From NCBI GenBank assembly GCA_051362555.1, contig CM120640.1:64830788-64894787 (forward strand): a DNA stretch of 64,000 nucleotides, read 5' to 3'. Origin of the DNA: Lingula anatina (Eukaryota; Animalia; Brachiopoda). The position numbers and the translations under genes were made by a program. Positions 1-64,000 of the stretch are shown one piece after another (positions within the stretch are counted from its first letter, which is position 1; each line of letters opens with the position of its first letter). The notes below the pieces were generated by a model. The model had not been told where the DNA came from. It made no database searches and saw nothing but the letters and a program-made list of their open reading frames with translations.

Positions 1-258
1 GTGCTACCCCAGAAATACAGTTTATCCACTAGATCAATGATTTGTATTTAATCATTGAGAGAGATTCCAAAATCCATGACTTTGGATATAAGTATAATTC
101 CTTTTCGAACAAGGGATCTACAGAATATATGGCATCACACTTAAAAGACATTTTGATCATGTTTTCAATGCAAGAATTGACCTTTTGCACATATTGATTC
201 AATATGGTGTATGCTCTATGTGAACATTTGCGATGATGTTTCTGCTGCTCTATTTCAG

Positions 259-349
259 TGTAAGTCCTTCCCACAGAGGTCTCTCCTACAAGACATTCCT
301 ATCCCTGTTACAAGACTATGGGAACACACAGCAGCGGTTTGGGAAGTGA
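259..349 (+). CDS. Possible terminal coding exon of a gene entering from the left edge (...VSPSHRGLSYKTFLSLLQDYGNTQQRFGK*)
   Basis: Acceptor ctatttcag at 250-258; phase-2 frame open to TGA 347-349; followed by AT-rich, CpG-poor UTR-like sequence. No family recognised. Confidence 0.3.
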
Positions 350-3300
350 CGGCCATCACACTGTCACAACTCCTGTGTGTATGTGTACAGATACAATGAA
401 TAGTATATTATATCAAGTCTGAATACTCCAGAATGTAATGTGAATCTTGAAAGATTACATTTTGAAGGATGATAGTGATAATGTTTGAGGTACAGATATT
501 TTTTGTGTATTCTTTTAAGAATGATGCATTATTAAATGATGCAGGTTATTTACATACTGTGCACAACTACAAATACTAACAAAAAGAATTTATATTTTGA
601 ATTATACATTTCATTAAGCCCAATGGTCATATAGAAACATTTGTACAAGTTTACATCGGTCTGGTCTGTGTTTTGAAAATGCAGGTTCATTCCTTATTTG
701 GATCTTATTGACATCATCATGGTGTTTCTTTATACAATCTGGAGAGGTTTGTCGAGTAAGTTCACTTGATATGTATAATTTTTATTTAGTATCCCAAAAG
801 GTTATCAAGAAATAAAAATTATCACTTTAATATACAGTGGCATCAAACCCTAATAAAGAGGAAATGGTTTAACACTGAGAAGGTAACGGGACTGTATGAA
901 AATGCCCGTTGCAACTATGCTTTTATCATCTTGTAACGGTTAATGAATGTTTGACAAAATTGTCTGGGACACCAAATTTTTGTAATATTTGTTTTTGTAG
1001 TTGAAATAGTCAGAAGAGTTTGAAATCTGTTTTAAATTATGATAGGCAATAAGACAAATACTAGAATCGACATTGAATTACAAGTCTCGTGTTATTAAAA
1101 AGTTCCATAATCAACATCTGAGCTTGTGATCTTGTCTTATTTTCTGTTTTCCGTTTTGATGAGCAGTAAGCTCACATTGAATTGTATGAGTGCCACTTCA
1201 AATGTGGAAGGAATGATTGAGACGGAGTGGTTGTGCCTTTTTTGCCATGCTGAGTGGGCTTCTTCATTTAAACTGCTGTTGAATTCCACCTGGGGTGGCA
1301 ATTGACGTGAATATACTTTATCTGAAACTTTTATGAATCTTATTGCAGAAAGATACGTTGGGTCAATAAAGACTCTAAATATCGACAAAGTAGTTCTTTG
1401 TTTCTCACACTCATTGTTATCTTTGATGATCTCAAGAAAGAAAAAATTTAACGTGATGCTGAAGGTTATTAAAACAGAAATTGAATTCAATAGCAAATTA
1501 AAAAAAAAATGTTACCTACCATGGATGACCTGGAATATTTATTTCCCCTATAAAAGCAGACACGTATTAATTTCCCCTATAAAAGCAGACACGTATGTGG
1601 GGTTCATGTGTATTTTCTTTTCCTTATTTTGTTTATGAAATTTGACATCGGTATTTTGCGTATGAAACGTGACCAGAATGCGCTATCGAAGCCGACCTAC
1701 GCAGTGCATATAACACAATAATGTAATGGCGTTGGAGTCACAGACGTTATTATTGGTTCACTGATTACCTAAACTGGATTAACTTTACCTGTCATGATGT
1801 ACAAAAGCCAATGACCATTTAGGTGCATTGATCACAAAAGAAAAGTTAAAGTTCGTAATGAGACATATTTTATGCGGCAAATATACTATGTTTTTCTTTT
1901 TCCATTACTTTTACGGTGACTGAATTAAGATTTGCTCCATGTAGAAAAGTGCCTGTTAAATTAGAAAAAAAAAAACCATACATTGTATTCACATGTTATT
2001 TGCCTTCAAGAAAAACTAGCTACAATCGGGTTTGGTCATCCTTACGGGCTAATAACACCATTATATATTTAGGGTGCTGTTCTTTAACGCACCTGTCTAT
2101 GAATTCATCTTACTCCGAGGAGATCCATTATGATATGTTATTACAACCATGAATGATACCCTTATATTATGTTAACCCCTATGCAATGTTTTACGTTATG
2201 TGCCTGTTAACAATAGCCTTAATAGGCTTTATCATGTCATATATTTTCGGTGTCTGGGCTTGCTGGTCAGGACCTCCATATTTAGGGAAAGTCTATAAAC
2301 GGTTCTTTTCGCCAATTCCTGTACTATAATTGAATTCATTTGTTGTGTTGTTTATTTTTAGCTCTCTTATTTAGAAATTGAGTACTCGACTATACTATAT
2401 CCAACATGGGTTATTGAAAGGGATATAGAATTATAAATAAAATTAGTCTTTGTCTCTGGTACACGTAGAGCCGCACTTGAAAAGACTGGTGCACTTCGCA
2501 GGATGTTTGGAATGCGAATTTGCACTGAAAAAGTGCACGCCTGACAGATTACCAACGTAAGAGGACATGGTTTATGATCACAAGCCTTAGCACACAGACA
2601 GTCACAGGTATATGCGGCAGAACCAATGTTCCGTTTCAAACCAACTTGAGTTGGCCTTACTCGGTGCGACCATCTGAGCAGGTCGAATGATGACGATAAT
2701 ACAGACAGCAAATCAAATCCTTCTGTTTGGATGGATTCTTTTGGAAAGCTTACCGTAACCGGACGGCGTAATGTGCTGCACTGGGTTAGGATGACCCAAG
2801 TTGGGTTGAAACGCTGCTTATCAAAAGTGTTTAAAAAGGTACCAAAGAATAGAGGAAGGTGTGGAGCTCGGTCTTCCCACAAGCGTATCTCAAAAGATTA
2901 TATTCTTGATTGAATCTTGGATCCTACATTGAACGTATCTTTTGATATCACGGGTAATAACAAATAAATCCCCCTACAAAAAAAGAACTGCATTTCATCC
3001 CTTTACTAAGTGTGTGTTCATGTCTTTGTTACCTTACATATCTCCGGTTAATAGGAGTATTTTCAAATTTAACGGCTCCTTTGAACGCCTACACTCCAGA
3101 ATTATACAGACTCAACTAGCTTTTGATTATCTTTTATTTAAACAAAATTAAGTTATATTTCATTTACAAATTAAAAAGTATATACATAGTATTATCGCCA
3201 TATGGACCTCGTGTCATCCCTGTCACGTAGCGCAATAGAATGCATAAATTGCCATCCAGTGTGTGATTGTGATCAAAAATGGAATAACCATCCCAGACAA

Positions 3301-4095
3301 ATAGCTCTTTTATACATCTTCTCAACTGTATTGTTATGGAACAATGGAGTACATAATTCACATATCTCTGCATACAGTAAGCGTTCTAAGATATTTGCAC
3401 AAAAGAAAAGGCCGTCCATGTATGATGCTCTACATTGATAGAACCCATCTGGATCATAAGCTATCTTAAATAAAAGGTGGCTCATCATACTAAGGAAATC
3501 GAATTCGGGATAAACTGCCTTCACATCGGGGGTACTAGATCCCACTACTGATGTTTAAGGTTGCCCAATTTCTATGGCAACGGTTTCTGTCAATGCACTG
3601 AACACTTAAATCAGGGACAACAGAGAGTTTACCTTAGGGGTATTGCAATCAAGTCTTAAGCCAGAACTGAACCTGATATAACCTGATGCAAACGCAGCTA
3701 GGATATATCATGGACATAACTTCTTTCATGCATTACACATCTTGCAATGCATCAATGTTCCATGTAATGTACTCTATACGGACTCCGACTGGGTATAACG
3801 GTCCACACAATACGGACAATACACACTACTTTCTAGGTATATGTACTTCCGAGATTATGGTGTCTGGCATCTTGCTGTTATAGTTATTTAAAACTAATCA
3901 TTTGGCACAGAATAAATGCGTTCTTAAAAAACATATACACTTGTTTACATCACATAATTATGTACAATAAAGCTCGGAAAACGCTCACGACTCCTTCCTC
4001 GTCAAAACAACTGCCACGTCAACAGTGGTCTCTAACCATTCCCTATAGTGAATTTGATATGAATATGATAAATGGGAAAACTGATGCTCAACATC

Positions 4096-7000
4096 TCAAC
4101 ACTTTGTCCCGTTTTCATTGGTCACAGTGACTTCCCACTGTTTTTGTTTGGACCCTTTTATCACGTGCTCGGGTTTGCGAATATCGGGCAGCTTTTCTGC
4201 TTCTTTTCGAGGAACTTTTCTTTTCGCTGGCGCACAGATGCAAACCACGCCGATAACAAGAATTAAAAGAGCAACCAGCCCCAGGCCGGCCCCTATTAAA
4301 ATACCCAAATCTATTGAAGTAATGAAGTCAAGAATACTGTTAGACGTGCTGCCACTGTCATTATTTGCGTTCTTTTTATAGTTAATATTTGTGCTGCTCT
4401 CGGCCTCCGGGATATTGTCCAGCAAGGAGCCGTACTGTTTTTGGCATAGTGGTACTGCTCGTGGCACTGAAAAGAGAAAAATCATCATCTTGAATATTGT
4501 GACGCTAAACAGAGTAGAATTGAAAATACTTATATGTTATCCATGCTGACTTCTTATTGTTTTTTACCGTGGAATCTCAAAGGTAAGGACAATGCGATAC
4601 TTTGATTCCCCTAGTCTAAATTAATCCTGTTTGAGGTACATATTTTGGATATGATATGTGAAAGTTGGTCAACTTAGATATCTGTACGTAAGGACCGAGC
4701 CCCGGGGTTCGGACCACGAATTACTCATTGAATCTTGCTATTGTATCACTTTCCAGTTGATTTGAAGTACATATTTAGCTACTGATGGCCCTTGAAAAAC
4801 TTTCTTAGAAGGGCGTTTACTCAAAGTATTAGCCTGCATTTTACAGTAGCTCTCGGTAAGAATTATGATTTTTACAACATTTGGCTAACTTCTCACGGCT
4901 TTTGCGCCTTTATTAACACATCTGTTAAACCCCTCGTGGTTGTGTTGTATCAACAAATAAAGGCGAACAAATTTGATCTTGTGATAATCTACATTAGGCT
5001 CAAGTATGTAGTAAGTGCGAATTAGTGTCTTATTTACATGCCCAATGCCGTCTTTTGGAACTTCTATCCACAACGACAGCTCTGATTGTGCCAGCATTAA
5101 GACGGCAATCAGATCGTCTTTTATACCACAAAGAAGGAGCTCCGGGCTACAAGAAAAATAACTCACCTCCGACTCCTGTCAGTGGTATGCCTGGGTCCCA
5201 TCCCCTTCGTAATGACTCTGCTATATAGTTTGTCACCATCTCCGCCGTTTGGAGGCAATAAAGATCGCAATTGGCGTTGACCAGTTTTAAATAGACGGCC
5301 GACCTTAAAGAATAAAACGACACAAGTTAGATAACTTGAATCCCGCCAAGGGTTTGACGTTTGCAACACAAAAGGCTTAGCGTGTATAAACAATATATTA
5401 TACACTCACCTTGAGTACAAGAATCAGATATAAATCTGACGACTACTGTGACAAGCAATCCATTATATAAGAAGAAGGTGTCGTGTTGCAGTGTGAATAA
5501 TATCAAATAATGAGATACAACCTACCCGCTTTTCAAAATTTTCCCGTAGTCCTGCCAACGGTAGTCAATGGAGGTATTTTTTAAATTAGTCCAAGGTATT
5601 ATTGCATAATTGATATAATTTTCCAGTTTTGTGCTTGTTGTCCCTGAAAGGTAAGTTCTAAACTGAAGATCCTGGTCTACAGTGACAATAGTTCTTAGCA
5701 GACGACTGAGGCGCCACAGAAATGCCTTAAGATCCACCTTTAATACATCAGGCTCCTGAGAAGTCACGGCGACAAATTTACCGTGAAATACGTTGGGTGT
5801 TTGTCTGCTCGGGCAATCCCCGCCGTCGTAGGCACAGCCTTCTGCGCGGCAGCCACGGTCGCACACTCCGTTGGCGAAACTTCGACGGCAGTAGTTGTCG
5901 TATAAACGATTGCATGGCGCAATTTTCCGACGACAGTCAAACCCATCAAATAATTCTTCAGGTCCGTTGCACTCGGAGTCACATTGTCCATTGAGGAATT
6001 TACTTCTACAAGTGTCACTGTATGGCTGGCAAATTACTTGAAAAAAGATAAAGCAGAGGTTAGTCTACTAGTAAAATAAATTTGCGACACTAATACTTTT
6101 CTTTTCTTTCAGTGAAAGTTGCGTTGACATTGTAGCAACGTAACTACAAATTGGCGATATATTTTACTTAGCACTTTAAAGTGATTTTAAAAACACACCA
6201 TTGTATCTCGAATGAATGAAATTTGACATGTCTTAGATAAAGACGACGGTTAGGGAGTAGGAAGTGAATTGGAACAACACGGGGAGAGTTCAAATGGAAA
6301 ACAAGACGTTTGTATCACTTACCGGCTTCTCCCTCCAGGTTGAGGCACACTTGTGTGGAGACAGTCACCGTATGTTTGTTAAATCCGTGACCGACACACT
6401 CAATGTGACATGAATATTTCCCCAAATCTGCGGGCTGAACGCTTCTTATTCTGAGAAGCGACACGTACTCTCCAGCCATGACTCCCCAGCCGGCGCTCCA
6501 CACACCATACTTATCGGAGTTTTGTACGCCGTCTATCTTCACACCATTCCGTGTCCACTGGATTGTCTTCTCGTCACAGGTTTCGTTCAAATCAGATTCC
6601 AAGATTCTAAATACTAAGTCCAAAGTTCCTCCTTTGCTGCTAATGCTTTGGCAGGGCTGGTGTGGACTAGGGAAGTAGTACGAACCTACGGCAACAAATA
6701 GAAGGAAAAACGTGAATACCTTGGTCAACATTGTCCTGTAATACATAGTGTTGTCATCGTTCACGGTAGGTTGGAAACTGACCAACGGCTACAAGAGCAA
6801 GCACTCTATAATACTCAAATAATCCTCAAAACCGCCAACCAATTGCCTTTGAACGACAATTACTATCCATTAAGTGGGTCTTCCTGCTCATCTGGCTGCT
6901 GTTATGGCACAAAGCTGTACCCTGGGGGTAGGACTCAGGGACAGGTATGAAAAGTAGAATTCAGATGACACTAATTGAGAGTGTCACATTAAAATGGCTA

Positions 7001-9919
7001 ACTTTAACTGAAGAGGAGGGTTGTGGTGACAAGCACTGGCTACTTGAAAGCTCTTCACGTGGGCAAAGTGTGAAGTAAACCTAGGTGTTTAGGCCGGCAA
7101 GGGGCTGTGAAGTAGCTAATACGTGCAGATCGGCAGTGAATAGGTAATTTTGACAGAATTCGCATGCGTAGGTGCAATCCCCTATACAAACTCATTAAAG
7201 GAGCTTCCAGTAAGAGGAACATATGGCGTATTGCCTGTTTCACAAATCCACGACGCTACTAAATTGGCCACTTTAAGCCTCCTTTTATTACTATCATTAC
7301 TGATGCAATTTCGATAAATGCTCACGCTGGTTTCACTTTGTCACTTGTTTGAAAACATTGGGCAGCGACGGCAAATAGCCCAATTATTACCCATGAAAGG
7401 AGAATAATCGAAAATTCTACAGATAATAGAAGTTTTACTAAACGATGACAGCCCCCCCCCCCCCCATCCAGTTCTTGCAGGAAGACAGGTAAATGAAGGG
7501 CCAGATGGCTTGCTAGGTAGGGCAGTTAACAGTTCCACTGATTATTTAATTTGTTGTTCCGCATAAATGATCTTTTGACAGTTTGGATCCCCCACCGTTC
7601 GGACCGAGCAAGGCATCCGCCAGAAATGGTAGCGAGTGTCGGTCTTGCACAACCGAACCGTAGGGGGTTTACCCAACAGGATTTCCACACAATAAGATTT
7701 TGAAATGAAGATAGCTGATATTGTTGACGTCATGGTCACATCCTGTAATTAGAAATTGCAGTACAATACGTACACAAATGGGCCCAGTACGTTCAGGAAA
7801 ATACTAATAATAGCGGTCAAGTGACATTACGACCCTTATTTAAGTTTGTCGAGTTTTTATGGCAAAGTCTTTCAACATCGTTACTAAAAAATCTTCGCTT
7901 ACAGATCACGACATTTTTTTCTACACTTCTCTATGTGTTTGTCTTTCCCAAACCAATTACAAGGCCTAAAATTACTGCACCTATTGTCATCAGTTAATGT
8001 ACTGGACAAAGAGTCTTTTGACATTAACTGTTTAAAAAGATTGTTCATTTATCGTGTTCATTTTCATCACCTGCCGGGACCACCTCTTGCCACCAGAAAG
8101 GCTCACTTAACCGGCCCCGGGCGATTTTCCGCCTATCTTATTGGTTTGCAGTTTACGATAATCTGTGGCAGGGTCAAATGGAAACGATGATTTATCTTTG
8201 TGTTAGTAGGTGATTTCAAGAATCCTTTTACTTGGCAAGCAGGTGCGAGCTTGACGATGTCAATGCAATGCCGTGCGGCAGCCAAGAGCTTCAGTTTTCT
8301 CTATTTAAAGAAAATAGTTTTCCGGTGGTTTCAATAGCGTTTTTATTTGTTGTAGTTGGATTATCTGGCTGTGTAATCTTTTAATCTTCGATTCTTCTAG
8401 CGGACAAAATTTGTCGAAACATCAATAAATTGACACGGTCTATTCAAAAACATTCTTTACTCACGTAGACCTTCGATGTTTGATTTTACCTCAGCAAATA
8501 AACAGTGTTAGTTTTATGGGTCCGAGTTTTGTTTCACGCATGCGCTGCAAAACGACAGATGTTGGTAGGCCACGTGCATAATCGTGATTTAGAAGGAGTA
8601 TAACAAATTCATTATACTTTATCAAAGGCCTGATTCAAGTTCACTTACAGAATGCTGCAATAATATGGAAACATTCCAGATTAAGGCGGAGATATCCGAC
8701 CACCTGCCTTGAACTGTTGCGTCACCTATCGACGAAAGAATTAAGATTAAGTTCTCAAAGACAATTCGTGTGGCAGTGATCGTCCAGGCATTAGTCAAAT
8801 TACAATTAAAAAACTACCAAATCATTTTTATATATTCACGGCGACGCAAATACCAAACCGGGCTCAAGATGGAGCAGTGCTTTTACGGAGAGTTCTATAT
8901 CGTTGTCGCCCTGAGTCGCGCGGTATTTGCTGTGAGACAACAAGGACGTGGGGGGAATATATATTCCCCAAAAAAGCAATTTCATCTCCACTGCAACAGA
9001 GTGCTTATCATGAGTCATTTTAATATATAGCGCGACCTGCTGTTTTGTGACTCTTTATCACTGTAAAGGTTGAAACGAGGCCGAGTCAAATAAAAATGCC
9101 CTTAGACTTGAGCTACTTGACCCAACTTTGAGTTGTCTTCCAAGTGAATTCCTACATTCAATCTACACGACTAGTTAAGCACAAAATCTAAAATCTCAAA
9201 TTTGAATTAATTTCAAAGTTATACAATTCCTATCAATTTCCCCTGACTTCTAATTGAAATATACAAGCAATTGTTCAAAGTTTGGTGAAACATTTCCAAA
9301 TGGGAAAATGCAAATATCACCCTCAAAAATTGAGAAAAAAAAAAAACATTTACATTTTATCCCATTAAACTCAATCGTGGGACAATAACGTTAACTTGTT
9401 AAGTGGACTGTGCGTTGTTTTCTGTGGTTGAAGCTTCTGTTGCACCGTTAGACTAAAGTAAATACAGAAACGTATTTGATAGATTTGAGGGAGGTGAATA
9501 AAAGTAAATAAAGTTATCGGCAGCGATCAATGCGCCAAAAGAGCTCGCGTGTGAACACGCCAGGTGCAAGCTATCAAAGCATAAAGCACTGCTAGCGTAC
9601 ACCGAGGTTTTCATTGAGCAACTGAAATGTACGGTCAGTTTTGATTGTGCTCAGTGGATACGCCACGAGTCAAGATGTAGATAAGGAATAGTTTACAACA
9701 CACGACTCGCGCAACGTCAAGTTGGCAAACACCTTTGAAAGGGATTGTTGTCTTCACCTTTTATCAACCGGCCAACTGAACACGTTCAATTTGAGACTAA
9801 GTCAATAGAAGTTTTCCAAAACATCAATAAAGAGTCTAACCACCCAAAAATATTCCATCTGCTCTCATCGGTCTTTTGTTCAATTTTGCAATTCTTTTTT
9901 GGAATGGGTCTTAGATTCG

Positions 9920-9973
<54 letters not shown>

Positions 9974-12900
9974 TGTTACTCATGCGTGACAAAAATTGCA
10001 TCTCTTAAAATCCAAGGATGTAATAAAAGAGACTTAAACATAACTGTCCAATATTGCTCAGTATAGTGAAAACGTCATAAATGTCCCATATTACTTTTTG
10101 TTGTCTCGTACAAGACCATCGTAAATGTCAGTGCCTACGGGACAAAGAAAACCTTATGTTTTTATTGCGTTTACAAATGTCTCCATTTGTGAAAAAACAT
10201 ATGGAGGTATTACTGTAATTGTGGATAATAAACAAAAGACCCTTAAGCGAAAGCTGCAAAGCTGGCACGCTTTGTGGTACCTTTTTTTTCTGTTTGTCAA
10301 GCAGTACGGTATACTTCAAACCGCGCAGCTGCTGCGGTGGCAATGGAAAGACCTCAAAAGTCGACCAGAGACGAGACAAATAGCCAAACTTTAGCTGTAA
10401 TTAAAATACACGGGGCAAAATCGTCGACTTTACGTACATGTACCATTAAGACCTTAAGGGTCATGCCACAATAATTCACTGTCAACCTTTCCCTCTGTCG
10501 TTTCCTTGTAAATTTACCTCTACTGGACAAGAGAGATATGGGTTCTCAAACGATAACTCACCACACCTGCATCTGATATGGACCATAAAACGTTTTATGA
10601 TTTTCAGCTTCATTTCAATGAGTTGCGTTTTTATAATTTACTATCCTTTGTTTTATATCGAAAAAGAGTTAATGGTAACAGGTTTGCACGAACGCGCATG
10701 TTCGTATGTGTGTGTGTGTGCACCCTCATATGTGTAATTAGGCATTTTGATACAAGCAAATGTTAAAAAACATAGTGTTCCAGTATAACGCCACATTATT
10801 GCTACACAGACAAAAATAAACGCACATAGAATATTCATGGTCTTATGGTTTTCAGGTTAATTTCAATATTTATAATTAGGACACCAAAGTGTATTCAGAA
10901 CTCGCGCCCACCCATTAAATGACCATGAATATGTTTACACGGACAAAGTCGAGGGCGGCGTGAACGCTGGCTGCGTCGTTTACACCACTTTTTCGCACCC
11001 TTTATTCAAATCAGCATGGAACAGCCCTAAGTCGAAAACTAAAAAGACATCTGATCATCTAATTCGTGGGTTTGGTTCTGGACGAGCCGCCCTCCCCTAT
11101 GCCATGACCTGTGCTGCTTCATTCGAATGACACTATCCTAATCATAACTGAGGCAACATAAAGCCTAAAATTACACTCCTAGTCTTCTGAACAACGGCCT
11201 CCGCTCTCAGCTTTCCTGCCCTCTTCCAGCTTATTTAATCCTAACAACCCACAAATAGACTGGCGAATTATAATTTATTGCCAGAAATTAGAGCGTGTCA
11301 AAGTGATTTAATAAAATTCTCCTCCTTTCCAAATCTATCTCTACTTTATGTGTCACTCCCTTTAATAAGACTTGAAGAAGGCCGATGGTACACTATGGTT
11401 ACAGGTTGAGTGCCGAGACAATTTACGAGACACCTGGTTTACTAACTACCATTGAGTAATGTGTATGGCGTTGTCGTAGACCTTCTTTTGTGAAACTCTA
11501 TCTAACAAAGCTTGATGTAGGTAATAGACTTGCTCAGCACTCCGGTAAACCCAAACTAATTCCGCGAGACAGGATGAGAATGTTTCAGATTTATTGTGTG
11601 CTCTATTAAACAATCAGAACGACGAATAGTTTCCAAGCGACGGTGAAACCTGCCGGTTTTATGTCATCTCCACAATGACAATGGACAACCTACTACGGCC
11701 ACAAAAGACAGAAAAGCTTCGTCTACCTCATTTTCTGAAACGTTAGAAGACGTGACCGGCGTGCCAAGACGCCGTGACACATCGCCTGTGAGGTGTTAAC
11801 CCGGCCAAATTGGTCCTTGGGTATTTTTCTAATTAAACTGATATCAATCCCTCTGATTTTCAGACAGGAAATCGTGAGAAAGAATTGTTGAGAGGAAATT
11901 CAGACTGCCAAAAAAATCATTCGACACCCCACGACGTTAGTTGTACACATTTTCCCGTTTTTTCCCCCTTTTTAACAGAAAAGGTTGGAGGGAGAATCGA
12001 ATGTCTTTTGATAAATTTAAAAGTCGAATACTGAGAAATGATATTTTGCAGCGAGATATACTGATAACTAAAAAAGCTTGTATTTTGATATGAATGCGTG
12101 TTGGTGCGACCGCGTGTGTGTGTATGGTGGGGGGGGGGTGAAAGCATCATGCTGAAAATAATATTCAGAAATGTTGTACGCTATACTGTCTTAATACACC
12201 TTGTAAAGAATTGACTTATTATACCCTGTTTTTTTTTGGGGGGGGGATTTATGAAAAATCAAAAATGCAATTCAAGCTCTGTAGTGAAAATATTAACTTT
12301 CTCGATACTGCAATACATGTCCAAATTAAAAAGTAACCTATCAGCCATTTCAGAGTTGCGTAGGCTCCCACTTTGGAAAAATCAGTTTTTGAAGTAGACA
12401 TTAAAAAACTATATTGTGAGCACCTGCTGAAGCTCGAGACACTGTATTCTGAATATTTCTAACCCCGATAAGTCATCGTCCTAGTGCAGATGCGCCGACT
12501 TCAGCCAAGCCATAATACCTAATGTACTCGCTTGGTTACATACTTAAGATGCAAAAATGTGTGATCCACATATCAAAATGGAGGTGATGCCCTCACTCTC
12601 CTTTCAATGCCTGCACAAGACACTTCATATTTTCCCCATTGATCCTCCATTACCAACCAGACAGTCAACTCATCAGTGTATATAAAACCTCGCCTTTGTG
12701 TTGTGAGTTGTGTAGTTTTTCCATAGGATTCCCACTTGTATTGTATCGCTGACCTGGCCTTGGCGTATTGTCAGGACCTGAATAAACGGCTTAGAAAAGC
12801 ACATCCTGAGTTCAATAGGGCCTGAGGGTCGCTTTCACACGGAGTTGAAAGAAAAGACTGAGAAAATCCCTATCATATTTGCCACTTCCCAATACTCTTT

Positions 12901-15573
12901 CTTAAGAAAAATAGACATTTCCTCTCCGCCTATTTAAAATTGAATTATCACAAATATAAAATGAGAGGTAAATCATGGCGTTTTTTTTTCAGAAAAACAT
13001 TTGCAAGAAAGTTGAACAGTCTGATAGATTTATTAAATACAAACAAGCAAAAATTTAAATCTTTTGAAACACGCGAGCTCGTCTGTGCAATATCCTATTC
13101 TACAGAAAAATATGCCGTGTATTCTAGTACTCCAGACTGTGTAATAGAATATGTCGGTAAATTGCACCGCACCACTTCATCTTTATGCAAAAAATGTTGA
13201 CAAACGAAGCAGGTGCAGATTTAATGATATTCTCCGTCCAGATTTCACGAGCTTTTAAGCAAACTCTTTCCCACAAACAATTACTAGTGCCTTGTAGTCA
13301 CATTAATCACATGCACGTCAGTTTTATCGAAAAAATCAACCAACGTCAGACCCGGTAGAATATATTGAAAGAAAGGTGACACTAAACTGAAATATTTTAT
13401 GCAAATAACAACATTTCAAGTCATGATTTATGGAGAATGAAGATCATACTGTCTTTGAATTATATAGTAGGATAAGAAGAGCACAGAGACTCGTCTGCTT
13501 CATTGCGCTTTGAGATAAGGGCCCGCGCGCTTAATTATCATTACGGAAGGTGCAACCGTATATCTCTGACCTGGTGCATTGAGCAAAAGTTCCTTATCTG
13601 AACTGAGAGATACCAGTAGACGTATTACTTATCTCAGTAGGAAATAATCATTAAATGAGAAAAAAACATTGCCGCATGCCATTTTTTTTTTACTTTTATC
13701 TATCGATCTGAAGATGTTATCAAGACAAAATTTTGATACTGTTAAAAGTTTCCGCTACATTAGTTATGCCTAGGACCCACTACTAAACAACATGGGCCTA
13801 TGTTATGCGAAGTACCACTGATTCTCCACTTGGCGTCGCGCCGGCTATAAAATAAATGACATCTCGTGTTTTCCAGACCATCTGCCTTTTTTTAATCGGC
13901 GCCTTGTAGAATCGTCATGTAGAGATGACATCTTTCACTCCTCTGCGACTCCCGTTCCCTTTTGACGGGATGCCACTGACGACCCCTCGCCAGGCACGTG
14001 CATAGTCCAAACACGCCATACGTTATCTTTCAGAAAGTATAATTTGGTAGTAAAGATGCAGATTTTATTTCGTGACCAAGAGCAGTAATACACGTTTTCA
14101 TCGCAGACACGCTTATTGCGTTGTGCCTACTGCCAGAATAATTTGTCATTTCATACCACTATTCATTTCATTCATTCATTTTCATCTTGGTTATTTTTTT
14201 TTAGACATCACCGGCATATTTACTCGGTAGAAATGCACCAGGTATTCGCATCATAACGTTATGAGTGTTTCAGCATTGTAGTGGGACAATCACTCAAATT
14301 CTTGCACGTATTTGCACAGTTTTATGTTGCAGTCGATTGCTTTAATGGAGAAAGATTAACACCACTTGTACATTGCTTGCAGAGAAAAAATCATCTAGTG
14401 GAAGCGCTTAAAATATAAAAAGCACCTAACTTGATTTATACAACGAACTTGAACCCAGCCGTTCATGACCGTTATTGGACGAATAACAGGTACGGACTGA
14501 AGGCGTCTTTCTTCAATAAAATCACACCTTTTGTTTAAATCTATGCATTCTTCAAATTAAATAAAAGCCGAAACAACAAATTTTGGTTTTAAAATCAACC
14601 TTAATCCTTAAAGGAATTTATCTTTTATAAAACCAGAAGCGAGATCTTTGGAATGGTCCTTTTAAGAAAGAGACTGTTGCCACGCCACAAATTTCAAGGT
14701 GGTCTTGGTATTCAGTGTGTCCCAAATATCTTCTCACTGTGTTCACTTGCTGATATAACTAAATTGTAACACAGGTTTTAGTCATGTGTCGCCTTATGGG
14801 ACAATCCCCCGAATTGCGAAGTCAGATTACCCCGATAATCCACTATGCCACTGCCACCGTTTCGACTTTCACACGGTCGGAAAGCTTGCTTTTCAGCTAT
14901 ATCGCCGTAACCTTGCAATCCAAACGATGTTAGAGATAATTCCTAAGCCACTAACAGTACTGAATGTCAATACAAAACGCAAGGATTTTATATCAAATCT
15001 CGCTGCGTATTAATCGTGTTTTTGGAACGCTCCATGAGGCAAATCTGTTAAGCGACACTATTTATGCTGTTCGTGGGATGGGAGACTTACAACCCGAGTG
15101 GCAGTGGTATAATAGGAATGCCCGCATTTCAATGTCAACGTTAATAGCCAAACTACTGTCAATTCTTTGAGTGTAATCAGTTAGACCGAACCCACATAAT
15201 CCCCCCTGTACTGTCAGTGTTGGAACTCGAATATGACAGCATGAATGGGGGCCTAATTGAGATTTTATTCACTTATGAATAGTCCGGGGCCTCGTTGCCC
15301 AACCTCGACCGAGAGATACGCTGAGGTAAACAGTGAAATGGTTTTACTGTGGGACATGAGGGGCGACTTATGTGCTACTGTCAATATAGAGAGTAAACAC
15401 CAAAAGGGGGACAAAGTTGTTAAAGAGAATTCTTTTCACACACCCCTTGTTCTTGTACTGAGTACACACACTAGTTAAGTTAAGAAGCGCCCATACCGGA
15501 CTGACTTACCTGTGCTTTCTGAGGTTACGAAGCGTAACAATCCAAGGACGACAACACAGCTGAAGTCCCACAT
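4096..15573 (-). CDS. Type I membrane protein: signal peptide - Ig domain - LNR - LNR - NOD - NODP - stalk - TM - short tail (about 481 aa)
   Basis: Exons 15573-15510 (MWDFSCVVVLGLLRFVTSEST, phase 1); 6685-6323 (Ig: IQWTRNG...SLLRIRSVQPADLGKYSCHI); 6036-5526 (CRSKFLNGQCDSECNGPEELFDGFDC, CNRLYDNYCRRSFANGVCDRGCRAEGCAYDGGDC, GKFVAVTSQEPDVLKVDLKAFLWRLSRLLRT); 5303-5167 (GSAVYLKLVNANCDLYCLQTAEMVTNYIA); 4466-4096 (TM LGILIGAGLGLVALLILVIGVVCICA, tail, TGA). All junctions GT-AG with phases 1,1,2,1; total 1446 nt. The link to exon 1 is less certain than exons 2-5. Confidence 0.85.
9922..9970. repeat. (GA)n microsatellite
   Basis: Direct reading. Confidence 0.95.
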
Positions 15574-18457
15574 TTCTGCTTTTCCTTTCTATCTATCCAA
15601 GAAGTCGCCTTCTCTGACTAAATCGTCCCATGTCTTAACCTTTTTTCTTGCTTGTGCCTTCTACTATGAACGCTGTTAACTATGTGCTTTTTTAGTGGTA
15701 CTACTTGTGGAGCGCTCTGCGTTATTGACTGGTCGTTACTGAACTCGTGGGCCGCGGTTGACACAGATCATCTTACAGGGATCAGCCGCTTTCGGGTGAC
15801 ACGGAGCACTACGCCGTCAGTTGCGGTTATACAGCTCGTATGTCAACTACAGTGCTGTCGTTTGTCAGCAATGGATAAGGGCAGAATATAACAGCCGCCT
15901 TCCCCAGAGATGTGCTTTTTAGGAAGAATGAAAAATGAACTTAAAGTCCTTGCTCACTTCTAAACTCAGGTGCACCTTTTTGTTTTGTCACTGGAAAACG
16001 GCCACGGTGAATGTAAAATATCTACTTAGATGGTATTTGAAAAAGTCGCTGAAATTTGAATTTTATCTGCTGAAGCGTGGCTGTCTACCACAGACGTTCT
16101 GCGTTCCGTTGTCAAGTTTCCGCCAGCCACATGGTCCCGGCCTTGATTTAACTTAAGTTATGAATCACGGCCTCCTTATCAGCAATTCAACGAGGAGATG
16201 TAGAAAATCACCCGTGCGAAAATGACAGATGGTTGCGGGCCACCTATCCCATAAGCCCCTAATATAACTCGGCTCGTTTTCTACCCGAGTCGAGATAGTG
16301 GATGCAACAAATACTTCTTACAGCGTCCCGAACAAAACGCTATTGGTCCTTGTCGTTTGGTCTGTAAGACTGATAGACAGAGCAAACACTCAATATCCTT
16401 ACACAAACAAGCACAGTGATTGGCTGTTTTTGATGCATCTAGGACACCAGGTCTTTATCAATGGAAAGTATTTGTTTGAGATCTGCCCTGATTTTGTTAG
16501 GTAAATAATTGCAACACCTGTGTGTTTTCTTTGCCATCCGCGCGCGCCTCTTTAGAAAGTTCCCTCTAATACTCGCGCGCCTATCTGTAGAAACTCCCCG
16601 CACGGCAGACTGGCAAAATAACCAACATATGGATATTAATAATATACATTTTAGAGAGGGGAGGGGTCATCAATATACAAAGCGTTCGCGGGGTATTAAT
16701 GCCACTAATACCCAATTTACTTGATTTACTTTCATTAGCCTTTTCGTTCCTTTGGCGCATTATTCAGAGAGGCTTTTCATACTTTTCACTCCATTGCCAT
16801 CTGTGGCTAGGATTGGATAAATAGTGCTTAGTCCGTATTATACCAATCCAAAATATTTGCCTTCCAATCAGCAATGGAAACTTCCGCCTGAACGGAGGGG
16901 TTGATTTACAGGGCTTTAATTGTGTTTTTAAAGAGGTTCGTTGACACTCAGCGGGGATAAGTAAATCTCTTTAGTCTTGTAACCGTAAGTAGCGTACCTT
17001 AATCGAGGTGCCCTTTGAACACGAAACTACGCCATACCTCCAGAAAGACACGAAGATTAGCAGAATTAATTCCACTCCTAGCAGGGGTAGTCATGTTAAA
17101 CAATACCAGTCGTAAATAATCTTTCAAGCAACAAACAAGATTACATTACTGATAAACAATTATTCAATTTAGAATGGACAATGCATTTGATCAAAAAGAC
17201 CATTTTTAGGTTTCAACTATCATGGATTTAACCTATGTCAGTGATATAGAAGTCGAAAGTTCAAGTGGTAGACGTTTTAAAACTTCCTCATTTTACTATT
17301 TCCCCTGACACTCTTATCAAAGATTCAGGCATAGAATATGAGATATGAAATCGCGCTGTCTATTAACTGAGATAAACGTTTGTATTCTATGACCTACCAC
17401 GGGAGCATTTCTACTGAAATTTATACTGAAATATAAGTTTTTTAATATAATTTTCAAAAACTAACCCTTCGATCACTTACAGAGTGATTATACCTCTACT
17501 AATTCTATAGCATGTAGAATGAAAAATTCAGGCACGTTTTCTGTTTTTATTTATACGCAAGATTTGATGTCTTTGCAATGACTTATGTTCCCGCATAGAA
17601 ATAGTGTTGTGCACGGACGAACAAGAATCTAAGGGCTGGCTATATTGCATTCAAATTGTTAACGTGTCATAGGCATTACGCATGACAGAGCAAAACACAA
17701 CAGCGTGTGTCCGGGCGCATGCTTCAAGAAGCAATACGCGACAAGGACCCTCGTAAAACAGCGACTTCCTGTACTGAGCAGTCCCCAGACTTTATCGAAT
17801 CGTCACTTGTTTTGTATCATCGAAAATGCGTTAGGAGAGCAGAAAGTTTTCCAAGACAATGACGAAATCACAGCCATGCATGAATAATTACAATTGATTA
17901 ATAAATGTGATGGTTTGTGCTTTATTTGTCCTGGTAAAAAATTAAAATTGATTTCAAACTTCAAATCTTGAAACAGGATTGTTGGAATTTATACCGACTT
18001 CTTAGATCTTCCCATTTTCTTATTTACAAAATCTGCGAGTAAGTTTCAAGGGCATATTGCATCTTTTCAAGTCATGTTCTTCGCAAAATCTTATATATGC
18101 AAAAAAATATGTTTCGTATACGTTTCGGTTGTTTTAAGATAAGGCAATTCACCAACGGGTAGCTGGTGAGGATGTAATTGCCGATAAAGTCAAAATTCAC
18201 TAAATATCTTAACCCAGATCCTACAAATAGTCTCCTTAGAAGAACAATCGGTAAGCTACTGTTTATAAGTTGCTTATTTCATAAAAGTTTTGGCCCTATG
18301 TCTATAGGCTGTTGTCGTATGTAACCTTTATTTCTGTTTGCCTTTGCACGCACGTCACGTACCACCCTGCTCTATTTCTCTGCTAGAATGCGACTCTGCA
18401 TAAAAGTGGCCCATCAACGACGTCCATGCTACACCTTGTTATGTAAATATTTCCACC

Positions 18458-21286
18458 ATGAGTAAAACTAACGGTGAAGACAGTGGGATACCCATGCAGC
18501 GTTTGTCTGACTCGGTCACTCCCTCTGCCGGTCAAATAACAGAGAGTGAAGCCACGATAAAGAATCCAGGTAAAGGAAGTGAACTAGCTTTTGAGACCCA
18601 ACTAGAATCAAACATTTATCTTCTATCCTAGGTCGCAACTATAACCTTGACAGCCTTCAGTATTAGTTTGTTACTCGACAGTGCAGGCCAAAGGCCATTA
18701 ATATGTAGTCGTTACACCAGTAAAAGGAGCATCGTCAAATACCAAAACAAGGCCATACAAAACTTATAAGTTGGTTAACGAGCGGCAACTCTCTGTAAAC
18801 AGGGTCAGTAGTCATTTTTTTCCTGATTTTTGTAATGATTCAAACACTTGATGTATAATGAGGGAAGCAGCTGGAATACAGGGTCCCTATTTTTCTATTT
18901 TAGTCTATGGGGATGCATTTTTCACTTGAAAAAAAACATCTGATTTCCTCAAAAAATTGGATGGGTCTCGCTCATTAACTAACTCATCATTGAACGTGTT
19001 TTATCTCGACATTTAAGGTTTTTTAAAAAAGAATATCAATATCATATTTACGTATGGAATGCTGACAAAAATCTTCACTTGTTATTTTATCATAATAAAG
19101 GCAATGCTAATTGGTCGCCATAACAAAGAGTCAAGTCACACAGGGTGGCTTTCCCAGTCTCCAATGCAGTATAGCTATGGAATGCATTGAATCGAGATTA
19201 TAATTCTTTTTTCCACTTTTTACCAATTATTTTAAGAAAAAGATAAAGTTTTACAACAAATCCATTAGCACAATATTTATGAATATAGGAAGCAAAGACC
19301 AAACATCCCTGTATTCCTTTGACCACTTAATTTTTCAGAAGACACTCTATTCTCAAGATGGTGCTTGTCCTTGACACTTGCCATTCTCTGTTTTGTGAGC
19401 ATCATTGCTATCACCTGTGCTGCGGTGGCTCTGTCCCGTCCACCAGGAGCTACAGTCACCATAGAAGGTGACAACAGAACAGTGTCATCTAGCCAGCAGA
19501 CGGAGACACTATCGAGCTCCAGTACAAGCGGTGGCTCGCAAGGCGCCAAGAAAAGAATATGGTTGGTTGCAGTGGGGCACGACTATGGAGCACATGATTA
19601 CATGTAGGTTTTTCTTTACTCTTGGATACAGTTTACTTTGAGATATCCTGAGTGAAATTCTTCAAAGAGCTCATACATTTGCAGGGTCCATATATGCATG
19701 TATTATAAAAAAAAAAATGATGAAAATTTATAAATCTCAGTCTGCAGATGAAATGTCACTTTTGTATAACTTAAGTTTTCAGTATTTATACTCTTTTTTT
19801 AAATTACTTATGTTTTCAGCGACGAAAGTGGTTACCTTGCAGGGTTTAACCAAGATATTGTAGATGCAGGTAAAAACATGTAATCACATAACATGTGCTG
19901 TGCATCGTATGGAGGTTTCTTTGAAAACCTGTAATAAAATTGAGCAACAGTACATGTGTATCTTAGCAGTAGGCTAAGCATGTAAAAACTATTAAATAGA
20001 TTTTTACAAGGTATATTTGCGTAGGCCACGTTATTTCGATGCCATAGCAAATATGACAGATATGCTATACGCATCTACAATATCTTCATTTTATAGTGTG
20101 CAGGGAGGCCAACATGGACTGCAGAACAGTGTGGGACAAATATTCCAATTGCTGGGCCTCAGCAGGCGGACAACATGCTGTCGGAGGTCAAGGTCGGACA
20201 TTCTCTTTGACTGCATTTCCAGTTTTAGGTTTTGGCGGCTTTATACTAAGTGTACGTGTGTTAAGTCAGCAGAAAGTTTCACCACGACTTCTGACCTCAG
20301 GAAGGCAATCTAACGGTATTACAACAGCGGTGGGCGGGACAACAGCACGATCAGATTGGCTTCCTGTGGTAAGAAATCTTATCTAAGTCGCCGCAACTTG
20401 TCTGAATATGTAGCTTCCCCTGTCTCTCTTCTACTCTGTATGAAATTATTTAGTTAATAGGTCTACATGCTACTGCATCTTGCTAGATTATTTCAAACAT
20501 TTGTACACGTATATATATATACACGTATATGGACAGATCACTAAACCATGCAGTACTCTCTCCCACGCTAGGTCTGATGGCCGGGTGGTACGATGCCTGC
20601 ACTGGTTGGGCGGCGACGGTAGACAGGTTGGCAGTCTTCTCATTTTCTGTGCCATTTATCAAAACAACACGCTCCTTCTTCTTCGTCTCTAAAAATAGCA
20701 CTGCAAGTTTTGACTGGAGAGACATCACTGGAAAGAAAATCGGTGAGGGACGGTACCGATTTTTTCTTCACCAGGTCATAATTAGCATTCTCTTTTCCTC
20801 TTTTCTGTCGGTCACTTAAATTACAGACCATATTTAGAAATGCTTTTAAAATTGTACCTGTTGTACATTCTCCTCTACCACAATATTACTTGTTGTTTTG
20901 CACCTTTTGGTGATATCATATAGAGATACATGTATCTAGAGTCCACTACAGCAATGGCAGTACAGAAAAACTCTATGATTAACGTGTAGTACGATTTAAG
21001 TGATGAATAAATTTGGTCAGCTCAAACTATCATTTATTTTTGTGGTTATGCCCCCCCCCCCGCCCTGTTTCGAAAATATTCAGTATAAAGCACTTTTTCT
21101 GCATGCACGTTTCTACATTTGTCCGACCATCTCAACTTGCAGGGTTTCTCCATGGCTGGGCAAGCAATGACAAGTGCGTGGCCCGCTGGACGGCAGTGTC
21201 CGGGTCGGTGTTGAGAGAGGAACAAAAATTTACAGTGGCAAGCCCTGCCCAGTTAAGAGATAGCATACTTAGTGGCACGGTAATTT

Positions 21287-21347
<61 letters not shown>

Positions 21348-22438
21348 GTTGCCTCAATCAGTCTTTGGAAAAATATGTATAATGCTATTTTAAAGTAGGA
21401 TTAATATTTATCTGCATTTGGATACAAAAACATGTAGAACGAAAGATCATAAACCACGAACCACTCCAGTTAAACCTTCGTTTCACTAGGTCTCGATGCC
21501 ATCTCCTTACCATACAATTAAATTATTGCTGTTGTTTTTACATGTTCTCACTTTTCAAGGTGGATGCAGGCTTTGCCGGACAGCGGGACATGGAAGCGGA
21601 GATGACGTACCTAGACCAGGTCGGGGATGGGACCAGCTGTTTTGTTGTTGGCCAAGCCATGGTAACACGGAAGGACAGCGACTTCAACTCCTACTGGAAC
21701 GTCGGTTTCCAAAAACTTGTGTCCAGCGGGAAGTTTAAGAAGCTTTGCGAAGAAACAGAAAAGAAACACGGTAGGTCTCTTTTTAGTTTGTAAAATGCCC
21801 TATATACACTTCCGTTATTTGGTTAAAAAATATAAGTTTTGTTCAAAAATTAACAGAAATCTCGCTACCAGCAGTCTCTTTGTTGGCAACCGTCGGAATC
21901 GTTTTAAGCCATTTTAGTGGCAGCCCCCTCCCAATGTTTACCAGCGTGTCTAGTTTTCTTTTTGGTAAAGTAAGCTCCCCTTATTTCAAACTAATTAAAA
22001 CCCTTGGCTGTTTGATCATAATGGTAATTGTTGTACTTTACCAATCTTGTTATTTACAATGATATTGTCGACATTGTTGATAGCGATTTTAGTGCACCAT
22101 TAAATACCAACATTTGGTCATTTGGCACGTCTCAACAATTTTAAATATTCGAAGACCACATGATGCTCTAAGATAGCGACTATATGTTCTATGGGTAGTG
22201 GCTCGCATGTTTTCCTTAGTGTAACAGATAAGCTGTTAAATTTTAAAAAATTGAACTTTAACTTTATTTTGCAAGCACAAAAACAGAAGAGTAATTTTAT
22301 TCCTCTTACATCAAAGTAAGGTTTTAAATAGGTAAGCATGAAAAAATATTTCTTCGTGTCTGAAAGGTTAGCTTATTGTTACACTTTACTTTTTAACTTT
22401 CAGGTCACAAAGGAGACATTGGCTGTGTTGAAACCTAA
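18458..22438 (+). CDS. Type II membrane-anchored solute-binding protein family 3 (PBP2; HisJ/ArgT/GlnH-like) domain protein, about 358 aa
   Basis: 8 exons: 18458-18569, 19339-19603, 19820-19869, 20097-20192, 20572-20742, 21143-21279, 21560-21770, 22404-22438 (1077 nt, phases consistent). N-terminal TM (LSLTLAILCFVSIIAITCAAVAL), Ser/Thr-rich stalk, then GYLAGFNQDIVDAVCREANMDC, GLMAGWYDAC, TVDRLAVFSFSVPF, DITGKKIGFLHG and FQKLVSSGKFKKL, in SBP_bac_3 motif order. Confidence 0.88.
21287..21347. repeat. Compound (CA)n(GA)n microsatellite in SBP-gene intron 6
   Basis: Direct reading. Confidence 0.95.
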
Positions 22439-24967
22439 GTAAAAAGTGCTTAGTGATCTTAATTTCAGCACTTACTTGCTACTCAAGTTCTTTATTTCTA
22501 ATGTGAGACCTTTCCTGTGGAATGTATAATGTCAACGCAGTGATATCCACTTTGAAAGTGATAAAGTTGGTATAAGATTTCACACTCGATGAAGACATAA
22601 ATTATAACGTCGTCCAGCAGCGCTTTAGAACCTAAAATTTTATGTCCAGGAATTAATTCCTTTATTATATGCTCTAAAGGCGTTAAGTAAAGATGTGTTG
22701 GTTACAGATAAAAATGTTTGAAAAGCGAAAAAAAAAAAGATTTTTTTCATTGAAGCCATAAAATCCTTGGTTTGGGACTGTTTGAAAAATTAGATTGATG
22801 GATATTAAAATTTTGATGAATCCGTAAAGCACTTAATGTGTAGATCATTAAAATATTCGTCTTAAGTGTCAATATAATTTTTTTTCTGCAGAGGGTCATT
22901 ACACTCAATTCGCGCGTCTATTACCCTCTTCCGGGGCCACATTTTGAATACTCACTTGATGTAATTTTTCAAAGACATGTCTCTGGCTAAATTATTAGCA
23001 GTTATAGTAACCTATGTATATCCAGCGAAATTATGAGGATTATTACAGGAAACAAATCAGAATTGTCCATCTCATCACTGACATAGTGAAAGTTAGAAAA
23101 TCAAACCACAACAACATAATTTCTCTTATTGATCATAAGCTGGTTTGATCTATTACACAATGATTTTCGTTACGTCACCGTATCCCACTATTGCTATGTA
23201 GCATAACCTCAAATTTTCGTTCTCCAGTAACTATCCAAAAATTCCTGACTCATTTGATCAAGAGTGTTTCTTTCATTTTTCATTATTGTACATAGTGTGT
23301 GTTAGATTTGCATCTGCTAGCATTACAACTCAAGTTCGAATAAAGTTTTAATACCGGTGTTTCAATTTTTCATTCAAGATGAAAGCAGACATACCGCGAA
23401 AGTTTTCATTGCAATTTTCATTGGTTGTCACTTTTTATTTCTGTAGCTACATGTACGACGGTGACCATTGACGTTCCGCTTAAATATTTGCCCTGTCGGA
23501 ATAGCTTTGACGCATGGCCATATTACTGAGCAATGTCGAGAGGAGGTGAAATGAAAAATGCTTAAAACTGAAATAAAAACGCAGTAAAATGGATTATAAA
23601 AGATTAAATCGAAAATAAAATAAACAGAATAAAATGCCGCTGAAGAAAAAAATTATATTATGTACAGGGATATTTGGTAACAACATAGACACATGATACA
23701 TCTTTTTTTATCAATTAGTCGAAGGTTGTGTGTTCAGTGACAGAGGTGAAAAATCCCTTTGTAATCTCTGCATCTGGTGTTCTTTCGGGAATGCAATGCA
23801 ACCCCAATAAATAAATAAATAAATAAATAAGATGTCACTTGCAGTTATTTGGCAGGACTTATCTTCTCAGAATTTTTTCTTAGACCGTAAATCTCGAAAG
23901 AACACAACAGTTCATGCTCTTCTCATGGTCGCATTTAATTTCTTTTTCCAATGTGCCTTACCGCTTCGTCCTGCACAACATCTATTTTGTACAAGCGGAG
24001 TTTGAAATATAGCGTTTGGCATCAGTTTTTGCCAATTATATTCACTTGCTGCAGTTCAGGCATACATAGTAGAATTTTCAATTTCTGGTTTGCTACCCGT
24101 CAACCTACCTCAACAGAAAACTTCAGTTGACAGCTGACATTTTAAAAGAAAATGTCAATTATAATGAATTGAACAGTTATTAATATCTCTTATTTTATTA
24201 TATACTTTATTTAAAAAAAAAAGAAAGAAAAAAGACCGCACCCTCTAAAGTTAACCGGATGACCTTCGGTTCCCCCGTAGTTACACCAGGATTTTCAGAT
24301 TTAAATCTACTGACGTTGTCTACATTATATATATATGGCCATACACCACCCAGGATCTCCCGTTGTTGATTCAAGGCTGGGCACAGTCTTTTATCAGCTT
24401 AGCGTCAGCAGTTTGATATTTATAACGGGATGTCCTTTATATTTTCCCCTACTTTCGTTTAGTGATATTCCATAAAAAATTCCCACAAAACCATTGCTGT
24501 TTTCTGCGAAACATGGTGTCATTATTTAGAAGGTGGGTTATTAATGGATGCCTGAGCAGCGTATCATTCAAAAGCAAGTGTTTTTTTTTTGTGATATTAT
24601 AGAAATACTTTATACAGGCTATCCGTGTAAACTTTTACAGGCTAACTGATGAATTTTCATTAATGAGAGCTACCACCAATATTCATTTAAAATGTGAACC
24701 GTTGAAACACCTATACAAAGTGGATCTCTCGCAGTGAAAAAAAAAGCAGAAAGGATGAATAGATATTCCCCATGCTGTTTACCTTTCCGATTGAGTAATC
24801 TGTGATTGGTCATGTTGTGAACATGCATTTTATGATCGAAAATATTGACAAGACGACTGCTATCTGAAGTAGGGGTTCTTCAAACTTATCCAGAATGTCA
24901 TTTTGTCAAGTACTTGTATGGGACATCAATGAGACGGTGGAAATAGGAGCGGAGCACGCTCGCCAGC

Positions 24968-24974
24968 TATTTAA
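24968..24974 (+). promoter_or_regulatory. Candidate TATA box of Kazal gene 1
   Basis: TATTTAA in a GC-richer context about 100 bp upstream of ATG 25075. Confidence 0.4.
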
Positions 24975-25074
24975 GACAATCCGTTCGGCGAGTTTTGCAG
25001 ACTGCTCGGGTTCATCCTCAAATTCACAGCCTTTTAACAGGTGCTAGAAGAATCGAGAAGTGCTTTTGTCAAAA

Positions 25075-28000
25075 ATGAAGATCTTGGCTTTGATGCTCGC
25101 TTTAGCTCTTACAGGTATTGCACGTTTACAGATAACAGGAAGGATTTAAATTGCAATATCAGTATCGGTCTTGTGCTTTAAGTCTTAAAGTGCTGAAATA
25201 TTTCCTTATACTTAAATACAATAACATGTATCCTTTTTATATGTAACCGATATAAGAAGTTTTTTGCATCTTAAAATTATAGTTTATGACAGTAATTCTG
25301 AAGTTTGTGACATATTTTTAGTCTAGTTGCTAATTTTATGCTTTTTACAGCCTCAGCCGCCCCAGTAGAGGAGTGCAATACCATCTGTCCTTTCATCCTC
25401 CTTCCCGTTTGCGGGAGTGACGGTGTCACCTATGGCAACGAGTGTAACCTGAATGTCAAGGCTTGTCAGTACGTATTACTCCAGAAGGTTTTTAATAACA
25501 AATCACGAGATTTTACGTACATAGATTAACATTGTATTCCATCTTTGTGTGTACATTTTACCACCTACTTGATATCGCTGCATTGATCACACGTGTTTTC
25601 CTGTAAATTCCAGATTACGTGTAAGCGGTGGCGAGAAGCTGTACAAAGTTGCTGATGGGGAATGCAAGACTGACGCAGTCCAGACCAACTCCGTCGGTAA
25701 GTCTGGGCTGATTTATGTAGATATTGATTTAGCCTTTTATGGATGATTATATGCTTTTTATAAGTTTATTGTTTTGCAGTACTCAAATTTGTTTTGCAGT
25801 ACTCAAATTTGAAACTTCTATCTTGAAATTTTTAAGATAGCAACATAATTTTAATACGATAAATATTTCAAGACGATTTTTTTTCATGAAAAAGGACTTT
25901 AAGCAACTCGTACGTTTTCTCCCGCCTTAGCCCCAGTAGAGGAGTGTAATACCATCTGTCCCTTCGTCCTCCGTCCCGTTTGTGGGAGTGACGGTGTCAC
26001 CTATAACAACGAATGTAACCTGAATGTCAAGGCTTGTCAGTACGTATTACCCCTGAAAGTTTTTAATAACAAATCACAAGATCATTTAACGTAAATAGAT
26101 AAACAATGTATTCCATCTTTGAGTGAAAATTTTACCACCTATTTTTTATTTTGATGCTGCATTGATCACACGTGTTTACCTGTAAATTCCAGATTACGTG
26201 TAAGCGGTGGCGAGAAGCTGTACAAGGTTGCTGATGGTGAATGCAAGACTGTTGCAGTCCAGACCAACTCCGTCGGTAAGTCTGAGCTGATTTATGTAGA
26301 TATTGATTTAGCCTTTTATGTGTGATTATATGCCTTTTATCAGTTTATTTATCTCTTAGTTGCTTTGCTGTACTCTAATTTGAAACTTCCCTCTTGAAAT
26401 TTAAGATAGCAACATAATTTTTATACGATAAATATTTCAAGACGATTTTTAAATGAAAAATTCACATTGGTCTTCATAATCATCTCAAGTTTTTATGAAT
26501 GTTGGCTGAAACAAGGAGTTACAACTGTTGTAACTCCTTGACTGAAGTCACTTTGAATGTTCCAACTCATGAATTGTTGTTCTTGATCAAATGTTTATAA
26601 GTCTATTGATCCGATAAAATGGGATTAAAGGTAATCGTACATTTTTCCCGCCTCAGCCCCAGTAGAGGAATGCAATACCATCTGTCCTTTCATCCTCCGT
26701 CCCGTTTGCGGGAGTGACGGTGTCACCTATGGCAACGAGTGTAACCTGAATGTCAAGGCTTGTCAGTACGTATTACCCCGGAAAGTTTTTAATAAATAAT
26801 TTACGAGATCATTGTATTGTATTCCTCTTTGTGCACACATTACATCCTTATTTTATAGCGTTCTTACAGAACTTTCAAACTTAAGACAGGCCTTCATCTG
26901 AGTTTGTACTGATTCTTCACGTTTTTTAAAATTCCAGATTACGTGTAAGCGGTGGCGAGAAGCTGTACAAGGTTGCTGATGGTGAATGCAAGACTGTCGC
27001 AGTCCAGACCAACTCCGTCGGTAATTGTGGACCGATTTATTGAGTTATCCTTTTTTTGTAGTTGATATGCATTGAATCCGATTGTGTTTTACTTTGCTGT
27101 ACTCTTATTTGAAACTAACATCTTAAAATTTGGGATAGCAATATAACTATAATGCTACACATATTTCAAGACGATTTTTCATCAAAAATTCACATTGCAT
27201 TTATCTCATGTGTTCTGTATATCGGTTGAAATTACCTTGAATATTCCAACACAGGAATTGTCTTTGATCAAATGCTTATAAGTCTATAAATTCAATAAAA
27301 AAGAAAGTTAAAATAATCGTATATTTTTTCTCCCGCCTTAGCCCCAGTAGAGGAGTGCAATACCATCTGTCCCTTCGTTCTCCTTCCCGTTTGCGGGAGT
27401 GACGGTGTCACCTATAACAACGAGTGTAACCTGAATGCCAAGGCTTGTCAGTACGTATTTCTCCGGAAAATTTTAAATTCAATTACGAGGTAATTTTACG
27501 TACAAAGATATACATCAAATTCTGTCTTTCTGTATACATTTCGCCACCTATTTTATTTGCTCATACAGAACTTTCAAACTTCAGACAGGCCTTATTTGAT
27601 GATGCAGTAATCGTACGTGTTTACCGGTAAATTCCAGATTACGTATAAGCGGTGGCGAGAAGCTGTACAAGGTTGCTGATGGTGAATGCAAGACTGTCGC
27701 AGTTCAGACCAACTCTGGCAGTCAGTGTGATCAGGTGTGTCCGACAACTTACCAACCCGTCTGTGGCTCTGCTAGCACCCCGGAGGGCGAAGTTACCTAT
27801 ACCACTTATTCCAACCAGTGCAACCTCAATTTGATGGCTTGCTTGTAAGGAATACTTTTCATTCTGAAAGTTATATGGGGTAGTTATCTTTAAGTCAATA
27901 TTCACTGAGATAGAAAAGAAGAAAATCTAGACAGTATGTACCTCGTTTTCTATGACACATTACAAAGTAGCTGATTTCAAACACTTAACTTAAAACAGAA

Positions 28001-28097
28001 ATTTACATGACGTTTTATTTCACATTTTTACAGGGTGGCCGAGGTTTCCCCTGGCACCAAGCTGAGCAAAGTATACGACGGTGAGTGCAAGCAGTAG
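25075..28097 (+). CDS. Secreted five-domain Kazal-type serine protease inhibitor, about 334 aa
   Basis: Exons 25075-25114 (signal MKILALMLALALT), 25351-25468, 25614-25696, 25931-26039, 26193-26275, 26657-26765, 26938-27020, 27342-27450, 27638-27844, 28034-28097. Four near-identical CNTICPFxLxPVCGSDGVTYxNEC...AC...GEC units plus a divergent fifth (CDQVCPTTYQPVCGS). AATAAA at 28523. Confidence 0.93.
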
Positions 28098-28675
28098 AAG
28101 AAGGCGCCCTCTTTTGACCAGTGCACCGTTCTCCTCGGACATCAGCACAGCTACTAGTAGATGCATAGCCGTTTGACTCTGACTTTCATTGATCTTCGGT
28201 CTTCGGTCACAGCGAGTGATCTATCTAAGAATTGGGATACAGTTCTCAAATATTCGCAATTACGTTGAAATCGTAAAATGTACGGGATACTTATAGCATC
28301 GTCTGACCGTACAATACAAAATCCACAGTGATTTATATTTCGAACATTTATTATCGACCTAAATTCGTTTAAAATTCATCCTGCTGGATCAAGCGATTTA
28401 AAGCAATGTTTTTGAAAGTGAGATTGATAAAAAATGAAGTCATCGAATACTTGATCAAACCTGAACTTCATGATTTAAACCGGTGTTGTTGTAATTCTTT
28501 CTAATCTACAACCATAAAGAGCAATAAATGTATTAAACTCGCTTGTAAACTTGTGCTCTATTTACATTTACTGACGGATGTGAGGTGACGGGTAGTTTGT
28601 CATGTACGTGTACGCCTGTGTATAATATTCTTAAAAAGGATTTTCCTGTTTTCTATGGACTAATGCAGAAGTACT

Positions 28676-28849
28676 CAGGCACGTAGCCAGCGATTTCAGA
28701 GGTGGGGGGGGGTCGTTTTTTGAAAAATTGGACCTTTTTTTTCACCATGAATCCTTCGTGTACGTAGATAAAAATTTACCCAGGGGGCCTTTTCCCGGCA
28801 CATAGGGCGGTTCTTTCGAACCCCCCTAACCCCCCTGGCTACGGGCCTG
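28676..28849. mobile_element. Short MITE with terminal inverted repeats
   Basis: 5' caggcacgtagccag and 3' ctggctacgggcctg, with G-run/C-run subterminal complements; no clear TSD. Confidence 0.65.
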
Positions 28850-29498
28850 AATATATCAGACACAGACCGGGAACGATCTGCAGCAGGCTACGGCCCTCTC
28901 CTAATCGATTTATCAGTGTATTGCATTGTATCGTTTTTCTCAATCTGGGAAGTGCCCTTTCAAATGTTCACGAATATTGTTTTCCCTGTGAATACATTTG
29001 CCGTAGATTTTGTCAAATCATTTAATGTGCATTTTCTGCATCTGATACTTTTCGCATTTCACTGTTAAAATTTTTGTGCGCATTCGCTTTAAAACTAAGA
29101 ATAATTTCAAACATTACTTGCTATTGAATTGGAAGTTAAACATCGCATGATAGTTGCAGGTATGTTAATTATTTATTTATAGTCATATCAAAAGAAAAGT
29201 TATAACCAGTGGATATCATAAAACATCAAAGATCATAAACAAAACTGAGAGTTTCACTGTTGAGACGGAGGTTTTTAAAATACTGAAGTCCCTGCTAATG
29301 AAATATCGTAATCTTTTACCACGTCTTTCTCTGAGCTCCCCTGGTGTTCTATTGGCATTGGCCGATAAGGCAAGATCATGACTTGACGAAATCCCTAGGT
29401 TTAATATACCATCTGTCCTTTTTCACTTGGGATTGGTAAAACTCGGGCGCATTTATTTTATCCGCCACATTCAAGTTTTGCTACTGGAGAATTTCAAT

Positions 29499-30611
29499 AT
29501 GAAAGCAGCATTTTTGCTGGTAGTCTTGGTCGGTGCAGGTAAGGCAAGTTACCTTACATTTAGTTTCGGAAACGTATTATTACGAGATATTTGACCTTAT
29601 AATTACGTCTAGAAAACAGTTACCGGGAGAACGTATGTTATCAGATGTAAAGGATTTTCAGCACGTCGTCTAGTGTTATAGCGCTGTAAAAAGCATGCGG
29701 GTGAGGGGTTGGTAATTTGAGTAAATTTACAGTGAATGGGAACGACAGGAAACGCACCTTATTTTCTTTTGCCATATTTCAGTAACATCTGCGGAGATAG
29801 AGTGTCCCATGTTCTGCCCATTTAACTGGGCCCCGGTGTGCGGTAGCGATGGAAAAACATATGGAAATGACTGCTCTTTGACTGTGGCGGCATGCCAGTA
29901 CGTGATAAATATACACTTACAATTTTATTAGAACGACTGACAATTTTTTGTTATATAAACATATCGTTTTCATCAAATCCCTCAATATACAGGTTTAACG
30001 CAAACACCAATTCACTTGCGTGGAGAACAATATTCGGAATTCCATCCAAGGGTTTTGACTCTATTGCCATAAACTTTAACATTTGATTCCCAACTCTTAT
30101 TATAGGGCGGGCAAAATCGGAGTTAAGATTACCAAACTTGCCGATGGCGAGTGCAAGGTGGTCGTGCAAGAGACAACCCAGCCCCCCACCAAGGTCCCCG
30201 AAACGTGCATGATCATGTGCACAATGCAGTATGACCCGGTGTGCGGTACTGACGGGAGAACCTACGGGAACGCTTGTTCACTGAAGTCTGCAGCCTGCTT
30301 GTAAGTATTCAAGTGCACTTTTTTAATCAGCACGATTCGGTCGATTTCTACAGCTCTGAAAATGCCGTGTAACCACTTTACAGCAACATTCCTGTAAAAG
30401 CACCGAGCCGTTATATTCTTTACCTTACCAATATAATTGTTGATGTTCAACATGTTACTTTACTCCTGCTTTCATCTTAAAAAAGGGTGAATAACAGACA
30501 CTGATCGACTTGATACAATTTTCTCTTTTGCCTTATTATTTCAGCCGGGCCCAGGAAGGTGAGAAACTCAGCATGGCTTACGCAGGCGCATGTAAACCTA
30601 TCAGGAAGTAA
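29499..30611 (+). CDS. Secreted two-domain Kazal-type serine protease inhibitor, about 138 aa
   Basis: Exons 29499-29538 ([13 protein letters not shown]), 29783-29897 ([24 protein letters not shown]), 30106-30300 ([24 protein letters not shown]), 30545-30611; same 40-nt signal exon and intra-domain phase-2 introns as Kazal gene 1. Confidence 0.92.
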
Positions 30612-32078
30612 AATGTAACAAATCAAACAACCGCTGTATGTAAATGATTTCGAAATATATATATAAAAAAAGACTTTTGAACTCCCATGGGTATTTTGTT
30701 CCTATTGCACACACGGACTTTTAAAATTAACAGTGGTGATAAAGCCCCGGGTTCTGCATTCAAAATAGTCAACATACAAAGGCCCATTTCCACCAGAATC
30801 ATTGTATTGGCTTAAGTGTATTTTACTTTTTTTATCCGTTGATGACATCGATAGGGCTTTTCAAATTATGACATCTTTAAGCGTGGACATTAAAACTGGG
30901 TAAAAAAATCTAAAAATGAACGCAACTTTAAGCACTAAATTACCAAACAATGATAAGCCCGGTAAGAGGTCACATATATGACGCCTATTTGCAGGAACTT
31001 AAGACAATGAATACACCTATACACAGAGGATATTTTCCTGGTCGATTATTTGGTTTTAAGATTTTGGGATGTTTGGTGAAAAGACTGGAAATTGAAATCT
31101 CAAGAACCAACTGATCTCAGTGGATACAAAAGTAATAGTTCAAAAATTGAACAAGCCAAAACAATGGGCACATTCCCTCCTTATATTTCTACTTCTGCAT
31201 CCTCTCCATGGAAGCAACAATTTCATTTGTTTAACAAAGCACATAACAGACTTTTGAGGTTTTGTAACAAAACCCCACGCAGTGCCTCCTTAATAGCAAT
31301 ATTGAGAAATATACATGTATTGTAGGTGCTACTCACATAATGGGTTTCTTTTCTTATCAAAGATATTGATAAAAACATGAACTCATTTTAAAAATAACGA
31401 AAAATAGCAAGGTATTTGGAGTAAAATATTTTTGTTATAATCATTTTCACATACTTTACCCATATATACATACGTAAATATCAAAATTCATACACCCATA
31501 CCACAACAGCAGATTTTTATCTATAGCACCTTCAAAACAACACAACCATGAAGGTGCCCATCAATCCAATTTAATGTCATGTCATTTTGTCTGGAAAATA
31601 TACTTTGGTTTATGCGTGCGTTTTTGGCATCCTGCCAATATTCGCAAGTGTTCTTATGTTCTTGCTTGTTCAGTGTTCACAGCACCATGACAGTGTTCAT
31701 GGCGTCATGTCAGCATTCATGTTTGTTCAGTGTGCATGGCATCATGTCAGCGTTTATGACAGACACCAGTATCAACCAGTCATGTACCAATGAAAGCTTT
31801 TCTTACTGCTTAAAATGCTCTTCAATAAAATCTTCCAAAATTCTTATTTCATGGCTTTTTATTTGGAGTATCTTAGCTTCCCAACACCCTGTCATGCACT
31901 CAGTGAGTTCATGTCTATATTTTGTATAGTAATCCTTTTTTACAGTTTCCCAGCACTGGAGTCATTGCTTTGGACAAAATAAATAAGATTTTTTAATAAA
32001 TATTATAAATCATGCTCCTAATGCCACGTTTGAAGAAGTTGTAAGAAATGTCCATCCTGTCTTCACTTGTCCCAAAAT

Positions 32079-35000
32079 CTAATGAAATGCATAAATCAGT
32101 AACAGTACTACACAGATGCCTATCACAAATCCTAAAATAATAGCGTCCCTCCTTTTCCTCAAGTTCACCTTCTGTATTAAGCTATTTATCACAGGAAAAC
32201 GATCTGGACCTATGTTAAGGATTTTTTTCATTATAAAAAGTTAGTTATGAATCATTATCATGAAAATAAAAAAGTGCAAAATAAACATTTAAATGTTGTA
32301 CATACCCCACTTCATGATGTACTCTCACTTCCCATCCATTACATACACACTCAAAAATAAAAATATAAAAAACCAACTAAGGTTACAAAGGGAAAATGTC
32401 CTATTACTCAAGCAGAAAATGTACTCTTACATGTACTCTTTTAAATGCTAGTACTGCAGTGGCATAGACAGTCAAAGGATACTCCCCATATTTGAAAGTT
32501 TTTGTGTTATTGAGTTGAAGGTCCCTCTCTGTCCTTGGAGGTTTTCTTTTGTTGCCATGGCAATGCTGGAAAAAAACAAAAAACAAAACTTAATAACAAT
32601 CAGTGATTTGAGTCAAGATCTAGGTCAAACAGAGACAACAAAACCAGAGCCATATCAATAAAATGTTAAATAGTCCGGTGGCTTAAGGAAAAAATCGTGA
32701 CACGGCGGATAAAAGCACCAAATTTTGCATGTGGGTACCTTTTGACATTCTAAATCAAATTAGAGCCGTAGCCCACGGAAAAAATTTACCGTTTGGCCAA
32801 AAAATCCAAAATGGCCGCCAATTTATTGAATTCTTTAGAAATATGTTCATACCTATGTTGATTTTTATCAAATAAATTATTTTCTCAGAGTTTTCCACAC
32901 CCTTATTACCCATTTTATTCATATATGTCAGATAGCAAACAAGTTCCCTTGGACTTTTTGAAAAAATCCAAGATGGCTGTCATTTGCCATAGAAACAGCC
33001 ATAGGAATACTAGTGCACAACTATTACCAGCTAGAACGATACGTTGTCCACTATCAAATTAAGTCTGTTTCTCAGATCTTTGTTACCCACATAATATGTT
33101 TGTGGTGAGTAACTACGAAGTGTTCTTGGGCATTTTGGAAAATCCAAGATGGCTGCCATGTGCCACAGGAATTCTAGTATACGGGGAATTCAACTAATGG
33201 CAACTGGAAAGATTAGTTTTTCACTATCAAATTAAGCTGGTTTCTGAGTGTTTTCCACATCCTTTCTACCCAAACAATATGTATGTGGTTAGTAACTAAC
33301 AGTATTCTTGGGCATTTTGAGAAAATCCAAGATGGCCGTCATATGTAATAGGAATACTTCTAGTATTACAAAGGGTTGGAACTAATGCCAGCTAATTCAC
33401 TATCAAATTCAGTTTATTTTTTTAGTGTTTTACACATTATTATTACACTGTGATACATATCTAGCAGGTAATAAATGTGCATATTTGATCATTTTGAGAA
33501 AACCCAAGATGGCCGTCACTGGCCATAGGAATACTACTGGAATTACAACCGCACATCCATGGCTTTTCATCTACTACCAGGGTGAATTTGTTTTTGCTTA
33601 TCAAGTTTTGCCCATCCTTATTAGTCCTATGATATATATCTGGTGGGTAAATACTGTGTATCCTTGGATCTGAGAAAAAGATACCTACAATTTAACATAG
33701 GAATACTAATGGGTGGGTTTCAATTGCTGCTAGAGAGGCATATGGTTCATTATACAATTACATTTCCATGGGTTTGTTTTAAAAATAATTTATGGTTTTC
33801 ATTCCATTTATTATTACCCCTATGATGTATACCTGGTCTGTAGCATGTGTGTATCTTTGGGTATTCTGAAAAAATTCAAGATGTCTGCCTTTTGTCATTA
33901 GAATATTCGAACACATAATCAAATAATGCTAGAGATACACCGAGTACGATTTAAATGTAGTTAACTTTGGGTCGTTTTTAAATGTTTTTCATATCCTATG
34001 AAAGACTATGTGTGTTTTGAAAGTGTATATATCCTTGAGTATTATTCGGAGAAAACCCAAGATAGCTGCCAGTTGTCATAGGAATATATCATTCAAATGC
34101 ACATAGGTGTCAATTAATAGAACAGTTCAAATAAAGCCGTTTGATGTTTAAACATGTTGACATCCTTATTAACCTTACTCTTTATAAATCTGGTGTGTAG
34201 CAAGTGTGCATCTTGCATATTTGAGAAAATTCAAGATTGCTGCAATTCACAATAGGAATAGTACAGTCAACTACTGCCAGAGAAACATTGGGTTCAATAT
34301 AAAATGAATTTTGTTTCTCGGTATTTCCCACATTCTTTTTGGACTTTTAGATATCTATCTGGTGGGTAACAAGTGTATACCCTTAAGTATTTTGAAAAAA
34401 TATCATGATTACCCTCATTTGCCTTAGAAGTGCCTATAAAATCTAATGCACCAGTTTTCCTATGAGGAAAAGAAGGCCATCTTGGATTTCCCCAAAATGA
34501 TAAAATATGGACATTAATTACCTAACAGATATGTGTCATGGGATAATAATACTAAAAAAAAAAAAGAATAACAACTGAATTCAGCTTCATTTTATTTGTA
34601 AGCCTATCTCTCACAGGTATTAACTGAACCCCACCTTCTACGGCTAATGGCAGCCATTTTGTTTTGTTTTGTTTTCAAAAAGGATACACATAACATTCTC
34701 ATCACATATGTATTACGTTAATTAAAAAGATGTGGAAAATACTCAGAAACAAACCTAATTTATCAATTAATATTATATCTCCATGGCAGAAGAAGCCCTA
34801 TGTGTATACTAGTATTCCTTTGATATGGGGGCCATCTTGGATTTTTCTCGAATTGCCTGTGAATAAAGGTTAGTTACTCCCCACAAATATATTATTTGTG
34901 TAATAAGAAACAAAATTAATTAGATAGTGGGCAATGCATCTTCCTAGTTGGCATTATTTAGTTGAAAACCCTTGTACATGTTCTAGTATTCCTATGCCAT

Positions 35001-38000
35001 ACGGCGGCCATCTTGGATTTTTCAATAAGTCCAAGGACACTAGTTTGTTATCTGACACATATGCATAATATGGGTAATAAGGATGTGGAAAACATTGAGA
35101 AAATACTTAATTTGATAAAAATCAACATAGATATGTATATATTTCTACAAAATTTCACAAATTGGCGGCCATTTTGGATTTTTTGGCCAAACGGTAAATT
35201 TTTTCCGTGGGCTACGGCTCTAATTTGATTTAGTATGTCAAAAGGTACCCACATGCAAAATTTGGTGCTTTTATCCGCTGTGTCATTTTTTTGCCCTAAG
35301 CAACCGGACTAAAAAGATTATGTTACTCGCTGAAACTTTCATGGGCATTTTATTTTTATCAGTGCTTTCCTTAGCTTTTTTATAGTATTTTTATCATAAA
35401 GGAATATAGACTAATAGACTATAGACTAATATAAAATTGGTTCAAGTAGTTCGGTCTATCACATCCAACAATTGCAAGTAGCCCCTCACTCCAAGTAACC
35501 TTTTTTAACTGAATTGTCAGATGGATGTGTGATAGGAACCCATCAGATCTATGTCACATCATCTGGAAGGCACCCTCTTACCTGATCTGCTCATCTAAAA
35601 GTCTGTCAGAGCTAAAATAAAAGAAAATAAAAATAAATTAACATTAACTTCAAGCACTTAAAGATTACAAGAGAGAGAGAGGGAAGAAATGGATGCTGTG
35701 TTTAGGCAGGCGAATGCCAGTGCTAGCCAGAGATGCCACGTTAAATAGATATACATAGCTCTGAAGCTACCTATATATGTAACTGATGTGTCAAGCCCCA
35801 GGAGAGTGGTCCTTGAACCCCCTAGCACCTCTGGAGCATTGCAGCTCAATAATGTAATCATACAGTGCACAAAATCAATGCAGCTGCTGAAGTGTGAGTT
35901 TTAAAAAATATAAAGATTTTCACTGGATATGCCATTCATTGTCATGTGTTAAACATTACCAATCAAATCGACGTCAACTCTTTCCTCATCTGCTGTGACA
36001 ATATAAAGTCACTTAATCTTTAGCACTTCTGATAACTGCCACTTTTCTGTGTATCATACTTACTTTCTTATGTGCTCATTTTCTTTCAAGTATAGATCTG
36101 TTCTCCTCTGGGTGGCATTCTTGTAAGCACTGCAAATATTCAATGGCACCTTTTACCATATGTGCCATTGTTGACAAAGCAGCAAAGTAGAAAATAATTA
36201 CATTTTTTAAAACAATTTTCCATGTGTGGAAGAAAAGGGTTGGTATCCTCCAAAGCACAGATGCCACACAATTGCATCTTAGTTCTTCTATAAAAGACTA
36301 GTAAAAATTCAGTTTGTGACACATTTTGTCCATTTCATCTTTAAATCAAATAACAAAACTGAAAAACAAAGCTTCCCCTCTTAAGCTCATAAAAAAAAAA
36401 GAAACAAAAACCAAATACATATGACATCAAAGATGAAGGTTCCCTTATCATCCTGTCTCCCATAAAAGCCACACATAACAAAGAAACACCAGTTACTCAA
36501 TATCTCGCCTGACTGAGCCGAGCAGGTCCTCTCTCTCAGCACACGCCGTGATGTTGGCCTTTGTCTTTTGGAACTCATGAGAGTAATCCTGGAGAATATC
36601 TCGGTGTCTCTGGAGTGTGTGGAGCAAGGCAGAGTTGTGAGAGTTCACACTGATGTTCTGAGTGTATTCTGCCATCTGGTCATTCACTTGGGTCAACTGA
36701 AATGGTAAAATTCCAGTTTTTACATGTACATGCAATGAAGAATCAACTTTGAAAATTCACTGTGAACCGCTTCTGTGGTATCAAAGCTTATTTGGCCTAT
36801 GTTAAGATTTTAAATTTAAGAAAACTTTAATGTCAATATACATAATAATCATGTGTTAATTATGGTACTCAATTTCATCCAATGACTTGTTAAGTAAGTA
36901 TCAACATTTTTATTCATTAACATTGCAAAAACATCCATGCCAGGAAGTTATCCCCCTTACCCTTGCCAGTAATTGCTCTATTTCCATGGCCATGGTTTCA
37001 AACATGTGCTCACTGTTGGCTTTGTTAAGGAGAGGTGCAGTGTCACTAAAAACAGTAAAACAAACAATGATATAAGACTGAACAACTCCTCTTGGGGTTC
37101 AACTATGAATTGGTGCCTTAAAAAGAACTAGAGGATCAGAGAGGCGATACCGCCTCCGAATATTGTACCACCAGCTGGAGCAAGCACATTCGTATAGACC
37201 CCCACATACACAAAAAAAGGAAGACAGCCACTAGTCTTGTGCTTGACAAGCTGTAAAAATGCAATCGAAGAGAATTTTCAAAATATGCAAAAAATATATA
37301 TATAACTAAAAAAATGGTACAATCAAAGTTAAGTTCATCATAAGGTAGGTCAAAGGTCAATTCCAAGGTCACAGTAAATTGCCAGACTTCCTATTCAACT
37401 TCAATAGTAACTATGGGCCTATCTCTGCCAGGTTTGGAGTTAAAAGAGAAAGAAATTAGCAGAGTTCAGTTCATGATAATAAGTAGGTCAAAGGTCAATT
37501 TCAAGGTCACACTTAGATTGCCAGTATATAACTTCCTATTCAAGTTCAATAGTAACTATGAACCTATCTCTGTCAGTTTTGGAGATAAAGGGGAAGCAAA
37601 ATATGCAAAGTTCAGTTCATGGTGAAAAGTAGATCAAAGGTCAATTTTAAGGTCACATGTAGATTGCCAGTATATGACTTCCTATTCAACTTCAATAGAG
37701 ACTATGGACCTATCTCTGCCAGTTTTGGAGATAAAAGGGAAGCAAAATTTGCAAAGTTCAGTTCATGGTGAAAAGTAGGTCAAAGGTCAATTTCAAGGTC
37801 ACACTCAGATTGCCAGTATATAACTTCCTATTCAAGTTCAATAGTAACTATGAACCTATCTCTGTCAGTTTTGGAGATAAAGGGGAAGCAAAATATGCAA
37901 AGTTCAGTTCATGGTGAAAAGTAGGTCAAAGGTCAATTTTAAGGTCACATGTAGATTGCCAGTATATGACTTCCTATTCAACTTCAATAGTAACTATGGA

Positions 38001-41000
38001 CCTATCTCTGCCAGTTTTGGAGATAAAAGGGAAGCAAAATTTGCAAAGTTCAGTTCATGGTGAAAAGTAGGTCAAAGGTCAATTTTAAGGTCACGTTTAG
38101 ATTGCCAGTATATGACTTCCTATTCAAGTTCAATAGAAACTATGGACCTATCTCTGCCAGTTTTGGAGATATAAGGGACTAAATGGTATAATATTGGAGT
38201 TACCATAGTGTGCCATAAATTTCCTACAGAAAAAAATTAATTAAAATAAAGAAAAGGTCATATGGTCAAAATTCTTGAAATGGGAGGTGCTCTGAAGTTC
38301 CAGATGTTCAAATTTGATGAAATAATGTCATTTTTGACCACAAGTTGTCTGCTTTGCCAAGCCTGCACATTTTGCTTTCACCACCAATATGTACTTTTTG
38401 ATAAAGCGTAACTCGAAAACCGTATGGAATACAAAAAAATGGAGACCACCTCCAGTGTTGGGCTTTACATGCTCTACATAATGCAAAAAAGAATGGGTGT
38501 CTAGCATTAACGGTTCCCGAATTAGAGACAGTTTTCAGTTTTGATATCTTATGGCCGCTACTCCCGTGAAAATGCACCGATTGACCCTAAATTCACGGAG
38601 ATGAAAGATGACCCGAAGGGTAACACTTTCCATTAATATTATTAGTTAAGTCTGTGTGGTGTCTGAATAAGAGCGCAAAAAATTTTTTTTTTCGGCAAAA
38701 ATTTTGTTTTTTTGAAAATTTTGGCCCGTTTGACCTTGAAATAAAGGTCAAAGGTCAAATCCAAGGGCATATTTGAAATCTACACATATGACTTTTGGAA
38801 AGCTGTCTGTAGAAAATTTTCCCATAATTCCTTCCGTAGGGGAGATAATTAGCATTTAATTTTGCCATTTTTGGACAAGGGTGCATTGCAATGAGCGCCA
38901 CACCTAGACCCCAATACCGACAAAGCCCAAATTTTACGTGGAACGAGTTGAGATTATAGGTGACCTAAATCCAAGAGATGGGTATGGAGACCCTTACCGT
39001 CTAGGAGGAGAAGCGGTAACGGTGACTTGGCGGCGGAGCCGCAGGAGCCGCAGGAGCCGGCGGAGCCGCAGGAGCCGGCGGAACATACGGGTCGGGACTA
39101 AAACCATGTGTACCGCCAGCGCCTACACTGGTGGTACAAATATTATTCTGTTTAAAGTAACCTCTAAAATTAAGTTATGAGTACATAAATGTTTTATTTT
39201 AGCCAGGTGCATTCTTTTTCTCTTCTCAGAAAGAGTCATCTTGACTGATCATCTACAAAATAATTATTGCTGTACAGTATGATAATAAAATAGTTTTAAG
39301 GTCTCAAGTATCATCTTCCCATTCATACCTAAGGACTTCATAGAGATATAGCAAATGGATGCAAAATTCTGTTGTTATAAGGATAATCATATGCAGACAC
39401 ACTTTTCAATCGCAAAACCACCCAAGCCACAAAGATTACACACGGTTTTGTTAGGGTGTCAACACCAGAAGTGGCACCAATTTTCTGACATTAAATGTAC
39501 AATGGTATCAACTCTAAAAACAAATGTCTCTAATATCAAATAGGCCAAAGTTAACCATAGCCATTTCAGCTACCCACATACCAGAAGGTACCATCACCCC
39601 CAAAAAAGTTTGACCTTAGCACTCAAGCTTTAAAGACAGACCATTACCAAAAACTTAAGAGTGGGAATACCTTTTCTCATGATCACTGGCATCCTCAATA
39701 CTGAAGCAAGAAGGCAGAATAAACAAAAGAAAAGTGTCAATTTACTAGCATCCAAATAATAACAATTAAGTGCAAGCAGATAAAAGAAAAAAATCAGAGA
39801 AGCATTTCTGGTCTCAACCATTACCACATAGTTCACAAAAAAATTCCCCTTTTTTGGAATGTATAAAGCTCATCTTATTTAAATGCCATGACATACTTTA
39901 CACATAAAATTTTATATATAAATCATCTGCTGCACAATTTTTTAAACATCAATGCCTAAATTCACCAACTTAAGAAAGTTATATATTATAAATTAAAATT
40001 TTATACCTCATCCTTAGAGGTGCAACATTCAGAATTCCATGCAAAGGGGCCATTAAACTAGTAATGCTTAATATCCAGTACAGCAAGGGGTTAACAGTAA
40101 GAAGAAAACATACCACCTAATTTTAATAATATAGTAAATTTGCATCATATATCAGTATTAGTCTCACATTAGAAAATCTACTCTATTATTATTATTCAAC
40201 ATGTCAATTTCATTTTCCATGGCATTTATCTATTTATTATTCATGACAGTAATTTGCAGACAAGATATTTAAATAAGGTAGGAAAGAAAGATGAGATAAG
40301 AGAGGGTATTGAGTTACCAGCACAGTGCACCTTGCTGAAAATTAAACCTTGCATATCACAACATTTACACCAACGACACCCTTGACAAAAAATGAATACA
40401 ACTTACAATAATTATTTGCCATAAAATCAAATACCACCAAAAAATATAAACTTACACATTAAATCCATGTAAAATGCCCATATGTCACCCATAAACCCCT
40501 TCTAAATAAAATCAATGTTTCTAGAGATTTTCCAAGCAGTTTAAAATGAAAAACAGGTATCCACACATTCAAAACACTTTCACCATCTATTTAGGATCAT
40601 GTTTAAAGAGATGTCACTAAAAACCAGATGACCACGTCACAGCCATGTTTCAATCAGGAACCACTTATAACTAGGTCAAACACATGCATACAATATTTCT
40701 TGGAACTTGTTAGATTTTGGGGCATGTTAAGAAATCAGCAACACATGCTGCCCCATATGTTTAGAAAAGACCAGGCACATGCAGGATTAGTACTTCCCAC
40801 ATGCATTAGTTTCCTCGATTATTATAAAAAAACGTGAGGGTGACCTTCAATGATGTAACTTGTACTGTACTTATCAGGGAATGTTCACAGAATGGTGCTT
40901 AAAAGTTCAAAGTCACATATTTCTGATGCTAAGCACACTGTTAACTCTGCACCATGCACTGCAACTGTACAAGTACAGGTTTACCCACTCACCACAGTTA

Positions 41001-42469
41001 ATCAATGTTCCTAATCATGCCCCATGCATATCGTAGTGTTTTCCAATTTCACAACTGTCTCTGGTGCCTTCACTTTGATAAGTAAATGAATCTTAAACCT
41101 CATAAAGCTTACTGCCACATGTAAGTATTTAGATCATTTCTGAAGTTATAGCTAAGAGATTTTAGCCATTACCCATGGCCTTGAGCTGTTTACCCATCCT
41201 TAGTGATAGCTATGTTGTTATCAGCTATGTGCTTGTTTACATTTTTAATGTCTAGAATGGGAAGAGGAACAAAATCTCCACACATAACAATGACATTGAC
41301 TGCATTACAGAGAATCAGTAGCTGTAAAAAAAAAAGGATTTTCCAACAGTGTTATATTCTGTATTTTCCTCATATTACATCAGAGACTGGCAGAGAGTTC
41401 TGCTTGATAAACCATGCTACTCAATTTTAGAATATGTTATATGTGAGATCATTTCAAAATATCTCTTTGAAAACAGATTACTGATTTTAATTGGGATTCT
41501 GCTTTAAGGCTTCGTTCACATGCAATGTCTATTTTCTAAATTCTATTTTCTATTCGCGCTATCTTATGATCACGGTCTGTGCACTGAATATCCCGCCGCG
41601 TAATTACTGGTAGCGCGAGCCAGTTACTTATAGTAACTTATAGTAACTGGCTCGCGCTGCCAGTAATTACGCGGCGGGATATTCAGTGCACAGACCGTGA
41701 TCATAAGACATACCGCGAATAGAAAATAGAATTTAGAAAATAGACATTGCATGTGAACGAAGCCTAAGACAGCTTAATAGAGATTGCTTTTTGAGGTTTT
41801 CAGATTCATCAACCTTGCAAACAGTGTGACAACCAAATGTGACGACACTCTTAGTGGACATGCAAGCTGTGTTTATCCATCCCTGTCAATAAAATATCAC
41901 CTGTTTCCATGGTATTCTCTACTTCCACTGTAGTTTGTTCCAAGTTTACTGAATGACACCAGTTTCAAATCAATTTCATTTTCTAATTGTCTGGCTTGCT
42001 TCCTAAGATCTGAAAAAAATCAATGTTATAATGAATTACAGGTGAATATATATGGCAGCTGTTTATTTTTTATCACTCATACGTACTCATAAGTGCGCAG
42101 ATTATTTTTATACAGTTATTGCCTTCAAATTATAAAGATAGCATCGTTTTCAAGACATGTAATTCTGTAACAAGAATTCCGCATAATAGGCTCGTTGACC
42201 TTTTTTAATAGAAAAAATGCATGTAAAAACAGCCGTGTCAATGATGAGACTCTTCAATGAACTTGGTGCTACAGTGTGTGGCTGTCATCTACTATTATTA
42301 CATACACTCTCTTAGGCTTTAATTGCGTGTTTTATAAAAAAAGCATTTAAAATTTCAAATTCTGTCATAGGTCTTATCTAATGTAACATTATTCACTAAG
42401 ATGTAAATGTGACAAAAATTGTGAACCTCCAACGTGTCTTTTACCTTCCCACCGATTCCCATCTGCCAT
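32079..42469 (-). CDS. GOSR1: Golgi SNAP receptor complex member 1 (GS28), about 240 aa
   Basis: Exons 42469-42445, 42009-41901, 37045-36961, 36696-36497, 36129-36064, 35611-35582, 32565-32483, 32203-32079 (723 nt). WEDLRKQARQLENEIDLKLVSFSKL, HTLQRHRDILQDYSHEF, NRFPVINSLIQKVNLRKRRDAIILGFVIGICVVLLLIYAFH*. Confidence 0.97.
32204..32482 (-). other. U12-type (minor spliceosome) GT-AG intron, last intron of GOSR1
   Basis: 5' splice site GTATCCTTTG; branch site TCCTTAAC (32221-32214) 10 nt before the 3' end; no polypyrimidine tract. Confidence 0.92.
32671..35311. mobile_element. About 2.6-kb non-autonomous DNA transposon / foldback element in GOSR1 intron 6
   Basis: TIRs longer than 300 bp (gtccggtggcttaagg...aaaagcaccaaattttgcatgtgggtacc versus its reverse complement ending ccggac), TA on both flanks, internal degenerate subrepeats with aaaatccaagatggc in mirror orientation; no transposase ORF. 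Confidence 0.88.
37127..39140 (-). mobile_element. Helitron/Helentron-like non-autonomous element in GOSR1 intron 2
   Basis: One end has CTAG next to hairpin gaggcg-atac-cgcctc; the other has a cggagccgcagg-type minisatellite (about 39030-39080) and hairpin gtaccgccag...ctggtggtac; central tandem array. Confidence 0.65.
37330..38175. repeat. Tandem array of about six 146-bp units
   Basis: The ggtcaaaggtcaatt anchor (or a close variant) recurs at 37348, 37486, 37632, 37778, 37924 and 38070. Confidence 0.93.
41508..41764. mobile_element. Almost fully palindromic 257-bp MITE (PIF/Harbinger-Tourist-like)
   Basis: Ends ggcttcgttcacatgcaatg and cattgcatgtgaacgaagcc; arms complementary nearly to the centre; TAA target-site duplication on both sides. 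Confidence 0.9.
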
Positions 42470-42709
42470 TTTGGAATTTACGTCAACACAGGAAGTGTTG
42501 AAAATTACGACACTGTCAATCGATCATTTTTGGCCGTAGACTTATTTTTCGTATCATGTTATTAGAAGTAGTCGGAATAAATATATTATATTTCCGTGTA
42601 ATCGATATTTGTGCTGATGTCAAACCGTATTTGAAAAAATTAAAGACGGAATGATATATCAGTCACATGATTGATCACATGACTTCGAAGCGGTTTGTTT
42701 AAATTCAAA
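42470..42709. promoter_or_regulatory. Bidirectional promoter between GOSR1 and the PIMREG-like gene
   Basis: Divergent ATGs 240 bp apart; local CpG enrichment; ETS-like CAGGAAGTG; tandem TCACATGA E-boxes (42663-42682); TTTGAA/TTCAAA CHR-like hexamers; AAAATGGC at both starts. Confidence 0.7.
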
Positions 42710-43791
42710 ATGGCTACATTCAGCAGAAGGAGCAGGAGCGTGATCGGACTGTCGTTCAGAAGAAGAGGCTATAATTCGATGAAGGAGAAGGAAAATGAAT
42801 GCTTATGTGTGTGTAACGAAGAAGCTATAAGTGAAAAGGGTGACTGGTTTCCTGTAAAGCGACGCCTTTCCCTCAGAGGTAAAAAATACCAGCTACAAAT
42901 GACGTCGTCCCCACCCATTTGCGAACACATGTCCGATGATGACGCTAGTGGCGAGAAACAAAAAGAAAAGAAGATAACTTTTGAAACTGTTGGCAAGGCC
43001 ATGACAAGACTGCGACAGGTAATACATCACTTGTTGTGGTAATGAGTTAACTACGATAATTGTGTTGTTTTGTACGTGTACACTGTATCTGGTACGAGTT
43101 GATCATTTGTTTCAGTCCTAGTTCTACTGCAGTTTATAGTTACTAATAGTACGCCATATGTGAACGGTTTTGCATTCCATGCATTCCACGCTGCGCTGCG
43201 GGTGCCACATAGGGATGATATTACATTGGCAGAGACATATTGTAAAGATTAAAATGTTTTCATGACAGTATTATACCTGTCATTGATAAATGTACAGTAC
43301 CAGGATGAGTTCAGAAGTCATCAGGCACTTGTCATTGTTTCCAGTGTTGGATGTTTTGGAGTTGTCCAGTACGTTTGATTTGACTCATTTTGATTTTATC
43401 TTCAGAGACTGAGAAGGAAAATTAACAGAAGAAGGCTTGAGAACCTGGACACGCCCAACAAAACCCCAGGTAGTTTGCGGAAAAGTGCTCGTCTTGCTGC
43501 CAGAACCCCTGACCTCAAACTGTACAGTCCATTTGGCATTGAGACTCCTGGCAGGTCACCCCTCAGACTGAATCAACACCAACCGAAAAGGTACCAGATA
43601 ATATAGAAAGTTATGCAAAATACATTTTCATGAATTCATCTAAATACTAATGAATAGTAATGATATATATAACGCTGTGGAAAAAATGGTTGAAACATCA
43701 TTTTAAATAAACACCTCCTGATGATCGGTCATGCCCTATGGGTATGTCCGTGAAACTCAGAGTTGGGATTCACACATGTTTCTTGTTTATT

Positions 43792-43851
<60 letters not shown>

Positions 43852-45037
43852 GATCAGAATTGACTGTAATATATATTTTAAAGTGTTATTTTGCACCAAC
43901 TTTTCAGGTTCAATTTTAGCAGCCCAAACTCTTTTCAAAGAGATCTTGACAGTGTGGCAAGTGGAATAAGATCTCTGAAGCACAATTCCAACAGTTTTTC
44001 CAGTGTTATTCAGAAAGAAAACAGGTATGAAGCTATTGCCCACTTTATCACAAGATGCATATTTATTATTAGGATTTACCCCAACTTACAAACATTTAGA
44101 AATAGAGTTATAAGCTATCAAAGATTAAAACAATATTATGTAACTTGCATCACATCTTCACTACAAGTCAATATTCCAGACATGAGGTCTAAGTTTCAGA
44201 TCAGACATGGGCCAGCTTTTTCATTTTCAAATGTCCATATATGTCATGTCTGATCTTTGGTGGCATTTGATTGAAGTTTACCACACCAGTCACTAATGTG
44301 GGTAGGGTATGTGAACTACATCACATACTAAAACTTTAAATCTAGATAACTGGGGTGCATTTGTGCCTTGAACAGTAAACTTCAAACTTGCTGCTGTCAG
44401 CCAGGGATGGATAAATGTGCACATATGGAGGATCGAAATGAAGGAGCTGGTGTGCTCATTGTAGCTGAAGCTCGCTCAGTGTACAGGTGTCACATTTTCA
44501 AGATAACACTAAAAACTTAATTATAAAATTTAGTAAAACTTATAAACTCTGGTTTTTGCATAACATTTTATAGGAGGGCTTGAAAAGCTACAGTAATACC
44601 TATAAATACTATTGTACACGTTGCAAGCTGTAGCATTAGTCTGTCCACAGTTTGGGATCATTCTGCAGAATGTTCTTAAACTTACATGGTTACAGTGAAA
44701 AAATTGGTGCAGGCTGCCTAGTGCTCTTGTAGGCTTATTCTCCTCTTGTTATTGTTATTATTATTATTATGAACAAAATGATTCCTATTTATTATTTTAG
44801 TAATTTATACAAGAAGCTGGTTACTTTCCACCTACTGTGTAATTTTGTAGACCCCATCCCACACACCCATGCTTGCTTATACCTGCTTCTGCTTGCTATG
44901 TGAAGTGTTGGCATCTCACCATTTCAGTTCTCCTTCCCAGAGTCTTGGAAGAAGAGAAGTACAAGAGAATGGAGAGACGGAAGTATCATCTCAGGCCAAG
45001 AATTGAGTTGGGCTCAAGAGAAACACTGATTTATTGA
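42710..45037 (+). CDS. PIMREG/FAM64A (RCS1)-like mitotic regulator, about 235 aa
   Basis: Exons 42710-43018, 43406-43590, 43908-44024, 44941-45037 (708 nt, phases 0,2,2). Blocks VKRRLSLR, LRKSARLAA...LYSPF and SPNSFQRDLDSVASGIRSLKHNSNSFSSVIQKE resemble, from memory, vertebrate PIMREG (QRRLPLR; LRRSRREAAFRSPY; DLEPVGAGIQHLQKLS). KEN and RxxL motifs, several S/TP sites. Confidence 0.72.
43794..43847. repeat. (TG)n microsatellite
   Basis: Direct reading. Confidence 0.95.
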
Positions 45038-48000
45038 AGACGGGGACCATTTTTGATGACCAACATGTTGCACAATTTGGTTAGACATTCTATTTAAGTT
45101 ACGGTTGCAGGTCTTGTGCAGGGGATATCACATGCAGATGTACGTACTTGACTGCAAAACAATCCACAAGTGTTGACTGGTTAATTACCACAATAAAAAA
45201 AAAAATGAAAAAATGATAAAGAAAAAAATGAAAAATTAACATAAAAGGTTGGCAAATATAGATTTTTGAAATATCTGTCAATCTTGTTGAAGCCTTCTAA
45301 CAGAATTGAAATGAAGATGAAAATGTATTGAATGTAGCACTGACAACAAAATTAGTGTATACATGGTCATTTTAACATTTAAGCTATGCTTTTTGATAGC
45401 ATGGCTTACCAAAGTAGGATTAAGTTATTTTTGTCTTGCCTGCTCAAGTATAATTTAGACATATCTGTATATGTTAGATGCTATATAATCCTAAAATTGT
45501 ACGTAGTTTGTGTACAATGATATATTTTATACTAAACATTTTACATTGTAGTTTATCAGTTTTTCTGTTAAGATATAAGGTTGATACATAAACTGTTTAT
45601 TTTAACAAAATGTAATCATGTCTGTTAAAGAAGAAAAAAGATGGTTGTACAATATATGTGTGAAGTATGTAAGAGTTCAAGTGGCATGTATTAGAGTGGT
45701 AGGTAATGTCTTCCAAGAGTGCCAAATGTTATACCATGTACAGTAAAGTCCCAGAACCAGTTGTATTTATAAATTAACCACTTTGACCTTATTATAATCG
45801 ATATGTGCTTTTTTCTGCATCATCATAACTTTTGTACTAACATTTAATATTACCCGAATAATTGTATAATGCTTATGTTAATTCTATTATGACTTTTGCA
45901 TACAAATAATCCACCCATTGTGTGCTTTTATTATTATTATTTTTTATATTATTGTAGTATTAGCATAACAAATGCCACATTTATTCTTAACATGTAATTA
46001 GGTTTAAGTGTTTGCTTGCTTATTGCATGATGGTTTTGTTTGCTTGTGTTGAAGGTTTCAGTGGTGCTGTTTTTTCTTTTTCTTTTTTAGTTGCATTGCT
46101 CAATAATTAGGTCAGTACCATCAGTCTGTGTTAAGTTGCAAGTTTTGTCTTTTTGTTTCAAATTTCTGTTGGTACATACATACGTACATAAAGAGAGACA
46201 GGTATTTTTATTTTTTTCAAACTTGCCAGTGCTTATCAGATACACTATGTATGCATCATTCAGTTGACATCAATAATGCAGCTTACACTGAGGTATTATT
46301 TTGCACAATGTACTTATTAAGAAGTTGGTGTAGAGTCATTACAATTTGTTCCATAGCTCATATAAAAGGATAAGTCAAAAGGATGACACATGCATGAAAA
46401 TGGAATCTTATTTAGGCACAATTCAGGAGAGATTTTGAGGATAAATCTACTTTGTGCAATGCAAAAAGTTCACATTTTGGATTCAATTTTTTAATGTGCA
46501 CAACAGGATTCTCACATGGGCTACTAGACTATGACTCGCGAGTAATGTTTGCATGGGTGCTATTTGGTATTTTAAAATTTGATACTGTCAATAGAGTTAA
46601 ATCTAATGGAAAGTATTATACAAAACCTGCTGCAGAATTTGTACAAGTGGAACTTGCCGTGTTGTCATGATTGCTGTAAGAATTAAACTTGAAACATGAA
46701 ATGTGTTATTATTATTTACCTTTATTTCCTTTCTGTTACTGACAATTATACTTTCCCCTGTAAATGCAGCATGTTGCTGTTAGAAAAAAATATCTATCAA
46801 GATGAATTATTTTGTTAATGTAAGACAAATTTCTGGCATAATTTTACTACTCTCATTACATAAATCCAGTTTTACACGGAAAAAAATTGGTGAAGAGAAC
46901 AACATACAATTTAGAATGAATTTCTACTTTCTCAACTATCATCCACTCTAAAGTAAGAAAGGTGAAAACTGATTGCACTTACAAGATCCTTCCTGAAATA
47001 TCTTTTTATAGAATTGTCTTTAAACAGACACATATGTATCAACTACACCACTGCCTTTAGTAACACATTTTCAATCCTGGTTCTCAGAGGTGATTGAGAT
47101 TTGATTGTAAAATAAAAGTCAATTTTGGAAGTGTCAAGGACTTGCTAAACGTAATTTAAGGAAACTGTGCTGCACTTATCCTGGACCATAAGACTGATAC
47201 AAAAGTATCATCATTCACACAAGATAAGCTTTCCCAGTAAATAATAATTCTACTTTCTACATTTTCACACATAATGACGAAAAATACAACATTTCATTAG
47301 CAAAATTGCAACAGGTTGACTAAATCCCTGCTCACATCCAGTGGTACCTTTAACTTGGCTAGTCCACTCAGAGAAAACTTAGTCTGGCTATTACTTAAGA
47401 GAGTCACCAAAACTGAGGTCCCGCACTAGCTGCAGTTGTACAATGAACTTGGAAGTTATACCTAACCAATATGACAATGCCCTGGAGTCACATTTTCTTT
47501 GGACAGATTTCCCAATTCAGACCTCACAAACGATAAAAACACTTCAATAATTACCTGACATGGATATCTTTTTCTGAAACTTACAAGAAGACATGGTCTC
47601 ATTAAAATAGCATAAAACATCATCCATGTGCAGGTAGAGACCAAGGAATTACTCATGAGTAGAAGAAAATTATTTTCTCAAAGAATATACTGTTTGGTGA
47701 AAATATCCCTGATAGGATACCTTTAATCAGCAGCAAGCAAGAAATGAGTAGGAAAAAATGGCATTTTTGTTAAGTAAATTTGATTTGGCACAAAACTTGA
47801 ATTCTTTCAACTAAACAGGAAGCAAAGTTGCGAAAGATCGTAAAAAACCCTGTACAGTTGAGTAATTACATGTTAGGAACTCCCAAAATGGACCAGTTTA
47901 GTTAAATGTACTCCTTGATGTGCAAAGAGCCCTACTGCCTAGACAACATAAAAATGACCAATAAAACGCTAGTAAACATTTATATATGTCTGACCACGAC

Positions 48001-48269
48001 ATTATCATGATTTGAATCTCATCCTGCCATTTTACATTTGAATCCATTTAATTCCAAAGCACAGGTGCACTACCACGGAGTATAATTTTTTAATTATTCA
48101 GCAGAATGTGCGTTTGCAGTCCTCAACTCACTGAACATCTGCTTTACAGAATCAAAATGATGGCCTCCTACCCAAAGTTGCACCCAAATGAGATGAAAAA
48201 CCTCCTGTGGGAATGCTATCTGCCACAAAATCAATCTACAATGTCTATTTAACTAGAGAACTGTGTTGA

Positions 48270-50852
48270 TCAACTGTTGGCATTTGTGCTGGAGTCATCA
48301 AAGGTTGATCCCTCTGGATGGAATTTTTTCACTGCACTTTCTTCATTGGTTTCTCTCTCAAGGACAGGTGGATCTGGATCTAAAATACAGAAGTCACATT
48401 TCTAGTACCTCTCCATTTCTTCTAAAGGAGGACTTAAATTCATATCACATCAAAGGACATTTATGTAACTGAAATGAACCAATGTCAAACTCACTGCATG
48501 AATTGAACAACAGCACGGGAAATGTTTGTTCTATTTGCATTTCTGTAATGTAAAGAATGTCATGATCAGATCATGATCAGAATATTGCATCCTTCACTAC
48601 AAGCCACACATTACAGCTTCTGGTCTTCAACACTTACATGAGCTTTGGGCATCTTCTGTGAAGTTAGTAAAGGAAGGCTTGCTTTGGGAGTCATCTAGAC
48701 TAGCACCTGAAGTATAAACCCCAAGTTTTTATGAATATGTTCATGATAATTTGAGCATGCTTTTAATCTACTTTTCTTTCTTGTTTTTATTTTCTTTTTG
48801 TTGATATTTTTGAATTTTGTTAATGTTATACATGTAGTTGAGTGTTTCATTCAACAGAATACTCTAACAGTGTTTATTTTATTCTGGCAAAAACAATCCA
48901 AAGTCTTCAGGAGGAATTCTGTTACAAATATACAATTTGACTGCAACAACACTTATGCAATGTCCATTTAAAAACAAAAAGCACATATAAAGTTCCAATT
49001 TAAACATTATCTTAGTAACACAAATAAACTGACACCTACCAAGCTGCAAGGAGTCTCCATCCATGCTGTCTTGGTTCGACTCTTCTAGCATTGCAGAGTT
49101 GGGATAAGAGAGATTAGAGTCCTCATTGTTCAGGCTGGGCCCTTCACTGTGGTTGGAATCCTGAGACTGTCGGCTGTTCTCCTCTGTATACACAGCTATC
49201 AAAAACAAAGAGAAACAACATGTCAGCTACATTTATGTAACTTCAGTGCACACCTGTTCCATAGGTACAAAGCTTTTAATACCTGTGCAGTATAATTATT
49301 TCTGTATATTGTAGAAAGTGACTGACAAAACAAACTTGCAGAAAAACTGCTGGAAAACCATGTACAGTATCTACATTACTAGTCCAAAATACAGGAAACA
49401 CATTCAACACAATCTTTTTACAATTACTACTTTTATATATCACAATATCAATATGATTACTGTGAAAACTGTATGTGTAGGGATCAATTAGTGGTTATTG
49501 CAGACAAATGCACTAGCAAAACCAGGCATCACCTTGGTTGTTGTATAATTCACAAGTAATTCAAAATAACTGCTTTATAACATTATAGTAGTGAGTCAGG
49601 AAATTTGCCATGCTGTCAACTCTGAACCTTCCACACACCTTGACTTGTACTGTCTTGACTCAAGCCAAGGTCAGTTTCTGGAACAGATAATTTTGTCTTG
49701 TCCTTCTCTTTAGCAGACAGCTTTCTTCTTTTAGCACCAGGCTGGTACAAAATAAAGAGAAAACCCTTGTCAGTGCAAACACACTGTCTTCAAAAGATCT
49801 TCACAATGTATCCACTTCGTGTTTAGGATAGATCACTATTCAAATCTCTAAGTCAAATTTCATTAGAGACTTCCAACATCTGACAACATGATACCTAAGT
49901 AGATAAAAATTAAAAATTAATATTACGTTCTTGAAAGACTGAGTTTTGTTCTAGCCAGAAATTTAAGTGATCCTACATACCTGACCATTTTCTCCAGAAG
50001 ACAAAACTAAAAACAAAATAAGAATAACTTAAACCATATGAATAACGATCATTAACATGACTGTGTAAATATTACTACAATCCTTAATGTTTAAATTAAA
50101 GAAAGAATATTTTAAATAAATTTATAATTGTTACAAAATTCAATATCCTGGGCCCATGCCTAAATAATAATTACACCCTCTTTCATGCACATTTGCACTG
50201 TCATAATTCATATTGCATTATGACTTTTTGTTTCAAAATAGGTTTTTACTATCACTAAATCATAAGTAAATATTACACTACTTTTTTATTATTTATTTAT
50301 TTATTTATTTATTAGAGTACATCTAGTACGGACAGTAGTGGTGAGGGTGTAGAGAGCCTCAGAATGTATCACGTAAGTCATAACTTATGCTCAAATAAGT
50401 AACATTTATATTACCATAGTTAATCATCATTATTATTATTATGTCAGATTTCATCTTACCTGGTACCCATTTGAAGATCTTCATGGTTGTGTCTCCAATT
50501 GTCACCCATTTCTTCTCCCTAGGAAAATGCATATAAAAGATGAATAAACAAATGGACTGTATATTAAATTAGCTTGTTGGTAAATCTGAATATTGTGGAA
50601 ATGAGAAAGACGGATGGAACCCTTGGACCGATAGCTGTTTTGTCTTAGTAAAAAAACACATCGTTTTGGCACGAATGAAGTTTAGGCAAACTTTCGGAAA
50701 CAAGCGACCCAGTGACACTGACAGAGTGAAAAAGTAAAATGAGCATACACTAAATCTTACCATGATCTCACGTGATCTATAGCATTTATCACCCTCTTAA
50801 TATCTTCCTTAGCCCGACTGCGGGTTTCCGCACGGATCGAGCGTGACAGCAT
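48270..50852 (-). CDS. BCL7: BCL7 family protein (BAF/SWI-SNF subunit), about 204 aa
   Basis: Exons 50852-50761 ([31 protein letters not shown]), 50518-50460 ([19 protein letters not shown]), 26-nt exon 50006-49981, 49741-49639, 49195-49040, 48706-48638, 48379-48270. Phases consistent; last exon less certain. Confidence 0.92.
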
Positions 50853-51642
50853 TGCATATATACTTGAACAAAACGTCTGCTCAGATGAATCAATGTTAGG
50901 AAGGTAAAATAAATTAACACAAAGGCAAAGTCAGTCGTCTGTGGGTACTGAAGACTAACAGAAAGCGGTTCGATGCACGGCTTGCTCAATAGGTGGCAGC
51001 ACGCAAAGAGCAATTATCCAGTTTGAGGACAGTATTTCATGCCCCAGGAATATTGAAACACCTGGCTACTTAATTATTGTGACAGTTACAGTGTAACTCT
51101 GCTTTTGTGCATAATCCAAATGTTTCTATCAGCCCAATTGTTCAATATTTTGTTATGGGAACATTTTGATAGGGTTAAGATCATCTATATACCAAAAAGT
51201 GGTCTGAAATGTTTTTTTCTTTAATTAACTAATGATTAATAAAAAAAGATTACTCCAATTACAAGGCCACATCAGTGACATTTTATTATTTTGTGAGTTT
51301 AGTCCTGCACCTTGAATTCAGTTTGAGGCCTTAACAAGTACTTGGAATTGCTATATCCTTTAAAGGGCTTGTATTCTATCATTTTTGTCCTTGAAAAGTA
51401 CTTGATTTTATCACCTAGAAAACCTGTAAAAATCATATCTTGTAGTTTTAAACCTGAATATAAACAGTATTTGCAGAAGGGGGGAATACCCTTTTTGGAC
51501 ATTGTTCTTTTCATGTACATCATCAATGTGCAAAGTTAGTATAAAATAGTACTCATCTTTATTTTTGGTATGTGCACTTATAAATGAAATTGCCTTGCCC
51601 TCCTTAACATTCAAAATTCTTTCCTTGAAATGACAACTTGAC

Positions 51643-51692
<50 letters not shown>
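51643..51692. repeat. About 50-nt poly(A) run (poly-U in the PP1 sense, probably within the 3' UTR)
   Basis: Direct reading. Confidence 0.9.
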
Positions 51693-51695
<3 letters not shown>

Positions 51696-53687
51696 AACTC
51701 AGATATAATGTTGCATTCAATTTTTTTTCTTTTTCTCCGCCTGGACCAACTGTAAGCTCCCCCTGATATCCTGTTTGTAAACTCGTCAATTCAATTGCCT
51801 TTAGTTTGTTACAGATTTTTTCAGTTCCATATGTGTGTACTCGCGCTCGTAACATTTATAAGCTTTTTATAAAGTAGCTCTTTAAAATAGAATTTAGTAA
51901 ATCTATATTTTTTTAAAACTTGAACTTACCAGCCTTTAGAAAATCAGATTTTGCAATGTAGTAACAAATGTTTTATGAAATGTTACCAGTCACATATCAA
52001 AAAGTAAACACAGACAAGAAACATAATGCACACAGACTACAAAGAAAAATTTTGGGCAAGACTTGTAATGTACATCAGTGCTTAAAAAATAATTCCATTG
52101 AATAAGCGATAAAAATCCCATAAAAAATTCATACTCTTTATTCAATTATTGTTTTACACTTCAGAGTCAACTTATTGTCATAAATACAAATTAATGAAAC
52201 TGATGAAATTCAGTGCTTCCTACTTCACAGATTTATAAAACTTATCACCTGAGGGTACACATGAAACCTGGACTAAGATGAGACCATCTGAAGAAACCGA
52301 TCTATCAAAAGTAGCACTGCATATTATTATTATTATTATCATTATAAAGAGATTGCCACTTGAGTATCAGAGACACCAAGTGTCACCATATTAACTATGT
52401 GCAGAATGACTTCACAAAGATAAGGTTTCTTGAGAGTTCACCTACATTTAACAGAATGACCTCATGAACAGTTTGTATAAATCAACCAAGTAGAAGACAT
52501 AAAAATATTTGGACTTGCTTTTATGAAATGCACAGGCTATGAATTTTCAGCAGAACCTTGCTGCACAATGTATGAGAATCAACAGAGAAACTCGCAAAGA
52601 TCCCGAGTATCTTATGTGGATAAATGTTACTTTTTTGATACCCATTTTAAAACAAATCTCTCCATGTGACTCCCTTGTTTAATGCTTTCAATTAGACCAT
52701 TTCCACAGCTGTGCACAAAATTAAAATTCTCAACATGGTGTGCCCATATGAGTGCACCAAGTTTAGATAATAAGCATTTTAAGAACCTTTACAGCACATT
52801 TACAGAAAGTTCCCTGGGTGATTAACACTGGTCTAGTTCTTGTCATAATTCTTTTAAGTATTAGAATGTGATAAATATTCCTCCAACACAAAGATGAAGT
52901 CTTGCCAGCACTAAAAACATTTGGTACTGGTTACTCAAAGGAGAGTATTGTACTGAGCAGACATCAACTTAACGTCTTAGCACAACCCCATTTCTCTTTA
53001 GCATTCATATTTGGTTTGTTATATTTATTTATATATATATATATACATAGGCAATGTGGTTTGGATTTGGCTACAAAGATGTGGAATATGCCAAGTATCT
53101 TTGAACAATCAATGGCAGATTCTGAATTGCAATAAAATCACTGGTCTGTTGCAAATGCCACAGAGCATTACTGAAATTTACATCACTAATGAAACATACC
53201 CACTATACTACACATACTTTGCAATGCTCGTGTCAATGGCAACAGATGAATAATAATCTAGCCGATCTTTTTGTATTGTCACTGCAACATTTGATGTTTC
53301 GATTGGCTTTGAGCCACCTCAGACTGGACTGTTTCCATGGAGGCAGGCTATTATTATGAACCACATCCTGTACCCCTTGTGACTAATTTTAGATGGACAG
53401 TTTGTATTTTTAATTTACATAGAATACAGTAATATGCTACTTTGTACAACAACATGTTTCTTGTGTTTTTTCTTTTTTTGTTAAGCCTTAAGTGTTTTAA
53501 TTGTTTAATATATCATCAAGTTTTTATATCTTCTTGTAATTGTGGCATGACGTCCTCTATAGCACAGGAGAAATAGACAACACTGTTCTCTTCGTCTGCT
53601 AATGACTGTGTTATGATGGATGAATTGGATAAATATATCTGTCTAGAAAATTGTCACTGCAACTGCAATCACTGCCAAAACAACCTA

Positions 53688-63521
<9,834 letters not shown>

Positions 63522-64000
63522 AACTTTGGATACGTTTGATGTTGTTCCTTATTTTCTTTACCGACTTTGGGCTGGTAAATCTTTGATGATGGCGGATAGA
63601 ATACACGAATAAAACCAACCCTTGTCAAAATGGCGGTCGTTACGAAGGCGGATGAATATACAGAAACTGCTAATGAAGAAATCACAACAAGACCAGCTTG
63701 CACCTTCGAACTAGTTTATTTGTATTTTTAAAATTTAGTTTGAAATTATAGGCTTCCAAATTATTAAAGTATTTAATAATTCGTAAATTATTACACCTTT
63801 CTCTTACTACGGGTGAAAAAACAGAAATAAAAAGATTTTAACGGTTGCTAACATTCCACCCTTTCAGTTTTCATTAGGGATGCTGGGATATGTGGCTAGA
63901 CATTCTAAGAGCAAGTGCTCTGGGGCTGGAGTTACGCTTTCAACTTCAAGCATATAGATACCCTCATTTGTGGGTTTCTTTGGCTTGACATGGAAGATTT

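Follow-up and report, generated by a model that had tools for sequence, protein, structure and literature searches.

An immunoglobulin-domain receptor family of lophotrochozoans on a Notch-derived LNR-HD module, with a cysteine swap that may staple the S2 site

The window, a stretch of 64,000 nucleotides of the Lingula anatina genome (GCA_051362555.1, contig CM120640.1, positions 64,830,788 to 64,894,787), holds five coding exons with GT/AG ends on its minus strand, which together give a 481-aa open reading frame without internal stop. Coding exon 1 (15510..15573) encodes the signal peptide (residues 1-21) and ends in a phase-1 donor, with an in-frame stop 5 codons upstream of its start. The 5' UTR lies within the same exon (15574..16400), as judged from RNA depth without joints, with the main coverage to ~16140 and a thinner one to ~16400, and three upstream ATGs (16132, 15771, 15631) are found in it between 15574 and 16150. 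Exon 2 (6323..6685) encodes a single Ig domain (residues 22-142) and is confirmed as the symmetric phase 1-1 exon proposed in the initial annotation. Exon 3 (5526..6036) holds both LNRs and HD-N. The LNR-B-like repeat (residues 145-177, 5933..6031) keeps Cys1 as C145 (6031-6029) and has Glu170 (5956-5954) in place of Cys5; the LNR-C-like repeat (residues 184-217, 5813..5914) keeps its six cysteines and the acidic Ca2+-ligand positions; they are followed by HD-N (NOD, residues 227-265) and an S1-type loop devoid of an R-x-K/R-R furin motif (5526..5812). Exon 4 (5167..5303) encodes HD-C (NODP) with the HD disulfide C325/C329, the family motif GWDPGIP and the S2-equivalent bond G356/V357 (5176-5171). 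The last coding exon, exon 5 (4096..4466), encodes the stalk (residues 359-411, 4309..4466) with a family-invariant C366 (4446-4444), a single transmembrane helix (residues ~412-436, 4234..4308) given by hydropathy and by a model helix at 412-436, and a 45-aa cytoplasmic tail with the stop (4096..4233), whose C-terminus T-K-C conforms to a class I PDZ-type pattern. RNA depth extends the transcript through a 3' UTR (3000..4095) with an AATAAA at 3138.

Transcripts of the same species corroborate all four junctions. The joint 4466/5167 was found in three of four RNA runs, and the joints 5303/5526 and 6036/6323 in all four, the reads of run X7 at 5303/5526 showing an identical 222-nt skip with their placement shifted by 4 bases. 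For the exon 1-2 join, loose read ends match the partner exon from both sides, with tallies of 16 and 20 reads from two runs each. No RNA joint enters exon 1 from upstream, the 5' UTR reaching ~16100-16400. As run X1 had no exon-1 loose ends, translation from an in-frame ATG within intron 1 (near 6731, then a hydrophobic run) was considered; it was rejected, since exon 1 is covered in X1 and what looks like a hydrophobic run is the polypyrimidine tract. The product differs at 3 of 481 residues from the RefSeq protein XP_013395134.1 of L. anatina (P0001), named 'protein lin-12'.

The order of domains is signal peptide, Ig, LNR, LNR, Notch HD, stalk, transmembrane helix and tail, and the Ig-LNR-LNR-NOD-NODP-stalk-TM-tail product read from the genomic sequence is thus borne out. 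Among the Pfam assignments expected for P0001, the two LNRs were recovered (E 7e-17) and NOD scored 20.0 bits, which is its cut-off; NODP (16.4 bits, cut-off 25) and Ig_3 (26 bits, E 1.4e-5, cut-off 30) fell below theirs, although NODP passes in two orthologues, from Owenia (29.4 bits) and P0159 (26.6 bits). The I-set match was also weak. The Ig fold of the exon 2 region is supported by structural comparison (Z ~8-10), and Cys33, 114, 118 and 135 of this domain are invariant across the family, the canonical B-strand cysteine being Phe47 in the Lingula copy. A phmmer search against the PDB matched residues 150-340 to the mouse Notch1 NRR (E 3.7e-27). The two repeats correspond to LNR-B and LNR-C and LNR-A is absent; the NRR is therefore incomplete, and of the Notch regulatory region first attributed to this receptor, LNR-B, LNR-C and HD stand while the complete NRR does not. 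The absence of EGF, RAM and ankyrin elements was upheld: the Pfam search of P0001 gave no EGF match, the signal-peptide exon joins the Ig exon directly and the latter joins the LNR exon, the 45-aa tail contains no RAM (WxP) motif, and in the four RNA runs no joint left the stop exon towards ankyrin repeats, the coverage continuing as 3' UTR to ~3000.

On sequence evidence, the Ig-LNR-LNR-HD receptor is a conserved family present in brachiopods, annelids and bryozoans, and hence in at least three lophotrochozoan phyla. The same full-length architecture was found in P0012 (Owenia fusiformis, E 1e-58), P0097 (Watersipora subatra), P0013, P0021 and P0159, and a partial Paralvinella model (P0167) matches the family layout. 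The family was seen only by exhaustive search, of which the best 150 of 306 matches were examined; word-indexed searches returned 0, 0 and 1 relatives besides the query. It is very improbable that the locus is a mis-assembled or decaying Notch fragment, as its database name and Phe47 might suggest, and we consider this reading refuted: all junctions are spliced in RNA, the open reading frame is intact in two haplotypes with a pN/pS of 0.28 over the 20 listed coding variants, the listed read indels are confined to UTRs, and the architecture recurs in three phyla. Monophyly is weakly supported. Masking the cysteine trait leaves 13 of 14 family rows grouped (support 58/88), and the one-clade tree lies 3.28 lnL above the free tree, in which Watersipora is placed outside the family group; a clade is not demonstrated by the p-AU of 0.56. 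The ankyrin-bearing Notch P0024 and the three-LNR fragment P0014 share the GW motif, which therefore predates the family. It is likely that the family derives from a duplicated Notch gene segment. The fish notchl protein was considered as a member and rejected, since in the NRR tree P0044 falls in a 100/99 group with the ankyrin-motif proteins P0089 and P0054, separate from the family.

The AlphaFold2 model built from a 31-row alignment reached a pLDDT of 77.8 (37.5 from the single sequence) and a pTM of 0.64. It matched the NRRs of Notch1-3 with Z scores of 19.6-21.8, the best being Notch1 (Z 21.8, rmsd 2.0 Å over 181 residues), and the superposition anticipated in the initial annotation was thus obtained. 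Model residues 144-360 superpose on Notch1 1485-1725, residue 360 lying on 1725, and no element of the NRR fold between LNR-B and beta5 is missing. In four of eight full NRR chains the rigid superposition also takes in Ig residues and so reaches the LNR-A range, a comparison of residue ranges only. An NRR-like fold is predicted with the Ig packed near the position of LNR-A, and the pTM hints that the Ig-NRR arrangement may be fixed. The Ig G-strand and a short hairpin fill the sequence position of the A/B linker, which caps S2 in Notch. In 9/9 Ig rows a hydrophobic residue comes after C135, and L136 precedes LNR-B Cys1 by 9 residues, as the plug L1482 does in Notch1; within Leu136-Asn137-Leu138, considered as a possible retained gatekeeper, the first position alone is conservedly hydrophobic, and the model puts 136-138 in the Ig G-strand. 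Short strands are modelled at 142-144 and 365-369, ahead of the onset of disorder, the stalk being modelled as ordered at 361-370 (pLDDT 83) and disordered at 381-402. The ESM Atlas gave no feature match above 0.80 and none by structure for the whole architecture, from which neither novelty nor absence follows.

It can be argued from the completeness of this fold, the reach of the Ig, the pTM and the hydrophobic residue at plug spacing that a force-gated switch has been kept. The Ig would then cap S2 instead of LNR-A, pulling on it would expose G356/V357 to ADAM10, and gamma-secretase would free the short tail, so that the receptor comes off its PDZ scaffold; the role of C145 and C366 would be dimerisation, or that of a reducible lock adding a redox gate. 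The S2 P1' residue is V, I or L in all 18 family rows covering it (alignment A2) and the Ca2+ ligands are conserved, as would be expected if cleavage still mattered, which speaks for this switch and counts against a covalent closure of S2. In the excerpts consulted, SEA-like domains with other neighbours are reported to work as switches (PMC6586460), and many unrelated domains can substitute (10.1101/2024.07.10.602225), both in its favour. However, we hold a retained switch to be rather unlikely. In Notch1 the main mechanical resistance is attributed to LNR-A and the linker (PMC3145759, in part), a disordered stalk longer by 30 aa would leave S2 gating leaky, neither a RAM motif nor any other evident effector is present in the tail, and the loss of LNR-B Cys5 is paired, family-wide, with the gain of a cysteine after S2. 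The proposal of a mechanosensitive switch shuffled behind an Ig thus holds for the Notch-derived LNR and HD module behind the Ig, and is not supported as regards an intact force-gated switch, with LNR-A gone, the cysteines swapped and the stalk lengthened.

A family-wide cysteine swap sets the receptor apart from Notch. LNR-B Cys5 is missing in 24/24 family sequences (16 distinct after merging cluster mates) and present in 52/52 ankyrin-motif Notch proteins and in 51/51 sequences with a preceding LNR-A. LNR-B Cys1 is kept in 18 of the 19 family rows covering the position (A2). Counted from the HD disulfide, a stalk cysteine at positions +37 to +39 occurs in all seven complete family stalks and in none of 35 Notch proteins, two of which carry a cysteine at +20 or +33 instead. 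In Lingula this residue, C366, is nine residues past the S2-equivalent bond. The consensus ectodomain has 20 cysteines with the stalk cysteine included, and their complete pairing requires C366 to bond either upstream or with another chain. We infer from these sequence patterns that C145 probably pairs with C366, bridging the S2 site; alternatively, the two could link chains into dimers, or remain unpaired. The end of LNR-B adjoins the HD disulfide in Notch (PMC13436963, in part), and topology suggests that the end of the HD next to it would be that from which beta5 exits. Trp348 is present in 12/14 family rows (1/35 in Notch), and position 344 holds a bulky residue in 12/14 (13/35 in Notch); they could fill the void held in Notch1 by L1482 and F1484 (excerpts of PMC3145759).

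We propose that the Notch module, locked by a disulfide across S2, is not a switch opened by force but forms the rigid pedestal of an adhesion or recognition receptor with a probable PDZ anchor, a reading for and against which we consider the case about evenly balanced. An Ig exon would have replaced the EGF array and LNR-A at the phase-1 intron just before LNR-B, and a short tail the RAM-ANK-PEST region. The loss of Cys5 would free C145 to pair with the new C366, so that tension on the Ig would reach the stalk directly, leaving the LNRs and strand beta5 in place, and a cut at S2 would not free the ectodomain. Any shedding would take place in the extra 30-aa disordered stalk, independently of force, and output would depend on the Ig partner and on a PDZ scaffold and would not involve the nucleus. 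The broader proposition falls slightly short of an even chance in our judgement: that this is the first natural non-Notch receptor family on a Notch NRR, maintained since the annelid-lophophorate split, in which a rewired LNR disulfide staples S2 in a locked, possibly redox-releasable, Ig/PDZ pedestal.

The distance from the HD cysteine to the cytosol is 97-111 aa in the family against 60-84 in Notch, the family stalk being ~30-32 aa longer. Notch1 carrying juxtamembrane insertions of 14-17 aa is described as ligand-independent and refractory to an NRR antibody (PMC2817004, in part). This deregulation by comparable insertions, together with the ~32 additional residues modelled as disordered, would suit the precursor of a constitutively shed soluble factor, whose stalk would be cut without force to free a disulfide-stabilised Ig-LNR-HD ectodomain acting at a distance, and the staple is compatible with it. 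We nevertheless find it improbable, as the stalks may be shielded by the N-glycosylation or Ser/Thr-rich segments that they bear (N394 is invariant, 6/6) and the conservation of the PDZ-type end implies that the protein works at the membrane. Such ends were scored with the class I and II patterns, and were found in 7/7 family tails (6 class I) against 14/55 Notch-like proteins (4 class I), as pattern matches on related sequences that are not independent events. A tail that lacks a RAM motif and has a PDZ-type end argues against a synNotch-like nuclear output. The Notch-pathway decoy, suggested initially, is a weak idea, since the receptor has no EGF repeats with which it could bind DSL ligands. 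A cis-modulator could still act through LNR surfaces binding the Notch NRR, or by competition for ADAM10 or gamma-secretase: the LNR-C repeat is intact, and the Drosophila LNR region is reported to be sufficient for dimerisation, with an LNR-C interface that affects Notch turnover (excerpts of PMC13436963). We give this little credence, since the conserved Ig and the PDZ-type tail point to a role of its own.

NOD and NODP have, to our knowledge, hitherto been treated as Notch-specific. The suggestion that an LNR-NOD-NODP receptor other than Notch was undescribed agrees with the openly accessible literature searched, in which neither a description of the architecture nor a paper naming the accession was found. 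Two sea-urchin receptors are called 'Notch-like' in a review (PMC10970066, in part). Two lophotrochozoan-focused surveys of the Notch pathway discarded proteins of unexpected architecture, according to the parts consulted (PMC8166818, PMC5356439), and the Ig-LNR-HD family would therefore have been filtered out. The family represents an NRR exported to a different receptor, and brachiopods, annelids and bryozoans have retained it. Should the staple be true, it would constitute a natural experiment on the load path of the NRR, in which one disulfide decouples force from S2 exposure, and would offer a design for synthetic Notch receptors that can be locked or redox-gated. Should the switch still work without LNR-A, the family would provide a natural NRR of reduced size under a new cap, of equal use for mechanism and engineering.

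In comparison with known systems, the family shares with Notch, LIN-12 and GLP-1 the succession LNR-B, LNR-C, HD-N and HD-C, the NRR fold, the HD disulfide, the Ca2+-ligand positions and the hydrophobic S2 P1', and, as in human NOTCH1 exons 27/28, the HD-C exon ends just past S2 and the next exon encodes the juxtamembrane part (PMC2817004, in part). Unlike them, it has no EGF repeats, LNR-A, RAM, ankyrin, PEST, LNR-B Cys5 or S1-loop furin motif, and possesses the Ig, the new stalk cysteine, the longer stalk and the PDZ-type C-terminus. The short isoform of teleost notchl (P0044, Menidia menidia) resembles the family in its signal peptide, pair of LNRs, HD, TM and tail, and its model likewise contains neither EGF nor ankyrin, but it is without Ig, keeps LNR-B Cys5 and has no stalk cysteine. 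Engineered synNotch likewise places a foreign binding domain on a Notch regulatory core; its intact three-LNR NRR, Notch TM and release of a transcription factor have no counterpart in the family. JAM, nectin, CADM and CAR are junctional adhesion proteins of the Ig superfamily with PDZ tails. They resemble the family in their N-terminal Ig, single TM and short PDZ-type tail, a likeness of pattern with no sequence orthology shown, and differ in having more Igs where the family has one Ig with extra disulfides on LNR-LNR-HD. The SEA-like switch receptors (dystroglycan, PCDH15, CDHR2, EpCAM/Trop2) are also non-Notch and single-pass, with a SEA-like domain at the membrane and a structured N-terminal neighbour (PMC6586460, in part), whereas the family domain appears directly derived from Notch, keeps two LNRs and probably has a covalent bridge over the cleavage strand. 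The pappalysins and GNPTAB, which gave weak matches, are likewise non-Notch proteins with LNRs; unlike the family, they are enzymes without an HD or the Ig-NRR-TM layout.

We consider the Ig-LNR-LNR-HD receptor encoded in the window to represent a real and conserved family that is apparently undescribed. The gene is present as initially annotated, in five minus-strand coding exons (15573-15510, 6685-6323, 6036-5526, 5303-5167 and 4466-4096) with GT/AG ends and phases 1, 1, 2 and 1, and its spliced ORF runs through 481 codons with no internal stop. By protein search, the product corresponds to Lingula anatina XP_013395134.1 (P0001), named 'protein lin-12', from which it differs at three residues. 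A second intact haplotype therefore exists, and the RefSeq copy carries no disabling mutations. Raw RNA reads (four runs, three studies) bridge the three downstream introns. Exon 1 is joined to exon 2 by loose read ends at the exon 2 start that match exon 1, and by mirror-image ends on the exon 1 side, matching exon 2, in a second read mapping. Coverage continues unspliced beyond the stop to about 3000, so that no ankyrin exons are attached in the sampled RNA, as had been anticipated. The listed read indels are confined to the UTRs, and 10 of the 20 listed coding variants are synonymous (pN/pS 0.28, a value based on these 20 and not on 45 further differences). It is thus excluded that the gene is an artefact. 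The 5' UTR, which spans 550 nt or more in the second mapping, is unusually long and unspliced (15574-16400, minus strand), with no splice joint entering exon 1 from upstream in that mapping; three upstream ATGs inside 15574-16150 may limit translation. One RNA run, X7, shows many fixed differences from the window over 3300-6520, most reads having 90-99% identity, and represents a divergent population or cryptic species in which same-length introns are still spliced.

The Lingula protein is not a Notch family member, yet it carries a Notch-derived module. EGF repeats, a set of three LNRs, RAM and ankyrin repeats were looked for as marks of Notch membership, and all are lacking in the protein. 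Pfam recovered two LNRs (E 7e-17) and a NOD reaching the cut-off, in agreement with the initial annotation; the NODP and Ig domains that it had also named stayed below the cut-off, Ig slightly, and NODP passed in two orthologues. The two repeats align with LNR-B and LNR-C of Notch1, and the sequence match runs on through HD-C. An AF2 model built from a 31-row alignment, in which 22 rows came from the family and 9 were short Notch fragments, reached a pLDDT of 77.8 and a pTM of 0.64, and Foldseek ranked the LNR-HD regulatory modules (NRRs) of Notch at the top (E 1e-15). The expected superposition on the Notch1 NRR was obtained with VIA-align, which placed residues 144-360 onto 1485-1725 (Z 21.8, rmsd 2.0 Å over 181 residues) and thereby G356/V357 onto the Notch1 S2 bond, A1721/V1722 (PMC3145759, available text). 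Residues 20-140 of the model match Ig folds (Z 8-10). In four of eight full NRR chains the aligned range, reported by its ends only, extends from Ig residues into LNR-A; this soft evidence suggests that the Ig is located near the LNR-A position in the model. In the Lingula copy, Phe47 (codon 6611-6609, minus strand), which the RefSeq haplotype shares with the window, stands where the eight other family Ig sequences of alignment A2 all have the canonical B-strand Cys, and C114 is thus left without its usual partner.

An exhaustive protein search yielded, among the matches listed (best 150 of 306), the full-length relatives P0012 (annelid Owenia fusiformis), P0097 (bryozoan Watersipora subatra), P0013, P0021 and P0159, a partial P0167 (annelid Paralvinella palmiformis) and a dozen single-exon ORFs. 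All six full-length proteins, of 22-41% identity, share the layout of signal peptide, Ig, LNR, LNR, HD, stalk, TM and short tail. The single-exon ORFs share start and end points with the Lingula Ig and LNR/HD exons, and three pairs of Ig-only and LNR-only records agree exactly in the length of their longest contig, which suggests that both members of each pair lie on the same contigs. No named mollusc or non-lophotrochozoan member occurs among these best 150 of 306 matches, whose coverage is limited. A 60-row NRR tree, built after masking the diagnostic segment, brings together 13 of the 14 family rows with weak support (58/88) and places the long-branch Watersipora row outside. A tree constrained to unite all 14 rows had a likelihood 3.28 above the free search (p-AU 0.56); a single family origin is compatible with these sequence data, not proven by them. 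The family GW loop before the S2 strand is also carried by P0014, a three-LNR fragment, and by P0024, an ankyrin-bearing Notch whose tree path to the Lingula protein is the shortest of any non-family row. These two may mark the Notch lineage that gave rise to the family. The short fish notchl model (P0044, a Menidia menidia isoform), in which two LNRs, HD and TM stand between a signal peptide and a tail, is likewise without EGF and ankyrin repeats, but it keeps LNR-B Cys5, has no Ig and clusters with ankyrin-motif proteins. It is independent of the family and possibly a short isoform. The literature searched, outside which subscription papers and supplements might list these models, holds no description of the architecture, consistent with its presumed novelty, and no paper naming any of four accessions or one UniProt id. 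Two surveys excluded proteins of atypical architecture (available text of PMC8166818 and PMC5356439), and the available text of PMC2770060, PMC12166595, PMC5103448 and PMC10970066 does not mention the family.

LNR-A, present in Notch, is absent from the family. Resistance to mechanical load in Notch1 comes mainly from LNR-A and the A/B linker, and a void beside the S2 strand is occupied by L1482/F1484 (PMC3145759, available text); a gatekeeper mutation in fly Notch leads to constitutive activation (PMC13436963, available text). None of the 24 family sequences compared, 16 of them distinct, has the fifth cysteine of LNR-B, which is kept in 52/52 ankyrin-motif proteins and 51/51 sequences with a preceding LNR-A. 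LNR disulfides pair as 1-5, 2-4 and 3-6, by which LNR-B Cys1 (C145) is the partner of the lost Cys5; it is retained in 18 of the 19 family rows covering it. A cysteine at the C366 position, 37-39 residues past the HD disulfide and about 9 past S2, occurs in all seven complete family stalks and in 0/35 Notch sequences. P0021 has lost both HD-disulfide cysteines together and kept the C145 and C366 equivalents. The distance from HD to cytosol is 97-111 aa in the family versus 60-84 in Notch, and the modelled Lingula stalk is ordered at 361-370 and disordered at 381-402. Trp348 is found in 12/14 family rows versus 1/35 Notch, and a furin consensus is absent from the S1 loop of the Lingula protein. 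PDZ-type C-terminal patterns end all seven family tails (six class I), none of which has the RAM WxP motif.

The simplest account of the Cys5 loss and the new stalk cysteine is a rewired C145-C366 disulfide. We propose a locked-NRR, PDZ-tail receptor for adhesion or recognition, and give this reading an even chance because the bond is a prediction from the cysteine pattern. The two orphan cysteines would pair, bringing the consensus ectodomain to ten disulfides. The bond is geometrically plausible, since LNR-B adjoins the HD-disulfide end of the domain (PMC13436963, available text), where beta5 would exit. One end of the bond would lie ahead of the entire LNR-HD unit and the other beyond S2. 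Pulling on the Ig would then not load the module, and cleavage at S2 would not free the ectodomain. An alternative pairing, C135-C145 with C33-C366, would have the same consequence. The conserved P1' residue, Ca2+ ligands and hydrophobic residue at plug spacing lend some support to the earlier proposal that the NRR is still a force-gated switch, as does the ability of SEA-like domains with other neighbours to serve as switches (available text of PMC6586460 and 10.1101/2024.07.10.602225); we nevertheless find this rather unlikely. Under the disulfide-locked reading, the NRR would be a pedestal stabilised by Ca2+ and disulfides, and any shedding would arise in the extra stalk, by analogy with the 14-17-aa juxtamembrane insertions that release Notch1 from NRR control (PMC2817004, available text). 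A constitutively shed factor and a Notch-binding modulator, the latter akin to the decoy initially suggested, both appear improbable. With its PDZ-type tail, the locked receptor would most likely serve in adhesion or in cell recognition, at a membrane domain organised by scaffold proteins.

Elsewhere in the window, two minus-strand exon-like ORFs of a Ser/Thr phosphatase (59977-60408 and 54862-55185) match Metallophos (E 1e-19 and 3e-12) and, judged by their motifs, resemble PP1. Two plus-strand exon-like ORFs (19323-19607, with a hydrophobic N-terminal stretch, and 21383-21793) have no Pfam match and probably belong to a gene of their own for a secreted or membrane protein, directed away from the Ig-LNR gene.
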